A stretch of 64,000 nucleotides of DNA from a virus (IMGVR_UViG_3300046007_007030), one strand, 5' to 3'. Positions 1-64,000 are shown, counted from the first letter of the stretch. Notes: a model not told the origin generated them from the letters alone. A program made the numbers and translations.

Positions 1-62
1 CTCTACCTCCCGACTTCGGAGGCCCACTGCCTGGATCGATAGCGCTGAGTCGTCTAAGTTAT

Positions 63-152
63 TGGCGGAGTGGTGGCGGTATCGATCCCCTGACCCGTAG
101 GTTCCATTCGTTTTCAAGACGAAGCTAGCATCCCCGGCTAGATACGCACTCC
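63..152 (-). tRNA. tRNA-Ser(TGA)
   Basis: Cloverleaf; anticodon arm TTCGT-CT TGA AA-ACGAA, long variable arm, 3' GCCA. Confidence 0.88.
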
Positions 153-493
153 AATTGTTTTCTACCTCTATTTCTAGATTTGTAAGTATCTAATTGGCTA
201 TCGCAGTTGCTACAGACAAAACGTAAATTGCTTAGCCTGTTATCATCATTGATACCATTGATGTGATCTAAAATCAGAGGCATCGGCTTACCGTTCCAGA
301 TGGGATCAATGCCACATACTGCACAACAGTAAGGAATCTTCTTGTCTTCTATTATTCTCTTTTTGATGTGATGTCTTGCGTATGTGCTATTAGCTACAAA
401 TACATCTTCATCTTTGAATTTCTTAGCCTTGTTGAAGGCTACGATATTTGCGGTAGTTATTGGGTTACCGCCACCACCTTTTTTCTTCTGCAT
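125..493 (-). CDS. HNH homing endonuclease
   Basis: CAVC...LILDHINGINDDNRLSNLRFVCSNC HNH/Zn motif; AGGAGG RBS; AT-rich; stop codon lies inside tRNA-Ser. Confidence 0.88.
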   Translation of the reverse strand: MQKKKGGGGNPITTANIVAFNKAKKFKDEDVFVANSTYARHHIKKRIIEDKKIPYCCAVCGIDPIWNGKPMPLILDHINGINDDNRLSNLRFVCSNCDSQLDTYKSRNRGRKQLECVSSRGC

Positions 494-587
494 ATAAGAT
501 CCTCCTAGATCTATATATGCTTCCAGTGGTATCTGGAACAGCTGGAACTAAAATTATTTTAGCATCCCCGGCTAGATACGCACTCCA
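126..587. repeat. 28-bp direct repeat (126-153 and 560-587) equal to the 5' end of tRNA-Ser, flanking the HNH gene
   Basis: TAGCATCCCCGGCTAGATACGCACTCCA is identical at both positions. Confidence 0.95.
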
Positions 588-634
588 TATTGAGGACCGG
601 CCCGTACGCATCTGCGCAGAGGGACCGGCCATAT

Positions 635-711
635 TGGCTGCTCGAGTAGGGATCGAACCTACGACATCCTGATTAACAGTCAGGCGCAACTACCAGCTGT
701 GCTACCGAGCA
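635..711 (-). tRNA. tRNA-Asn(GTT)
   Basis: CCTGA-CT GTT AA-TCAGG; T loop GGTTCGATCC; CCA end. Confidence 0.93.
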
Positions 712-737
712 ATATTCGCACCGATTTCTTAGAGTGG

Positions 738-1088
738 TTACGGCCTCCACTTCTTTCCTAGTACTTCTATCTTGACTCTGCAGACGCCTAGGCATCCTAT
801 CTTCATGGCAGCGCCTCGAGAGAGGTCTATGGTACGACCCGGTGTGAATGGGCCGCGATCGTTTATCCTGACTACTACTGACTTCTTCTTATACGTCACT
901 CTTACGAATGTGCCGAATGGCAGTGTCTTGTGAGCCGCAGTCATAGCCCACTGATTGAATCTCTCACCATTAGCCGTGAGACGGCCGTGGAACCCTGGAC
1001 CATACCAGGAAGCTACAGACGAATTTGCCGGGGTCGACCAGACGACTAGTGCCATCAGGAGTGCCGCGACTCTTATCTTCTTAGCCAT
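738..1088 (-). CDS. rlpA: RlpA-like double-psi beta-barrel protein (lytic transglycosylase family) with signal peptide
   Basis: [45 protein letters not shown] motifs. Confidence 0.9.
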
Positions 1089-1156
1089 TTATTCTCCTAT
1101 CGTTGCAGTGTACCCTGATTTGGATTCATTGTACACGGTTTTTTTAGTAGAATGGA

Positions 1157-1233
1157 TGGAGATCGCCGAGGGACTCAAACCCCCAACCTCTGCGTTCGTA
1201 GCGCAGTGCTCTATTCGGTTGAGCTAGGCGACC
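1157..1233 (-). tRNA. tRNA-Arg(ACG)
   Basis: CTGCG-CT ACG AA-CGCAG; CCA end. Confidence 0.9.
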
Positions 1234-1280
1234 GTTCTGTGAGAAGTGTCTAATCGCTGTATGTCTATAGTATGTATAGT

Positions 1281-1356
1281 TGGAGGAGCCGAGTGGATTT
1301 GAACCACCACCTCAAGGATTTGCAGTCCCGCACATTAACCGTTTTGCTACGGCTCC
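1281..1356 (-). tRNA. tRNA-Cys(GCA)
   Basis: GGA-CT GCA AA-TCC; U73 discriminator; CCA end. Confidence 0.9.
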
Positions 1357-1360
1357 ATAT

Positions 1361-1434
1361 TGGCTGCCCTTCGTGGATTCGAACCACAATAGCCAGAGTC
1401 AGAGTCTGGAGTCCTACCGTTAGACGAAAGAGCA
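1361..1434 (-). tRNA. tRNA-Gln(CTG)
   Basis: CCAGA-CT CTG AC-TCTGG; U1-A72; CCA end. Confidence 0.92.
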
Positions 1435-1443
1435 ATAATAAAT

Positions 1444-1540
1444 TGGTGGCTACTCACCCTTTGTAGCCTTCGTCTACGATTTCCCTTTGCACCTACAAAG
1501 TAGTAAGAGAGGCAACACATCCGGATGGCGCGCAGATCGA
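1444..1540 (-). ncRNA. Putative CCA-terminated hairpin RNA (not a tRNA)
   Basis: Ends ACCA in the tRNA orientation; CTTTGTAG/CTACAAAG stem (1459-1466/1493-1500) extended by G-U pairs; no T or D arm. Confidence 0.4.
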
Positions 1541-1542
1541 AT

Positions 1543-1616
1543 TGGTCCCGAGTGGTGGAATCGAACCACCGTATCCGGCTCCACAAACCGGCGTTCTACC
1601 ATTGAACTAAAACGGG
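1543..1616 (-). tRNA. tRNA-His(GTG), no G-1, A73
   Basis: CCGGT-TT GTG GA-GCCGG; 3' GGGACCA; the base before position 1 is A. Confidence 0.88.
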
Positions 1617-1617
1617 T

Positions 1618-1692
1618 TGGTAGCTCTAGCGGGAATCGAACCCGCCTCTCCACCTTGAGAGGGTGACGACCTAGCCGATAGTCGATAGAGCC
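1618..1692 (-). tRNA. tRNA-Glu(CTC)
   Basis: TCACC-CT CTC AA-GGTGG; CCA end. Confidence 0.92.
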
Positions 1693-1699
1693 ATATTTC

Positions 1700-1774
1700 T
1701 GGTAGCCCATACGGGACTCGAACCCGTTTCTGATCCTTGAAAGGGACCTGACCTAACCCGTAGTCGAATGGGCC
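1700..1774 (-). tRNA. tRNA-Glu(TTC)
   Basis: GGTCC-CT TTC AA-GGATC; CCA end. Confidence 0.92.
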
Positions 1775-1775
1775 T

Positions 1776-1852
1776 TGGTGCTCACGAGAGGACTCGAACC
1801 TCCAACGTCTGCCACCTCAAGGCAGTGACTCTACCAGTTGGCCTACGTGAGC
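1776..1852 (-). tRNA. tRNA-Leu(GAG) with short variable loop
   Basis: CTGCC-TT GAG GT-GGCAG; variable region only 5 nt; A73; CCA end. Confidence 0.85.
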
Positions 1853-1857
1853 GATAG

Positions 1858-1934
1858 TGGTTGCGGGTGCCCGAGTCGAACGGACGTCTTTGGCGTATGA
1901 GACCAAGCTGGAACCACCTCCAGTCTAACCCGCA
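1858..1934 (-). tRNA. tRNA-Met(CAT)
   Basis: TTGGT-CT CAT AC-GCCAA; TGCGGGT/ACCCGCA acceptor; CCA end. Confidence 0.85.
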
Positions 1935-1939
1935 ATGAA

Positions 1940-2015
1940 TGGTGTGCCCTCTGGGACTCGAACCCAGGACCTGCCGGTTAAAAGCCGGACGCTCTAACCA
2001 CTGAGCTAAGGGCGC
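1940..2015 (-). tRNA. tRNA-Lys(TTT)
   Basis: CCGG-CT TTT AA-CCGG; CCA end. Confidence 0.93.
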
Positions 2016-2053
2016 ATATATAATGAGTCAATCCTAACACAAATGAGGATAAT

Positions 2054-2338
2054 ATGGAACCGTTTATTTCACAGATCATCTACATGCCATTCTCTCGCAA
2101 GATCGACGGCTTCTTGCCGTGCAGAGGCGACAGTCTGTCTATCAATGGCAACGAGGCTCTCTACTCTCTCATCGGCACCAAGTTCGGTGGAGACGGCAGC
2201 AGTCACTTCAACATTCCGGATCTTCGTCCATGGAATGATGTAGGTCCTGACTACGGTCGTCACACTCGTCGCGAGTGGCATCAAGATGAGCTAGTTCCTC
2301 ACATCGCTATTGCTGGTATCTATCCGGCGTTCGCCTGA
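2054..2338 (+). CDS. Stand-alone phage tail collar-domain protein
   Basis: MEPFISQI...GFLPCRGDSLSINGNEALYSLIGTKFGGDG..HFNIPDLR and C-terminal IAIAGIYP; GAGG RBS. Confidence 0.85.
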   Translation: MEPFISQIIYMPFSRKIDGFLPCRGDSLSINGNEALYSLIGTKFGGDGSSHFNIPDLRPWNDVGPDYGRHTRREWHQDELVPHIAIAGIYPAFA

Positions 2339-2339
2339 T

Positions 2340-2413
2340 TGGCTGGGAGTCTAGGATTCGAACCTAGATAGCGGGATTCAAAGCCCCGCGTCCTGCCGTT
2401 AGACGAACTCCCA
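2340..2413 (-). tRNA. tRNA-Gln(TTG)
   Basis: CGGGG-CT TTG AA-TCCCG; CCA end. Confidence 0.92.
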
Positions 2414-2419
2414 ATAAAC

Positions 2420-2486
2420 TGGTTCCAGCGACGGATTCGAACCGTACTTTGGTAGTGTGCACCTACCGCCCCAGGCTATGCTAGAA
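2420..2486 (-). ncRNA. Minimal tRNA-like RNA or pseudo-tRNA (reduced D arm)
   Basis: TCTAGC/GCTGGA acceptor plus ACCA; T arm ACGG-TTCGAAT-CCGT; GGTAG-GTGCACA-CTACC arm; D arm only GCC-TGG-GGC. Confidence 0.6.
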
Positions 2487-2493
2487 ATAAATT

Positions 2494-2615
2494 TGGTGTG
2501 AGAGGTTGGACTTGAACCAACAATGTCACCCTGACTCATCATCTTGCGAAGATGACTTACGGATTCGAACCGCCTACTGCCCGCCGGCAGGTGTTTACCC
2601 TTTCACCACTCTCAC
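2494..2615 (-). ncRNA. 122-nt tRNA-like RNA with the anticodon arm replaced by a module carrying a second T-loop
   Basis: Perfect GTGAGAG/CTCTCAC acceptor plus ACCA, D arm, T arm GTTGG-TTCAAGT-CCAAC; internal CGG-TTCGAAT-CCG and GTCATCTT/AAGATGAT hairpins. Confidence 0.7.
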
Positions 2616-2620
2616 ATAAT

Positions 2621-2695
2621 TGGTTGGCACAGAAGGTAACGATCCTTCCACCCCTGTCTTATCAGGACAGTGCTCTACCTCTGAGCTATGCGCCA
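2621..2695 (-). tRNA. tRNA-Ile(GAT)
   Basis: CTGTC-CT GAT AA-GACAG; CCA end. Confidence 0.9.
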
Positions 2696-2820
2696 GTGAT
2701 TCGTTACACCTTACAGGTTAAGCCCTTTCGCGAACAGAGTCAGCAATCCTGTATTCATAGGCTTTCCCTCATGTTGGGCCTATTAGGTCTCCCCTGTCTT
2801 ATCTAGAAAGACGGGTAATT

Positions 2821-2904
2821 TGGTGGGCAGGTGCGGTTACGATCCACTCCCTTTAAGGATGGGTTTTACAGACCCACTGCTAGAACCACTAGCTTTACCT
2901 ACCC
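2821..2904 (-). tRNA. tRNA-Tyr(GTA)
   Basis: TGGGT-CT GTA AA-ACCCA; long variable arm; CCA end. Confidence 0.88.
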
Positions 2905-3100
2905 GAAACTTGCTGAGCCTCACGCGGTCGGCTCGAATGTCGTCTGTAACTTGGCGACACATTCACAGTAACGTTATTCCGTTCTCAAGCGAACGGCGTC
3001 CTGTGCGATGGTGACAGATCAAACTTGATGTCAGTCTCACAGTTATTCGACTGACTGTCTGACATTCATGACGCGCATTGCTGCTACGTAGTCAGATCAT
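2905..3100 (-). ncRNA. Putative multi-hairpin ncRNA (about 200 nt)
   Basis: Stems ATGTCAG/CTGACAT, ACAGT/ACTGT, CACAG/CTGTG, CCGTTC/GAACGG, GAGCC/GGCTC; no credible ORF. Confidence 0.45.
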
Positions 3101-3103
3101 TAT

Positions 3104-3178
3104 TGGTGGACCCTAAGAGAATCGAACTCTTACTTTCTGCGTGCAAAGCAGATGTGCTCCCATTATCACTAAGGGCCC
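3104..3178 (-). tRNA. tRNA-Ala(TGC)
   Basis: TCTGC-TT TGC AC-GCAGA; G3:U70 pair; CCA end. Confidence 0.93.
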
Positions 3179-3183
3179 GTTAT

Positions 3184-3257
3184 TGGCACCAGTGCAAGGA
3201 TTCGAACCCTGACAGACGGTTTTGGAGACCGGCGTGCTACCGTTACACTACACTGAT
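3184..3257 (-). tRNA. tRNA-Trp(CCA)
   Basis: CGGT-CT CCA AA-ACCG; G73; CCA end. Confidence 0.92.
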
Positions 3258-3263
3258 ATGAAT

Positions 3264-3341
3264 TGGTCTAGGTGGCAGGATTTGAACCTGCGATCCCCTG
3301 CTCCCAAGGCAGGTGCGATGGCCAGACTTCGCTACACCTAG
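3264..3341 (-). tRNA. tRNA-Pro(TGG)
   Basis: CCTGC-CT TGG GA-GCAGG; C1-G72; CCA end. Confidence 0.92.
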
Positions 3342-3347
3342 TTCTAA

Positions 3348-3421
3348 TGGCGATCCTGACGGGACTCGAACCCGCCTTCTCGGATAGACAGTCCGAGGCC
3401 TTCCCTGACGGCAACAGGACC
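3348..3421 (-). tRNA. tRNA-Asp(GTC)
   Basis: TCGGA-CT GTC TA-TCCGA; G73; CCA end. Confidence 0.9.
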
Positions 3422-3427
3422 TTGAAT

Positions 3428-3502
3428 TGGAGGACCGGGTGAGAGTCGAACTCACACCTTGCAGATTAAGAGTCTGGTGCACTACCATTGTGCTACCGGT
3501 CC
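3428..3502 (-). tRNA. tRNA-Lys(CTT)
   Basis: CAGA-CT CTT AA-TCTG; CCA end. Confidence 0.9.
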
Positions 3503-3507
3503 ATGAT

Positions 3508-3583
3508 TGGCTGAAGAGGCAGGGCTCGAACCTGCGACCGTCCCGTTAACAGCGGGATGCTCTACCAACTGAGCTACACTTCA
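3508..3583 (-). tRNA. tRNA-Asn(GTT), second copy
   Basis: TCCCG-CT GTT AA-CGGGA; CCA end. Confidence 0.92.
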
Positions 3584-3588
3584 ATGTG

Positions 3589-3715
3589 TCTTATCACTTC
3601 AGATATGCACCGACGGTTTCGAAGCCGTCCACCTTGAACGCTCCATACGGGGCGTGGCTGTGTCCTACACGGGGCGGTAGCTACAACGCCCTGGTGCATA
3701 TCTGAAGAGATAAGA
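3589..3715 (-). ncRNA. Putative structured RNA: long closing helix with a multibranch head
   Basis: Perfect 15-bp inverted repeat 3597-3611/3693-3707 plus a 7-bp extension, enclosing three hairpins. Confidence 0.55.
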
Positions 3716-3809
3716 GTAAGAATGAAACTCGCCGGAAACCACTTGTACGCTCAAAGAGTCCACGTACCGGTCGAGTTCGCTCGGTATCGGCCGAGCACCG
3801 TATTCTTAC
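3716..3809 (-). ncRNA. Putative structured RNA
   Basis: GTAAGAAT/ATTCTTAC closing stem; AACTCG-CCGG/CCGG-T-CGAGTT and GCTCGG/CCGAGC stems. Confidence 0.45.
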
Positions 3810-3838
3810 CTTTTACACAGCCGACTAAAAAATGTCAA
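3810..3838 (-). promoter_or_regulatory. Possible sigma70-type promoter directly upstream of the RNA array
   Basis: TTGACA-N17-TAAAAG with the same TTGACATTTTT(T)AG motif as the 4262 and 4773 promoters; -10 is weak. Confidence 0.45.
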
Positions 3839-4041
3839 CTGTCTTTTTCATCGAGGTCGTTAAAAGATTGTCGCCTCGGAACCTGATCGAAAGATCCCTT
3901 CGCGAAGACGACGGTATCCTCCGGTGCGATCTCTCGTTGTGCCCGCTGGTCCCACCCTCGATGGATGAAGTCCGGCGAACCGAATGTGCGGCATGCTCGA
4001 GTATACTCGTCGCCGCGAAAACCAACGAAGTGAACTGCCAT
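3835..4041 (-). CDS. Hypothetical 68-aa protein, first gene after the attenuator
   Basis: ATG with AGGAG RBS immediately after the terminator U-tract; globular-looking sequence. Confidence 0.7.
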   Translation of the reverse strand: MAVHFVGFRGDEYTRACRTFGSPDFIHRGWDQRAQREIAPEDTVVFAKGSFDQVPRRQSFNDLDEKDS

Positions 4042-4053
4042 AGCTCTACTCCT

Positions 4054-4090
4054 AAAAGAAAAGGCCTCGGAGACTTTCGTCTGCGAGGCC
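4054..4090 (-). terminator. Intrinsic terminator (attenuator)
   Basis: GGCCTCG-CAGAC-GAAA-GTCT-CCGAGGCC followed by TTTTCTTTT. Confidence 0.88.
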
Positions 4091-4135
4091 CTGAATCTTA
4101 CGTGTGTCTTAGATCACGTCAAGATGCAGTGCCTC
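4085..4135 (-). promoter_or_regulatory. Antiterminator hairpin, mutually exclusive with the 4054-4090 terminator
   Basis: GAGGCACTG-C-ATCTT-G-ACGTG pairs with CACGT-AAGAT-T-CAGGGCCTC and sequesters the terminator 5' arm. Confidence 0.75.
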
Positions 4136-4208
4136 CACTACCGACCCACTGCTTGCGCGGGGTGGCTTCGAAGGATGCTAGATAATTATGAATCGACTGC
4201 GTAGACAC
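4119..4208 (-). CDS. Putative attenuator leader peptide MSTQSIHNYLASFEATPRKQWVGSGGTAS (29 aa)
   Basis: GGAG RBS 6 nt before a GTG start; TGA stop lies inside the antiterminator 5' arm; absent from the ORF track. Confidence 0.72.
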   Translation of the reverse strand: MSTQSIHNYLASFEATPRKQWVGSGGTAS

Positions 4209-4233
4209 TACGAACTCCGTTGTTCTTGATCTA

Positions 4234-4262
4234 TATATGCCGCGACACGCTAAAAATGTCAA
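4234..4262 (-). promoter_or_regulatory. sigma70-type promoter for the leader/tRNA unit
   Basis: TTGACA-N17-CATATA. Confidence 0.65.
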
Positions 4263-4283
4263 TGCCGCGGCATATTTTTTTTC

Positions 4284-4709
4284 TCAGGCCTGACGAGCAG
4301 CGAGCTTCTGCTTCTTGATGAACTCGCGGATCATCGCGGTAGCCGGCTTCTCGATCACTACCTCGGCGGCAGGAGCATCAGCAGCGACTGGAGTCGACTC
4401 CTTCGACTTCTTCTTCTTCTTAGCGTACTCCTTGCCAACCTTCTTCATCACGTCCTGTATCTTAACAGTCTTGGGCTCCTTGGCAACCTTAGCTGCCTTG
4501 GCAGACTTCCAGGGAGTGTCGTCTGGCTGGAACTTCGAGATGAGACCGTGCTTGATCATGTACTTGTAGTAAGCACGACCGGCGTACTTGTTGAGGTCGA
4601 GGGCGACTGAGATCATATGAGCGACCTCGAAGAAGTCCTTGTCGAGGTTCTCCTCGATGATCTTGATGGCGGTGGCTTTCTTAGAGCCGCGGGGGAAGGT
4701 GTTGGTCAT
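4284..4709 (-). CDS. Hypothetical Lys-rich early protein
   Basis: Good codon usage, AGGA RBS, strong upstream promoter. Confidence 0.75.
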   Translation of the reverse strand: MTNTFPRGSKKATAIKIIEENLDKDFFEVAHMISVALDLNKYAGRAYYKYMIKHGLISKFQPDDTPWKSAKAAKVAKEPKTVKIQDVMKKVGKEYAKKKKKSKESTPVAADAPAAEVVIEKPATAMIREFIKKQKLAARQA

Positions 4710-4743
4710 GATGTATATCCTATGTTTGTTTCACTGTAGTCAC

Positions 4744-4773
4744 ATTATACACCGGTTGGCTAAAAAATGTCAA
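4744..4773 (-). promoter_or_regulatory. Early sigma70-type promoter
   Basis: TTGACA-N18-TATAAT with extended TG. Confidence 0.8.
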
Positions 4774-4877
4774 CCGTAAAATTCGAAGAGAGTTCCCAGG
4801 GTTCATGCACTAGGTGCGTCATCTGCAGGTCACTCACAACCCTCATATTCGTAGAGTACCCTATTCAGGGAAATATG

Positions 4878-5015
4878 TCAACGGTTGAGTTGCTGAAAGC
4901 ACACGTCGTAGGAGTGTTTCTCTTGACAGGCCGACATGGCCGAGCTGTCGATGATGTTGAGGGCCACCAAGATGGTGAGACCGATCATGGCGATCAGGAT
5001 GAGAGAGCTCTTCAT
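4878..5015 (-). CDS. Small membrane protein (one TM helix, two Cys)
   Basis: MKSSLILIAMIGLTILVALNII...C...C; start re-called at 5015. Confidence 0.55.
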   Translation of the reverse strand: MKSSLILIAMIGLTILVALNIIDSSAMSACQEKHSYDVCFQQLNR

Positions 5016-5122
5016 GTAGATTACCGTGTTTCCCTGTGTTTCCATTATTAGTACCTTACTCAGGGTGCCCATAAATGTACATGCCTAAAACGCAAAAAAG
5101 CGCCCAGGGAGCTAAAAAAATT

Positions 5123-5216
5123 AAAGCCAACAAAATCAATAACTTAAGCATCCGGCAGCTCCGGAAGCAAGTCATTGAAATTGTTGGCTTTTTAAGCCAT
5201 TGATTTTGTTAGCTTT
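5123..5216. promoter_or_regulatory. Three IHF-consensus boxes in an inverted/direct repeat arrangement
   Basis: AATCAATAACTTA (+), TTTCAATGACTTG and AATCAATGGCTTA (-), each flanked by AAAGC(C/T)AACAA. Confidence 0.6.
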
Positions 5217-5220
5217 TAGT

Positions 5221-5382
5221 TCAGAGGGCCTTCAAGAGATAAAGGATCTCAGTAGATGTAGGTTCCCTGCCCAGGGAGTTCTTCAAAAAGAGATACTCTT
5301 TTAGATACTCCACTTTGAACATCTTGACGACGCCATCTTCAGGGTCATTCCACAGGTCTATGAGTCTTGATAAGAAGTGCAT
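5221..5382 (-). CDS. Unannotated 53-aa protein MHFLSRLIDLWNDPEDGVVKMFKVEY...
   Basis: AGGAG RBS; open frame from ATG 5382 to TGA 5221. Confidence 0.65.
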   Translation of the reverse strand: MHFLSRLIDLWNDPEDGVVKMFKVEYLKEYLFLKNSLGREPTSTEILYLLKAL

Positions 5383-5437
5383 GTCTTTCTCCTATTAAGC
5401 GAGCACATAAAAAGAGGGCCCTTTCGGCACCCTCTTG
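5383..5437 (-). promoter_or_regulatory. Hairpin with U-tract followed by a ROSE-like SD-sequestering hairpin
   Basis: AAGAGGG-TGCCGAAAGGG-CCCTCTTTTT, then CTCGCT-TAAT-AGGAG. Confidence 0.55.
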
Positions 5438-5485
5438 TCTTATATATGGTAGTGTGTTTTCTAGATATGCAAAAATTGAATAGCT

Positions 5486-5884
5486 TTATGTTCTCTTCTT
5501 GCCGATCGTGTACTTCGGCACTAGGTTCCACTCGTCCTTCTCTTTGTGTGCAATGATCTTGATCTGAGACAGAGGCGCCTTGGGAGACGCCACCTTGTCC
5601 TTCGATATGATCTCTAGCAGACCCCACTCCTCGAGTAAGTCGACGATGGTGTTCCTCCTGCCGCGGTCGTTCTCATCGAAGTCGGAGGTCTTGCCATCCA
5701 GAAGGAACAGTTCTTTGAAATGAGTGATGTAGTACTTGCCCTGCTTGTGGAGGATGTGGCAGGACTGATACAGCGTCTTCTCTTTCTTAGAGGCTACTCC
5801 TACTCTTGACAGAGTCTCCTTGATCTTGAGGAAATCCTCTGCGTTCTTTAGCCTTACCTCTACGAGTGTTTCTACTACGCTCAT
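5486..5884 (-). CDS. regA: Translational repressor RegA
   Basis: DFLKIKETLSRVGVAS..LYQSCHILHKQGKYYITHFKELFLLDG; located after gp62. Confidence 0.96.
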   Translation of the reverse strand: MSVVETLVEVRLKNAEDFLKIKETLSRVGVASKKEKTLYQSCHILHKQGKYYITHFKELFLLDGKTSDFDENDRGRRNTIVDLLEEWGLLEIISKDKVASPKAPLSQIKIIAHKEKDEWNLVPKYTIGKKRT

Positions 5885-6270
5885 GGTCCACCCTTGTTCG
5901 TTCTTTTTCTTATTGTATCGAGTTGGTGCTTATTGAGGATCCTGAGGTAGTCTCGGGCAATCTTAGTGCTGACGTTGAAGTGCTGAGATAGCATCTCTAG
6001 GTCCGCATCCTCTTCAGGCTTCTTGATCCAAGCGTGTTGGCGCTTCATGGACCTGATACTATTTATCAGATAGTCAAATTGCATGAGGTGACCCAGGCCC
6101 GCTCGCTGGTTCATCTCATTGGCGTAGAGGATGCCGTCGACGTAGAAGGAGATGGCTCGATTGACTATGTACGGGTTGTACATGGCCTCGGCCTTCTCCG
6201 GATTCTCCGAGTTTCTGATTACGTCTTTCTTGCCTTGCTGAATGTCCTTTACGAAGTCGAAGGGATTCAT
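5881..6270 (-). CDS. gp62: Clamp loader small subunit
   Basis: YNPYIVNRAIS...ANEMN...MQFDYLINSIR; synteny 45-44-62-regA. Confidence 0.92.
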   Translation of the reverse strand: MNPFDFVKDIQQGKKDVIRNSENPEKAEAMYNPYIVNRAISFYVDGILYANEMNQRAGLGHLMQFDYLINSIRSMKRQHAWIKKPEEDADLEMLSQHFNVSTKIARDYLRILNKHQLDTIRKRTNKGGP

Positions 6271-7208
6271 GCGAACTCCGCCTCTACCATGAGGTTGGTA
6301 AGGAACGCGGCCAGATTGATCTCAGGATCAGAGACGAACGCGGCCTTGTACTGGTAGTCGGCGATGAGTAGAATGACTTGAGGGATGGAGTTAGGCTTCA
6401 GATACTCGTGAGCGTGATCGTACACCTTGCGGAACACCGCCGTGTCAGAGTCGGAGTTCTCCACGACCCACTTACGCATGTCGTTGAAGTTCTTGGCCTT
6501 GAGGTGACCAATCAACTTCTTGAAGCTCTCGTCTCCGAGGTTGCTCAGTATGCCGGCATCGATCTTGCCGGTGGCCGAGTAGCGCTGAAGCTCGTTCAGT
6601 ACTCGACGCCAGTCTGGAATGTGCTTCTTGACGACTTCTGCCACCACAGCCTTGTCGTACTGTACTCCCTCACTAGCGAGGATGGACTCCACCCGCTTGA
6701 AGAACTGTCCAGCGAGCTTCGCAAGGTCAGACTTAGCGATCTTGAACTCGACAACACTGCAACGTGAGTGGAGAGGCTCGATGATGCGGTTCTTAAAATT
6801 GCAGGTAAGGATGAATCCGCAGTTACGCGAGTACTCCTCCATGAAATTACGGAGGGCAGGCTGAGTGCTGTTAGCGTTGAGGTAGTCGGCCTCGTCCAGG
6901 ATGACGTACTTTCGTCCGCCGGTAAAAGAAACGGAAGAAGCGAACTGGAGGATGTCGTTCCTAAGAGTGTCGATGTTGCCATTCATACTCCCGTTGATGA
7001 CGATGTAGTCGCACCCGAGCTCCTCCAGCATGGCCTTCGCCACGGTTGTCTTACCCACGCCGGCAGAGCCAGACAGGAGGAGATTGGGTACGTGCTTATT
7101 GTCCACGAACTGTTGGAAGGTCTTCTTGAGGTCGGGAGGAAGTACGCAATCCTCGATCTTACGAGGACGGTACTTCTCTACCCACATCGGATTGTCACTG
7201 GTATTCAT
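6267..7208 (-). CDS. gp44: Clamp loader AAA+ subunit
   Basis: WVEKYRP, GSAGVGKTT, ILDEAD, LHSRC. Confidence 0.96.
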   Translation of the reverse strand: MNTSDNPMWVEKYRPRKIEDCVLPPDLKKTFQQFVDNKHVPNLLLSGSAGVGKTTVAKAMLEELGCDYIVINGSMNGNIDTLRNDILQFASSVSFTGGRKYVILDEADYLNANSTQPALRNFMEEYSRNCGFILTCNFKNRIIEPLHSRCSVVEFKIAKSDLAKLAGQFFKRVESILASEGVQYDKAVVAEVVKKHIPDWRRVLNELQRYSATGKIDAGILSNLGDESFKKLIGHLKAKNFNDMRKWVVENSDSDTAVFRKVYDHAHEYLKPNSIPQVILLIADYQYKAAFVSDPEINLAAFLTNLMVEAEFA

Positions 7209-7236
7209 GATATATCTCCACTGATTACATTGCTAT

Positions 7237-7266
7237 ACTATACTCGATCTTGTCGACCGAGTACAC
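7237..7266 (-). promoter_or_regulatory. Early/middle promoter upstream of gp44
   Basis: GTGTAC-N18-TATAGT, same motif as upstream of uvsY. Confidence 0.55.
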
Positions 7267-7269
7267 AGG

Positions 7270-7923
7270 TCAATTGACGGTGGAGTGCGCTTCCGCCGCT
7301 ACGAAGTAAGTCACATCCGGAGAGCTGAACTTGACGATGTTCTTCGTCACGGCTACTCGGTAGTCGCGAGCGAGGAGCTTCAGGTTCTCGGTCTTGAGGA
7401 TGATGCGGAACTTCTTGTCAGTAGAAGCCACCACCTGCGAGTAGCTGTCGGCAGTGGAGTTCTTGCTGCTGATGGCCTGGATGGCGACGTCGCTGCCGTC
7501 TCCAGTGATAGCGAGTTCGGGGAGGGACAACACACTGAGAGCCTTGACGACTGCAGACAAGTCGTCCGACTTCAGATCGAACTCCACCTCAGGATCGGGG
7601 AACTTGAGTTCCTTCTCAGGAGGGGTGATGATGGCGCTCAGCTCGGCGTAGGTGTACCTGACCTTCTTCGTCTCGCTACACACCTCGAGGTAGTTATCAT
7701 AGAACTTGAGTTCCGGATCCTTGAACATCGAGAGTACGCCGAGGAACTTGTTCAGTTCGGCGATGGCGAACTGCTGAGGCACCTCTTCCTTGATCTCTGC
7801 CTTGGCGAACACAGTCCTCGTGGGAGAGATGGTCGAGAGACTGTTGCCTTGCTTGAACAACACGGATGGATTGATCGTGCTGTAGTTCTTGAGGAGATTC
7901 ACGGTTTCGTTCGAGAGTTTCAT
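7270..7923 (-). CDS. gp45: Sliding clamp
   Basis: MKLSNETVNLLKNYSTINPS...ENLKLL..DY; synteny. Confidence 0.95.
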   Translation of the reverse strand: MKLSNETVNLLKNYSTINPSVLFKQGNSLSTISPTRTVFAKAEIKEEVPQQFAIAELNKFLGVLSMFKDPELKFYDNYLEVCSETKKVRYTYAELSAIITPPEKELKFPDPEVEFDLKSDDLSAVVKALSVLSLPELAITGDGSDVAIQAISSKNSTADSYSQVVASTDKKFRIILKTENLKLLARDYRVAVTKNIVKFSSPDVTYFVAAEAHSTVN

Positions 7924-7940
7924 AGTATAGAGCTCCGTTG

Positions 7941-8558
7941 TTAGCCAGTTGCTTTTTTCTTGAGGTCGTCTGTGATATCGACACCGCGAGCAGTGCCGGT
8001 CATGTAGTTCATTGAGGACGTGCCGAGTGTAGACATGGTCGCACTTAAGTTAGTAGGTGTGATGTTGGTCCAGCTGGATGCCTTGAAGCCGTACTGGTTG
8101 GCTACGTCGCCGACCTTGTCGAAGTTGGCGCCGAGGAACAGCACTTGGTATTCTTTGTCTTCGAGGTTCTTCGCGAGGACCTTGACGTTGGCCTGCTTGA
8201 AGATCTGCGAGTGGTTCTCCTCGCCGTCCGTCATGACGACGAATACCGCCTTGTCGGGCTTGTCGTCCAGTATCCTCAGCATCATTCGAGCCGATGCGTC
8301 GAAGAGTGGCGTGCCTCCTCGCGGCGTGGCGTCGTCATTGGATACCGGCTTCCATTCACCCGCCGTCGTGTTGCGGATGACGTCGTAGCCGATAGAGTCG
8401 AAGACTGCCATGAAGACGTTGGCGTCTTTAGGTAGTTCCTTGACGTATCCGTTGATGGATCCGAGAGCCTCCTTCCAGAGAGTCTCCATCGATCCGCTCC
8501 TGTCTAGCAGGATGTATGCGTTCATCTTACTCTTCTTTGCCATATCTGTACACCTCAT
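7941..8558 (-). CDS. vWA-domain protein
   Basis: MIDAS motif LLDRSGSM, GGTPLFDA, VVMTDGEEN, FLGAN. Confidence 0.88.
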   Translation of the reverse strand: MRCTDMAKKSKMNAYILLDRSGSMETLWKEALGSINGYVKELPKDANVFMAVFDSIGYDVIRNTTAGEWKPVSNDDATPRGGTPLFDASARMMLRILDDKPDKAVFVVMTDGEENHSQIFKQANVKVLAKNLEDKEYQVLFLGANFDKVGDVANQYGFKASSWTNITPTNLSATMSTLGTSSMNYMTGTARGVDITDDLKKKATG

Positions 8559-9502
8559 TTCTTACGGATTGCGCCGACGTCTGCTGTAGCTGAAGCACCG
8601 ACCGCGGCGAGGTCGGCGAGTGATCCACCGAAGATGTAGGTGCCTACGTGATGCATCTTCATCCACGGACAGAACCAGGTCTTCATATTGAGCTCTTGAA
8701 TCTTCTGACAGAACCAGTAGTCCTCTGAGAGATAGCGCTTGCTCTTCGGGTCGATCTCGGCCTGGAAGAACTGCATGATCTCGCGAGTGCCGTCGAAGGC
8801 CTCCGTGCGAACGTGATCCGGCTTGTAGTTGTACTGCGGGAATGACTCGACGAACTTCTCGAGAGTGCGACGACGAATCATCATGAAGCCGGTGCCGATC
8901 TCGAGGACTTCTACTGGCTGATTGATGGGAATCGATCCCTGTCCACCCTTCGGATTGAAGACGTAGTCGCCCACGAATTTCTCGAGATTCTGTGGGTTCT
9001 CGTCGGCGAAGCCCTTATCGACGGCAGCCTTGACCTTCTCCCAGCTGATGCACTTCTTAGGATACGGTCCGCCGATGACATCGTAGTCGCTCTGGTCGTC
9101 CTGCATGGCCAAGAGAGCGATGACGTCCCTCGGGTCGAAGCCGATGTCGGAGTCGATGAACATCAAGTGAGTGGCACCCGAGCGCATGAACTCGTCGCAA
9201 CAGTAGTTGCGAGCGCGAGTGATCAGAGACTCGTTGAAGAGGAAGTAGAGTTGGAGGGGAATGCCGTATGCGTGACAGAGAGCGGATAAGTCGGCGATGG
9301 ACCTAGTGAACATGCCGGCACACATGCCGCCGTACATAGGAGTAGCCACGAACAGCTTACGCTTACGAAGCTCCTCTACGGAGATAGACAGATTGAAGGC
9401 GTTGGGATTGGGTTGATTCTGTGCCTGCTCCGCGGCGCTCGGAGTCAAGGGAGTGACGCTATTATCTTCAGCCATAGTATTCCTTTCAATTCTTCTTGTC
9501 AT
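8555..9502 (-). CDS. GT-A fold (GT2-like) glycosyltransferase
   Basis: VATPMYGG, ESLITRARN, HLMFIDSD (DxD), GTGFMMI, LSEDYWFC. Confidence 0.78.
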   Translation of the reverse strand: MTRRIERNTMAEDNSVTPLTPSAAEQAQNQPNPNAFNLSISVEELRKRKLFVATPMYGGMCAGMFTRSIADLSALCHAYGIPLQLYFLFNESLITRARNYCCDEFMRSGATHLMFIDSDIGFDPRDVIALLAMQDDQSDYDVIGGPYPKKCISWEKVKAAVDKGFADENPQNLEKFVGDYVFNPKGGQGSIPINQPVEVLEIGTGFMMIRRRTLEKFVESFPQYNYKPDHVRTEAFDGTREIMQFFQAEIDPKSKRYLSEDYWFCQKIQELNMKTWFCPWMKMHHVGTYIFGGSLADLAAVGASATADVGAIRKK

Positions 9503-10346
9503 AGTTAAAGTTCACATTCTGAGCGAGCTCTCTGTCGTCCAGTCTGTTATATTTACCCCGCAACTCGGCGTTGTAGTGCGCAGATTCTCGCAATACCGTC
9601 AAGTCTTTTCCTAGAGACTCGGCATACTTCAAGAATGCTGCTACGTCTTTGGGGAAGCAGGCTCCACCGAATCCTAGGCGACCATCAGGCCCGGGTACCT
9701 GCATGTGAGATCCTCCCATTCTCCTGTCATACGATAGAGTCTTGGTCAGAGTATCCCACTCCTTCTCGCCTGCGGAGTCATAGAGTTCTTTCAACTGATT
9801 GAAGAAGATGACCTTGTTGGCTAAGAAGGTGTTGGTGGCGTACTTGATGAATGCGGCTGTGTGAGCAGTGGTCTTAATGATGGGAGCAAACGGATTACAC
9901 TTAGTGTAGTTGCGATAGAACGCTTCCATCCTCCTGACGTCGTTTTCGCTATAGCCACCTTCTCCGAGGATGATATACGGCGGATTGATGAAGTCCTGCG
10001 CCGCGTTCTTCTCAGTCAAGAATTCAGGATTGTAGATGAATGGACACAGCATCTCTAACCTGTCGATGACTTCAGGCGTGCACGTACTCTTGACGACTAT
10101 GATAGGACGGATGGCACTAGAGAGTGCTATCTTGGTCATCACATCTTCCACGATGTCAGAATCAATCGAGCCATCGTCTCTCATCGGCGTAGGTACACAG
10201 ATGAATACGACGTCTGGATAGTAATCAAAGAGATCCTTGACAGTGTTGTTATAGATGGGGTCGATGATCATCTTCTCGACGCACTTCAGTCCCTCGTCTA
10301 CGGCCTTGCCAACGAAGCCGTGGCCGACTATCGCTACTCTCATCAT
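9486..10346 (-). CDS. ugd: UDP-glucose 6-dehydrogenase family protein
   Basis: GHGFVG, FICVPTP, VVKST, YNPEFL, KYATNTFLA, GFGGACFPKD. Confidence 0.92.
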   Translation of the reverse strand: MMRVAIVGHGFVGKAVDEGLKCVEKMIIDPIYNNTVKDLFDYYPDVVFICVPTPMRDDGSIDSDIVEDVMTKIALSSAIRPIIVVKSTCTPEVIDRLEMLCPFIYNPEFLTEKNAAQDFINPPYIILGEGGYSENDVRRMEAFYRNYTKCNPFAPIIKTTAHTAAFIKYATNTFLANKVIFFNQLKELYDSAGEKEWDTLTKTLSYDRRMGGSHMQVPGPDGRLGFGGACFPKDVAAFLKYAESLGKDLTVLRESAHYNAELRGKYNRLDDRELAQNVNFNYDKKN

Positions 10347-11272
10347 CTATAGTAATCCTTGTACCAGTCTACGAATTTACGAATGCCTTCTTCTACAGGA
10401 GTAGTGGGCTTATAGCCGAGCTCTCTCAGCTTAGTCGTATCAGACCAAGTCTCTAAGACGTCGGCCGGGTGCTTAGGCATCATGACACAGTCGGGCTTCT
10501 TTCCTAGTTCTTTGGCGATCAAGTTGATGAACGTCATCAATTGTACTTGCTCGCCGTAGCCTAGGTTGTAGATCTCCTTCGATTCAGGAATTGTCAGCGC
10601 GTGATTGATAGCGCAGTGAACTCCCTGACAGACGTCCTCTACGTACGTGAAGTCGCGGATCATGTTGCCATTATTGAATACGTACAGCGGCTCATTCTCG
10701 ACCATCGCCTTAGTGAATATGTGTAGAGCCATGTCTGGCCTTCCCCACGGGCCGTATGCAGTGAAGAACCTGAGGCCAATCGCTACGGGGATCTTCGAGG
10801 CGATGAACTGACACTCATTCATCCTCTTAGTCATGCCGTAGTAGTTGTTCTGATGACCGGGGTTGTCTGACTCTTTCCAAGGCAGAGGCTGCCCGTGTTG
10901 CACGCATGACGTGGAGGCGTATACAACTGGAATCTTTCTAGGCAACTTCTCGAGGCCCTCGATCATCACTTGAGTACGAGTCACATTGTTCGTGATGTAC
11001 TCGATCTGCTTGTTCATCGAGACTCTTACGGCCGCGTGCGCTGCCAAGTGGACTACCAGATCATACGATTCGTAGTTGATGTAAGAGAAGTCTGTGTGGT
11101 GGATCTTAACGCCAGCTAGCTTGAGGAGCTTGGCTCTGTCGTACTTCAACTTGGAGTCGTAGTACAGGTCGTTGTAGTCGTCTACTCCCTCGACTGTGTG
11201 ACCGTAGTTCATCAGCCTAGTCGCCAGGTGATAGCCGATCATGCCGGCTATGCCAGTGATTAGTATCCTCAT
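10343..11272 (-). CDS. NAD-dependent epimerase, UDP-glucuronate 4-epimerase-like
   Basis: TGIAGMIG, HLAAHAAVR, YGMTK (YxxxK), GLRFFTAYGPWGRPDMA, RDFTYVED. Confidence 0.88.
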   Translation of the reverse strand: MRILITGIAGMIGYHLATRLMNYGHTVEGVDDYNDLYYDSKLKYDRAKLLKLAGVKIHHTDFSYINYESYDLVVHLAAHAAVRVSMNKQIEYITNNVTRTQVMIEGLEKLPRKIPVVYASTSCVQHGQPLPWKESDNPGHQNNYYGMTKRMNECQFIASKIPVAIGLRFFTAYGPWGRPDMALHIFTKAMVENEPLYVFNNGNMIRDFTYVEDVCQGVHCAINHALTIPESKEIYNLGYGEQVQLMTFINLIAKELGKKPDCVMMPKHPADVLETWSDTTKLRELGYKPTTPVEEGIRKFVDWYKDYYR

Positions 11273-11646
11273 GACTTACCCTTGTAGTGATCGTTGTGAA
11301 GACAGAGGACGATGTAGTGCAAGGCCTTCATCAGGTCCTTCTTATTGTTTCCGTTCTTCTTTCCGTATCGCCAGAGGTATTTGATGGCGGTGTTACGAAA
11401 TGTTGGCGTGGCATCACCCATGGCGATCCAGGCGTCGAAGCACTGTATAGAATCTTCTGAATCGGCAGTGTAGTGCTCACCGTAGGTAGACTTGAGGTAC
11501 TCGTATAGATCATCGATGATCTTCTCCTCATTATACTTGAACGGGCTGTGCGGTGTCGTCCACACTTCATTGACGGTCACTCCTGGTGACTTCTGCTTCT
11601 TCTCATTCATCTCGTACATCACTCCTAACATGTTCTGTAAAGTCAC
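11269..11646 (-). CDS. DUF3310-like (T7 gp1.7-related) protein
   Basis: HY...F..NTAIKYLWRYGKKNG...DLMKALHY. Confidence 0.7.
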   Translation of the reverse strand: MTLQNMLGVMYEMNEKKQKSPGVTVNEVWTTPHSPFKYNEEKIIDDLYEYLKSTYGEHYTADSEDSIQCFDAWIAMGDATPTFRNTAIKYLWRYGKKNGNNKKDLMKALHYIVLCLHNDHYKGKS

Positions 11647-12866
11647 GCTGCTACTCCATCAAAGAAACTCTCGAGGCTCGGCGTATCAGCCTTATCGAGG
11701 ATCTCCACCGACTGACTATGATTGTGCTGAAGGACCAATCTGGCGTCGATGTAGTTTCTCTTACCCTCCAGAACCGCCTTCACTTCGGTGGCCATGTCGA
11801 CCGCAGTCTGATACGGTACGTTCTGGCAGATGTGATTGTAGCTCTGAGTGGGTGACAGCAGCTCGTAGTCGGAGGGCAGACCCATGATGGTCATCGCCTC
11901 CCTGTATGTTATATACCTGTCTTCGTGCGGGTGGGTCAGCATCTTAGGGTAGTGTCCTACGAAGGCGCCGATGTGGTCCTTAGGCACGATGGTCCCGCGC
12001 CGCATGATGTTGCCGCCGTCGTCCAGCTTCTTGAACATGCGATCGCACTTCTCTACTTCCTTCTCGTAACCCTCCTTGGCCATCCACTCGCCGACCTGCT
12101 TGTAGGAATGCCCGTGCCACTCGATCAGGCTCTTGGCGTCTAGGTAGCGAGTAGCGATCTTGTCAGTGTCGAGCGCGTCGAAGTGCTGACGATGAGTGAC
12201 GCCTCCATTGATGACCTCGAGCAGGTACCGATAGTAAGGATCCTTGGTAGGCGTGTTCTTGTTGATGGGCTCCATCTGCGAGTTAGACTTCACTCCGAGG
12301 ATGATGTCCTCGATGCGAGTGTAGGGCCGGCGGTAGTACCCGAGCTCAGGCACCTTCGTGTCTTGCCAGAAGAAGTAGAATGTACGCTCTCGAACCTGAG
12401 GCACTCCGTGAAGCAGGCTCTTGGTGCGATACATGGTCATCGTGTATCCGTTCTTGCGACCGATCTCGATCAGCTGCTTACGAATAGGCTCGCCGATCTT
12501 GCCCACGAACGTCGGAGCGTTCTCACCCCAGAATACCTTTGGCTTCATCTCTCCCAACACGTACTCGGCGGTCTTGATCATCCACTGATTGTTCGGGTTG
12601 TGCTCTCCGTATCCCATGGAGAACAGAGACAGGCCGGCACACGGACATACCGAGGAGACTACGTCTACTCGATGCGGGTGGCTACCTCCCTTGTCGAGTA
12701 CGTGATAAGGAACCTCGTGGTTCCAATAGTTGAGCAGGTGCTTCTCGTTGGCGGCGAATGCTTCATAAGACAGGATGTACTCCGGTCTAGACCCGAATAC
12801 TTCAGTCGACGCGAGTGCTTCACCTCCGATTAGCGGAATGATAGTGGCGTGGGTGATGTTGCTCAT
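11643..12866 (-). CDS. DNA cytosine-C5 methyltransferase-fold protein with atypical motif I
   Basis: Catalytic PC (CPCAGLS), ENAP, GVPQVRER, HPHEDRYITYREAMTIMGLP, QNVP; N-terminal IIPLIGG in place of FxGxG. Confidence 0.8.
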   Translation of the reverse strand: MSNITHATIIPLIGGEALASTEVFGSRPEYILSYEAFAANEKHLLNYWNHEVPYHVLDKGGSHPHRVDVVSSVCPCAGLSLFSMGYGEHNPNNQWMIKTAEYVLGEMKPKVFWGENAPTFVGKIGEPIRKQLIEIGRKNGYTMTMYRTKSLLHGVPQVRERTFYFFWQDTKVPELGYYRRPYTRIEDIILGVKSNSQMEPINKNTPTKDPYYRYLLEVINGGVTHRQHFDALDTDKIATRYLDAKSLIEWHGHSYKQVGEWMAKEGYEKEVEKCDRMFKKLDDGGNIMRRGTIVPKDHIGAFVGHYPKMLTHPHEDRYITYREAMTIMGLPSDYELLSPTQSYNHICQNVPYQTAVDMATEVKAVLEGKRNYIDARLVLQHNHSQSVEILDKADTPSLESFFDGVAA

Positions 12867-13933
12867 GCGAATAGTCCCATAACTGTGTTAGCTTGATGCT
12901 TCTTCTCGTTGTATTCCCTGCCCTGCCAGTGAGGATAGAACTCACGAGAGAGGTGGACTGACTGCGGCTTCTCCATGTACTTGAAGTCGAGTTCGCCCTT
13001 GTTGTTCTTCAACTTATCACACCACCTGAATAGAGTGACTCCATTACCTTGCTGCTTGGTAGCTTCATCAATGAAGATGTTGCGGATGTTATCGCGCTCA
13101 TCCCACGAGCCATAGAATGGAGTACCCTCGTACCATCCGGTCTTAGGAATGGAGCGAGACTCGTTCTCGATGGGCAGTGGCTCGTAGATCTGAATTTCGC
13201 ACCCGAGATCTGCTGTAATGGATTTGCACGCGTCGTAATAGTTTTTCACGAGGTCTCGGGTAGCGGCTTCAGGATCGGACTGACGCATCAGGTGATGGCG
13301 AATGTCGATGTTGCCGAAGTAGTACTCGAGCTTCTTGAAATTCACCTTATCAGTAGGTAAGAAGCTCTTGAGTCCCATCTTCAGGGCACCATGCAGAGTC
13401 TTGAACGGGACTGAGTTGAGCATCCATTCTGGACGATACATGCAGATGGCGTGGCTGTCGCCCATGGCCGCTTTGTCGTACAGGACCAGCTCATTGGGAT
13501 TGACTACCTCTGCGGTCTGTATCATGCGCTGGAGATTGGGCCAGTCTACCTCGTCCCACATCTTGTTGATCTCTTTGTTCTTCTCTCTCATCAGCTTCAT
13601 CTTGTGCTGAAGATCCGCGTAGTAGTCGGGATGCGGGATCATCAGCGAGTAGACTTTGCCCTTGAACTTAGAGAAGTTCACGAAGTTGTCGATGTATGGA
13701 AACTCCTTCAACCCGCCGAACAGGTTGAGGTGACCAGACCAGTCGTTGCCATGATAGACGTACAGCTCGTCGAACTTATTGAAGTCGTGCTGATAGAATT
13801 CGAGAGTCATATTCACGGTGACGTCTTTGCCAGACTGACGAATCTGATCGGCATAGATTACGCCCTGAGCAGCGCGATGGCTGCTCAGGTTACTTGCGAT
13901 AGTGATGAAGGGGGTTGCTACGAGTGCGCTCAT
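12863..13933 (-). CDS. Hypothetical modification-cluster protein with an SGNH-like C-terminal domain
   Basis: GDSH...FGNID...SVHLS pattern. Confidence 0.55.
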   Translation of the reverse strand: MSALVATPFITIASNLSSHRAAQGVIYADQIRQSGKDVTVNMTLEFYQHDFNKFDELYVYHGNDWSGHLNLFGGLKEFPYIDNFVNFSKFKGKVYSLMIPHPDYYADLQHKMKLMREKNKEINKMWDEVDWPNLQRMIQTAEVVNPNELVLYDKAAMGDSHAICMYRPEWMLNSVPFKTLHGALKMGLKSFLPTDKVNFKKLEYYFGNIDIRHHLMRQSDPEAATRDLVKNYYDACKSITADLGCEIQIYEPLPIENESRSIPKTGWYEGTPFYGSWDERDNIRNIFIDEATKQQGNGVTLFRWCDKLKNNKGELDFKYMEKPQSVHLSREFYPHWQGREYNEKKHQANTVMGLFA

Positions 13934-14820
13934 TTCAAATTCTTGTCCCAGTCACGGTAGGAGTCTATGGTATCATATATAGCCGAATTTGTCAACACGG
14001 GTTCAGCGCCTACGTTCCACATCAGGACATTGCGCCCGGTGTTCTTCGGAATGTACTTCCAGATTTTGGCGTCGTAGGTAGATATCGCAGGGAACGGAGG
14101 CATGTTCTCAGCCTTCTCTGGAGTGGTGAATGGCAGAGGCTCAGAGATCACTTCTGCTCTTCCAAGCTCGCCCTCCTTAAGATTTCGAGCGACAGCCACG
14201 CAGGTGAACTTAGCCTTAGGCCAAGCGATCTGTAGAGCTCGAGACAGTACGCCAGTAGAGATGGCGACATACACCTCGTCTGGAGGATCGATCTTACTAG
14301 CAGCATGAACGATACCAGCAGTAGCGTATGAGTGCTTGAGTCCAAGTGGTACGAAGAATCCGTCATTCTTTTTCGCCCATTCCAATGCGTACTTATTGAG
14401 GATAGGCATCGCGGCGATTCGCTTGAAGTGCACTTCTGCTCCTCGCTCGATGCAACAGGCTTGATGAAGAGATACCTCCTTAGAGGCAGGCATGAAGAGC
14501 ACCACTCTCTTGTTGTGGTGTTTGGCAGCGTCTAGGATAGACACTCCAGCGAGTCCAGTTCGAGGCTGAGAGTAGACGATAGTCTCGTGATTGATCTTAG
14601 ACGCGAGCAAGTCGCCGGCCCTGGTCTTGGTGCCGACGATCAGGTCGTCTCTGACTACTCTTACTCCGTCGTGTTCGATCACTACTGGATCCGGGTTGTA
14701 CGGAGTCCAGCCCGCGGCGAGATCGAGATAGTACTCGCGAGCTTCTTCTAACGTACAACCCGGCCAGAGCTGGGCGTCTTTGTTGATACCGTCCTGAACG
14801 TGTGTATCATGTGCCATCAA
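13930..14820 (-). CDS. PLP-dependent fold-type II enzyme
   Basis: VVRDDLIVGTKTRA (PLP lysine), YVAISTGVL phosphate-binding loop, YDAK..LMWNVG. Confidence 0.8.
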   Translation of the reverse strand: MMAHDTHVQDGINKDAQLWPGCTLEEAREYYLDLAAGWTPYNPDPVVIEHDGVRVVRDDLIVGTKTRAGDLLASKINHETIVYSQPRTGLAGVSILDAAKHHNKRVVLFMPASKEVSLHQACCIERGAEVHFKRIAAMPILNKYALEWAKKNDGFFVPLGLKHSYATAGIVHAASKIDPPDEVYVAISTGVLSRALQIAWPKAKFTCVAVARNLKEGELGRAEVISEPLPFTTPEKAENMPPFPAISTYDAKIWKYIPKNTGRNVLMWNVGAEPVLTNSAIYDTIDSYRDWDKNLK

Positions 14821-15815
14821 TTCATCCTGTCATACTTGTTTGTCTTGAGAGACCACTCTCTCGGATACACCCACTCATAAGGGATTTGTTTTGTCTGTTG
14901 TTTTATACTCATTCGAATGGCGAGGTATTTGTAGTGCATACAGAGCTTGTCCTCGAGATTCAAGAGCTTCTGTCGAACTATCGGATTAGACTTGTGATTA
15001 GCCAAGTATACCATGTGATCGACAAATTGTACACCGTGTTTATTGAGGGCAATGTACTCTCCGTACTCGTTGATCTCGTACTTCACCTTGCTCATGAGAG
15101 GAGGGCAGTCGAACACTTGCTGTAGACCATCGAAGAAGCCAGTGCCTCCGTGCAAGAAGCTCTCTGGATCTACCCACTCGGGATGAGACATGGCTACGTG
15201 ACGAGCCGCGTTCTTGCAGGGATACATGGCGTTGCGGAATCCTTGCTCGGTGACGAAGTGCTCGTTGAGGATCTTGGCAAACTCCATCATAGTGTAAGGA
15301 CGGTTCTTAGCACCAAGAACGTGATGAAGAGCCTTAGCAGCCTTCTGAGGACCTGCTAGGAGCCACTCTTCTACTCTAGTGCCCTTGGGATAGTAGATCT
15401 GAAAGAGGTCAGACCTGCACGGGCGATTGCCCTCATTCAAATAGTCTCGCAGGCCCGCCTGTCCCGAGTAGATCCAAGACCCGAGAGTTAGCCAGTGCTC
15501 GTTAGTGAATGAGAATAAGATGCAAGCGTGAAGCACTGTCTCGGGATCGTCAAAAGTCTTGAGCAGATCCACGAACGGACACTCGTCCCAGTGCAGGCGA
15601 TGAGAGAACTGCTGGTAGTTCTCGGCGAGTAGAGAGTCTTCTCGCATGTCGTATGCTCGACAGAACTCGAAGAACTTCTCAGTCCTCTCTTCCTGCGTCC
15701 AGTCCTTCATCCAGCTGCGACTCGGCTTGCCATTAGGCAGCATGTCTACGTCGGCCAGATTCTCATACTTTATGTCATTAGAACGATCAAAAAATAATTC
15801 AGTCAATCCATTCAT
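14817..15815 (-). CDS. aGPT-Pplase/5-hmdU DNA kinase helical-domain-like protein (paralog 2)
   Basis: HGGTGFFDGL...NLEDKLCMHYKY resembles the family G.GA..G...E..LCE..KY motif; similar to 16199-17371. Confidence 0.55.
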   Translation of the reverse strand: MNGLTELFFDRSNDIKYENLADVDMLPNGKPSRSWMKDWTQEERTEKFFEFCRAYDMREDSLLAENYQQFSHRLHWDECPFVDLLKTFDDPETVLHACILFSFTNEHWLTLGSWIYSGQAGLRDYLNEGNRPCRSDLFQIYYPKGTRVEEWLLAGPQKAAKALHHVLGAKNRPYTMMEFAKILNEHFVTEQGFRNAMYPCKNAARHVAMSHPEWVDPESFLHGGTGFFDGLQQVFDCPPLMSKVKYEINEYGEYIALNKHGVQFVDHMVYLANHKSNPIVRQKLLNLEDKLCMHYKYLAIRMSIKQQTKQIPYEWVYPREWSLKTNKYDRMN

Positions 15816-15830
15816 AACAAACTTTCTAAG

Positions 15831-16172
15831 TTAGTTAGCTTTGTGCCAAGCTAGAGCGCCCTGTACTGCCTTCACTGGATCTTTGTGTTCGCTGTCATGT
15901 AAGAGAGCAGCACCGGTTTTAGTATCTTTTCCCTTAAACGTTCCAGGACCTTCACCTACCGAAGCACGATGATGTCCATCTTCTATTTCACTGACATGGA
16001 TCTGTCTACCGGATTCATGTTCGGCATGAACGGCAGGACGACCGTCAGTCTTAGTCCTCTTGACTTCCCACCCGCTCTTAAAGAGGTGATCCGCCGCGGC
16101 CTGTAAGCCTTCAGGAAAGCTAGAATTCTTGGTGGTCTCGGATAGGTACTTGACTACTTTCTGTATACTCAT
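15831..16172 (-). CDS. Small His/Lys-rich late protein, candidate internal head protein
   Basis: Own TATAAATA promoter and AGGAGG RBS; N-terminus MSIQKVVKYLSE. Confidence 0.65.
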   Translation of the reverse strand: MSIQKVVKYLSETTKNSSFPEGLQAAADHLFKSGWEVKRTKTDGRPAVHAEHESGRQIHVSEIEDGHHRASVGEGPGTFKGKDTKTGAALLHDSEHKDPVKAVQGALAWHKAN

Positions 16173-16195
16173 GAGTTCCTCCTATTGAGTATAGC

Positions 16196-16203
16196 TATTT
16201 ATA
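16196..16203 (-). promoter_or_regulatory. T4-type late promoter
   Basis: TATAAATA. Confidence 0.7.
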
Positions 16204-17371
16204 ATTGCGAGACCATCTGCTTGTACTGCTCCACGGTGACGCCTGCCTTCTTCAACACGGCGTCATCGGAAGGATGAGCAGTCATTCCGTTGAAGGTCTT
16301 GACGAGACCAAGGTCAAGCATGGCTTTTTGTCGACCAAACGGGTGATCTTTAATTCTACAGCTCGACCATACTCCGTCGAAGTCCAGATGGTCGTAGTGT
16401 GCACCCGGTCTGACGTAGTTTTCCACCCATCTGATGAAGTCGCAACAAACATCTTCCGCATTGTACGGAAGAGACTTCGTATCCGCATAGATCTTCTCCA
16501 TCACTGCGTCGAGGAACTGGTCCTGACTCATCTTCTTGGTAGGCACTGCTAGATATGAGATACACTCGCGAGCATTCGTCCCGTAGTAGAACATACTATC
16601 GAGATTGACGAACTTAGGATACCAGTCGGCGATGTCTGCTAAGACTGCGGCGTACTGGAACTGGTAGACTCGGAGGCCGTTCTTCTTATTCCAGTCGAAC
16701 ATCCACTCACCCATCTCGCGGAGGTCCTTCTTCGCATTACTCTTCGTGAGCCAATCGGCCATGTCGCGAGCCAGGCGAGGAGCGAACTCGGTCAAGAAGT
16801 AGTCACCGTTCCTCTTGTAAGAAGAACCCTCAGGAGGCTTAGGGAATGCCGGGAACTGGTAGCCTACCGAGGTATAGAACGGCGTAGGATAGGTGTTCAC
16901 CATCTTGGTCATGTCCTCGATGGTGTTGGCCTTGTGCAGATCGAACAAGATGGTGTTGTGATAACCAGAAGGCTGCGTGGCGTAGTTGATGGCAGACCCG
17001 CACACGCGATGCAGGATGAAGATGTAGAGCCACTCGGGGAGGTCGAAGTCCTTGTGCTTACCTGTCCACGCGTGCGCCACCATCTCGCGTTGACGAGTCA
17101 CCTTGCCAGCCTTCATCTTGGGCCAGTACGGGTGCTCGTCTGTCCATCCGTAGAAGCAGTCATTGACGATCTGAGAGAAGCCGGCCAGCTTACGCTCGAC
17201 GACATCATAGAGAGTCACGTTCTCCATGAGGTCGTCGTTCATCCCGGAGTCTTTGTGATCCATCATGCCGTACGGCTCTACAGTGGCCGTATTACACTTG
17301 ATCTGCTGGTCTGCCGCCAGATTGAAGTATCGTATGAACTCGTCGTAGTACTGCGTAGGTTCTATGCTCAC
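16199..17371 (-). CDS. aGPT-Pplase/5-hmdU DNA kinase helical-domain-like protein (paralog 1)
   Basis: YDVVERK, HRVCGS, FQYAAVLADI, YYGTNARECI, NAEDVCCDFIRW. Confidence 0.62.
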   Translation of the reverse strand: MSIEPTQYYDEFIRYFNLAADQQIKCNTATVEPYGMMDHKDSGMNDDLMENVTLYDVVERKLAGFSQIVNDCFYGWTDEHPYWPKMKAGKVTRQREMVAHAWTGKHKDFDLPEWLYIFILHRVCGSAINYATQPSGYHNTILFDLHKANTIEDMTKMVNTYPTPFYTSVGYQFPAFPKPPEGSSYKRNGDYFLTEFAPRLARDMADWLTKSNAKKDLREMGEWMFDWNKKNGLRVYQFQYAAVLADIADWYPKFVNLDSMFYYGTNARECISYLAVPTKKMSQDQFLDAVMEKIYADTKSLPYNAEDVCCDFIRWVENYVRPGAHYDHLDFDGVWSSCRIKDHPFGRQKAMLDLGLVKTFNGMTAHPSDDAVLKKAGVTVEQYKQMVSQL

Positions 17372-17814
17372 TTGCTTCCCTTCACGTATTCATGGATCAA
17401 GCGGATCTGCTCGATGCGGTTATCGAACTTATTTAGATGTCTGTTGAGACCAGAGGGATGCAATAATTTCAGGTGTGGTATGCGGAGTTCAGTCAGCACC
17501 TCTGACGCCAAGTTGCCGAGTGCGATGACTTTCTTGCCCTTCCACGGGCGAACTCGCTTGTACACAGCCTCGAAGTCTACTTGGCTAAGTCTGTCTCCAC
17601 CCTCTTCATCGATGACGTTGGTGAACGACCACGAGTAGACGCAGGCAGAAGTCAGCCATGCATTGATGACTGCGTACGTACCGCTGGCTGATGGATTATT
17701 AGTCTTAGCTGGCGACTGACCTACTACGATCACGTCTTTGCTAGGCTTATGATTGTGAATATAGTCTATGACGGTTTTCGATTGGATAGATTGCATGATA
17801 TACACCGCTTTCAT
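17368..17814 (-). CDS. Uracil-DNA glycosylase superfamily protein
   Basis: VIVVGQSP, FTNVI, VIALGNLA, LLHPSGLNR; start uncertain. Confidence 0.7.
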   Translation of the reverse strand: MKAVYIMQSIQSKTVIDYIHNHKPSKDVIVVGQSPAKTNNPSASGTYAVINAWLTSACVYSWSFTNVIDEEGGDRLSQVDFEAVYKRVRPWKGKKVIALGNLASEVLTELRIPHLKLLHPSGLNRHLNKFDNRIEQIRLIHEYVKGSK

Positions 17815-18232
17815 TAAACATCTCTTCGCTCAACTTCCAGCTCTCTCCCCATGGTCCGTCCATGAGTGTCTGGTCGAACTCCATAATCACGGTCTTGATA
17901 CCAGACTGAATGACGCCCTTAGCGCAGTCAGAGCAGACTGGAAGCCCAGAGACGTAGAGCATTCCACCATCAAGGCTGACGCCATGATGGCAGGCATTGT
18001 AGATGCAGTTCATCTCGGCATGAACGACATACTTGAGCTTGAGCTCGCGATTCTTGAGCCTGCGCTCGTCGTCTGCGATACCTCGAGGGAATCCATTGTA
18101 TCCCTGCGTCAGGATGCGCTTGTGCTTGTCCACGACGATGGCCCCGATCTTGGTAGAGTCTTTAGACCAAGACGCTACCTCTCTAGCCATCTTCAGAAAG
18201 CGATCGTCCCATACGTATGCTGGTGTTGTCAT
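17747..18232 (-). CDS. cd: dCMP deaminase
   Basis: GYNGFPRG, HAEMN, PVCSDC; start re-called at ATG 18232. Confidence 0.93.
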   Translation of the reverse strand: MTTPAYVWDDRFLKMAREVASWSKDSTKIGAIVVDKHKRILTQGYNGFPRGIADDERRLKNRELKLKYVVHAEMNCIYNACHHGVSLDGGMLYVSGLPVCSDCAKGVIQSGIKTVIMEFDQTLMDGPWGESWKLSEEMFNESGVYHAIYPIENRHRLYSQS

Positions 18233-18888
18233 TACTTCACTAGTCCGAAGTGACGTTCGTAGACATGTAGGGAGCCGACGTTCCAGATGATAGGGCCAAC
18301 CTCGCATCCAAGATCTGCGGCGAGCGACTGTTGTACATAGGACTGCCACGCGTAGTCGTTCTTATAACCATAAACGACATCGTTGGAGCGCATGTTGACG
18401 AGGGCGTAGAGTTCTCCGTTCCGAATGAGATACTGTACGGTATTAGTGCACATGAAGTCAGACATTCCATCTGCGTTGTACTCCGTTTGCATATCAGGGC
18501 GAGTATAGATCATGATGCCGCGCCTGGAGTTAGGGTTCTGTCTCAATTCACGATAACAGCTGTCGTACTGATAACCGTTATAACTGGACCAGACACACCA
18601 TCCGTAGTTGGAGTTGATAGTGCCATTTTTACTCGCGACTTGTTGCCAGATCTTGGGAGGTCCGCCGGGAATGTCGTTGACGTTGAGGGACATCGAGCGA
18701 TACCACTCGAGCTCACGCTTGACATAGTCCTCGTCGACAGTGCCGAAGATCGCGGGTTCATCTGCCACGAACTGAGCACCTATCATCTCGATCGTCTTTA
18801 CACCAGTCTTGTCAGGCACGAACTCTTCGTATGCCAGAGCAGTCATGAAGTACTTACGAATGTCTTTGACGGTGTTCATCTTTATCAT
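18232..18888 (-). CDS. gp42: dCMP hydroxymethyltransferase (T4 gp42-like)
   Basis: NSNYGW, DFMCTNTVQYLIR, MRSNDVVYGYKNDYAW (Asp at the dCMP-specificity position), WNVGSLHVYERHF; start re-called at 18888. Confidence 0.88.
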   Translation of the reverse strand: MIKMNTVKDIRKYFMTALAYEEFVPDKTGVKTIEMIGAQFVADEPAIFGTVDEDYVKRELEWYRSMSLNVNDIPGGPPKIWQQVASKNGTINSNYGWCVWSSYNGYQYDSCYRELRQNPNSRRGIMIYTRPDMQTEYNADGMSDFMCTNTVQYLIRNGELYALVNMRSNDVVYGYKNDYAWQSYVQQSLAADLGCEVGPIIWNVGSLHVYERHFGLVK

Positions 18889-19475
18889 CGCATCATCCCC
18901 GGACCAGAGTCGCCATTGGCACCATCGACGCCATACCACAAAGTATCATTAGATCCGACGGCGCCGTATTCTTTGAGGTCTGCAGTGACTCCAGGATGAC
19001 CGACGAACGGCTGGTTACGCTCGTCGCGTCCGGAGTCACCGGTCTCACCTATAAATCCACCTTTTCCAAGTGAATTCCAATCGTTCCACATTTCATTGAT
19101 GTTGTTGACGAGGATAGTGGTGCTGACGTTCTTGGTAGTATCTACCTTGCGATTGAGAAAGTCGCGATCAGCTTCCTGACCGTCGACTTTTCCACGAGAG
19201 TAGGCGACATAGAACGAGGCATAGTTGATCAGATCCTTGGCGGAATCTTCGAGAGATTCGAAGTTAGGCTTGTAGGAAGGATCGTGTTGCATAGCTTCCA
19301 TGACCGAACGCATCCTCAGCACTTTGGCATGGATGATCTCCAAGATAGTCAGGCAACCTGACGGGTAGTAGTCAGCCTGCTTGATGGTGGAGTTCGGGTT
19401 CTGATAGTCATTGGCCTTCTTGTTCTGAAGGTCGATGCACTCTCGTAGAACCTGCACTGAGTGGCGTTCGATCAT
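18885..19475 (-). CDS. DUF1599/Nmad1-like all-alpha nucleotide-modification-associated protein
   Basis: KKANDY...AKVLRM...ESLEDSAKDLINYA. Confidence 0.7.
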   Translation of the reverse strand: MIERHSVQVLRECIDLQNKKANDYQNPNSTIKQADYYPSGCLTILEIIHAKVLRMRSVMEAMQHDPSYKPNFESLEDSAKDLINYASFYVAYSRGKVDGQEADRDFLNRKVDTTKNVSTTILVNNINEMWNDWNSLGKGGFIGETGDSGRDERNQPFVGHPGVTADLKEYGAVGSNDTLWYGVDGANGDSGPGMMR

Positions 19476-19517
19476 GGCTATGCTCCTTTATTGGTTACTG
19501 TTTAGACAGTATACAAC

Positions 19518-19988
19518 TTATTGCTTATAATTGGAAACGGAAAGTTCGTAGAGACTATCGACAATCTTAGGATCATCGATGGTCTTGACCTTCTTCATCT
19601 TACCGAGGTCGTACATGCGAGTCTCAGTCTTTCGAGGTCCGAACTCCTTAAGAGTGGTGAAGCAGTCACCGACTGCCTCGTAGATGTTGACCGACTCATC
19701 CCTCGAGGTAGGATTCGTGATGAAGAACAGACGATCAGAGTTGTCTGCCTTGTACCACTGGCTCTTCTCGAGAGGCATGGCGTAGTACTTGCGAATGACG
19801 GTGCGAGTCTTCACTTCCACCTTGACGGGCTTCATCAGTCCGTTGATAGAAGCAGAGATGTCCTTGTGCATGTCATAGACATTCTCACTGAGAGTCACTC
19901 GGCTGTACTCGCCAGTCTCCTTAAGATACTGGAGGACGAGCTTCTCACCGATAGAGCCGGTCTTTGCGATGTTGTCGTTGCGATCCAT
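19518..19988 (-). CDS. PD-(D/E)xK nuclease-like protein
   Basis: GSIGEKLV...KDI...VEVKTR. Confidence 0.65.
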   Translation of the reverse strand: MDRNDNIAKTGSIGEKLVLQYLKETGEYSRVTLSENVYDMHKDISASINGLMKPVKVEVKTRTVIRKYYAMPLEKSQWYKADNSDRLFFITNPTSRDESVNIYEAVGDCFTTLKEFGPRKTETRMYDLGKMKKVKTIDDPKIVDSLYELSVSNYKQ

Positions 19989-20031
19989 GATTGTAGTCTC
20001 CTGATTTAAGATTTTTGTTTAAGAGTTACAC

Positions 20032-20526
20032 TTACTCGAAGATCTTCGAGAGAGTGCCGTGATTGCCGGTGTGATCCGGCCCGACCCAGCCCGGAGGCTT
20101 GATCAGATCTGGCAGACCCAGAGGGTTCGGCCTAGATTCCTTGATGCCAACTTCCTTATTGAGATTGGCCTTTAATACTTCGTCCCACGCCTGATTGGCG
20201 TCGACACCATAAGCATCGAGAGTACCGATGGCCACGACGCAGAGGTCGATGAGGGCATCCACTACGTCTTCAGCGGACGTGGCATTCTTCATCTCGTCCA
20301 GTTCTTCCTGCAAGAACTGGATGCGAAACTGAAGGAACTTCCTCATCTTATCCTTGTCCATGTTAGCCATGGCAGTGTGAGTGCCGAACTTCTCGTGCAT
20401 CTCGAAGATGTCGTGTGACCAGTTAGTGCTCATATCTTGTTCCTTCAATTTCAATTTTCTATACTCAGGACTCGTGAAGTACTCATATAGTACGTCATAT
20501 GTATCTATCCACTCTTCACGCGGCAT
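20032..20526 (-). CDS. MazG-like nucleotide pyrophosphohydrolase (candidate dCTPase/dUTPase)
   Basis: LQEELDE..DVVDALIDLCVVAIG..AWDEVLKANLNK..LIKPPGW. Confidence 0.82.
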   Translation of the reverse strand: MPREEWIDTYDVLYEYFTSPEYRKLKLKEQDMSTNWSHDIFEMHEKFGTHTAMANMDKDKMRKFLQFRIQFLQEELDEMKNATSAEDVVDALIDLCVVAIGTLDAYGVDANQAWDEVLKANLNKEVGIKESRPNPLGLPDLIKPPGWVGPDHTGNHGTLSKIFE

Positions 20527-21055
20527 TGATCCACTCCGGCGGCTCGCGATTCGTCCACTTATGCATGGACGCCTTCCCGATCTTATAGTAGTGACGATAA
20601 TTTGTCAACGGATCTTCGCTGATCCGATACTCGGGAGCCATTGCCGACGGCATGGGAGTCATGTCGAAGTCCTTGAGGTTGTGAGGAGGCGACTGGAGAA
20701 GCAGCAGCAAATCGAAGCACTTGTGGCGCTTGAAGTACCGATGAGTATACTCGTCCAGTAGGCCCGCGAAGTGCTCCACTAGCCACAAGTAGTTCTCTAC
20801 AGAAGTACGGCACCAGACAGCCGACGGATGGTTGACGTGGGTAGCCGTGTAGATCACGTGCTCGCGCTCGTCTGACAGGATCCAGCGCTTAGTCTTGCGA
20901 CCAGTCTTGGATAAAGCCGGCCTCTGCTCACCATCGAGTATGCGGTGCGCAGTAGACATGAGCTGCGCAGACTCGAGGATCATCTTGACGACGTGCTTAT
21001 CCACGAGTGACTGGGCCGCTACGACTGGATCCTTGTCGACGTAAAAGATATTCAT
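20516..21055 (-). CDS. denV: Pyrimidine-dimer DNA glycosylase (DenV-like)
   Basis: MNIFY..DP..AAQSLVDKHVVKMILESAQL, THVNHPSAVW, EYTHRYFKRH; start re-called at 21055. Confidence 0.85.
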   Translation of the reverse strand: MNIFYVDKDPVVAAQSLVDKHVVKMILESAQLMSTAHRILDGEQRPALSKTGRKTKRWILSDEREHVIYTATHVNHPSAVWCRTSVENYLWLVEHFAGLLDEYTHRYFKRHKCFDLLLLLQSPPHNLKDFDMTPMPSAMAPEYRISEDPLTNYRHYYKIGKASMHKWTNREPPEWINAA

Positions 21056-21057
21056 TG

Positions 21058-21276
21058 CTATTCCGCTACTTCTACCATGAATTTGTAGCCAGATTCTACA
21101 TCGATCTCGCGAGAAAGTAAAACGTTTTTTTGCGAGTCTATGAGTTTTACTTTGACTTTCTTGACCCCGTCCGGCACGATCCACTCACCCTTGCCTCGAG
21201 ACTTTGCGTTGGCGAGCGAGCTCATTAGCGGCAAGCTCAAGAGGAGCGAAGAAGCTATCATTCTGCGATTTAACAT
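21058..21276 (-). CDS. Small exported protein with signal peptide
   Basis: MLNRR plus hydrophobic stretch plus ANA; overlaps the def 3' end. Confidence 0.5.
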   Translation of the reverse strand: MLNRRMIASSLLLSLPLMSSLANAKSRGKGEWIVPDGVKKVKVKLIDSQKNVLLSREIDVESGYKFMVEVAE

Positions 21277-21775
21277 GTATCTTACCCTTTGCTGCTTTCT
21301 TGAAGATCTGCTCTCTCTTGAATCTAGGCAAGTGATTGAAGAACAGGATTCCGTTTAAGTGGTCCATCTCGTGTTGTACCACCCTGGCGCTCATGCCAGT
21401 GAACTTCTTGGTAGTCGTCTGGCCGTCTGGTCCAGTGAAACGAATCTTGATGTGACGAGCCCTAGCGATTGGAGCCACGACTCCTGGAAATGAGAGGCAA
21501 CCCTCGTCTAGAGTGATGGTCTCGTTAGAGACGTCTACTAGTTTCGGATTGAACATGACGTGATTAGGTTGACCGATCATGGCAAACACGGCGTAGGGCA
21601 ACCCTACTTGGCAGGCAGACAGACCCATGCCGTTGTTGTCTATCATGATCTTAACCATGGCCTCGGCGAGGTCCCACGGATCACACGGCGGGCTGTTGAA
21701 GTCGAACTTCTCTGCCGGCTTCATGAGAATAGGCTCTTTGCCGGTGATGAGTTTCAAATTACTCAGGTCAATCAT
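21185..21775 (-). CDS. def: Peptide deformylase
   Basis: GMGLSACQVG, EGCLS, QHEMDHLNG. Confidence 0.95.
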   Translation of the reverse strand: MIDLSNLKLITGKEPILMKPAEKFDFNSPPCDPWDLAEAMVKIMIDNNGMGLSACQVGLPYAVFAMIGQPNHVMFNPKLVDVSNETITLDEGCLSFPGVVAPIARARHIKIRFTGPDGQTTTKKFTGMSARVVQHEMDHLNGILFFNHLPRFKREQIFKKAAKGKIHVKSQNDSFFAPLELAANELARQRKVSRQG

Positions 21776-21998
21776 CTATGATCTCCAATGTAGCTTTCTT
21801 GACTCGATACCCTCTATCGAACCAGTATTGAACTCGCCTAGCTCTCTCGCCTGGATCGATTGCACCAGTGAATCGATTCCAGACATGAGTAGAGCTCGGG
21901 TGAAATGTAGAGTAAGCCGTGTCCAACCAGATCTTATCTCTGTTCTTCTCGTCCCACGGATTGACAGTAGGCACGATCACGTATCCTTCCATCTTCAT
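21768..21998 (-). CDS. Hypothetical protein
   Basis: Overlaps both neighbours (4 bp with gp46, 8 bp with def). Confidence 0.6.
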   Translation of the reverse strand: MKMEGYVIVPTVNPWDEKNRDKIWLDTAYSTFHPSSTHVWNRFTGAIDPGERARRVQYWFDRGYRVKKATLEIIDD

Positions 21999-23686
21999 GC
22001 TGCTATCCTCGAAAAATTCTTATGCTTCTCAAACTTAATGACTCGCTCAAACTTATCGAAGAGCTGATCACCTTTGTGCGAGATGATGAATGTGTTTGTA
22101 TCCTGAGTCAGGTTGGTCAGGATCTTCATGAACTCTTCAGTACCACCAGAGTCTAGTGATGAATCAAACACCTCGTCCATGATCAAGAGATTGGTGTTGA
22201 TGGAGTTACGCATCTTGGCCACGGCTCTCCAGGTGAAGAGGATGGCTAGGTTGATCCTCATCTTCTCGCCTTCTGAGAACGAGGCGTAGCTGAACTCGTC
22301 GCGGAACCTGGACTTGATCGTCTCCTCGAATTGCTCATTCAACTCGAACTGCACGAAGAAGTCCATGGCGCTGAGGTACTTATTGATCAGTTTATTGATG
22401 ATGGGCACGTACTGCTTTATGATCCTAGCTTTGATACCGCCGTCTTTAAGGATAGCAGCCGCAGCCGTGAGGACGTGTCTCTCGTCAACCTCAGCATTGT
22501 AGGAGTTAATCGCCTTGTCAAGCTCCTCCTCAGTCTCTGGGATCTTATCCTCAAATACCTGCGTCTCGACGACACGCTCAAGATCATGCACAATCTTGTC
22601 TTGAAGAGAACGCTCGTGGTTGAGAGTTGACCACCTGATATTGAGCTCTGAGATCTTCTCGGTGATCTCCATGATCTCTTGCATGCGAGCTTCAATCTTC
22701 GCCTTCTCTTCCTCGAGCTTAATGATACCATCGGCTAGTTCCTGTAATTGAGCTCGCTTATTGAAGATCGTCTGCTCTTTGAAATCGTGATCAATGCCTT
22801 GATTGCAGGTCGGACAAGTCTCGGTATCGTGAAAGAAATTGATGGTCTTATCAAAGCTCTTCATCTTCGACTCTATCTGAGCTTTGAGAGTAATAAGTTT
22901 TTCTCTTTTCTCTTTGATCTTAGTCTTGTCTTCAATCGACTGCCGTAAATTCTTAGCATATTCATTGATGCTCTCTATCTCTACGTCGATTGAATCGATT
23001 CGGATCTTACACTCGCCGATCTTCTCTTGCTTCTCTACGAATAAGCGATTGTTGTTCTCTTCGATCTGAGCGCGATGCTTCTTCATCATATCGATACGCT
23101 CTTCGAGGATCTTAGTCTGAGTGTCCAGTTCGGTCAGCTTAGCGGTATTGGTAGCCACCTTATCTCTGAGTAGAGTATTCATGGTAGTGAAGATCTGTAG
23201 GTCGAGGAGGTCCTCGATCACCTCTCGGCGCTGACCGGTCGGTAGCTGCATGAACGGAACGAACGAGGCAGACCCGAGGACTACCACTTGACAGAACGAC
23301 TTGTGATTGACCTTGAGGATCTGATCTTCTAAGACTTTCTGATAGTCTCGAGACTCGGCGTCCTGATTGAGAAGAGAGCCGTTCTTGTAGAGCTCGAAGA
23401 CGTTTGGCTTCATGCCGCGAACGACTTTGTACTCCGACTTTCCTACGATGAACTCCACCTCGACAGACAGGTCCTTGCGATTGATGGTATTCATCAATTG
23501 AGGCTTGTTCACCTTGCGAAACGGCTTGTTGAACAAGGCGAACGAGAGTGCGTCGAGGAGGGTAGACTTACCTGCCCCATTCTCTCCGACTATGAGTGTG
23601 GTCTTATTGGAACAGAGATCTATCTCAGTGAACACGTTACCCGTACTGAGAAAGTTCTTCCATCGTATTTTCCTGAAGACTATCAT
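21995..23686 (-). CDS. gp46: Recombination endonuclease ATPase subunit (Rad50/SbcC-like)
   Basis: GENGAGKS, CPTC zinc hook, FSEGE, IMDEVFD. Confidence 0.96.
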   Translation of the reverse strand: MIVFRKIRWKNFLSTGNVFTEIDLCSNKTTLIVGENGAGKSTLLDALSFALFNKPFRKVNKPQLMNTINRKDLSVEVEFIVGKSEYKVVRGMKPNVFELYKNGSLLNQDAESRDYQKVLEDQILKVNHKSFCQVVVLGSASFVPFMQLPTGQRREVIEDLLDLQIFTTMNTLLRDKVATNTAKLTELDTQTKILEERIDMMKKHRAQIEENNNRLFVEKQEKIGECKIRIDSIDVEIESINEYAKNLRQSIEDKTKIKEKREKLITLKAQIESKMKSFDKTINFFHDTETCPTCNQGIDHDFKEQTIFNKRAQLQELADGIIKLEEEKAKIEARMQEIMEITEKISELNIRWSTLNHERSLQDKIVHDLERVVETQVFEDKIPETEEELDKAINSYNAEVDERHVLTAAAAILKDGGIKARIIKQYVPIINKLINKYLSAMDFFVQFELNEQFEETIKSRFRDEFSYASFSEGEKMRINLAILFTWRAVAKMRNSINTNLLIMDEVFDSSLDSGGTEEFMKILTNLTQDTNTFIISHKGDQLFDKFERVIKFEKHKNFSRIAA

Positions 23687-24747
23687 TCCACCTGCAACGC
23701 TTCACTGTATAGATTGGTTATCACTCTGTCGAGCTTCTTATGATCGACACTCAAATTCATCGAGGCGATATACTTCTTACAGACCGTGAGGGTGTCCTCG
23801 GCTTCGTCGATGATGTCCTCGTCTGCTACTAAGTCTAGGTGTAAGTGATCCTCGACTACCTGCAGGTCGATGACGCCTTCTTTCTCTATCCTATCCACGA
23901 ATAGATCGAACCAATACGGATTGGTCTTGTTCTTCACGATGAGCTTGACCATCTTATTACGGACGTCTATCTCACGATCGAATACGACTTCTTCCACGGT
24001 CTTACCAGCGTCGTCGTACCAGACTTTCTCAAACATCCTATACGGATTGCGAATAAATGTCAACTCTCTTATCTCTGTATCAAAGACATGAAAGCCTCGT
24101 GGATCGTCAAAGTCAGACCAAGTATACTCAGCAAAAGCACCCAGATAATGAATGTTACCAGTATCGGACTTATGATGATAGTGACCAGAACACACAACGT
24201 CAAAGCGATCGAAGAGCTTATGATCCATGCCATGATCTGATATGCTGCCCTTGAACATCTCGAAGCCATTGAGCTCAAGGTGCCCGCAGACGACTTGCCC
24301 GGTGGTGGTCTTAATGGCATTCATGCTCTCCTCATAATTGTCCTCACAGATCCAGGGGAGTAGGAGGATGTCCGTGCTATCGAATGTGATTGTGACAGGC
24401 TTCTCGATCACATGAATGAACTGGTACCTGCCAGTGATGATTTCTCTAAGAGCATTGACCTCATTCGTATTCTTATAGAAGACGTCGTGATTGCCGGGGA
24501 TGATGTACACGTCGATACAACGACGCTCGCACTCCTCGAGGAAGTCCCTGCGTAGTCGAGATAATGTGAGGTAGTTGGCGTACTTGCGACGATCTACTAG
24601 ATCCCCGAGATGGATGACTTGCTTGATGCCTTCCTTCTCGAGCGTAGGAAAGAATACGTCGTCTAGGAATCGCTTGAAGTAGTCATAGAATACCTGAGAG
24701 TCGTTACGAATTCCCCAGTGAGTATCAGCGATGAGTGCTATCTTCAA
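23683..24747 (-). CDS. gp47: Recombination endonuclease nuclease subunit (Mre11/SbcD-like)
   Basis: DTHWG, GDLVD, GNHD, GHYH. Confidence 0.96.
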   Translation of the reverse strand: MKIALIADTHWGIRNDSQVFYDYFKRFLDDVFFPTLEKEGIKQVIHLGDLVDRRKYANYLTLSRLRRDFLEECERRCIDVYIIPGNHDVFYKNTNEVNALREIITGRYQFIHVIEKPVTITFDSTDILLLPWICEDNYEESMNAIKTTTGQVVCGHLELNGFEMFKGSISDHGMDHKLFDRFDVVCSGHYHHKSDTGNIHYLGAFAEYTWSDFDDPRGFHVFDTEIRELTFIRNPYRMFEKVWYDDAGKTVEEVVFDREIDVRNKMVKLIVKNKTNPYWFDLFVDRIEKEGVIDLQVVEDHLHLDLVADEDIIDEAEDTLTVCKKYIASMNLSVDHKKLDRVITNLYSEALQVE

Positions 24748-25138
24748 GGTATGGTCTCCATTGTTCAGCGAAGGAGCAGTTGTTTGCTTCCTTGAAGAGG
24801 GGTGCGATCTGCTCGTCTCTGTAGCCGGCTAATCCGCATCCGACGCGGGTCACGAACCAGTGAGTGTCTGAGTGCTCCTCACTCTGAGTGAGGTACACGA
24901 ATTCATAGATGTATGACTTGATTATATCAAGAATCATCGTATCGATAAAGGAGTCTTTCGTAGGTATGGCGTAAGACTCGCGAACTAGACCAGTTCCTAC
25001 TGATACTTTAGCACCGAACTTCTGCTGAGCCACTAGAGCGGCTCCAGCTCCATGGATGCCTGCTAGGTTAGACCCGAATACGAAGATCTCACCATTCTCA
25101 GGCAGAGTGCCGTCAAGATGATACAGTCGTGTCGTCAT
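24725..25138 (-). CDS. Conserved phage protein, possibly macrodomain-like
   Basis: IFVFGSNLAGIHGAGAA, YAIPTK, FVTRVGCGLAG. Confidence 0.55.
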   Translation of the reverse strand: MTTRLYHLDGTLPENGEIFVFGSNLAGIHGAGAALVAQQKFGAKVSVGTGLVRESYAIPTKDSFIDTMILDIIKSYIYEFVYLTQSEEHSDTHWFVTRVGCGLAGYRDEQIAPLFKEANNCSFAEQWRPYLEDSTHR

Positions 25139-25685
25139 GTGCTTCTTCCTCCACGAACTTCTCGATGCCCTTCTTGGCGCGCTTCGACTTCTCTCTAGTC
25201 ACTACCAAGTAGTTCTCATAGTCCTTGATGAACTCGTTTACGTGCTCCATCGTGAGATAGCTATTCTCCACGGTCTTCATGTCCTCCAGCTCCTGCTGGA
25301 ACGAGAGGCCTCCCTCGATGGTCATCTTCTGCATAGACCTGTACTTGACGTATGTCTGCTTCTTCTCTTTCATGATGCGACGGAAGAAGGCGTTGCGGAT
25401 GATCTGTGTGAAGTAGGCGAAGGGATTATTAGACTTCGTCGGATCGAAGTTGTTGACTACCATGACGCAGTTCTCGATGGCGTCCGAGATCATCTCGTCT
25501 CTGTAGGTGTAGTTCACGAACCTGTACTTGGTGGAGAGTCGAGTGGCGATCTTGTAGAAACACTCGCCGATGTACTCGGGGATTCGAGGCAGCTGCTTGC
25601 CTTCTCGCTTGGCCTGCTCGACTCGCTCCTTGTACTTGCAGAGTTCTTCGTAGAGAGTCTTATTGTTGATGTAGTGTCTGCTCAT
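25113..25685 (-). CDS. gp55: Late transcription sigma factor
   Basis: HYINNK, YIGECFYKIA, YTYRDEMISD, NPFAYFTQI...FFRRI.KEKKQ. Confidence 0.95.
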   Translation of the reverse strand: MSRHYINNKTLYEELCKYKERVEQAKREGKQLPRIPEYIGECFYKIATRLSTKYRFVNYTYRDEMISDAIENCVMVVNNFDPTKSNNPFAYFTQIIRNAFFRRIMKEKKQTYVKYRSMQKMTIEGGLSFQQELEDMKTVENSYLTMEHVNEFIKDYENYLVVTREKSKRAKKGIEKFVEEEAHDDTTVSS

Positions 25686-26005
25686 TCGTTGTACATTCTC
25701 TCATATGCCTTCTTCACAGAAGTGAGGTTGATGGTATCCATGGCTATGCCTCCACACTCTTTGAGGCGGAGACGAAGCTCTTCTTTAGTGGTAGGACCTG
25801 GAGTCTTATCTCTGTCCCTGGCCATCTTGTTGATCTCGATGAGACTCTCGAGCATGTACTTCGCTGCTAGCGATATATCTGCCAGAGACTTCCCTCGTCG
25901 GGTATTGAGGAGCTCATACGCTTCTATGCGTACCGCGGCCTCGAAACACAGAGGGTCATCGCTGTTATACAACTCTTCTAATAAAATGTCAACTGTCTTA
26001 TTCAT
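25682..26005 (-). CDS. Hypothetical protein
   Basis: Overlapping start/stop with neighbours; contains an internal TTGACA-N17-TATAAC (25964-25992). Confidence 0.6.
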   Translation of the reverse strand: MNKTVDILLEELYNSDDPLCFEAAVRIEAYELLNTRRGKSLADISLAAKYMLESLIEINKMARDRDKTPGPTTKEELRLRLKECGGIAMDTINLTSVKKAYERMYNE

Positions 26006-26394
26006 CAGTGCAGCGACGTGTTACTCATTGCGCGGTTGACGATCTCCAGGATCGCGTCTCTATCGCTCGCTACCGCCCTCGATACCTTATGCTCCTTCTC
26101 TTCGATGAAACTCTTCACGGAGTCGTCGTAGATCTTGATGTAGGAGTCCTTGAGGTAGTAGAGGGAGATGATCGAGTTAAAGTTGAGGAACACTTCTCGA
26201 CTGTCATTGTAAGCGTCGTACTTAGTGAATACGGCGGTAGCCACTCCGTCTATCTGACGATATCGTACTTCTAGCGGGTCTGTGACAAGGATGAATGCTG
26301 GATCGCCGACCCACTTCATGGGGTGATCCTTATGAAGGGACACCTTGCCGACGATCTCGCCTCCGTCCACGGTCTTTATGAAAGCTGTCTTCAT
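26005..26394 (-). CDS. Hypothetical protein in the uvsW-gp55 slot (possibly Sm-like)
   Basis: IKTVDGGEIVGKV N-terminus; synteny. Confidence 0.65.
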   Translation of the reverse strand: MKTAFIKTVDGGEIVGKVSLHKDHPMKWVGDPAFILVTDPLEVRYRQIDGVATAVFTKYDAYNDSREVFLNFNSIISLYYLKDSYIKIYDDSVKSFIEEKEHKVSRAVASDRDAILEIVNRAMSNTSLH

Positions 26395-27866
26395 TGATTG
26401 AGCCTCACGTTGTAGAGCTTGTACTCGAAGCTCTCTTCATTGTATATCTTCACGCGTTCCATGAAGTGGTTTATGGTGTGATTTCGCTTGGATTTCCAAG
26501 ACAGGTCGTCTGCGATATCGTACAGAGTAGCGACTTCTTTCCCGTCTGCCTTTCGCAGTCCTCTTCCGATAGACTGCAGGTTACGGATGCGGGACTTGGA
26601 AGGCGAAGCGAAGATAAGATTGCTGATACTAGGAATATTGATACCAGTAGAGAAAGTGCCATAGCTAGCGACGAGAATAGCGTCACTCTCATCAGCCACG
26701 ATCCTTCTGATGTCGTCTCTCTCTTCACCCTCGACTCCTCCGTGTATGAAGAACACCGCTCTCTCCTCATCCTTCAGGAGATCGTACAGTATCTTACCAT
26801 GCTTCTCTACGTATTGATACAGAATAAGCGTGTTGCCCTTCAAAGAAATCGCCAGATTCTTCACGAACGTATTGCGTGCAGGATTGGCTACTAAGAAGTC
26901 CATCTCGTCTTGATAGGTCATGTTAGAGACGAGCTTCTTCTGCTCGTCGGTGTATCCTAGGACTATGCACTTGATCTTGAGATCCGAGACGTGCTTAGTC
27001 TCCATCAGCTCCGCGGTAGTGATGACCTTGTGGACCGGACCGAACAGGCCCTCGATGACTAGCTTATGCGTCTGCGTGCCATCGAGAGTGCCTGTGAGCC
27101 CGAACCGGTAGGGCGTCTTGCCCATGTTGGTCATGATGGAGGCGAGGCTCTTGGCCTTGAACAGGTGAACCTCGTCTCCGACGACTACTTCGAACTGGTC
27201 GAACCATTCTTTTTCTTGTTTGTAGACGCTCTGCCACGTTGTGATGGTGACTTGCGCTTCGGTTTCTCTGTCTCGTCCGGAGAAGATCTTGTGTATTCCA
27301 AAGCTACCGGAGTCGGATCGATCGGAGACACCGGAGTAGCCGTAGGACTCGAAGTCTCCTGCGAGCTGGTGGACCAGAGTAACCGTCGGAACCACGATAA
27401 GAGTCTTTGCATTGTAATACCTCGTTAATAAGTAGATGATGAGAGACTTACCAGACGCTGTCGGAGATAGGAGGACGCACCTCTTGTTTCTGACGGCGTG
27501 CACGAATGCCTTGATCTGGTAGTCTCGGGGTTTAACTTTTTCGGGGAGATCGATGGAGCGGATGAAGTCTGCGGCCTCCTTGAGGGAGAACTCCTGCTGA
27601 GAGAAGTCTGAAGACTCTACTACCTCGACGTCTCTCGAGGCGCAGAACTTCTTCACGTGATCTACTAGACCGGCGTAGATGCAGCGATTCAGGTTGTTGA
27701 CTAGGCGGATCTTACCGTCCCAGAATCGGGACCTGTAGGCGGGCATGAACTCGGCGCCGGGCACCTTGAACGTGAAGGCATCCGAGATCTCTTGGAGTGT
27801 AGACGGCTCGCAGTCGAGCCTGACGTAGGCATGATCTACTCTCGATATAGTTACTCTCTCACTCAC
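26391..27866 (-). CDS. uvsW: UvsW helicase
   Basis: PRDYQ, SPTASGKS, DEVH, GLTGT, QSIGRGLR. Confidence 0.95.
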   Translation of the reverse strand: MSERVTISRVDHAYVRLDCEPSTLQEISDAFTFKVPGAEFMPAYRSRFWDGKIRLVNNLNRCIYAGLVDHVKKFCASRDVEVVESSDFSQQEFSLKEAADFIRSIDLPEKVKPRDYQIKAFVHAVRNKRCVLLSPTASGKSLIIYLLTRYYNAKTLIVVPTVTLVHQLAGDFESYGYSGVSDRSDSGSFGIHKIFSGRDRETEAQVTITTWQSVYKQEKEWFDQFEVVVGDEVHLFKAKSLASIMTNMGKTPYRFGLTGTLDGTQTHKLVIEGLFGPVHKVITTAELMETKHVSDLKIKCIVLGYTDEQKKLVSNMTYQDEMDFLVANPARNTFVKNLAISLKGNTLILYQYVEKHGKILYDLLKDEERAVFFIHGGVEGEERDDIRRIVADESDAILVASYGTFSTGINIPSISNLIFASPSKSRIRNLQSIGRGLRKADGKEVATLYDIADDLSWKSKRNHTINHFMERVKIYNEESFEYKLYNVRLNQ

Positions 27867-28300
27867 CCTAATCCGTTCTCAAACTTCTTCCAATCGATGT
27901 AGTTCTTGATGGCGTATCCTCTATTAGCTATCGTCTTGAGGATAGAATCGAGGACTTCCACCTTCTCTTCCTGCATGCCGATCTGCAGATTGATGTTAAT
28001 CAGATCTCTGTCGGCGTCTAGGTATATAGGCAAGTCCTGCTTGAGCAGCTTCAGAGCGAACGGCTCCCACCCTCGAGAGTCTAGCTCGGACTTGTCCATC
28101 CTCCCAGTGAAGTAGTCGCTCTTCGCCAGGATCAGTTCTGACTTAGAAGTTCTCAACTTCTTGAGCCTGAGCCTCTCTTCAGAGAGGATCTTTAGATACT
28201 TGCCGTGGAGCTTCGGGGTATTGAGGCTCTCGCTAGACAGATTCAGTGCATCTATCTTGGAGTCCTTACCCCATTCGGTGTGGATGTCTTCCAGTTTCAT
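27863..28300 (-). CDS. uvsY: Recombination mediator UvsY
   Basis: W.KDSKID...PKLHGKYL...RGYAIKNYIDWKKF. Confidence 0.92.
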   Translation of the reverse strand: MKLEDIHTEWGKDSKIDALNLSSESLNTPKLHGKYLKILSEERLRLKKLRTSKSELILAKSDYFTGRMDKSELDSRGWEPFALKLLKQDLPIYLDADRDLININLQIGMQEEKVEVLDSILKTIANRGYAIKNYIDWKKFENGLG

Positions 28301-28339
28301 GATGTAGCCTAGTGTTATATTCTATTTGGATATAGCCGT

Positions 28340-28368
28340 ATTATACACGTCTCGTCCAAAAAGTACAC
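28340..28368 (-). promoter_or_regulatory. Early/middle promoter upstream of uvsY
   Basis: GTGTAC-N17-TATAAT. Confidence 0.65.
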
Positions 28369-28372
28369 AAGA

Positions 28373-28921
28373 TTATTGATAGCTAGGATAGTTACTCGTG
28401 GTCGTGGGATCGAGAGTAAACATGCGATAGGAGAACTCTGCGCTCGCCTCTAGGTATGCCACGTCGCTGAGGGTAGAGTCGAACTTCATTCCCGTCAGAC
28501 CGACTGGGAAGATGTCATAGAACTTGACTTCGTGCTTTGGATTCTTCGAGCTGGACAGGATGACGAGCGATGCGTCTGATCTTATCCTCTGCGAGTCGAC
28601 CGAGGACTTCTCGGCCAGTGCCTTGTACTGCTCGTAGCTCTCGGGGAATCCGAGTGCCAGCATCCAGTTGTAGATCTCTTTGTAGTTCGTGAGATCCTCG
28701 TCGATCTTGAAGTTCACGCTGATAGTACCATAAGTCAGCTCAGTGCCGGCTACAGGAATTCTCTGGAAGGGGTTAGGAATAGTAGCGGTATTCAGAGTGA
28801 CAGTGGGGAAGGATATGGACTGACAGAAGTAGTCCACGTTAGGCAGTCGCGTGATCACGAACTTGTACCCGAGAGGGGACAGGAAGTTCTTATTGGCAGT
28901 GACTTCTGCAAATGACGGCAT
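28373..28921 (-). CDS. gp3: Tail tube terminator/completion protein
   Basis: NFLSPLGYKF..LPNVDYFCQ..F.IDEDLTNYKEIYNW; located after gp23. Confidence 0.85.
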   Translation of the reverse strand: MPSFAEVTANKNFLSPLGYKFVITRLPNVDYFCQSISFPTVTLNTATIPNPFQRIPVAGTELTYGTISVNFKIDEDLTNYKEIYNWMLALGFPESYEQYKALAEKSSVDSQRIRSDASLVILSSSKNPKHEVKFYDIFPVGLTGMKFDSTLSDVAYLEASAEFSYRMFTLDPTTTSNYPSYQ

Positions 28922-28949
28922 CTGTGGGCTCCTTCACTACTATTTAGGC

Positions 28950-28978
28950 AAAAAGAAAGGGGGAGGTTGCCCTCCCCC
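28950..28978 (-). terminator. Intrinsic terminator after gp23
   Basis: GGGGGAGG-GCAA-CCTCCCCC followed by TTTCTTTT. Confidence 0.9.
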
Positions 28979-29007
28979 AGTTCGTTCGGTTGTCCCGAAT
29001 CTTATGA

Positions 29008-30381
29008 TTACAGGATGTTGGTGACCAGGACGCGACGGTAGTAGACGTTGCTGTCCTTAGAGATAGCGCCACCACCGGCGACGTTACCACCAGCGAACGG
29101 ATTCGCGACTACGCCGTAACGAGTCTTGAAGCCGATCTTCGGCTGGAAGGTGGACGGATCGACGGCGCGGACCATCTGCAGCGGAACGTATGGGCAGTAG
29201 AAGAGGCCAGCGTCGAAAGCGCTAGAACCCTTGTAGCCTACGGTCATGTAGTGGCCAGAGCTGTTGTTGACACCGGTGCCGGACTGACCAGCATACGGAT
29301 CGATGTAGACGCGCATACGACCATTGAGTACGCCAGCGAAGGTCGCGCCGGTGTCGTCTACCTGGAGGTTGTTGCTGTTGAGAGCCGGAGTGTAGTCGAG
29401 AACACCAGCCATCTGCAGAGCGGAAGCGACGTCCGAAGAGCAGAGGACGATGTTGCCCTTACCGCGACGGGTAGCCTTCGCGATCTGGTTGGCTTCGCGC
29501 TCGATCTGGAACATCAGACCCTTGAACTTCTCTACAGACCAACGGCCGTTAGAGTCGGTGTCGAGGTCGAAGATACCGGCAGCGGTGGTGCCTTCGGTAG
29601 CGCCGCGGACGGCAGAGATGTTGATGGTACGAACGATCTCGCGGTTGATTTCAGCGAGGATCTCAGCAGACAGGATGTTGCTGAGCTCGGTCTCGGCGTC
29701 GAGGCCGTGGATGGCCTTGAGGTCCTGAGCGAGTTCCATGCTGTACTCAGCCTTGAGGGCGCGAGTGTTAGCGGTGACAGTCACCTTCTCGATGGAGAAG
29801 GCCATCTCAGGGAAGGTCAGCGAGCTGTTGCCCAGACCTTCGCCCTGGTCAGTGGTCATGCCGCCAGCGAAGTTGTACACGTCCTGAGACGCGATGTTGA
29901 TGGTGTGGGTGGTATTACCTGGAAGGTTACCAACTTGCTTGTTGCCGAGGATAGCATCAGTGTTGCTCTTGTAGGTAGAGAAACGAGTGTTCGCCTCGTT
30001 GTACAGAGCCTCGTCACCGGCGTTGTTAGCGTAGCGAGCGCGCATTGCGAAGATGAGGCCGGTAGGACCGGTCATAGGCTGCACGCCGCAGATGTCATAG
30101 GCTACGAGGTTCGGCATCGCGCGACGAACCAGGCTGATGAGCACTGGGTCGAAGGTGTCGATGGCGCCGGCGTTGGTAGAGTCCGGGTTACCGATAGCGT
30201 TGGTCGGACCTTCCATGAGGAACTGAGAGCCGCCCATAGCAGAAGATTCGCGAAGCGCGTTCTCGGTGTTCTCGAGCATCATGGCAGTTACGGAGCGACG
30301 GTGCGCATCCTTGATCGCCGGTAGGTCTGGGTGACCTAGCACCGGCGACCACTTGTTCTGGATTTCTTCATTGAGATACAT
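29008..30381 (-). CDS. gp23: Major capsid protein
   Basis: DICGVQPMTGPTGLIFAMR, ELAQDLKAIHGLDAE, GFKTRYG. Confidence 0.98.
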   Translation of the reverse strand: MYLNEEIQNKWSPVLGHPDLPAIKDAHRRSVTAMMLENTENALRESSAMGGSQFLMEGPTNAIGNPDSTNAGAIDTFDPVLISLVRRAMPNLVAYDICGVQPMTGPTGLIFAMRARYANNAGDEALYNEANTRFSTYKSNTDAILGNKQVGNLPGNTTHTINIASQDVYNFAGGMTTDQGEGLGNSSLTFPEMAFSIEKVTVTANTRALKAEYSMELAQDLKAIHGLDAETELSNILSAEILAEINREIVRTINISAVRGATEGTTAAGIFDLDTDSNGRWSVEKFKGLMFQIEREANQIAKATRRGKGNIVLCSSDVASALQMAGVLDYTPALNSNNLQVDDTGATFAGVLNGRMRVYIDPYAGQSGTGVNNSSGHYMTVGYKGSSAFDAGLFYCPYVPLQMVRAVDPSTFQPKIGFKTRYGVVANPFAGGNVAGGGAISKDSNVYYRRVLVTNIL

Positions 30382-30411
30382 TGAGTTATACTCCTTTGAG
30401 TTTTACTAGTA

Positions 30412-31713
30412 TTAGTTTAGCTTGGTGGTGCGTGAGATTGCACGAACATACTTGTTCATTACGCCGGTAGGAGCGACAGTCTCGGCATACTCGCCACTGT
30501 TGTCGAATCCTTCCTCGGTGAGCATCTTCATCGGCTTATTTTCAACAGAAGTGAAGTAGTTCTCCCTGATCACTTGCACCTTCTTAGCGAAAGTCTCCTC
30601 GTCATCGAAGCTGAGGCCCTCACAGAGGGTCTTGAGCTTCTCTGCCTGAGTAACGGCGAGTCCGTCGGTCATGCTCTCGACGATAGCGGCCATCTTTGCC
30701 TCGGAGATCTCGCTGTTCAGAGCGATGACCTCGTCGGTCTTCTCATTGACCATCTGCTCGAGCTCCTCGATACGGGATACCATCTCAGAGACGACGTCAG
30801 TCTTCTCTTCTGGTACCTCGATGTAGTGCTCGGCGAACAGGTTCTTCAGGCCGTCGATGAACTCCTCGGCGATCTCAGCGCGGAGGCTGTTCTCGAGAAC
30901 GAGCTTGTTCTCTTCGATCCATTCATTGATGGCATACGACAGATACTTGTCGACGCTCTCGACCATGGCCTCCTGAGCGGCCTCGAGTTCTTCGTCGAGA
31001 CGGGTAGAGTACTCGGTCTCGAGCTCCTCCATGATGGCGTCGACGCGATCATTTACTGCGGCCGTGAAGAGGGCAGAAGCCTCGGTCACGAACTCGGCAG
31101 AAGCTTCTTCACCGAAGAGCTGCTGGAGTTCGGCTTCGACTTCTCTTACTGTAGATTCTCCAACGATCTTAGTCTGCTTCACTCTCATGCCATAGCTATC
31201 TTCGTGTTTGCCGGCCCAGTTCTTAATGAAGTCATGAACTTTAGGATCGTTGTGCTTTACGTATACAGAAGTTGTGTGGCCATGACCTCCCTCGCTATCG
31301 ATCTTATGCTTGAGGCCACTCTTCGCTAGAGCAGATTTGAACTGCTTGGCGTTCTTGTGATTGTCAGCATCGTCGGCATCGAAGTGAATGACGGTGCCCT
31401 CGGCAATATCGTATTCTTCCATCTTTGCAGAAGCTGCAGACGGCTTCATACTGACAGAGGCCTTATGCTTGGCTGACATGTCGCCAGTTGGCTTGGTGTT
31501 GGTCTCGGTGTCGGTTTCTTCCTCACCTTGTCCTGGGGTCTCGCCCTTGAGCTTGTTCATCGCGTTATCGCCCTGGCTCTTGTCCTGTGGACGATTCGCG
31601 TGAACATCGCCCTTGACGATAGGACCAGGAACTTTAGAGACGCCAGTGGCGCCTCCGCCGACAGAGATTTCTTCATCCATCTCTACGGCCTTGTTCTTGC
31701 TCTTAAGCATCAT
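30412..31713 (-). CDS. gp22: Prohead core scaffold protein with an inserted domain
   Basis: Acidic coiled coil, LKNLFAEHYIEVPEEK; located between 21 and 23. Confidence 0.92.
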   Translation of the reverse strand: MMLKSKNKAVEMDEEISVGGGATGVSKVPGPIVKGDVHANRPQDKSQGDNAMNKLKGETPGQGEEETDTETNTKPTGDMSAKHKASVSMKPSAASAKMEEYDIAEGTVIHFDADDADNHKNAKQFKSALAKSGLKHKIDSEGGHGHTTSVYVKHNDPKVHDFIKNWAGKHEDSYGMRVKQTKIVGESTVREVEAELQQLFGEEASAEFVTEASALFTAAVNDRVDAIMEELETEYSTRLDEELEAAQEAMVESVDKYLSYAINEWIEENKLVLENSLRAEIAEEFIDGLKNLFAEHYIEVPEEKTDVVSEMVSRIEELEQMVNEKTDEVIALNSEISEAKMAAIVESMTDGLAVTQAEKLKTLCEGLSFDDEETFAKKVQVIRENYFTSVENKPMKMLTEEGFDNSGEYAETVAPTGVMNKYVRAISRTTKLN

Positions 31714-31743
31714 GATGCTCCCTTGTTACGAATCTGATAGATA

Positions 31744-31751
31744 TATTTATG
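31744..31751 (-). promoter_or_regulatory. Late promoter
   Basis: CATAAATA upstream of gp22. Confidence 0.65.
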
Positions 31752-31762
31752 AAATCGCGAAT

Positions 31763-32413
31763 TTACAGCAACCTCAAGAACTTCTCAAAAGTGGCGAGCT
31801 TAGCTTCTTCTAGCTCGGCGCTCGACGCCTTCTTGATAGTATTCCTCATCTGCTCAACTGCCTGAGCCTTGATGATTCCGTTGTCCCATACCCACTCGAC
31901 GCCCTCCATGATGCCCTGAACGAAGGCATCCGGAGCGGACGGGTCGGCTACGATGTCTGCGGCGGTGGCCAGATAGAAGTCGTCCTGGACTTCCATGATG
32001 CCGTTCTTGCCCGGGGCTAGAGAACCCATGCCACGAGAAGACACGCCGAGCTGAGCGCCAGATTCGATGAGACCGCGAGCGATGTTGCCCATCGGGGTCT
32101 CGGTGATCTTGGCGCGACCGATGAAGTTATTGCCCTCTTGACGAAGACTAGTGATCAAGTGTGAAACTCTATCTAAGTTGATAGACGGGCCATTTGGATG
32201 ACCCAGCTCGCCGAAGGCGCGACCCTTCTCGACGAACTCTTTCATGTAGCGACTAACTTCACGCTTCATAGTTTCTAACTTGTATTCACGACCGTTGCGA
32301 TTCTTCTGCTCGCACTGGAGGAAGATGCCCTCGATATAGAGGTTCTTCTTACCACCCTCGGTAGATTCAGTGACGTACTTGACGTCTTCTGTTAGTTCGG
32401 TGATGAGTTTCAT
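31763..32413 (-). CDS. gp21: Prohead protease
   Basis: NRNGREY, GELGHP, GVSSRGMGS, DIVADPSAPDA. Confidence 0.97.
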   Translation of the reverse strand: MKLITELTEDVKYVTESTEGGKKNLYIEGIFLQCEQKNRNGREYKLETMKREVSRYMKEFVEKGRAFGELGHPNGPSINLDRVSHLITSLRQEGNNFIGRAKITETPMGNIARGLIESGAQLGVSSRGMGSLAPGKNGIMEVQDDFYLATAADIVADPSAPDAFVQGIMEGVEWVWDNGIIKAQAVEQMRNTIKKASSAELEEAKLATFEKFLRLL

Positions 32414-32416
32414 CTA

Positions 32417-33334
32417 TCAACCCCAATCTCTCTTGTCTTGCTTAGCCGCTGCGATCTTTTCAGAAGCAGACTTCATGGCGGACTGAGCGGCTTTCATCTC
32501 GCGCTGAGCGTTAGCGCGCGCCTTGAGGCCAGACGCATGATCGAAGCGAATCTGGTGGTGTTGAGCCTGCATCTCATGATGTATAGCCTCGCCGGTGTGA
32601 TGATCGAATCCACGCTCATCACCAACTTCTTCTGCCTTGTCAGCCTGCACCATGTGATGATTCAACATCTTCTCGTGATGACGCATGTTGTCCTTATGAT
32701 GCATGAGGATGTCGTTCAGCTTGCCCTTGCCGACCATCTCTTCGAGATAAGCAGACTCGTCTGCGCTTATCTCATATGACGCAGTGATGTTCAGATCGGT
32801 CTGGACCTTAGGCTTAGAGCCTCTTCCCTTGTACCTCACTTTGCTCGGGGTGATGCTCGGAGCCTTCTGCATTCTGTTAGCGTGCACACCTTTGATGGCG
32901 CGAATTTCATCCAGCGCTTCTACTTCTTCTCTTGCAAGTCTTTTAGTTGCTCTCTCTATTCCTCTTACACGCTTAAATGCTTTTTTGAAACTTTTCTCTT
33001 TTGTTTTTGGATCATTTGTATTTGTCATACCAGCAGCATAAGCATGTCCAAGCACTTCTGGTGCTGCTTTTCCGATGTAACTACCTAATGCTTTTTTTCC
33101 AGCAGAAGTATTACCAACTTCATCAATCTGTTCTACTTCTTCTTTCTTGAGGTGCTCTTTGTTGCGAAGCGCCTCGAGGTCGTCGGCGTCGATATCGTCC
33201 TTCGGCTCTCTGAGCTTGGCGATGTCTGCCTTCGACATCTGCTTCTTCTCTTGCAGGTCTACTGCGTTGACGCCGGAGACAGAGAGCTTACGCTGCTGCT
33301 CGGCGATGAACTGTGCGTACTTATCCGCGCTCAT
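32417..33334 (-). CDS. Putative internal head (poly)protein
   Basis: MSADKYAQFIAE CTS-like start; repeated EEVExxDE motifs; head operon. Confidence 0.6.
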   Translation of the reverse strand: MSADKYAQFIAEQQRKLSVSGVNAVDLQEKKQMSKADIAKLREPKDDIDADDLEALRNKEHLKKEEVEQIDEVGNTSAGKKALGSYIGKAAPEVLGHAYAAGMTNTNDPKTKEKSFKKAFKRVRGIERATKRLAREEVEALDEIRAIKGVHANRMQKAPSITPSKVRYKGRGSKPKVQTDLNITASYEISADESAYLEEMVGKGKLNDILMHHKDNMRHHEKMLNHHMVQADKAEEVGDERGFDHHTGEAIHHEMQAQHHQIRFDHASGLKARANAQREMKAAQSAMKSASEKIAAAKQDKRDWG

Positions 33335-33349
33335 AGTTTCTATCTCCTA

Positions 33350-33682
33350 TTAGATTGGTTCTGAGGTCTTCTGACCGACGATGACGATAGTGCCATTACC
33401 CGTGAGGGTGTAGCTCAGCGTAGCATTAGCCGATTCATTGAAAGTAACTCCATGACCAGCGAGATTCCAATGACCAGTGCCAGGCAGTACCGCGATCGTG
33501 TTAGAGCCGCGAGCCACTACCCACTGGCCATTTGAAGTGAAGAAGATCTGCTTGATGGCGAGACTAGTCACGTTCTCGACGGTGCTGTTCGGCGTAGCGA
33601 GATTCGCGAGAGTGATGCTGCTGTTAGTGGCAGTATCGCGGATGACGACAGTGCCGTACTTTTGATTCTGAATGATAGCCAT
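33350..33682 (-). CDS. Small beta-rich putative virion protein
   Basis: Head operon, AGGAG RBS of the next gene follows; six N-X-S/T. Confidence 0.6.
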   Translation of the reverse strand: MAIIQNQKYGTVVIRDTATNSSITLANLATPNSTVENVTSLAIKQIFFTSNGQWVVARGSNTIAVLPGTGHWNLAGHGVTFNESANATLSYTLTGNGTIVIVGQKTSEPI

Positions 33683-35136
33683 TATTTCTTGTATCCCTGA
33701 TTCTTACGCATGATGCTACCAGCGGTACTCGCCCACTTGCTGCCCTTCATCTTAGATGCGGGCCACGGCTTCTCGGACTCGCGTGGCTGATTGTACTTGC
33801 CCTTCGTGATCTTTCCCTTATAAGACTTCATCAGCTTATTTAGCTCTTCACGATCCATCTTCTCAAAGATGGCCTTGTGCTCTTCAGAGAGGCTGTCATA
33901 CAGCTCGATCTCTTCAGAAGTGTACTCGATCTCTTCTCTCTTCAGAGCCAGACCTAGTCCCTTGCGGCGCTTCAATCTGATCTTAGCGGCCTTCTGATGA
34001 GCTTCACTGTCAGAGTCCGTGTGACGCATCATGTGACCAGCCATCGTCTCTTGGCTGGATGAGCGCGCTACATACTTGTCTTTGAGTTTCTGAGAGATCT
34101 CGTCGATCTGCTCGATCTCTTCGTTAGTGGCCTTGACTTTAGGCTTCCTGCCGAGTTCGTCAGAACCGATGATCTTCTTAAGTGCTAGCTTTACGCCAGC
34201 CCTTCTCTTTTCGCCCTTGACTGGATCTCTGCGCTCTGGCTTGGCGCCCTGAACGTAGCGCTGAAGCTTGTCTTTAGTAGATTCATCTAGTTCGGCTTCT
34301 TCTTTTCTGGTCTGAACTCGCTTGCCGTCTTTATTCAAACGAACGCCCTTCTTCCAGTCTTCTTTGGAGACGGCATTCGATCCGTGCATCTCTTTGTGAG
34401 CGTACCAGCCGTCGTCGTTCTCAGCTTCTTCCTTACGCAGCTTCGGGCCAGCGAGAGTAATCTTCGGCTTCTTGGACGGGATGCTCTTCTTAGAGAGGAC
34501 GTGGTAGAAATTGGAGTGACTCTTCCCCATGTGATCGGCGTGATCTGCGCGCTCGATAGGCTTCAGCGAGGCGAGGTGTTGTAGCGCCTTGTTGGCGTGT
34601 ACACGAGGAATGTCGTGCTTAGTGTTATCTTTGAAGTGCACCTCGACGTGATTAGGATGAGTCAGCTTAGACAGCTGATCTTGAAGGTGAAGCGTATCAG
34701 CTTCTTCACCTGGCTTCAGCTTCTTTGGACGGCCCGCTTTCTTCGCCTCAGTCATGAACTGGTTGAATGTCTTGTCTGTCATCTTCTCAGTTTCCTCGTA
34801 GTGTGGTCTTTCCATCTGCGGAGTCGAGCGGTACTGCCCTCCTCTGACGGGAGCCGGGTGTTGCAAGTGCTTAGGTCTCTTATTAGACCTGGAAGCGAAC
34901 GTCTGTCTCATGCTTTTCGGCAGCATGTCTTCCTTGTGCTTCTTCTCGAGGTCGATCTCTGAGACCTGCTCAGAGAACTTACTCCTCAAGCGATAGCCGA
35001 AGCCTAGCGGCTGAGTAGGACCCTCGATGGCAGAAGATGGCTTAGCACGCTTCAGACCCTCGGGTTCAGGGAACTGCTTCCGCTCCTTGTTGCCAAAGAT
35101 TATATTGGCTGCCGCTTTCTTAGGGATTTTCGCCAC
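33682..35136 (-). CDS. Putative internal head (poly)protein, very basic
   Basis: Basic segments separated by EEAELDE/EEIEQIDE motifs. Confidence 0.6.
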   Translation of the reverse strand: MAKIPKKAAANIIFGNKERKQFPEPEGLKRAKPSSAIEGPTQPLGFGYRLRSKFSEQVSEIDLEKKHKEDMLPKSMRQTFASRSNKRPKHLQHPAPVRGGQYRSTPQMERPHYEETEKMTDKTFNQFMTEAKKAGRPKKLKPGEEADTLHLQDQLSKLTHPNHVEVHFKDNTKHDIPRVHANKALQHLASLKPIERADHADHMGKSHSNFYHVLSKKSIPSKKPKITLAGPKLRKEEAENDDGWYAHKEMHGSNAVSKEDWKKGVRLNKDGKRVQTRKEEAELDESTKDKLQRYVQGAKPERRDPVKGEKRRAGVKLALKKIIGSDELGRKPKVKATNEEIEQIDEISQKLKDKYVARSSSQETMAGHMMRHTDSDSEAHQKAAKIRLKRRKGLGLALKREEIEYTSEEIELYDSLSEEHKAIFEKMDREELNKLMKSYKGKITKGKYNQPRESEKPWPASKMKGSKWASTAGSIMRKNQGYKK

Positions 35137-36544
35137 GACGCTTCTTGCTGTAATAGATTGCCAGAGACTGCTTGATCTTCTGCTTCTTACCCTTGGCAGT
35201 CAGCTTCTCGGGGTGCTCCATCTCCTTGCTGATGAACTCACCGGCGGTGCCCTCGTTGATCTCGCCGTACTTCTCCACGAAGGCGGCGATGGCAGCGGCG
35301 TGAGCCTCAGAGACGAGATACGAAGTACCGTCTACGTCGATCTCAAACGACTGTCTGAGAGGATTAGTTCCGGCCGGGGCCTTGACTTTAGGACGAGCAG
35401 GCTGGACGTAGGTCTTAGCGGTCTTGACACCGAGACCTGATATCGCCTGTAGCTTCTTAGCCTCTGGACCGACTGCTCCTTTGTCTAACTTTCGCTGAGC
35501 TTCGCGACGCTGCGCAGCGGAGTACTTAGGTTGAGCAGGAGCTGCCTGCTTCTTCTGTGCAGGAGCTGCCTGCTTCTGCTGTGCAGGAGCGACAGCAGGC
35601 TTAAGCTTCGGCTTCGGTGGTGCAATATTAGATCCGGCTGGCGGATCACCGGAAGTCGGCACGATCTTTACACCGGCATCTCTTGGTTCAGTCTGCGACT
35701 TATTTGGTCCAGGCTGCTGAGCTGCTGGTCTCTTATCCGTAATATTGCCGTCCATCTGAGCTTTGAGTGTAGGACTCATCTGCGGCTTACTCTTAATTTT
35801 GACGTCAGGCGCCATCTGCTGCTTACTACCCGATTTATTAGTAGTATTGAACGCAGTCGCAGCTGCTTTCTTAGCTGCCTGATCTGCCGCCAACTTGTTC
35901 GCTCCAGGCTGAGGCCTAGGAGCGATGTCACCGGATGCTGTGCGAGCTTTCAGGTTAGTCGTCGAAGGGCTATTAACGGCCGAACCAAAGCGACCTTGGA
36001 ATCCAGCGGTGCCGCGATTAGGCGTCTGGGCAGCAGGAGCTGCAACTGGCTTCCTATTAAGCATTCCTGCATTAGCGCCGCTAGTTCCTTGACCTACCAT
36101 AGGAGACTTAAGTCTTTGAACTGCATTGGCAGTCTGCGCTTTATTCTGAGCGGCGTAGCCTTGTTGGATAGCTTGAGCTCTGGTCTCTTCTTTGACGTCG
36201 TCGGAAGAGCAGTCTTCGCAGTCGCAGTCGTCTTCGTGCTCTTCTTCCTTGGCCTTGGCTTCTTCGATCTCGAGGTGCTCATTGTACTCTACGTACTTGT
36301 TGAGATCCTCAGGCGCCTGCTGGTCAGAGAGGCGGGCCTTGGCGTGATCGACGTCTCCGTTGAACATCTTCTCGTAGTCTTTAGTCTCGGAGTCTTTCTG
36401 GACGAGGTGCTTCATGCCCGAGTCCTTGATAGTGTGAAGGTCCGCGCGAAAGTTCTTCGCGTCCTTCGTCATGCCATCGGCGGTCTTCTCTTTGGCACCC
36501 TCGGTCACTACGCTCCTGATGCTTTCCATTAAAGATTTAGACAT
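35120..36544 (-). CDS. Putative internal head/core protein with a Pro/Ala/Gln-rich disordered insert
   Basis: Head operon; low complexity; APAQ(Q/K)KQ repeats. Confidence 0.55.
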   Translation of the reverse strand: MSKSLMESIRSVVTEGAKEKTADGMTKDAKNFRADLHTIKDSGMKHLVQKDSETKDYEKMFNGDVDHAKARLSDQQAPEDLNKYVEYNEHLEIEEAKAKEEEHEDDCDCEDCSSDDVKEETRAQAIQQGYAAQNKAQTANAVQRLKSPMVGQGTSGANAGMLNRKPVAAPAAQTPNRGTAGFQGRFGSAVNSPSTTNLKARTASGDIAPRPQPGANKLAADQAAKKAAATAFNTTNKSGSKQQMAPDVKIKSKPQMSPTLKAQMDGNITDKRPAAQQPGPNKSQTEPRDAGVKIVPTSGDPPAGSNIAPPKPKLKPAVAPAQQKQAAPAQKKQAAPAQPKYSAAQRREAQRKLDKGAVGPEAKKLQAISGLGVKTAKTYVQPARPKVKAPAGTNPLRQSFEIDVDGTSYLVSEAHAAAIAAFVEKYGEINEGTAGEFISKEMEHPEKLTAKGKKQKIKQSLAIYYSKKRRGENP

Positions 36545-36884
36545 CTTCGTCTCCGCTCTGCTCTGTTGGTTCTTCTTCTGCCGTGAGGTCTTCTAACTCG
36601 TCGAACAGCTCGTCGGTGTCCGTCAGGTAGTCGTCGTCTTCTGGAATATCGTACTCTACTTCGTCGCTCTCAGTAGGATCTAGTTCATAAGAACCGTCCT
36701 CTGCGTCGTCGCCGGCGTAGTTGCCGTAGATCGACTGGGCCACGTCGATCTTCATACTCTGTATGGCATCCATGGCCCTCGCGCTCATCATCGAGTCTAC
36801 AGCAGCCTTCACTCCGAGTGCGTTGCCCTCCAGTGAGTGAGCAAGCAGGCTGGTCATCGTGTCGTCATTATCATTATCCATCAA
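36537..36884 (-). CDS. Acidic prohead core protein (gp67-like)
   Basis: Directly after the portal gene, highly acidic C-terminus; TATAAATA at 36893-36900. Confidence 0.65.
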   Translation of the reverse strand: MMDNDNDDTMTSLLAHSLEGNALGVKAAVDSMMSARAMDAIQSMKIDVAQSIYGNYAGDDAEDGSYELDPTESDEVEYDIPEDDDYLTDTDELFDELEDLTAEEEPTEQSGDEDV

Positions 36885-36908
36885 TCTTCTCCTATTTATA
36901 AAACTAAA

Positions 36909-38543
36909 TTAGCCAGTCTTAGGCTGCTTCGGCGGAATAGGAGGAACTTGTCCTCCCTGAGACACATTATCTGTAGGCAATGGATTACCTTGCTCGTCTG
37001 TCTGACCTTGATCTAGTTCTTGTGACATGCCGTCTGGGCCTGCCTCAGGCATCGGCGGATTGAAGATCGGGTCGTTCTGCTCTTCGAGGATCTTTGCGCG
37101 CTGCTCATCGATCTCGTCGTCGGTCATGCGAAGCACGTTCTCTTGTACCCAGTGGTTCGAGTAGAATGTGCCGATGTAAGGCTGCACACTCTGCAGAGTA
37201 GTGACTCGGCTGTTGATGAGCTCGGCTTCCTTGAGCTCGGTGTAGTAGTTGTCTCTGTTGTAGTCGAACCTGAGCTTCTGAGCGATTAGAGTCCAGTCAT
37301 CCGGAGTGACTATGCTCTTCAGGATGAGCTGCTTCTCCAGAGCCTTCAAGAACAGGGCCGAGAACTTCAAGCGCAGGCGATCGATGAACTTCGAGAACTT
37401 GACTTCGTCTCTGGTGATCTCTGCGGACCTGCCTAGGTTGAAGCCACCCTCGTTCTCCATACGCGCGAATGGTACGTTCAGAGCCTTGAACATCTTCTTC
37501 TGGAAGTAGCGAACGTCTTCGATCTCTCCGAGGTTCTGACCCGCTGGAAGAGTGGTGATCTCAGTACCCTTGCCGCCTTCGCGACGTGGCAACCAGAAGT
37601 CTTCGAGCATCGTCATGAACTTGCGATCGTCTCTGATCTCGCCAGTCGAGGCATCGTAGACCAGCTTATTCTTGAAGCGAGTCATCACGTCCTTGAGGTA
37701 CTGCTCCGCCTTCATCTTCGGCAGGTTACCCACGTCGATGTAGAACACTCGACGCTCAGGAGCTCGGCTGATCCTGTAGATCACCGTGGCGTCCTCGAGA
37801 GCCTTGAGCTGGTTCAATACCTTGATTGCCTTGTGGAGGTGTGAGAGCATCATGGTATTGTGCTTATCCATCATACCCGATGGAACCATGACGATCGAGT
37901 CCTTGGCGATCTTGAAGCCGGTCACGCCAGAGGCGCCGAAGTTACCGGTGTTCATGAAGCCACGCTCGTTGAACATGTAGAACTCGATCTCTTGCTTCAC
38001 GATCTGAGCGAGTGATCCCTGGTCCTTGACCTTCTGGACCTGCTTGATCTTGCGGATCTTGCGAGAGTCGATGTATCTGAGCTCTTTGATACCCTCCTCT
38101 GGCTTAGTGACGTCGATGATGACCTGGAAGAACAGGCGGCCATCGATGTACCAGCGGCGGAAGATGTCGTATCCGAGCTTATTGAATTCTAGTAGGTCGA
38201 TGATGTACTCGAACTCTTGACGAATCAACTTCTTGATCTTGTCCGGTTGCTCGAGGTCGTCGAGGTTGATGCTGACGATCGGCTCTTTTGGATCGTATAC
38301 GATGGCCTCGTTGACGATGTCGTCGATGGCCGCGTCGACTTCCGGAAACTCCGCCATCACCCTGTACTTGGTGACTAGCTCGGCCTCGGTGCGGACGGCA
38401 CCGTCCAGGTCCACATACGTACCGTATGCCCCTCCACCCTGAATGACTACCGCGCCGTCGTCGCTCTCTTTGGCGATGATCGTCGGGGTAGTATTAGCGT
38501 CGAGAGGCTTCTTACGGATCTCAAATCCAAAGAACTCTGCCAT
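36909..38543 (-). CDS. gp20: Portal protein
   Basis: YRISRAPERRVFYIDVGNLP, EDFWLPRREGGKGTEITTLP. Confidence 0.98.
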   Translation of the reverse strand: MAEFFGFEIRKKPLDANTTPTIIAKESDDGAVVIQGGGAYGTYVDLDGAVRTEAELVTKYRVMAEFPEVDAAIDDIVNEAIVYDPKEPIVSINLDDLEQPDKIKKLIRQEFEYIIDLLEFNKLGYDIFRRWYIDGRLFFQVIIDVTKPEEGIKELRYIDSRKIRKIKQVQKVKDQGSLAQIVKQEIEFYMFNERGFMNTGNFGASGVTGFKIAKDSIVMVPSGMMDKHNTMMLSHLHKAIKVLNQLKALEDATVIYRISRAPERRVFYIDVGNLPKMKAEQYLKDVMTRFKNKLVYDASTGEIRDDRKFMTMLEDFWLPRREGGKGTEITTLPAGQNLGEIEDVRYFQKKMFKALNVPFARMENEGGFNLGRSAEITRDEVKFSKFIDRLRLKFSALFLKALEKQLILKSIVTPDDWTLIAQKLRFDYNRDNYYTELKEAELINSRVTTLQSVQPYIGTFYSNHWVQENVLRMTDDEIDEQRAKILEEQNDPIFNPPMPEAGPDGMSQELDQGQTDEQGNPLPTDNVSQGGQVPPIPPKQPKTG

Positions 38544-38596
38544 TTTATCTCCAGTATATTATGGGGAGAGCGTTAGCCCTCCCCTGTTCACTTCAA

Positions 38597-39160
38597 TTAG
38601 CGCTGTAGAGACGAAGAGACGGTCTCGTCGAAGGCCACGCCAGGAGCGCGGGTAGTATCGACGGCCCAGTAGTCGTACTGGAAGGTGACCGAGAATTCTT
38701 CGATAGCGTCAGTCGACGACCAGTCGAGAGGGATCTCGCCAATGGCCGTCGGGAAGATGTTGTGGAACTTATACGCGCGAATCGGGGAACCAGTCTTTGA
38801 GTACTGGGTTACCACAGCGTCGGCCGTATAAGTCTGAATGCTCCTCAGGTTGGCCCTGAGGTTGCTGATAGAGTTAGACCACTTCTCGAGCGAGTTACGG
38901 AGAGCGAAGTCCTCATCGTTGATGATGGTGACAGTCCAATCCGGAAACACGCGGTCGCCAGGGACCTTGATGAAGCGGCCGAAGTATGGTACGTTGATGA
39001 ACCCGATCTGGGAAGCCGGGAGCTGAGCAGACCTCACGAAGAAGCTGCTCTTTGCGCCGAAGGATCCGTCGACGGGGCTAGAAATCTGGACCTCGAAGAG
39101 GTTGTTCCTAGCGCCGTCGAACTTTAGACGAGCTCTGAAGTCGTTGATGTTGAAAGCCAT
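38597..39160 (-). CDS. gp19: Tail tube protein
   Basis: GARNNLFEV, PGDRVF..WTVT..NDEDF, IEEFSVTFQYDYW. Confidence 0.96.
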   Translation of the reverse strand: MAFNINDFRARLKFDGARNNLFEVQISSPVDGSFGAKSSFFVRSAQLPASQIGFINVPYFGRFIKVPGDRVFPDWTVTIINDEDFALRNSLEKWSNSISNLRANLRSIQTYTADAVVTQYSKTGSPIRAYKFHNIFPTAIGEIPLDWSSTDAIEEFSVTFQYDYWAVDTTRAPGVAFDETVSSSLQR

Positions 39161-39191
39161 GTTAGTCTTTCTCCTATGAGCTTATCTCTAT

Positions 39192-41534
39192 TTACTGTCT
39201 CAGGCCGATGATCTCGTTGAACGCGACACCTGTCCTGACAGCGATGAAGTTCAGCTGGATGAAGTTGATCGACCTAGCTGGCTTGATGTAGATGTCACCG
39301 ACGAACTCGTTGCGATCGATGATCTCCGGGGTGTTATTGGTCTCGTCGCAGACGACCTTGAAGTCGAAGATACCACGACGACCCTGGACGTCTCTGAGGT
39401 ACGGCTCGACCAAGTTCCTGAACTGCGTTCTGGTGAACGCGTCGTTGAACTCGAAGAGGGTGTACTTAGCGGCCAGCGAGATGGCCTTCTCGAGGACGAT
39501 GAAGAGCCTGCGGACGTTGATGCGATCGAAGGCCGACGGCTTACCGAGTACGGTCTTGTCTCCGTAGAGGAGAGTACCTGCACCCTGGATATTGATGACC
39601 GGGTTGACGTCGCTCTTGTAGAGGCTGTCACGCTCGGCCTGCGAAGGATTGTAGGCCAGCTTGACGACGTTCTTGATGATGCCGCGGTTGTAACCGGCTG
39701 GAGAGAACCACGGGTCGTTGGTGTCGTCAGTGCGAGCGCAGAGACCAGCGATGTCACCGTTCAGAGGCACCCAGCGATACACGTCGTTGTAGCGATCGTA
39801 CATGTACTTGTATCCAGAGTCGATGACTCCGTAAGAACTGCTAGTGATAGCGTTCCTGAATGCCACGACGTCGTCTACTTCCTGGTAGATGTTGTTGATG
39901 ACGGCATCGTAGTTAGGAGACAAGAATGCGACGCAGTCCTTACGGTGCTCGCAGATGTTATCGATGATGTAGTTACCGAGCTGCTGACCACGATCTCCAC
40001 CGCGAGCCTTGCCCTGGAGGACCAGGCTGATGTCTGCCTCGTTGGAGTTCATGAACTGGTCGTATGCGTCGTAGAGTACTGCCTCCTCGACGAAGTCTTC
40101 GTCTAGACCGTCTTTGCCGCCGACGAAGATGTAGGTAGCAGCCTCGGTATTAGTAGAAGAAGCTATCCCAGTAGCATTATTCGATGGAGCGTTGTCTTCG
40201 TCGTTGGCCCACCATACGTACTGAGACCCGTTATTGATCGCGTCCTTGTAGTAGATAGACGATCCCTGTTCGTCTTTTGCTTCTTGGACACGCGACAGGT
40301 TAGCGAAGCGCTCCAGAATCGTGCCAGGTACACCACTGAAGAGACCCTTGTTGTCGACGACTACTGCGTGAAGAGCATCATTTGCAGCTCCATTGGCTGC
40401 ATTAGCATCCTGCGCAAACAGGTTGGCCAACCACTCGGACTGACCAGGAGCCTTGTCGAACGAGCCGAAGTACTCCCAGTAGCGATTGATAGAGCCTTCC
40501 GAGACCGCGGTCTTGATGCGAATCTTATTATTGACCGTCACAGTGAATCTAGCGTCAGACTTAACGATGTAAGTACCGCTATCTGCGCCAGTAGTAGCGC
40601 TGCTAATCACGATGTGAGAGGCGTTCTTAGAAGCGACAGTGGCGCCTGCCGGAATAGAAGTTCCACTGACCGAAGAACCGACTGTGATGTCCGCGATCGG
40701 TCCAGAAGTCACTTCGAGAGAAGTGGAGTTAGTCACGAAGTCGAAGGAGAATGTGGCATTGTAGAACGCAGGAGTTAAGGTGCTCTTCGCGACGACGCGG
40801 AGCATCTGCTTACCCACTACATTATTACCTACCTCGATGAGATCGCCGACCGTCAGATCGGTGTGAAGACTGCTTCCACGAGTGTTAGCCGCAGTGACGT
40901 GAGTCGCATTGGCGTAGTCAACTGGAACTACTTTGATGCTCAGAGTATTGCTGCCAATGGAGCTAGTCATGAGAGAAGCAGCTGAGTTAATAGTCGTAGT
41001 GTTCGAAGCCAGTACGAGCGACTTATACCAGGCATCAGAGCTGTCGCAGACCGAGATCTTGAGAGAGTTGCCCATGGCACCTGGATACTTGGCGATCCAC
41101 TTAAGGTCGGTGTCTGCATCGAAGTCGCCGTTAGCGGTCTTGGCGATGTAGTCCTTCTCATTCAAGACGTTGCGAACGAAGAGGAGGGTACTGTCTAGGT
41201 TTTCAGCGTCGTCATCGACGATAGCTATGGCCGACAGTGTGGCATTGGTGCTATTGGCCGCGCCGTCACCGGTAGTGTTAGCGGCGCGGCTGACGTAGAG
41301 CCTGTTGCCATATGCCAGGAAGCTGGCAGCGGTGAAGAAGGTCTCTGCATTCAAAGAAGTAGGCTTACCGAAGCGAGTGACGAGCTTCTGCTCGTTGTCC
41401 ACTAGGACTCGTTCAGCGATCGGACCCCAACGGAAGACGCCGCCGATAGCACCCTCAGAGGTAGCAACGGCAGGGACGATAGTCGTTAGGTCGATCTCAG
41501 TTACATTTACACCTGGACTGAGTTGAGTTGGCAT
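39192..41534 (-). CDS. gp18: Tail sheath protein
   Basis: LSPGVNVTEIDLT, PWFSPAGYNRG, FDRINVRRLF, YIKPARSINFI. Confidence 0.97.
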   Translation of the reverse strand: MPTQLSPGVNVTEIDLTTIVPAVATSEGAIGGVFRWGPIAERVLVDNEQKLVTRFGKPTSLNAETFFTAASFLAYGNRLYVSRAANTTGDGAANSTNATLSAIAIVDDDAENLDSTLLFVRNVLNEKDYIAKTANGDFDADTDLKWIAKYPGAMGNSLKISVCDSSDAWYKSLVLASNTTTINSAASLMTSSIGSNTLSIKVVPVDYANATHVTAANTRGSSLHTDLTVGDLIEVGNNVVGKQMLRVVAKSTLTPAFYNATFSFDFVTNSTSLEVTSGPIADITVGSSVSGTSIPAGATVASKNASHIVISSATTGADSGTYIVKSDARFTVTVNNKIRIKTAVSEGSINRYWEYFGSFDKAPGQSEWLANLFAQDANAANGAANDALHAVVVDNKGLFSGVPGTILERFANLSRVQEAKDEQGSSIYYKDAINNGSQYVWWANDEDNAPSNNATGIASSTNTEAATYIFVGGKDGLDEDFVEEAVLYDAYDQFMNSNEADISLVLQGKARGGDRGQQLGNYIIDNICEHRKDCVAFLSPNYDAVINNIYQEVDDVVAFRNAITSSSYGVIDSGYKYMYDRYNDVYRWVPLNGDIAGLCARTDDTNDPWFSPAGYNRGIIKNVVKLAYNPSQAERDSLYKSDVNPVINIQGAGTLLYGDKTVLGKPSAFDRINVRRLFIVLEKAISLAAKYTLFEFNDAFTRTQFRNLVEPYLRDVQGRRGIFDFKVVCDETNNTPEIIDRNEFVGDIYIKPARSINFIQLNFIAVRTGVAFNEIIGLRQ

Positions 41535-41578
41535 TATTTGTCTCCCTCTGGGAACGGTTAGTCAGATCGGATCTGAAC

Positions 41579-41586
41579 TATTTATA
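41579..41586 (-). promoter_or_regulatory. Late promoter
   Basis: TATAAATA upstream of gp18. Confidence 0.75.
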
Positions 41587-41601
41587 TTTTTCTCATTTTT
41601 G

Positions 41602-43224
41602 TTAGTTCGGCCAGTTCGTATTGACGTATATAGTGTCGACTATTTCCTCATTAGGAACAGTCTCCTCGTGACCGGTATTTATGAATCCGAAGGGCGTGAG
41701 CTCCTCCTCGATCATGCGAGCGTTCTCGTCGTATACCCCTCGCCTGAAGTCCACGTTAGTCATCTCCTTGTAGTAGGTCTGAGCGGTCAACCAGGCGAAT
41801 AGGACGCAGCACATGACCAAGTCGTCATGACCTTCCTCGGCCTCGTAGGACTTGCCGTTCAAACTGAATCTGGACATCTCTTGAATCAGCTGGTAGTCAT
41901 TGACTATCAGCCTGTCTTGCTCGACCATAGTCTTCAGATTGACGCAGCCGATGGCCTTGACCACCTTGTCGGTCCTGACACCTTGCCTAGTCTTGGTCTG
42001 ACCGGCGAAACCACCGGTGAGCTGTATGCGCTTCTTTATCTGAGCCGTCGTCAAGATTCCGTCATATTCTAGGTCGTAGTGCAGGATGTCCACGATCTGC
42101 TGTCCGGCGTCGTTGACTTCCACGAGGATGCCGGCCCTGTTGTAGTTCATGGCCGCCTCGATGATATACTTAGGATACGCCAGGACTGGTACCTTGTTGT
42201 CGCGGAACGTGGCAACTACCTCGTAGGGCATCTGAGTCACATCGAATACCACGAAGGCCGAGTAGTCTAGGCCGGCGCCGTGGCTGACGTCCACCACGGT
42301 CACATACTGGTGACCAGGCATAGGCCTCTTGTACATCTTGAACGAGGGCGAGGACTCTATCGGCAGCGCATACGACAGGGCCGCCAGCTTATTCGGATCG
42401 ATCAGGGTGGCAGAAGATCCTAGGAATTCGCACCCAAATTCTACTCTAAATTGATCTGGCGAGGTGTTGCGGATCTGCTGCTCGGCCCACTTCTCGTCTC
42501 TGCCAGGCACGTCTGACCAGTGAACCGAGATGCGAGTGTAGTCGTTATGACCGCGCTCTGAGTCGGTCCATATCTTATAGAACATGTTAAGGCCGTTCGG
42601 AGTCGAGGTGATCACGACCTTAGTAGTCGTACCGGACGAGATCGTCGGGTAGACCGAGCTGAAGAACTCTTCTTGAATGTGGCTCGGTACGAACGCGAAC
42701 TCGTCGAGGTAGATGAGGTTCTGAGAAGTACCACGGATAGCGCTCGACGAGGTGGCGGCCGCTAGAACCTTGGATCCATTCTCCAGCTCGATGTTACCCT
42801 TATTCCACTCCACCACTCCCTGCTGTAACCACTTCGGCAGGGCCTCGTAGGACCGCTGGATACGGGACAGGATCTCTCGAGCCTGGGCCATCTTGTTGGC
42901 CAGGATGGCTACCGAGTAGTTCTCCTTGAAGAGGATACACCAGAGGATGAAGGCAGCGGCCGTGGTCGTCTTACCGACCTGACGAGGCATCTTCGCGATG
43001 GTGAATCTGTCATTGACGAAGGAGTCCACCATCTCTTCTTGGAATGGCCAGAGCTCAAATGGTATGAATCCGCGGTCGACGTTAACGATCTTAATGTAGC
43101 TCTTGATGAAGTACGTGTGATCAGCAGCACACTTCAGCCACTCGTCGATCTGTTCTTTCGTATAGGGCATCGGCACCCCGGCTCGCTTGAGCCGAGGGTT
43201 GCCTAAGTACGCGGGTAGCTTCAC
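41602..43224 (-). CDS. gp17: Terminase large subunit
   Basis: YLGNP.LK, PRQVGKTT, YLDEFAF, STPNG, DYSAF, HDDLVM. Confidence 0.97.
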   Translation of the reverse strand: MKLPAYLGNPRLKRAGVPMPYTKEQIDEWLKCAADHTYFIKSYIKIVNVDRGFIPFELWPFQEEMVDSFVNDRFTIAKMPRQVGKTTTAAAFILWCILFKENYSVAILANKMAQAREILSRIQRSYEALPKWLQQGVVEWNKGNIELENGSKVLAAATSSSAIRGTSQNLIYLDEFAFVPSHIQEEFFSSVYPTISSGTTTKVVITSTPNGLNMFYKIWTDSERGHNDYTRISVHWSDVPGRDEKWAEQQIRNTSPDQFRVEFGCEFLGSSATLIDPNKLAALSYALPIESSPSFKMYKRPMPGHQYVTVVDVSHGAGLDYSAFVVFDVTQMPYEVVATFRDNKVPVLAYPKYIIEAAMNYNRAGILVEVNDAGQQIVDILHYDLEYDGILTTAQIKKRIQLTGGFAGQTKTRQGVRTDKVVKAIGCVNLKTMVEQDRLIVNDYQLIQEMSRFSLNGKSYEAEEGHDDLVMCCVLFAWLTAQTYYKEMTNVDFRRGVYDENARMIEEELTPFGFINTGHEETVPNEEIVDTIYVNTNWPN

Positions 43225-43631
43225 TCTTCACTCTTCTTCTGTAGCATGGCCTGGAGCTCAGCCGTGGAGCCCACGAACAGGTTGTTCGTGACCTGCTGCT
43301 TGGTCTCTTCTTCTTTCTTAGGCTGGAGCTCGCGCTTCTTCTTGGTGAGATCGAGGAGGTCCTTATTAGTCTCGGCCATAGTCTTGATCAGATTGGCCAC
43401 GACTTCGTAAGCCCTGGGATGCTGACTCTGGTCGGCGATGTCCATCAGTCTGGCTATGGCCTCCTGGCCCTGGCCGATGATGTCGTACATGTTCCTGCGG
43501 GCGTACTCGAAGTCGTTCTCGACTTGATCTTCCGACTGGTGAACTACTATCTCAGTCTTGGCAGGAGTAGGCTCCTGTTGGATCTCTTTCAGAGGTGTGA
43601 GATTGAGAGCATTAGCGATGGGGTCATTCAC
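43221..43631 (-). CDS. gp16: Terminase small subunit
   Basis: DFEYARRN, HPRAYEV, NNLFVGSTAELQ; start re-called at GTG 43631, overlapping the gp15 stop. Confidence 0.92.
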   Translation of the reverse strand: MNDPIANALNLTPLKEIQQEPTPAKTEIVVHQSEDQVENDFEYARRNMYDIIGQGQEAIARLMDIADQSQHPRAYEVVANLIKTMAETNKDLLDLTKKKRELQPKKEEETKQQVTNNLFVGSTAELQAMLQKKSEE

Positions 43632-44479
43632 GGTTGGTCCTTTCCGGCCGGATACGAGAAGCGTTCGAATGCGAAGTCGTAGTCGTCTGTCCAACTGATC
43701 TCAGAGTAGTCTACTGACTCTGCTACGTTGGACGTCGGCTCTCCGTTGGCTCTCATTCCTGGTTGTACTGTGATAGTCTCGGCCACGAAGTAACTCGCCG
43801 TGTCGCCGATAGCAGTGTTGGTGTCTTGAGCGAGCTTGAACTTGATGTTCGTCTCGGCCTTCTTGATGATCTTGCTCTTGCGGGTCGGTCCGTAGAGGTA
43901 TCCCTTCATCGTGAACTTGAGAGTCCAGACGAGAGCCCTGCGATCAGTGAAGTTGCCTTCCCACGTGTCGCTGACTTGCACGTCATTGAGCAGGGTAGGC
44001 ACGTCGATCACGATCTCCGGATCGTCGATGATCCTGATAGTAGCAGTCCAGTCCGGCGTGAAGAACGGCAGGATCTGCTCCATGATCTTCGCGCCATCCT
44101 CGGCGTTCTTGACTGCGCAGCTCAGCGTGAAGTTCAAGTTGTATGGCACTGGGTTGTAGTTGTACCTGGCCAGATTCTTGTTAGAGTCTGTGTTGACGAT
44201 CTGATTGATCGTGTTGAGCTTACGCGTAGTGTCGTACTGCACCGAGTTCAACTCGAAACTCATGTAGGGGACGAACAGCGCGAACGGCTTGTTGAGATTC
44301 GGATCTTCGTTGATACGAGCGATGGCCTTGTCTTTAGGACCATACGTGATCGGTACCTTGATGAGCTTGACCATGTTGCCGGCGGCGTCGTACCTGCGAA
44401 TGTAGATGTCGTTGAACATCGTACCGAACAGGATGATGTAGCGCCTTATAGAGCCGTGATACCAAGTCTGTCCAAACAT
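43628..44479 (-). CDS. gp15: Tail sheath stabilizer/terminator
   Basis: YH.SIRRYIILFGTMFNDI, VPITYGPK, EQILPFFTP. Confidence 0.95.
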   Translation of the reverse strand: MFGQTWYHGSIRRYIILFGTMFNDIYIRRYDAAGNMVKLIKVPITYGPKDKAIARINEDPNLNKPFALFVPYMSFELNSVQYDTTRKLNTINQIVNTDSNKNLARYNYNPVPYNLNFTLSCAVKNAEDGAKIMEQILPFFTPDWTATIRIIDDPEIVIDVPTLLNDVQVSDTWEGNFTDRRALVWTLKFTMKGYLYGPTRKSKIIKKAETNIKFKLAQDTNTAIGDTASYFVAETITVQPGMRANGEPTSNVAESVDYSEISWTDDYDFAFERFSYPAGKDQP

Positions 44480-45183
44480 TAGTTAGTTCCTATTTTCTGA
44501 AGATCACGTAGGCGTTTCTTTTCAGAGATCTTCTTCCTGATCTCTTCACCGCGCGGACCAGAATACAGTGCCCTCTGTGCTTCTCTCATCTTGGCTTTCG
44601 TCTCTTCACTTCTCTTTGACCCTATGTTAGAGTCGTTGTTTCTTTTTCCGGACGTGTAGTCGGCGCTGATCGCTCTTCCGATATTTGCAGAGTGCTCTTC
44701 ACTGAGCTTTCTACCAGACAGCGACTCTGAAATCTTCTTCTTTACGTCTTCTGTTTTAGACTTCTTAGCGGATGGGTTCGGCCTACCTTTACCAGATAAT
44801 GAGATTTTCTTTCTTATCTCTTCAGAATCTGATCGCTTTGTCCAGTGGTTAGCCTTGACTTTATCAGATACTGACTTGATGCTCTCATCGTACTTGTGCC
44901 AGACTTCATTTGTAGTTATTTTGATATTGTAATATCTGACCTTGATTTCTTCTGGTTTTATCATATCGAGCCAGCGCTGCTCTTCTATGTATGTACTCTT
45001 TCGATCTTGAATATTTGACTTTAAGATCTTGCGTCGGAAATCTTCTGGTCTGTGCTTATAAGCCTGTTTCATCCAAGAAGAGCTGCAAACATATCCATCA
45101 TCTTCTCTACCCCAATGACATCCGACATAGTATCTCTTGTGCTTTCTGTCGTACCAGAGGTAGACGAAACCGTACTTATGCAT
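44479..45183 (-). CDS. Seg-like GIY-YIG homing endonuclease with NUMOD3 repeats
   Basis: GFVYLW...YYVGCH...YVCSS; SEETKAKM, KKKISESLSGRKLSEEH; AT-rich. Confidence 0.88.
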   Translation of the reverse strand: MHKYGFVYLWYDRKHKRYYVGCHWGREDDGYVCSSSWMKQAYKHRPEDFRRKILKSNIQDRKSTYIEEQRWLDMIKPEEIKVRYYNIKITTNEVWHKYDESIKSVSDKVKANHWTKRSDSEEIRKKISLSGKGRPNPSAKKSKTEDVKKKISESLSGRKLSEEHSANIGRAISADYTSGKRNNDSNIGSKRSEETKAKMREAQRALYSGPRGEEIRKKISEKKRLRDLQKIGTN

Positions 45184-45235
45184 ATCTTACTCCATAGAAT
45201 CAATTGTCCTATAGTATATATGCAAAGTATATCTT

Positions 45236-45967
45236 CTACCAGCGCCTTCCTTCAGCAAACGGGTCGATCTCAGTGAAGTCCAGGAACGTGTTGCCCTGCT
45301 GCTGGAACATGTCTCCGTCGTCGAGCAAGTCGTTCTTCTGAGCGTACTCCTCGAATAGGATAGGCAAGCCTTCGGTCTCGTCGACGAGGATGTCTCCAGC
45401 TTCTGTCGTGAGACCGGCGTTAGTGAAGTCGAACTCGTACTTCTTCGTGAGGATGTCTATCTCTGGGATGCCAGTGGAAAAAGTCTCTCCGCTGTACTCG
45501 AAGAGCTCACAGATCACGTCGAAGGTCTGTAGCGAGCCGAGCTGATAGAAGATGGCCTCGTGCTCCACGAACATGATCTTGAAGATCTTCTTATTGAGTG
45601 GGAAGTATATGAGGTCGCCTTCGTATGGACGTGTAGTTCCCTCATTAGATCCGACCTCGTCTGAGAAGATGCGACGCGCCATAGTGAATGTGACGCGATC
45701 GCGGATCTCGACGCCGAACTTAGACAGGAAGTCGCCATCGCCCTGGAACCCGTCCACGTTCTTGATGTAGAGCTCGATCGGATAAGCGCGGTCGTAGAAA
45801 GATGCGGCGTCTTCAGTGTACACCTGATCGAGACCGCCGTAGCGACGCGGCAGGTAGTGCATGTCCTGACCGTAGATCTTGATCGACTCGATGATCAAGT
45901 CCTCGATTACGCCCTGCTCGTTACTAGCCTGGAAGTTATTGAAGTAGAAGTTTGTACCGGTACCCAT
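45236..45967 (-). CDS. gp14: Neck protein
   Basis: EQ..IEDLIIESIKIYG, SKFG, RPYEGDLIYFP, CELFEYS. Confidence 0.95.
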   Translation of the reverse strand: MGTGTNFYFNNFQASNEQGVIEDLIIESIKIYGQDMHYLPRRYGGLDQVYTEDAASFYDRAYPIELYIKNVDGFQGDGDFLSKFGVEIRDRVTFTMARRIFSDEVGSNEGTTRPYEGDLIYFPLNKKIFKIMFVEHEAIFYQLGSLQTFDVICELFEYSGETFSTGIPEIDILTKKYEFDFTNAGLTTEAGDILVDETEGLPILFEEYAQKNDLLDDGDMFQQQGNTFLDFTEIDPFAEGRRW

Positions 45968-45976
45968 GGCGGCTCC

Positions 45977-46963
45977 TTAGCCGTACATGTCGAGTACTGG
46001 GAGCGAGTAGCTGCTGATCATCTCAGCCTCTAGCTTGTCTATCTCTTCAGCTGCCTCGTCGTATATCTGTTGCCCGTTGAATGTGATGCCGCCCGGTAGT
46101 TGCATACCCGAGAACTTCTTGAGATTGACACCCCACTGCTTCTTGATGAGTGAAGTAGCGTATCGCGACAACCATCGATCTCCCCACGCGTCCCTGTACT
46201 CTTCAGGATCGATGACTCGGTAGCACTCTATGAGGATGAACCTGCCGGTAGGCAGCTTGCTCCAGTCGGTGTCGATGTACATCTTGTCGGTGTGACGATT
46301 GAACCTGACCGGCTGCTGACCTACTAGGAGCTGCTGAATGAGAGCTAAGTGCTCCATCGCCATGTAGTACGGAGTCAGCTGCACGCTGGTCAGAGTGTAC
46401 AGATCGTTCAGGGCTATCTGGTAGCGGATGTTGAAGATGTCGTTGACCGAGAGAGACGGGTCGCCGATCGGGAAGATGCCAATCACGCCCATGACGTTCT
46501 CAGGCAGCTTGATGTAACCACCCTTGTAACCACGAAGGTCTGCACCTGAGCCGCCAGTCGTTGTGATCGTGACACTAGGGTCCAGCGTATAGAGAGCACC
46601 GTTATTCGCTATGGTCACGGATACGATGCCGCCGCTGCTGTTAGTAGTCAAAGTGGCGGTGGCACCGGTTCCAGTCGTATCACTCGTATTGGCAGTGATG
46701 ACTATCGTATCGGAGTTAGAGTAGCCAATACCGCCATTGGCGATAGTGATCTCCTTGATGGCGTCCCTGCGGTCGCCATCTTGGATCATGTACTTGTAGT
46801 ACAATCTCTCAGAGCCATCGAAGTGATAGTCCCAGTAGTACTTCAGCGCCTCGTCGATGCGGTCGTCCACCTGATCGTCGTCGACGTTGATCTCGATCAC
46901 GGGCTTGCCCAGCTTACGCAGGCAGTACTCCTTGAACTCGGCTTTGGTGGTTGGCGTAGACAT
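45977..46963 (-). CDS. gp13: Neck protein with an inserted beta domain
   Basis: YCLRKLGKPVIEINVDDDQ, KKQWG.NL.KF.GMQLPGG; TATAAATA at 46987-46994. Confidence 0.95.
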   Translation of the reverse strand: MSTPTTKAEFKEYCLRKLGKPVIEINVDDDQVDDRIDEALKYYWDYHFDGSERLYYKYMIQDGDRRDAIKEITIANGGIGYSNSDTIVITANTSDTTGTGATATLTTNSSGGIVSVTIANNGALYTLDPSVTITTTGGSGADLRGYKGGYIKLPENVMGVIGIFPIGDPSLSVNDIFNIRYQIALNDLYTLTSVQLTPYYMAMEHLALIQQLLVGQQPVRFNRHTDKMYIDTDWSKLPTGRFILIECYRVIDPEEYRDAWGDRWLSRYATSLIKKQWGVNLKKFSGMQLPGGITFNGQQIYDEAAEEIDKLEAEMISSYSLPVLDMYG

Positions 46964-47005
46964 CTATGTTCTCCAGTTCTTCCCTATATTTATAGGTCAG
47001 GAGAG

Positions 47006-47518
47006 TTACTTTTTCTTTTCTGCAGTAGAGACTGTAGTGACGACTCTTCCATGAGTCATGCCACCGTAGCCGGTCTTCTCCAGTATTCTAGAACCGAACC
47101 AGAAGCCCATGACGGCGCCGAATAGAGACATCGTGTCTTGATCCCAGACGGCCTTGAGCATCTCGGTCATCGAGGCTCCTTGCTTGATCATGACACTTAC
47201 GACTGCAATCTTGATGGCGATGAATGCGAAGAAGAAGATGTAGGTTATAACAGGGCGAATAGAAGCGCGTAGTGCGTTAATAAACTTTCCACCATCAACG
47301 TTATTATCATAAGATCGAACAGATTTTGCGTCTTCAACGTCCGCCTTAGCGTCTTCAATAGCGATCTGGACTTGAGCATTCTGTACCGCGGCCTCCATCT
47401 GCAATTTGATAGTCTCTACCTGGAACTTGAGTTCCTGCTTGCGCTCGAAGATTCGAACTATAGCAGGCAGGAGGCTTCCCAGTATACCTAGAAATGGTGA
47501 CAGTAGCGTGATCAACAT
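47006..47518 (-). CDS. Holin-like membrane protein (GTA 3TM holin-like)
   Basis: LRASIRPVITY...GFWFGSR; hydrophobic helices. Confidence 0.7.
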   Translation of the reverse strand: MLITLLSPFLGILGSLLPAIVRIFERKQELKFQVETIKLQMEAAVQNAQVQIAIEDAKADVEDAKSVRSYDNNVDGGKFINALRASIRPVITYIFFFAFIAIKIAVVSVMIKQGASMTEMLKAVWDQDTMSLFGAVMGFWFGSRILEKTGYGGMTHGRVVTTVSTAEKKK

Positions 47519-47527
47519 CTTGTCTCC

Positions 47528-47935
47528 TCAATAACCTGTAGCTCTTCTGATTCTCGGGAGCAGCGAGGCCACGAAGCCTCCAGTCTCCTTGGCGGCTTTG
47601 ACAGGTGCTATTAGTCCCGGAGCCGCCGCGACCGCCACAGTGCCGGCAACGTCTCCTAACACGGAAGCACCGGGCTCATCCTTCTCGCCCTTGGCCAGCT
47701 TCTGCTTCTCTTGTTCTAGCTCTTTATTGTAGTTAGTCTTCCTACCGAGAGCCTTCTTGATTACGGTGTCGGCTCCGGCTCGGACGTACTTATAAGTACC
47801 CAGAGAAGCCTTGTCAGCGAAGTTCCTACCGAACGTGGATACACTCTTCATCGAAGGAACGTAGTCCTTCCAGCCCTCTTCGAGCTCGTCGTCCATCTCT
47901 TCTTGGAGCTGTCTAAATTCTTTGAAAGTCAGCAT
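47528..47935 (-). CDS. Putative internal head protein
   Basis: MLTFKEF...LEE CTS-like N-terminus. Confidence 0.55.
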   Translation of the reverse strand: MLTFKEFRQLQEEMDDELEEGWKDYVPSMKSVSTFGRNFADKASLGTYKYVRAGADTVIKKALGRKTNYNKELEQEKQKLAKGEKDEPGASVLGDVAGTVAVAAAPGLIAPVKAAKETGGFVASLLPRIRRATGY

Positions 47936-47958
47936 CTACTTTTCCTTCGGCTTCGGTG

Positions 47959-48618
47959 CTACCTGTTTATCGTTTCACCGGGTTTCAGTCTTCTTGCTCT
48001 CTTCAAGAACCCTGGATTTTTCTTTTCTAGGTCATCGAGCGTCATGCCGAGTGACTTTGCAATCTTCGTCGGGTTATCGCCAGACTTTATCTTGTATGAA
48101 CCACCAGAAGACGCCTTTTGATTTTCTGCTGGAGCGAGCCTCGTCTTCTTCGATGCCGGATAACCAGACTGCGGAGCTACGAGAGAACCGACTTTTGGTT
48201 TCTCAGCTGGTTCTTTTTTCTGCATAGCCGGTGGAGTATTGATCTTTCGCGTTATGTTCGCGAGTTTGACTTTAGTATCAGTCGCCATTCCTGTTTTTGC
48301 TGAACGAGTATCGGGATAAGATACCGCTCTCATTTTCTTACCGGACTGATCGTATCCTTTTTTAGCCAGCTCTCTACCTACGGCATCATCTTTACCTGTC
48401 ATGGGTTTGTCTGGTGATACCCTATACGACTTGACTTTAGGATCGGCAAACGGTGAATTTGCGCCGGTAGTATCTACGGACTTATTTGGATTCTCTTGAG
48501 GTGGGACTATACCTTTCGAAAGAAGTTTCATCTTAGTGTCATCACCGAATTGCTTTTTTGGTGCTACGTCGGGGAAGATACGACTTGCTTCTGCGACAAA
48601 CTTCTTGAACGTCTTCAT
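47959..48618 (-). CDS. LysM-domain protein with a CTS-like N-terminus
   Basis: MKTFKKFVAE; C-terminal YKIKSGDNPTKIAKSLGMTLDDLEKKNP...LKPGETI. Confidence 0.78.
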   Translation of the reverse strand: MKTFKKFVAEASRIFPDVAPKKQFGDDTKMKLLSKGIVPPQENPNKSVDTTGANSPFADPKVKSYRVSPDKPMTGKDDAVGRELAKKGYDQSGKKMRAVSYPDTRSAKTGMATDTKVKLANITRKINTPPAMQKKEPAEKPKVGSLVAPQSGYPASKKTRLAPAENQKASSGGSYKIKSGDNPTKIAKSLGMTLDDLEKKNPGFLKRARRLKPGETINR

Positions 48619-48920
48619 TTATCACCCGTCGGTGTTAGAGTTGTTTTTGTCTTTTCTTGTATCATTAGATCACCTTCTAATACCCTGGTGATCTTCTCTT
48701 GACCTCTGGTCCAAGCCGAGACTCCGATGATGGCAGCCATGGCTATGTGATAGAAACCGCCGTCCTTGAGAGTGATCGGATCCCAGTTGTTGTCGGTCTT
48801 CAAGTAGTAACCTAGCGAGAAGTCACATAGTGGAAATATGATGAAGTCGAATATACACACGGTGAAGTACTGCCAAGCGATCGCCGGCCTCCAGTACTGC
48901 TTGACCCACGACTCTTCCAT
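48615..48920 (-). CDS. Holin-like protein
   Basis: WRPAIAWQY..CIFDF...FYHIAMAAIIGVSAWTRGQEK; adjacent to the endolysin. Confidence 0.65.
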   Translation of the reverse strand: MEESWVKQYWRPAIAWQYFTVCIFDFIIFPLCDFSLGYYLKTDNNWDPITLKDGGFYHIAMAAIIGVSAWTRGQEKITRVLEGDLMIQEKTKTTLTPTGDK

Positions 48921-49711
48921 TACATCATCATCCTATTGAGAGTGTCGGTGTCGATGGCACCGGTAGCTGGTAATTTGTTCTTCGTCTGAAAGTCCTTGAC
49001 CGCCTGTTCGGTCTTAACGCCGAAGTCACCGTCGGCTACGATTGCAGCACCCTTCCTGACGAGCATGTCTTGCAGGTCCTTGACGTAGGAAGACTTGTCG
49101 CCTCTCTTCGCCACGACTATGGGAGGAATCAGCGGATCTACTGGCGCAGGAGGTGGTTCCGATGATTCATAAGTTGACAATTTCAGGTCTTTAGGTATAA
49201 TAGCTTTGGCCTTCACAAGATACTGCTTACGATCGTCGATGCCGTTGAAGCCGCCATTGATCCTCTTAGTGATCGTCATGACGTCGTCATTGTCTGCGAA
49301 TGCTGACAATCCCCTAGAATTCCAGTACTCACACGCGGTCTTGATAGAGACCAGTGGATCCTTGGCCAGTTCTGGGTTGTTCTCCAGGTCGTAACCTAGC
49401 TTCTGTCCATAAGTCCTGTAGTTGGCCCTGCCTGTCAGCTGGAAGATGCCGCGGCCCTTGTAGCGCCTGCCATCTCCTGGCTGTGTATTGCCTAAGTCTT
49501 TGCGGCCCTCGTAGGCCGCTCCGGTAGCGTACTCCTCGAGAGTCCTGAAGCTGGCAGACTCGTGAGCCGCCTGAGCCAGGAAATGACATACCCTGAGATA
49601 GGTGTTGATGTTGTACTTCGCTAGCTGATCATTCAAGTTATCGGCTAGGTGAGCTATGATCTCCTCCTTCGCAGAAGGAGCCAGTTTTCTAAGCATATCT
49701 TTGGTTATCAT
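48920..49711 (-). CDS. Endolysin, GH19 with C-terminal peptidoglycan-binding domain
   Basis: HFLAQAAHES, YKGRGIFQLTGRANY, ITKRINGG; DGDFGVKTEQAVKDFQ. Confidence 0.93.
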   Translation of the reverse strand: MITKDMLRKLAPSAKEEIIAHLADNLNDQLAKYNINTYLRVCHFLAQAAHESASFRTLEEYATGAAYEGRKDLGNTQPGDGRRYKGRGIFQLTGRANYRTYGQKLGYDLENNPELAKDPLVSIKTACEYWNSRGLSAFADNDDVMTITKRINGGFNGIDDRKQYLVKAKAIIPKDLKLSTYESSEPPPAPVDPLIPPIVVAKRGDKSSYVKDLQDMLVRKGAAIVADGDFGVKTEQAVKDFQTKNKLPATGAIDTDTLNRMMM

Positions 49712-49718
49712 GTCGTCC

Positions 49719-50750
49719 TCATGCGTCTTCGAATCTGATGACTACTAGTCCTTGGCCGCCAGTGAGTGCTTGATCGGCTCCTCGTCCTACGCCTACGCCA
49801 GCGATGTAGTCGGCATCGCTAGTGTTAGGAGGATTTACATTTGCAGAAAAAGCACCTTTGACTCCTTGCAGATTCGTAGTATTGGTGGCTCCATCTACGT
49901 AACTAGAGCCGCCGCCTCCGCCTCCGCCTCCATGATTGTTAGCATCACCGCCGCGGCCGCCTCCGCCTCCGCCGTAGTAACCCGCGCCACCGCCTCCGGC
50001 ACCACCACGATCGCTGCCGTACGCACTCCTATCGCCACCTTCACCTGCTAATCCGCCTAGTACTGCGTTTGCGCCATTGATACCTTTGTTAGTACTATTT
50101 GTAGTATTGCCATCACCTCCCTTATAGATGGCGCCAACAGATCCGTCTCCTTCACCAGGGCCGCCGATGCCTCCACTTGTCTGAGTGCCACCAGTGCCGC
50201 CTCTGTAGTCACTCGTTCCTCCTACTAATCCGCCACCAGCACCGCCGTTGCCGCCTGTAGTATTACGGCCTCCTCCTCCACCTCCGCCTCCGCCGGCAAT
50301 GAGCAGTGGAGTCGTTCCCCTAAAAATACCGGCGAAAGAGCCACCGCCTCCGCCAAGTGCGTCAGCGCCAGACTCACCGAGTCCACCCGTAGGAACAAAA
50401 ATATTGAGTACTTCACCTGGTGTTACTGATATAGTTCCTTTTACATAACCTCCAGAGCCACCACCGCCGCCGGAATCTCCTTGTCCTCTTCCGGTATCGC
50501 CACCTCCGCCGCCTGCTCCCCAACACTTGACGTATATCTTGTCGTATATCGAAGACAGATTAGTAGGAACCGTGAAAGTAGTATATCCAGTAGTAGAGAA
50601 GACGTAAGTCGGGGCGATCGGTCCCCAACGCTTCCATACGCCACCGACATTGATGTATCCGGAGCTGACTAGCTTCCAGACGCCGCCGACGTTGATCCAC
50701 TCGTCTTTGACTTCTTTGAACACTCCGCCTATGTTGACGTACTTCGCCAT
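49719..50750 (-). CDS. Glycine-rich tail fibre tip/adhesin-like protein
   Basis: Three N-terminal (Y/W)(V/I)N(I/V)GGV(F/W)K repeats; many polyglycine motifs. Confidence 0.7.
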   Translation of the reverse strand: MAKYVNIGGVFKEVKDEWINVGGVWKLVSSGYINVGGVWKRWGPIAPTYVFSTTGYTTFTVPTNLSSIYDKIYVKCWGAGGGGGDTGRGQGDSGGGGGSGGYVKGTISVTPGEVLNIFVPTGGLGESGADALGGGGGSFAGIFRGTTPLLIAGGGGGGGGGRNTTGGNGGAGGGLVGGTSDYRGGTGGTQTSGGIGGPGEGDGSVGAIYKGGDGNTTNSTNKGINGANAVLGGLAGEGGDRSAYGSDRGGAGGGGAGYYGGGGGGRGGDANNHGGGGGGGGSSYVDGATNTTNLQGVKGAFSANVNPPNTSDADYIAGVGVGRGADQALTGGQGLVVIRFEDA

Positions 50751-50751
50751 G

Positions 50752-51432
50752 TCAGATCACATTCTCCGGCCAGTACTTAGGTTCGTTGAAGTCTTGTGGA
50801 ATCGGATTCATATTCTTGATGTTCCAGCTGTGCTCATAGACTCTCGTGACGTATCCCATGATTCTCTGCCAGAGGAGTGACATCTGAGCCGGCGTCAAGT
50901 CGTACATGACGTTCTTATCATCTCTAAAAGTCATCTTAGTAGTGACTCCCTGAGACACATAGAGATTAGCGAGTGTCGCCAGATTGGTCAAGTTTCTCAT
51001 GTCTTCTGGAGTACCACGTACGTAGATGACGCCGATTCCGTCGAGACTGACTGAACAACCGGCAGCTATCTTCTTCTCGCGTGTCACATTGACTTCGAGT
51101 CTCATCTGATCCTGCATCGACGCCAACTCGTCTGCATCTAGGTCCAAGACTGACCACGTCTGCGTGACTGAGTTAGTCTTAGGATCGATCTTCAAGTCTT
51201 CGAGAGGAGTCTTGACGAGCTTCTTCTCGTACTTGTTGTAGTCTGGTGCTATGGTGTCGATGAATCCATAGTACCCGTCTTGGACGAGCCACGCGTCTGT
51301 TGGCCTCTTGCCTGAAGAAGTCTTGAATGTGAGTGGTGCGTCGGAGATCTGTTTCACCTTGCCGTTCTCGACTAAGACGAATTTATTCCACTTGCGCGTT
51401 CCGACGTCTGGATCTATCTGAATTTTTGCCAT
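50752..51432 (-). CDS. Tail fibre-associated protein (DUF4376-like)
   Basis: FRDDKNV..DLTPAQM motif; located after a fibre gene. Confidence 0.65.
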   Translation of the reverse strand: MAKIQIDPDVGTRKWNKFVLVENGKVKQISDAPLTFKTSSGKRPTDAWLVQDGYYGFIDTIAPDYNKYEKKLVKTPLEDLKIDPKTNSVTQTWSVLDLDADELASMQDQMRLEVNVTREKKIAAGCSVSLDGIGVIYVRGTPEDMRNLTNLATLANLYVSQGVTTKMTFRDDKNVMYDLTPAQMSLLWQRIMGYVTRVYEHSWNIKNMNPIPQDFNEPKYWPENVI

Positions 51433-51444
51433 GTCCCTATTTCC

Positions 51445-54400
51445 TTAAGCGATGTACTGGAGCCAGATGTCGCCAGCCGAGCCTCCTGATGGACTGGTCG
51501 TAGCCACATACCTATTGCCCGTAGCGTTATTACCCCAGACGACGCCAGACACGCGTATCGCGGTAGAGTTGATCAGAGCATTCGAGGTGGAGTTGCCGAC
51601 TAGGATCCTGGACGGATTCACGTCTACTGCCATCGTGCTATTACTGGTCAACAGAGTATTGAAGTCCAGCGCCATGTTGGCAGTGGTGTTGCCAATGAAT
51701 AGCCTGCTGGTAGAAATCGATACGTTAGAACCGACATTCACCGTAGTAGTGAATATCGGCGCCGTGACGTTCGCGTAGTAGGATGGTAGCTGACCACTGA
51801 AGTATGTAGCGTTATTCGAAGTCAGTGTCGCCACGTTGGCCGAGAGACCTCCAGATGTCTGATAGAATGAAGATAGCTGACCGTTGAAGTACGTAGAGTT
51901 GTTCGAAGTCAGTGTCGCCACGTTGGCCGAGAGACCGGCTCTTGTCTGATAGTCGGCCAGAGTAGTCGTGAGAGTAGAAGTATTGACCACGGCTGCAGCC
52001 GCCGTACTTCCCACGAACGAGGTATTATTAGCAGTGCCTGTGAAGAACGTGCTATTCACGGTGCTGTTGACCGTGCTGTTGCCTATGAATAGGACGCTCG
52101 AGTTTAGTGTGACATTGGCGCCAACTGTGACGTTTGCAGAAGCGCTGACAGTCGTCGCAGCGACGTTACCGGTCAAGTTCGCGCTTACCGAAGTAGCGCT
52201 GAGAGAAGTGACGTCAGTCACAGCACCAGCGATCGACGCCGCTCCCTCTACTCTCAACTTATGAGCCGGTATGTTATTGCCTACGCCGAAGTTACCATTC
52301 GCCGCTGCTAAGAGCACGTTGGCGCTGGCGTTTACTACCCTGAAGGTCGCTGTTATGGAGTTGTTAGTTCCATTCAGCGTCGAGTTGCCATTGAAGACTA
52401 AGTTACCGGCTAGAGTATAGTTCGCTGAGGTGTTGACGTAGTTAGTAGCACTCACACCAGCGAGTTGAGTGGAGTTCAGCGCAGTCATCGTGGCCACGTT
52501 TGCAGCCAGAGTTGAATTCAGCTGATAAGATCCAGAGGCAGTACCACCTAGGTGAGTGGCGTAGATTCCGGTCGTATTTGCGAACTGAGTAGCGCCAATC
52601 CTATAAGAAACGGCGTTGACGAGGGTAGAGTTAGCCAGGAACGCAGACCCTATCGAAAACGCTGAAGTGTTTATGAGTACGCTGGCTCCGACTGTCACGT
52701 TTGCCGTGGCAGACACGAAGGTGGCAGTAACGTTACCGGTCAGATTACCCGATATGCTCGTCGTCGAGATGAAGTTAGAATTGATAGTGGTAGCACCGGC
52801 GGTGTTTTGGACTACGACTTGTGGAGCTGAAGTCACACTATTATTGCCGACCACTACATCCGTGGAGCGCACCTGCACTCTCGAAATCGTGTTACTCAAG
52901 AGGATGAGAGAAGTGTTGACCAGGACGTTAGCGCCCACGGCGACGTTAGAAGAGACGTTGATAGTGCTCGCTACCACATTACCAACGAACGCCGTCGAGT
53001 TGACAGAGATGTTGACAGAGGCGTTACCTATGCTGACGTTAGCATTGGATAGCCAGCCGTTAGAAGCGAACTTATAGACCCAACTGACGCCAGTGGTGTC
53101 CACTGTGAGTCCGGCTCCGTCGGCAGCGGCTGAAGTAGGTACGCTCTTGGCGACCGTGATATTCAGATCTGTGACGTCGAGAGTGGCCGTGTTCAGTGAG
53201 GTAGTAGTACCAGTCACTACTAGATTGCCGTTGATGGTGAGGTTAGCGGTCACCACATCGGTAGAGTTGGCCTTGAAAGCCGTGCCTACTTGGAAGGTAG
53301 CCGCGTTGACGGTCGTGGCATTCACTGTAGTAGCGTTAGCAGTCGTGACCGTCAGACTCGAAGAATTGATCGAAGTCGAGTTGATCGAGGTAGAGTTGAT
53401 CGATGTAGAGTTGACTCTTCCAGCCACCACGTTACCTACGAAGGCGCTGCTATTGGCGTAGACATTTCCACCAGCAGACCCGACTACTACATTTGTAGTA
53501 GAGAAAAAGTTCGTGGTGTTAACTGTAGTAGCATTGACCGAGGTAGAGTTGACCGTAGTAGCGTTGGCCGTCGTGACATTAGAAGTAGTAGCCGTCATCG
53601 ACGAGGCATTCACGGAAGTAGCGTTCACCGACGTCGAGTTGATCGAGGTAGAGTTCAAGGAAGTGCTGTTGACACTGACGGCGAATACATTACCTACGAA
53701 CGCGCTGCTGTTGACGGTAGAGTTGACTGACGAGTTGCCTATAGTGATAGAAGCAGTGCCGATCGCCACATTGAAGGTGCTATTACTGATCCTAAGAGCG
53801 TCTATGGTCAACTGACCATTAGCCGTAGAGTTACCTATTGATATGCCGTCTAGATTGACGTTAGCGAAGCGCCCAGAGCTGTTAGACACTCTGACGGAGT
53901 GACTGAACATCACGGAGTTGACGCTGCTGTTACCGACGGCGTATCTACCGTTTATCGGTACGTTCACATCGACGACATGCGCCGAACCCCACAGAAAAGA
54001 ACTGTTTCCAAGGGAGAATGATTCGGTGACGCTCGGAGTGAAGTCGCCGCCAGCTACAGAGTCGCTAACTGAAGTCAGAGTACCATCGACGATCACATCA
54101 CCATCGACCAAGATGTTTCCATTGACTCTAGCGTTTCCTCTAACTCTGAGTACGTACTGAGCAGCGGCTGGCTCTATTACTACGTTCGCAGTGGTGTTAC
54201 CCATGGAGAGGATCGTCGAGTTGATCCAGACATTTGAGCCTATGTTGATCGTGGCGCCGACGGTGTTGATTACCACGTTTCCAGCGTTTATGCCAGATGG
54301 GCTGAAGTTAGCACTAGATACCGAGTTAGTCAGTTGAATAGTAGGAGTGTTGGCGACCGTGCTATTACCCACGGTTATGTTGCCGCCTGATACATTCATC

Positions 54401-56370
54401 GACGGGATGAGAGTGTTACCGGTTATCTTTAAGCCGGCAGTATCGAGCATCACATTAGCGCCGACGTCTACTCTCGAAGTGCTTATCGACACTAGACCTA
54501 TGTTAGCCGAAGTAGCGAACACTCCATGAGGAGCATACACGTTGCCGGTGATGTTAGTATTTCCAGTGATGGCTACATTACCGGCGAAGTTGGCTTGACC
54601 CCTGACCGCATTAGAGATGTAGAGGTTGGCTACCGCGATATTCGCCGTAGCATTGGCGGATATGACAGTGATGATAGAGCTGTTCATCACCGTGTTGATT
54701 GAAGCGTTGCCAATCAGCAGCGTCGAAGAGTTGGCTACTACATTAGCGCCGACGCTCATGTGAGTCGCATTGACTGTAGAGATTCCGGCAGTGAATACGC
54801 CTGGAGACACGTTAGAACTAGAAGTAGAGTTCTGTACTCTGACTAGTGCGGTGTCCGTGACAGAATCATTTCCGATGGTCAGATTAGAAGAACGCAGAGT
54901 CGCGGTAGCGACCGTCGAGTTGCCGTTGATAGCGATCGTCGCGGCGTTGATATTAGAGTTTCCGACTGAGAACGTAGTGGTGTTGACGAGGGTAGCGCCC
55001 ACCACCACGTTTCCACTGAATATGCCTCGAGGAGCGTTGACGTTAGCGCTGGCATTGATATTTCCAGTGACGTTTAGGTTAGCGCCTACGTTAGTCTGAC
55101 CTGCTAAGTTAGCAGTGCCGTTGACGGTCAGCTTGGAACTTCTAGAAGTGGTAGGAGGACCTATGGTGAAGTTGCCAGTTCCGCTGAACCTAGCGATCTC
55201 GTCCTTAGCCATCATTCCACCGACGTGGAAGATGATCGGGTTGTTGGCCTCGGTCAGGTCGTAGTACTCGTCTCTGAGAGTGATAGTGCCAGAACCGGCG
55301 CCAGTCGTATTCTTAGAGATCCTGAACGCCGTGGAGTTGATCATAGAGGTGACGTACGTGCCGGTGTCGATGCCGGTGCCAGTGACGTCCATGTCGATAG
55401 TCACGCTGTTAGTGGTCAGAATGTCATTCGTGGGATTACCAGAGTTGACAGTGATAGTATTGACGCCAGCGCCGAACGAGGTCTGCACCGTCACCGTAGT
55501 CGACCTGATGCCGCCTGGAGTGGTACCGATGGTCAGCGCCGAGTTGGCGTTATAGAGGTAGCCGTCGCCGCGCTTACCTACGGTGAACGCATAGTTTCTA
55601 CGAGAGAGCGTGTTCGCTTCTGGAGAGAAGAAGGCCACGGAGTGAAGGACGTCGGCATTAGCTGCAGAAGACACCGCTCGAACGGCCAAGTTCGAACCGG
55701 TCGTATTAGAGAAGTTCGCCATGCCTACGTACGTCGGCAGGCCGTCGTCTTCACTTACGCGGATCTTTAGAGAGATCGCGGTAGAATTGATAACAGTGAT
55801 GTCGCGGATCTGACCGACGGCTATGTTTGCGCCGGCGCCGTTCTTCTGGAAGACCGTCTCGCCGAGCTGCCAGCTAGCGGCAGCCGCGTTGACGATGATC
55901 CTGTGAATTCGACCGTCGAACCTAGAGTTGTTGATTCCAACGTCGTTGAAGTTGCTGAGGCCGTTGGTGTTGTCAGCGTAGATGATGAGGTCGGCACAGG
56001 CGTCGTCCAGCTGGGACAGGTTCTGAGAGCTGACCATGACGAAGCCGTTGAAGTTTTCCACGGCCTGGATGATCGTCGGCAGATTCTGGACCATCGTTTC
56101 AGTGTTACCGACGAAGAGCTTCCTGTCGACGAAGACGTTAGCCTTGAAAGAAGCATTAGCCACGACGTTGAGCGTGGTCTCGGTACTGTTTACGCCGATC
56201 TGTATGGTGTTGCCTAGGAAGGCGGCGTTGCCGGCGATATTGGCCGTCCCATTGACGGTGAAGACCGCGCTTGGAGTGGTGGTGTTTATGCCCACGTTCG
56301 AGCCGTTGACCACCAGCACGTTGGTGTTCACGACTAGTCCATTCTTTACGACGAAGTCTTTGTCCGCCAT
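51445..56370 (-). CDS. Long tail fibre protein (1641 aa)
   Basis: MADKDFVVKNGLVV start; beta-rich N/T/S/V repeats; C-terminal TSPSGGSAGDIWLQY; TATAAATA at 56401-56408. Confidence 0.82.
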   Translation of the reverse strand: MADKDFVVKNGLVVNTNVLVVNGSNVGINTTTPSAVFTVNGTANIAGNAAFLGNTIQIGVNSTETTLNVVANASFKANVFVDRKLFVGNTETMVQNLPTIIQAVENFNGFVMVSSQNLSQLDDACADLIIYADNTNGLSNFNDVGINNSRFDGRIHRIIVNAAAASWQLGETVFQKNGAGANIAVGQIRDITVINSTAISLKIRVSEDDGLPTYVGMANFSNTTGSNLAVRAVSSAANADVLHSVAFFSPEANTLSRRNYAFTVGKRGDGYLYNANSALTIGTTPGGIRSTTVTVQTSFGAGVNTITVNSGNPTNDILTTNSVTIDMDVTGTGIDTGTYVTSMINSTAFRISKNTTGAGSGTITLRDEYYDLTEANNPIIFHVGGMMAKDEIARFSGTGNFTIGPPTTSRSSKLTVNGTANLAGQTNVGANLNVTGNINASANVNAPRGIFSGNVVVGATLVNTTTFSVGNSNINAATIAINGNSTVATATLRSSNLTIGNDSVTDTALVRVQNSTSSSNVSPGVFTAGISTVNATHMSVGANVVANSSTLLIGNASINTVMNSSIITVISANATANIAVANLYISNAVRGQANFAGNVAITGNTNITGNVYAPHGVFATSANIGLVSISTSRVDVGANVMLDTAGLKITGNTLIPSMNVSGGNITVGNSTVANTPTIQLTNSVSSANFSPSGINAGNVVINTVGATINIGSNVWINSTILSMGNTTANVVIEPAAAQYVLRVRGNARVNGNILVDGDVIVDGTLTSVSDSVAGGDFTPSVTESFSLGNSSFLWGSAHVVDVNVPINGRYAVGNSSVNSVMFSHSVRVSNSSGRFANVNLDGISIGNSTANGQLTIDALRISNSTFNVAIGTASITIGNSSVNSTVNSSAFVGNVFAVSVNSTSLNSTSINSTSVNATSVNASSMTATTSNVTTANATTVNSTSVNATTVNTTNFFSTTNVVVGSAGGNVYANSSAFVGNVVAGRVNSTSINSTSINSTSINSSSLTVTTANATTVNATTVNAATFQVGTAFKANSTDVVTANLTINGNLVVTGTTTSLNTATLDVTDLNITVAKSVPTSAAADGAGLTVDTTGVSWVYKFASNGWLSNANVSIGNASVNISVNSTAFVGNVVASTINVSSNVAVGANVLVNTSLILLSNTISRVQVRSTDVVVGNNSVTSAPQVVVQNTAGATTINSNFISTTSISGNLTGNVTATFVSATANVTVGASVLINTSAFSIGSAFLANSTLVNAVSYRIGATQFANTTGIYATHLGGTASGSYQLNSTLAANVATMTALNSTQLAGVSATNYVNTSANYTLAGNLVFNGNSTLNGTNNSITATFRVVNASANVLLAAANGNFGVGNNIPAHKLRVEGAASIAGAVTDVTSLSATSVSANLTGNVAATTVSASANVTVGANVTLNSSVLFIGNSTVNSTVNSTFFTGTANNTSFVGSTAAAAVVNTSTLTTTLADYQTRAGLSANVATLTSNNSTYFNGQLSSFYQTSGGLSANVATLTSNNATYFSGQLPSYYANVTAPIFTTTVNVGSNVSISTSRLFIGNTTANMALDFNTLLTSNSTMAVDVNPSRILVGNSTSNALINSTAIRVSGVVWGNNATGNRYVATTSPSGGSAGDIWLQYIA

Positions 56371-56472
56371 GGTTCCCTGTCCCCTATGGTTCTTTTCTTA
56401 TATTTATAGCTCCCGGAGAAGCTCTCCAGGACATCTTATATGCTATTTAGCTAAATCGTATTTCTGACTAAG

Positions 56473-57309
56473 TTAGAACGTAAAGCTGTAGTATCCAGAA
56501 TGCAGATGATTGTCGTTGCTGACGTCATTCGAATCTATAGTTTGATTCGATGAAGTGTTGCCAGAACTGAATGCGTTGCCTCCAGCTGTAAAGTTAAGAG
56601 CGCCGTATGCCGTGATCCAAGGACCAGGAGAAGTGCCTGCAGGTTCTGTCAATCTTGCTGATAAAGTCGGCGTGATATTATTCGCCGAAGCAGCACACGC
56701 AAATCCCCACGCAATCAAAGGCGCGGTGACTGCAGAGATAGTGATTGTCTGTTGCGTAGGATCAGCATTAGTAGCTTGACTAGTCTGTCTTACAGCTGTG
56801 ATCGATGCTATGGGCTTACTGGTTCTAAATACCGCTATGTTCCAGCCGACGCCAGCGCTACCATTTTGAACGGCATACGTTGCACCTGGATCAGTAGTAC
56901 TTAAAATTTTATAATGTATTCTAGATCTCATAAAACTTCCAGTAGTTCCACCTGCTGGAGTAACTTCAGTCCAGGACGCATCTATTGTCGTTGCGCTTGG
57001 GAGCGAAAGAGCGTTTATTCCCGCATGGTGCCATATTGCAAAATCTCCGGCAGCTGCAGTGGCAGGCACCGTCATTGGTGAAGTAGTACCGTAATTTGAT
57101 GCTACTAAGCCGAGGGTATTTGCAGTCGAGTAGGTCTTGCTATAATAATCCGACATAGCAATTTGACCAGCATTGATGCGTGCCAGCGTTCTTGAAGCAC
57201 TTTCATCCATGGTTATAGTAGCAGTCGCGGCTCTGCCTATTTCAAGATTAACGCTACGTCCCACAGTGGAGCCACCGAGTGATATTACTCCAGATGCGCT
57301 GATAGTCAT
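56473..57309 (-). CDS. Tail fibre-associated protein
   Basis: MTISASGVISL...GQIAMSDYYSK N-terminal module typical of genes following fibre genes. Confidence 0.65.
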   Translation of the reverse strand: MTISASGVISLGGSTVGRSVNLEIGRAATATITMDESASRTLARINAGQIAMSDYYSKTYSTANTLGLVASNYGTTSPMTVPATAAAGDFAIWHHAGINALSLPSATTIDASWTEVTPAGGTTGSFMRSRIHYKILSTTDPGATYAVQNGSAGVGWNIAVFRTSKPIASITAVRQTSQATNADPTQQTITISAVTAPLIAWGFACAASANNITPTLSARLTEPAGTSPGPWITAYGALNFTAGGNAFSSGNTSSNQTIDSNDVSNDNHLHSGYYSFTF

Positions 57310-58344
57310 TTATATCTCTATGCTTTTTAGTTGTTCTATAGTAGTGCAAGACATGATCTGGTCGTGTTTGTTCTTCTCCCAAGACAGGACACTAGAAATA
57401 TTATTCTCATTAGCCTCTAGTAAGTTCCTTACGTCTTGCTTAGAGAGAGTAAACCACTCATCACTCAGTTTTTCATCGACCATATCGGAGTCCGACATGA
57501 GTAACCATCTCTGTAAGAGATTGATTCTAGTGTTAGAGTCTAGTACGATTCTTACTGTCTGATCATCGTAGACGTAGTCAAAGCCTCTGATTTGTTTTTC
57601 ATGACTGACATTAGCTAAGCGATTATTCAAGCCAACTTTAACTTCATCGACTGTACGATCAGACACTACTCGAGTGCATATCGCCTTACCTGAAGACGTG
57701 TCCCACGTGATACCATTATCATATTGAAAAATTGGATCGAATGTAGGCGCTGCGGAGTACTCTACTCTATAGAGTTTGATACGATCATTAACGACTAAGA
57801 CGTCATCTACGGGTAGTATCTGTTTTTTATACATGTCGGCGTCGACAGGAAATTCATAATTAGTAATGCCGCATAGCTTTAGCTTTTCGTTCGCTGTCAC
57901 AGAATTCCATCTAACTAGACCCCACACTTTTTCTGGGTTGTCTACTTCATCATCTATAACAAGTAAGTACTCTTCGTTACCAGTGTACTTCGTATCTACA
58001 CGCCACGGAATTTTTTTTTCAACTATGGGCGGATTTTTAGCAGTCCTGAGATCTTCATCTAGCCTATTTTTCAATGCATCGATGTCTTCTACTTGATCTA
58101 TCCAACCGAAAACAATCTCATCAGTTAGATCTGAGTAGTCAATAAAATTGTTTGGATCCGTCGTTGAAAAATACGTGTCGACGTACAGAGTGGTAAAGTC
58201 AAAATCTTCTTTTGCAGACCAGCACCACGTGACTCGTGACACGACGTTTGTGAAACCTTCTTTTTCAGATGAAACGTAGAGTGACAAAATTTCTCTTTGA
58301 TAAGTTATCATATCAAATTTCCTTGTTTGTCTTGAGAGCGTCAA
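57310..58344 (-). CDS. Tail fibre assembly-type protein, AT-rich
   Basis: NVVSRVTW...FIDYSDLTDEIVFGWI N-domain; DUF4376-like C-domain; true start probably about 58311. Confidence 0.6.
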   Translation of the reverse strand: MTLSRQTRKFDMITYQREILSLYVSSEKEGFTNVVSRVTWCWSAKEDFDFTTLYVDTYFSTTDPNNFIDYSDLTDEIVFGWIDQVEDIDALKNRLDEDLRTAKNPPIVEKKIPWRVDTKYTGNEEYLLVIDDEVDNPEKVWGLVRWNSVTANEKLKLCGITNYEFPVDADMYKKQILPVDDVLVVNDRIKLYRVEYSAAPTFDPIFQYDNGITWDTSSGKAICTRVVSDRTVDEVKVGLNNRLANVSHEKQIRGFDYVYDDQTVRIVLDSNTRINLLQRWLLMSDSDMVDEKLSDEWFTLSKQDVRNLLEANENNISSVLSWEKNKHDQIMSCTTIEQLKSIEI

Positions 58345-61300
58345 TTTCTGCTTTTAGTTCTTTGATGGCTTCTATCAGTAGAGGCACGATCTTTTCGTAC
58401 TGGACTGTCTTATAGTTCTCGCCACTCTTCGAGTATTCATTGCCGTCTTCGTCCACGTCGATATCGAACGGAGCAGGAACAACCACTTGTGGTAATACCG
58501 CCTCGATTTCTTGAGCTATGACACCGACCTGAACTCTCTTATCGGTGTACCCGTATTTCTCGGCTTCTTCATTAGACTGGAAAGTGACGCCTGAGATCTT
58601 ATTTATTTTCTCTAAAGCATCTTCTATAACTCTTATATCTTTCTTGAGCCTCTTATCAGAGAAATAAGCGGTGATGTTGTTCGTAGCACGAATTTCACCG
58701 GTAGTACCTGAAGCGGCCGTGCCGATACCTAGAGAAGTTATCTGAGAGCTACCTACGACGTTAGCGAACCCGGTGATCGTGGTGTTGCCCATCGCAGCTG
58801 TAGTAACGCCTGATAGAGCTCCAGCAATTGCTAAACTAGAACCACCTTGGATTGTAGATGTGACGTTAGCGAAGCCGGTCACAGTGACGTTACCGGTCGC
58901 CAGAGTCGTGATGTCTGAGACGGCTCCTGCCAGAGAAGTCGTACCAGTTACCCTGAGTTTATGAGCAGGCGCAGTATTGCCGATACCGACGTTTCCGCTG
59001 ACATCTATCCTTACTTTTTCACCACCTGCTACTGTTCTAAACACGTGAGTGTTTGCATCTAAGTAGCCTGCTGTGCCTGCAGCACCGAATGGAGCGATAA
59101 CATAATATGCTCCAGACTCCGTGACAGTCATATTCAGACCAGACGCAGAACCAGACTGCAACTGCATGACTACTTGAGATCCAGTCCCAGTATTTGAGTT
59201 TCTTACAGTGTATGCAGTGGACGAGTTCGCGGACCTCTCAACTACGAATGGTGCGGTCGGTGTGTTGTTGCCTATGCCGACGTTACCATTGGCGGCTACG
59301 AAGAATACATTGGCAGTAGAGTTAATAACTCTGAATTCAGCGTTTACAGTAGTATTTGAACCAGAGAATATAGTGTTGCCGCTGAGAGTCAAGTTAGGAG
59401 TCAGTGTAGACGCCCAAGTAGGAGTGCCGGCTCCGGCTGAAGTCAGTAAATGACCTGACGTACCGACCGCTGTCAGAGCGAGAGAGGTCGTATTCGAGAA
59501 GGCGATCGCTCCAGCCGAAGCAGTCAGAGAAGCGTTCGTGCCGCCGTCTGCCAGTGCTACGTCCGTAGATCCAGACCTATAGTAACTAGAGGCCGCGACA
59601 CCTTCGAGGTGCGTGGCATTGACGACGGTAGAGTTGGCGACTATCCTAGTGCCAACATTGTATGAGACTGCGTTGACGACGGTCGAGTTGGCAGTGAATG
59701 CGGTTCCTACAGTGTATGATAATGCGTTAACTGTTCCAGTGGTATACACACCGCTAGCATTTGCCTGAACTGCAGAAGCAATGTTAGCGCTCGTCGTAAC
59801 ATATAGAGTGGCAGTATTAACCTGCCCGGAAACGTTTGCATAAGTCAGCGATGCGCCATTGGCTGTGCCTGAACCTAATATCGATGGGGCTGCCAATGTG
59901 AAACCGGCAAGGTGAGTTGCGTTTATAACAGTCGTATTCGCAACAAGTAATGTTCCAGAATAATATGAAACAGCATTAACAACTGTTGCATTGGCAGTAA
60001 ATGCCGTACCGACTGAGTGTGTGGCAGCGTTAACAATACCAGTATACACGCCGGTAGTATTTGCAATAGTAGAAGTACCGACAGTAAGAGATGCTGCATT
60101 GACACTTGAAGTTGCATTGACAAAACCTGTTACTGTCGTATTGCCAGCCGCCAGCGTCGTGATGTTGGAGACGGCTCCCGCGAGCGAAGTCGTACCATCT
60201 ACTCTGAGCTTGAAAGCAGGTGCAGTGTTACCGATGCCTACATTGCCGGAGAAGTAGTTGTACTGTTCACCGGTTAAATACACGCCGTACTTAGTAGTAG
60301 TCGTTGCACCGAAATGAGCGCCGTAGTACAGATAGCCTGTACCGATAGTCATCGCAGTATTTGATACGATCTGAGTATACGCGGCAAAAGCAGTAGTGAT
60401 ATTTCCGGTGATCGAGTTATTTACGCCTTGAATATCACCCACTATACCGTAAGCTGTAGATATAATACCAGAACCGTAATTTTGAACTACGCCGTATACG
60501 CCACGAGCGACAGATATAGAGTTTGAGCTGGCGCCGTTAGAGTGTTGGTGTACTACGCCTCTAACACCTTCCATTAAGTTAGCTCTAGCGTCTACTCCGC
60601 CGAGTCCGTTGTAGACGGTGCTGTTGTAGCCCAAGTAGTTACTGTTATACGAAGTTAGACCATCGCCGCTCTTATTCTGAGAATTGTTGTACAACAAAGA
60701 ACCAGCGCCATATTTGGTCTGCGCAGCAGTGAGAGCGGCATTAGCATCTGAAGTAGAAGATACGATACCCCAAGTGGTCGCGGTAGCTGAGTGCGCCTTG
60801 ACGACGAACAGTCCTACAGTACTATCCGGCGCATTACCTATACCAACGTTTCCGCTGAACTGACCGTTGCCGGAAACGTTAGAGAATCCAGTGATCGTGG
60901 TGTTACCGGCTGCCAGCGTAGAAGTAGCGTTGATGAAGCCAGTGATCGTGGTGTTACCGGCTGCCAGCGTAGAAGTAGCGTTGATGAAGCCAGTGATCGT
61001 GGTGTTGCCAGTCGCCAGAGTCGTGATGTCAGAGACAGCGCCAGCGAGAGAAGAAGTGCCAGTTACCCTGAGCTTATGAGCCGGTGAAGTGTTGCCGATG
61101 CCGACGTTTCCTGTCGGCGAAATTCTCATGTACTCTGTTGCATCGTCACTCGATTTCCAAGCAAACTGCGCAGAGACTGGCGTCGTCTGAGCCGACCTGT
61201 ATAACATACCCCAGTTAGCATCGGCGTAGATAGAACCGGCCTGATAAGTTCCGCCACCATTCGTAATTGTGATCGATCTCGTAGCGACTAGCGAGCCAGT

Positions 61301-64000
61301 AATAGTGGTGTTACCAGCCGCCAGCGTAGAAGTAGCGTTGACGAACCCGGTGATGGTAGTGTTACCAGCGGCTAGTGTCGTGATGTCTGAGACTGCACCA
61401 GCTAGAGAAGTAGTACCAGTTACACGTAATTTGTGCGCCGGTGAAGTATTACCAATACCGACATTTCCACTAGGATCAATAACGACCGCAGTAACATTTG
61501 CACCACCCGCTGTAGTTACTTTACTAACTACTAATCCACCGACATCAGTACCTCCCCCTCGTGCAGCACCGATCTGCCAATAATCTGAATACCAGCCAAA
61601 TCTTAGGCCTGAAGCTACTCTTTCTGGTGTGTTATTAGTTGCAGCATTATAAGTTGTAGTATTATTGAAGAATGTTTGTATACTTCTTGTATCACCACCA
61701 TCAGCAGGCTGTATATGAAGTTTTTGTGAGGGAGATGCTGTACCTATGCCGACATTACCATTCGATACGAAGTAAGTTCCGGTACCGACCGTGAAAGTAT
61801 TGGTAATAGATGCGTTTGCGTACAGGGCCGAGTTGACGTTGAGGTTGCCCTCTGTCTTGTTGTTCAAGAGCGTGGCGTTAGCAGCAGTGCCCGAGAGGTT
61901 GCCGGACACTGTAGTCGCTACTACGTTGCCGACGAACGCGGTGCTGTTGACGTATACGTTAGCAGTGGAGTTACCGATCAGCAGGACACTGGTGTTGACT
62001 AGGACGTTCGCGCCTACCACGATGTTGGCTGTCGCATTGATGGTAGTAGCATTGACCGTCGTCGCTACCACGTTACCAGTCAAGTTGCCGGTTATGGTGA
62101 CCGCGGCCACGTTGCCAGTCAGGTTGCCAGAGATGGTAGTCGCGGCTACGTTGCCAGTGAGGTTGCCGGAGACTGCCGTGGCCACCACGTTGCCGATGAA
62201 CGCCGTGGAGTTCACCGAGACATTAGAGCCCGTGTTGCCTACCGTGAAGTTTATGTTCGACAGCCAGGTATTGCTAGCGTTGATGTAGGTGAGGGTCGCT
62301 GCCGCTCCATCTACAGTAATGCCAGCACCGTTCGCCGCTGCCGCTGAGGCAGTTCCCTTGGCCAACGTGATATTCAAGTCTTTGACGTCGAGAGTAGCGG
62401 TGTTCAGAGTTACCGTCGTGCCGTTGACGATCAGGTTACCAGTGACCAAGAGGTCTGCCGCGGTGACTTGAGTACCGTTAGCGCTGAAGCCGGCGCCAGT
62501 CTGTAGAGTCGCAGCATTGACAGTAGCAGCGTTGACCAGGCCAGAAGTGTAGATGCCAGAGGCGTTACCGAAGTTACCTGCTGCGCCTAAGTAAGTCGCA
62601 GAGTTGGCGCTGATCGTGTTGATGTAGGCGGCGTTGACGTGAACGCCAGAGGTGTTGACCACGACGCCGGTGCCCTGTGTTACTGACAGGGTTCCAGTGG
62701 TAGTGATCGTGCCGCCCGTGATACCATTGCCAGACGTGATTGAAGTAATTCCACCGTCGTCTGCCGCCCAGTAGACGCCAGTATTGCTCGAGTGCAAGAC
62801 GTGACCGGCCGTGCCAGTAGAGCCGTTGGCTACTAGGGCAGTATTATTGGCGATGGTGACTGCCGTGGCGTTGATGGTGAATTTGCGATCAGAAGCAGTC
62901 GTTCCATTGGCGTGGAAGATGACTTCCTTAGCCGATCTAGTACCGATGGTTAGGTGGCCATTCGAAGAATAGAGATACGCGTCGCCGGCCCCAGCGATAG
63001 AGTAACCGGCTTGATTGTACTGAGACCCGTTGATGCCGAGGTCTACGTAGTCGACTGAGTCATTACCAGTGTCGTTAGTGACTACTAAGTCGGCAGATGC
63101 GTTGTTGCCGGTATTGGAGTTCTGGATGACGGTCTGGACGTATGTGTTGCCATTGGCGTCGATCTCGATGACGGCGTTAGAGCCGAAGTCGAATGATCCT
63201 GGAATACCGATCTGGAGCTTGTTAGTGACGTTGGCGGTGATGGCCGTCAAGTTACCGGATAGCGTGGTAGCCGATACGTTACCAGTGAGGTTGCCTGATA
63301 TGGTGGTAGCTACAACGTTGCCAGTCAAGTTACCTGTGACAGTAGTAGCGACTACATTACCCACGAAAGCGGTGGTGTTGATGATCGTCCTGACGGTTGA
63401 GTTGCCGACCTGGATCGCAGTGGTGTTGATCAACATCGCTGATCCTACCACGATGTTAGCCGTAGCATTGATCGTAGTCGCGGTTACTAGAGTGGCCGAC
63501 ACGTTGCCGGTCAGGTTACCGGTGATAGTAGTAGCAGCGACGTTGCCAGTGAGATTGCCAGAGATGGTGACGGCTGCTACGTTACCAGTGAGGTTACCAG
63601 AGATGGTTGTAGCTACAACGTTGCCAGTCAAGTTACCAGTGATGGCAGTGGCAGCGACATTGCCCGTCACGTTACCAGTGAGATTGCCAGAGATAGTGGT
63701 CGCGGCTACGTTGCCCGTGAGATTACCATAGAAGTTAGTAGCGTACACTCCTCCTGAGTTGACAGTAGTGGTGCTGACGACTAGCCTCGTCGTGAAGAAG
63801 TTGTTCGCGCCAGTGAAGTTCAGGTTGCCAGAGAGTATCCTCGAATCGGTGTTCTGGACGTAGTTAGCGGCCGGGACTCCACCTAGGCTAGAAGCTCCTA
63901 GAGTATCGATGTGCGCGGCATTGACGAACACACCGGAAGAGTTCGAAACAATGCCCGTGTTGGCATTTATGAAGGAAGCGTAGTTCGCGGTCAGGGCATT
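58313..64000 (-). CDS. Giant tail fibre with C-terminal peptidase S74 intramolecular chaperone (5' end outside the window)
   Basis: SDKRLKKDI...VGVIAQE..YEKIVPLLIEAIKEL; GNVGIGNT.P..KL.V.G repeats; frame is open up to position 64000. Confidence 0.88.
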   Translation of the reverse strand, partial: NALTANYASFINANTGIVSNSSGVFVNAAHIDTLGASSLGGVPAANYVQNTDSRILSGNLNFTGANNFFTTRLVVSTTTVNSGGVYATNFYGNLTGNVAATTISGNLTGNVTGNVAATAITGNLTGNVVATTISGNLTGNVAAVTISGNLTGNVAATTITGNLTGNVSATLVTATTINATANIVVGSAMLINTTAIQVGNSTVRTIINTTAFVGNVVATTVTGNLTGNVVATTISGNLTGNVSATTLSGNLTAITANVTNKLQIGIPGSFDFGSNAVIEIDANGNTYVQTVIQNSNTGNNASADLVVTNDTGNDSVDYVDLGINGSQYNQAGYSIAGAGDAYLYSSNGHLTIGTRSAKEVIFHANGTTASDRKFTINATAVTIANNTALVANGSTGTAGHVLHSSNTGVYWAADDGGITSITSGNGITGGTITTTGTLSVTQGTGVVVNTSGVHVNAAYINTISANSATYLGAAGNFGNASGIYTSGLVNAATVNAATLQTGAGFSANGTQVTAADLLVTGNLIVNGTTVTLNTATLDVKDLNITLAKGTASAAAANGAGITVDGAAATLTYINASNTWLSNINFTVGNTGSNVSVNSTAFIGNVVATAVSGNLTGNVAATTISGNLTGNVAAVTITGNLTGNVVATTVNATTINATANIVVGANVLVNTSVLLIGNSTANVYVNSTAFVGNVVATTVSGNLSGTAANATLLNNKTEGNLNVNSALYANASITNTFTVGTGTYFVSNGNVGIGTASPSQKLHIQPADGGDTRSIQTFFNNTTTYNAATNNTPERVASGLRFGWYSDYWQIGAARGGGTDVGGLVVSKVTTAGGANVTAVVIDPSGNVGIGNTSPAHKLRVTGTTSLAGAVSDITTLAAGNTTITGFVNATSTLAAGNTTITGSLVATRSITITNGGGTYQAGSIYADANWGMLYRSAQTTPVSAQFAWKSSDDATEYMRISPTGNVGIGNTSPAHKLRVTGTSSLAGAVSDITTLATGNTTITGFINATSTLAAGNTTITGFINATSTLAAGNTTITGFSNVSGNGQFSGNVGIGNAPDSTVGLFVVKAHSATATTWGIVSSTSDANAALTAAQTKYGAGSLLYNNSQNKSGDGLTSYNSNYLGYNSTVYNGLGGVDARANLMEGVRGVVHQHSNGASSNSISVARGVYGVVQNYGSGIISTAYGIVGDIQGVNNSITGNITTAFAAYTQIVSNTAMTIGTGYLYYGAHFGATTTTKYGVYLTGEQYNYFSGNVGIGNTAPAFKLRVDGTTSLAGAVSNITTLAAGNTTVTGFVNATSSVNAASLTVGTSTIANTTGVYTGIVNAATHSVGTAFTANATVVNAVSYYSGTLLVANTTVINATHLAGFTLAAPSILGSGTANGASLTYANVSGQVNTATLYVTTSANIASAVQANASGVYTTGTVNALSYTVGTAFTANSTVVNAVSYNVGTRIVANSTVVNATHLEGVAASSYYRSGSTDVALADGGTNASLTASAGAIAFSNTTSLALTAVGTSGHLLTSAGAGTPTWASTLTPNLTLSGNTIFSGSNTTVNAEFRVINSTANVFFVAANGNVGIGNNTPTAPFVVERSANSSTAYTVRNSNTGTGSQVVMQLQSGSASGLNMTVTESGAYYVIAPFGAAGTAGYLDANTHVFRTVAGGEKVRIDVSGNVGIGNTAPAHKLRVTGTTSLAGAVSDITTLATGNVTVTGFANVTSTIQGGSSLAIAGALSGVTTAAMGNTTITGFANVVGSSQITSLGIGTAASGTTGEIRATNNITAYFSDKRLKKDIRVIEDALEKINKISGVTFQSNEEAEKYGYTDKRVQVGVIAQEIEAVLPQVVVPAPFDIDVDEDGNEYSKSGENYKTVQYEKIVPLLIEAIKELKAEIDALKTNKEI
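60888..61006. repeat. 51-bp exact tandem repeat (2.3 copies) inside the fibre gene
   Basis: 60888-60938 equals 60939-60989; encodes FINATSTLAAGNTTITG. Confidence 0.92.
63240..63726 (-). repeat. Degenerate 39-bp coding repeats (GNLTGNV(A/V)ATT(I/V)(S/T))
   Basis: Repeated peptide visible in the translation; also at about 62060-62190. Confidence 0.85.

Follow-up and report, generated by a model that had tools for sequence, protein, structure and literature searches.

Why phages carry tRNA genes, and when these are expressed, has been debated for decades. An uncultured T4-like phage from lake water, of which a stretch of 64,000 nt (hereafter the window) was analyzed, poses this question at a single locus: a promoter-like site, a short ORF with a highly varied set of amino acids, a long hairpin and an intrinsic terminator lie in a row upstream of a tRNA gene array. 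Does this region act as a leader-peptide attenuator and, if so, what would it sense and which genes could it affect? As argued below, we lean towards a ribosome-mediated leader-peptide attenuator that reports general decoding speed.

The locus and its relatives

The region is preceded by a series of genes on the same strand:

7923-7270, minus strand: sliding clamp gene
7208-6267 and 6270-5881, minus strand: clamp loader subunits
5884-5486, minus strand: RegA, followed by small ORFs and then by the switch region and the tRNA array

The clamp loader is ~61-65% identical to that of the nearest cultured phages, and the closest of these by this measure, Stenotrophomonas phage DLP_6 (65% identity), has no tRNA array at the syntenic place and so offers no cultured model. 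DNA matching the window is present in many lake-water metagenomes. A nucleotide search with window positions 3500-4800 against 50,697 phage records returned tRNA-sized matches only and no relative, the nearest virus record (G001) gave no match, and neither the leader peptide nor an upstream 141-aa ORF matched Pfam or PHROGs. Since the leader itself had no database match, relatives were recovered via neighboring proteins, i.e., homologs of the 68-aa product of the first gene behind the switch (ORF68).

Six lineages, A to F, were distinguished, all of them metagenomic relatives: lineage A comprises the window and near-identical contigs, B is ~90% and C ~80% identical, followed by D, E and the AT-rich F, the most diverged of the six. 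Promoter, short ORF, hairpin, terminator, ORF68 and tRNA genes follow each other in this order in all six lineages, and the combination that the initial annotation had suggested looking for, a short diverse ORF with covarying terminator and antiterminator stems, recurs in each. A covariance model of the switch region found exactly one copy per locus of the clade and none elsewhere in the window or in unrelated loci. Scanning window positions 1-5500 against Rfam (cmscan, E up to 1) returned tRNAs and chance-level hits, none of which fell at 4054-4262; no curated covariance model of a T-box or another cis-regulatory leader matched there.

A short ORF starts close to the predicted 5′ end

The promoter, GGAG motif, GTG-started 29-codon ORF, hairpin, terminator and U-tract named in the initial annotation are all present where it places them:

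4234-4262, minus strand: promoter-like site P1, with TTGACA at 4262-4257, a 17-nt spacer, CATATA at 4239-4234 and an A-tract upstream
4215-4218, minus strand: GGAG Shine-Dalgarno-like motif, 6 nt before the GTG at 4208
4119-4208, minus strand: leader ORF with GTG start, 29 codons and a TGA stop at 4121-4119
4140-4166, minus strand: small hairpin inside the leader ORF, containing its single Trp codon (UGG, 4148-4146)
4085-4135, minus strand: antiterminator hairpin pairing GAGGC (4135-4131) with GCCUC (4089-4085) and CUG (4129-4127) with CAG (4093-4091)
4125-4095, minus strand: inner stem-loop of the antiterminator, containing the leader stop codon
4054-4092, minus strand: intrinsic terminator with an interrupted 9+4 bp stem (4092-4061), a GAAA loop and the U-tract UUUUCUUUU (4062-4054)

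P1 keeps TTGACA, the 17-nt spacer and TATATA or TATAAA in relatives of lineages A-E wherever this stretch is present. Lineage F contigs start within or just after the -35 box and keep TATAAA. A simple consensus promoter scan did not list P1, whose -10 box ends in A, not T. The -10 elements of the locus are atypical, and the missing canonical final T of P1, together with its absence from the scan, counts against the attenuator reading favored below. Around the -35 box of P1 we observed an 8-bp inverted repeat, ATGCCGCG ... CGCGGCAT (window 4237-4273, minus strand), whose complementarity is kept with other letters in D (11 bp), E (8 bp) and contig L007 (6 bp). Similar repeats span the -35 boxes of promoter-like sites at 4773 and 3838. 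In transcripts that read through from the gene upstream, the repeat may fold as an RNA hairpin.

Leader ORFs of 26-31 codons occupy the same place in all six lineages, each with its start codon near the predicted 5′ end. The GGAG motif is kept at good spacing in A, B, C and E, and in lineages D and F the ORF begins with ATG and no clear Shine-Dalgarno motif precedes it; the layout of an attenuator, with a short ORF and its start signals near the transcript 5′ end, is thus present with a Shine-Dalgarno motif that is weak or absent in D and F. In lineage D (L012/L013:3800-3832), which lacks the motif, the leader ATG lies only 7-8 nt after the -10 box TATAAA, and the leader mRNA may therefore be leaderless.

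Several features suggest that this ORF is translated. Indels between lineages inside the ORF measure 3, 6 and 15 nt, all multiples of three. A 1-nt shift in lineage D is compensated, such that the stop stays in the inner hairpin, and the leader frame is the only one with a start codon at that place in this lineage. Within lineages, substitutions are distributed 6/3/12 over the three codon positions. The peptide is poorly conserved between lineages, the codon changes from A to E being nonsynonymous in 10 cases and synonymous in 4, and its sequence turns over fast. Together with the third-position excess, this turnover would fit a translated ORF whose product is not conserved as a protein. Such behavior is what one expects from leader peptides, and it speaks against a conserved micropeptide.

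Inside the ORF, the small hairpin around the Trp codon appears in folds of A, D and F, with stems CCC/GGG, CCAGU/ACUGG and GCCCA/UGGGC. By analogy with the 1:2 hairpin of trp, it is a possible RNA polymerase pause hairpin.

Two covarying hairpins compete for the same strand

Between the leader ORF and the gene behind it lies an intrinsic terminator, whose hairpin has a folding energy of -21.9 kcal/mol in the window; with its interrupted stem, it was absent from the list of a simple consensus terminator scan. Its 5′ arm and the antiterminator hairpin (4135-4085) have GCCUC in common, which bears out the earlier proposal that this hairpin sequesters the terminator 5′ arm. To follow the folding, transcripts were truncated before the terminator 3′ arm and a ribosome was simulated by masking 30 nt. 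In such truncated transcripts the terminator 5′ arm pairs with the last ORF codons in every lineage. The comparison with and without ribosome-occluded segments that had been put forward as a check gave a clear division: the antiterminator forms in the absence of a ribosome and with the ribosomal A-site at codons 2-20, and is lost with a ribosome at codons 22-30, i.e., from codon 22 to the stop.

Antiterminator energies range from -23.6 to -32.9 kcal/mol across lineages, and at equilibrium the terminator state is favored by 11.5-16.6 kcal/mol. As the terminator state wins at equilibrium, the antiterminator would have to act kinetically. Its outer helix is only 5+3 bp long in the window's own lineage, where it is shortest.

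The core of the antiterminator is written differently across the lineages: GAGGC pairs with GCCUC in A-C, GAGGU with ACCUC within an 11-bp helix in D, GGGU with GCCC in E, and CGGGG with CCCCG, extended by GCC:GGC, in F. The 3′ arm of the terminator changes in step with these lineage-specific letters, and alignment columns 85-89, which form the terminator 5′ arm, are the same columns that are paired in the antiterminator. In the alignment fitted to the model, 87% of antiterminator cells were paired and 6 of 17 pairs had changed on both sides, as compared to 22-51% paired cells when partners were slid by 1-3 columns. For the terminator, 90% of cells were paired and 4 of 11 pairs had changed on both sides across lineages (slid controls of both tests together, 22-67%). 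The underlying MAFFT alignment (A3) was fitted as a whole to the antiterminator model; in it the terminator 3′ arm of D is shifted by one column and rows C, E and F contain a misplaced gap, so the pairing counts are somewhat conservative for these four rows. Antiterminator and terminator are mutually exclusive structures that covary at their shared columns.

How well the last eight codons complement the terminator arm was also compared with shuffled sequences and genome windows. In the window alone it gave P = 0.025-0.055, and per lineage P ranged from 0 to 0.05; four lineages combined by Fisher's method gave ~1e-5 for the shuffle null and 2e-7 for the genome-window null.

The position of the stop codon completes the arrangement. 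It always lies in the 5′ arm of the antiterminator inner stem-loop, and the competing strand lies 6-16 nt before it, as read from the alignment for A, D and F. This strand therefore falls inside a terminating ribosome, and the ORF ends where such a ribosome can mask the antiterminator 5′ strand. A further pairing, between the start-codon region and the antiterminator strand (an anti-antiterminator), was considered and set aside: it occurs in full-length minimum free energy folds of A and B only, is absent in C, D and F, and was therefore treated as incidental. Given the layout, the exclusive helices and the stop geometry, we consider it likely that the region is a ribosome-mediated, leader-peptide transcription attenuator of some kind.

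The leader contains nearly every amino acid and no codon run

What such an attenuator senses would depend on the codons of its leader. A recount gave the figures of the initial annotation: the window leader has 18 different amino acids in 29 codons, all 18 having appeared by codon 23, and its 28 elongation positions use 25 different codons. Cys and Asp are the two amino acids that it lacks. It contains no codon runs, be it for one or a few amino acids. Three nulls (phage gene windows, independent draws from the phage's amino-acid composition, and random codons at the base composition of the leader) predict 14-15 different residues, placing the observed 18 at P of about 0.011-0.017; at least 25 different codons in 28 had P = 0.008 against gene windows. 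None of the 135 other short ORFs in the window exceeded 16 different residues.

Diversity is similarly high in the relatives, with 18 different residues in 29 codons in A and B, 17 in 28 in C, 19 and 20 in 31 in D, 17-18 in 28 in E and 17-18 in 26 in F. One lineage D leader (L013:3830-3925) contains all 20 amino acids in 31 codons; under uniform amino-acid use the chance of this is 0.5% conditioned on shared residues and 0.14% for 30 free draws. D and F played no part in forming the hypothesis and could thus be used to test it. Given the residues shared with other lineages, P was 0.047 for A, 0.022 (19 residues) or 0.001 (20 residues) for D, and 0.003 (18 residues) or 0.011 (17 residues) for F. 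Combining A, D and F (Fisher) gave about 3e-4, and D and F alone, with their least favorable variants, 2e-3. We accept high amino-acid diversity as a conserved property of these sequences, resting on three deep lineages in one of which the data themselves had suggested it.

We also considered, and rejected, a leader written in codons that are read by the phage's own tRNAs. Such codons make up 12 of 28 (43%) in the window against a background of 49%, i.e., they are not enriched; in the lineage D leader they account for 19 of 30 (P = 0.08). A simple feedback loop in which the phage senses its own tRNAs is therefore not supported. As regards the translation-coupled switch that was thought to sample nearly all tRNAs, its layout, covariation and diversity are kept in the relatives, and a match between its codons and the phage tRNAs did not materialize.

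Alternatively, the attenuator might have a narrower or different input, such as the availability of ribosomes or translation initiation, the general coupling of transcription to translation, or a conserved codon or two, with diversity as a by-product of avoiding bias towards a single tRNA. The switch itself would have the same folding, duplex and covariation support in that case, and the diversity P values of individual lineages are modest. Moreover, no codon other than UGG and CGC is shared by all lineages, and tRNA-Trp and tRNA-Arg are both encoded by the phage. However, both codons are located in or beside the conserved small hairpin, and so their conservation may be structural. A single codon of a kind would also be a weak sensor compared with the runs in trp and his leaders, and diversity is high even where lineages have no more than about a quarter to a third of their residues in common. 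We regard such an input as unlikely.

ORF68, bypass promoters and the tRNA array

The initial annotation had presented the leader as a switch for the tRNA array. This needs correction, since the first gene behind the switch is ORF68:

3835-4041, minus strand: ORF68, 68 aa, first gene behind the switch, with AGGAG at 4053-4049 immediately after the U-tract
3810-3838, minus strand: promoter-like site P2, with TTGACA (3838-3833) overlapping the ORF68 stop, a 17-nt spacer and TAAAAG (3815-3810)
635-3583, minus strand: tRNA array of 19 tRNA genes (ARAGORN), with structured RNAs and small ORFs between them

The product of ORF68 is a member of a phage protein family that is widespread, about 65-75 aa long and invariant at His4, Trp30, Asp31, Glu37 and Asp42 (alignment A2); no Pfam or PHROG family was found for it. 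Its model predicts a small alpha/beta fold (pLDDT 83). Fold searches (Foldseek against PDB, VIA-align, atlas) yielded nothing convincing, with a best Z of 3.2, a TM of about 0.5 and matches to generic Rossmann-like halves, and a feature search of the ESM Atlas returned nothing usable. More distant ORF68 homologs have other neighbors, with neither the leader nor tRNA arrays beside them.

In every one of the six lineages tRNA genes follow ORF68. Read-through transcripts would reach them, as no terminator was seen between the ORF68 region and the array. In one metatranscriptome (X19), a 1-kb contig of a relative starts inside the leader ORF (about 4151), spans terminator and ORF68 and reaches the array head; it is a weak hint of read-through, since a contig shows neither transcript ends nor strand and DNA carry-over is possible.

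A second promoter at 3810-3838 that bypasses the switch had been flagged as a caveat, and the relatives reinforce it. P2 recurs throughout lineages A-E; its -10 box is better (TATAAG) in B, C and D, and its TTGACA is kept even where ORF68 ends earlier (L133); the simple consensus promoter scan did not list it. Lineage F has a strong TTGACx-N17-TATATT promoter between terminator and ORF68. As P2 in A-E and the extra promoter in F bypass the switch, the array does not depend on read-through, and the switch can only add to basal transcription. Its effect on tRNA output may hence be modest.

These promoters also matter for another explanation, namely that P1, ORF and terminator form a complete, free-standing unit: an early micropeptide gene and/or a ~170-nt small RNA ending at its own terminator, with the upstream pairing serving RNA stability or processing. 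A separate strong promoter does follow the terminator in F, P2 does precede the array, and RNAs and leader peptides derived from attenuators are reported to act in trans (rnTrpL, peTrpL; PMC6614838, PMC7298713). Against this stands the poor conservation of the peptide noted above and, more specifically, the fact that compensatory changes keep both the hairpin 5′ strand and the terminator 3′ arm complementary to one set of five columns, the signature of mutually exclusive structures. We therefore hold a solely free-standing unit to be improbable; a role in trans could coexist with attenuation.

Further observations were made at the head of the array and within it. A structured RNA of ~95 nt (3716-3809, minus strand) directly follows P2. 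It is almost invariant in A-E, better conserved than the flanking coding DNA, and without a match in Rfam; a pattern scan found its exact 24-nt core in nine viral contigs only, all of them recovered before. At window positions 3589-3715 follows a tRNA-like RNA with a long stem, in which TTCGAAA resembles a T-loop. Between the two RNAs, L007:4290-4530 and L010:4380-4760 carry extra cassettes of ~220-330 nt with long inverted repeats at their bounds, which suggests mobile or duplicating RNA modules at the array head. A gap in the tRNA array holds a 94-aa ORF (2054-2338, plus strand) matching Phage Tail Collar (PF07484, E 6e-18), an odd place and orientation for such a gene. Also within the array, 738-1088 (minus strand) encodes an RlpA-like double-psi beta-barrel protein (DPBB_1) with a signal-like N-terminus. 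Finally, ARAGORN calls a 66-nt tRNA-Cys at 2420-2485 (minus strand) with its anticodon at position 26, far from normal geometry; the same odd call occurs in L005, L007 and L009 and may be part of an unusual tRNA-like RNA.

A model for translation-dependent read-through

In the attenuator that we favor, transcripts starting from the promoter at 4262 would carry the 29-codon leader ORF, whose last codons double as the 5′ strand of the antiterminator, the 3′ strand being the terminator 5′ arm. A leading ribosome that keeps pace with RNA polymerase would reach the end of the ORF and cover the antiterminator 5′ strand; the terminator would then fold and transcription end at 4054. If instead the ribosome lagged or stalled in roughly the first 20 codons, the antiterminator would fold first and the polymerase read into ORF68 and on towards the tRNA array, adding to the supply from the downstream promoter.

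The signal in this model would be the supply of any charged tRNA, not of one amino acid, and this supply could fall when cells starve, when tRNAs are competed for or when they are damaged. With nearly every amino acid present once in the leader and no codon run, general decoding speed is the input that we favor. Taken by itself, the claim that the attenuator responds to general amino-acid or tRNA supply is close to evenly balanced and tilts slightly towards doubt. A stronger version holds that selection keeps the leader as a near-complete set of the 20 amino acids, such that shortage of any single charged tRNA would raise transcription of the tRNA region and the leader would act as a general sensor of decoding capacity. 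We put this forward tentatively and think it less probable than not; in that version, shortage may come about when a slow-growing lake host starves or when a defense system cleaves tRNAs. If true, the phage would gauge the state of the host translation apparatus and adjust its transcription accordingly.

That the ORF is not translated at all and the switch answers to a protein, to a small molecule or, in the manner of a T-box, to a directly bound tRNA, is very improbable, for although translation is deduced from sequence features and D and F lack a good Shine-Dalgarno motif, no Rfam family (T-boxes, riboswitches, known leaders) matches at E up to 1, the start near the 5′ end and the stop in the hairpin are kept in six of six lineages despite indels, a third-position bias is present, and the loops vary across lineages, with no conserved ligand-binding bulge or loop found among them.

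Relation to known regulatory leaders

The leaders of amino-acid biosynthetic operons (trpL, hisL, pheL, thrL and ilvL) carry runs of codons for their end product, covering one to three amino acids. The ribosome-mediated attenuator proposed here resembles them in its promoter-proximal leader ORF, in a possible pause hairpin, in an antiterminator that shares a strand with the terminator, and in a stop codon placed so that the terminating ribosome blocks the antiterminator. Unlike those leaders, it has no repeated regulatory codon and no Rfam match, and a pairing able to occupy the antiterminator strand in untranslated transcripts was found in A and B only, i.e., not as a conserved feature.

Resemblance of a different kind links the phage leader to toiL, the uORF of the E. 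coli topAI-yjhQ operon, which was described for antibiotics and acts via occlusion of the ribosome-binding site and Rho-dependent termination inside topAI (PMC12121999). Like toiL, it would be a multipurpose uORF in which ribosomes stalling at different positions alter the downstream RNA structure and thereby report varied translation stress; unlike toiL, the phage switch is an intrinsic terminator/antiterminator pair.

As for its setting, phage tRNAs replace cleaved or depleted host tRNAs and can rescue infection under tRNA-targeting defenses, according to two studies (PMC10264068, PMC11555353). Both reportedly concern what phage tRNAs do, a context that would make a sensor of decoding speed useful. 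Our literature search found no paper on leader-peptide control of phage tRNA gene transcription. The initial annotation's statement that it knew of no described phage example agrees with this for tRNA genes; the sensing logic itself is not without precedent, since a leader covering many amino acids is already described for the whiB7 uORF.

The closest described system is indeed whiB7 (wblC) of mycobacteria, in which a uORF precedes a Rho-independent terminator with an alternative antiterminator, efficient translation leading to termination and slow translation to read-through (PMC10274678). The uORF peptide of M. smegmatis contains every amino acid except Cys, whiB7 is induced by shortage of many amino acids, tRNAs or synthetases, and the amino-acid content of the uORF sets what is sensed (PMC10274678). 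The phage leader shares with it a short, diverse uORF peptide coupled to a terminator/antiterminator pair. It differs in composition, as whiB7 uORFs are 25-40% alanine and the phage leader, with 26-31 codons across lineages, has 3 Ala in 29 (about 10%) in the window. The two systems also differ in output, whiB7 controlling a transcription factor with positive feedback on a bacterial chromosome, the phage switch preceding ORF68 and a tRNA array, and they have no sequence similarity. An Ala-rich uORF followed by a WhiB-family regulator, the hallmark of that family, is absent here (3 Ala in 29; ORF68 without Pfam or PHROG family). The phage leader would thus work like whiB7 without being a member of the whiB7 family. 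If the proposed mechanism is correct, many-amino-acid attenuators of the whiB7 type would not be confined to the chromosomes of actinobacteria but would also occur, in a very compact version, in lytic phages.
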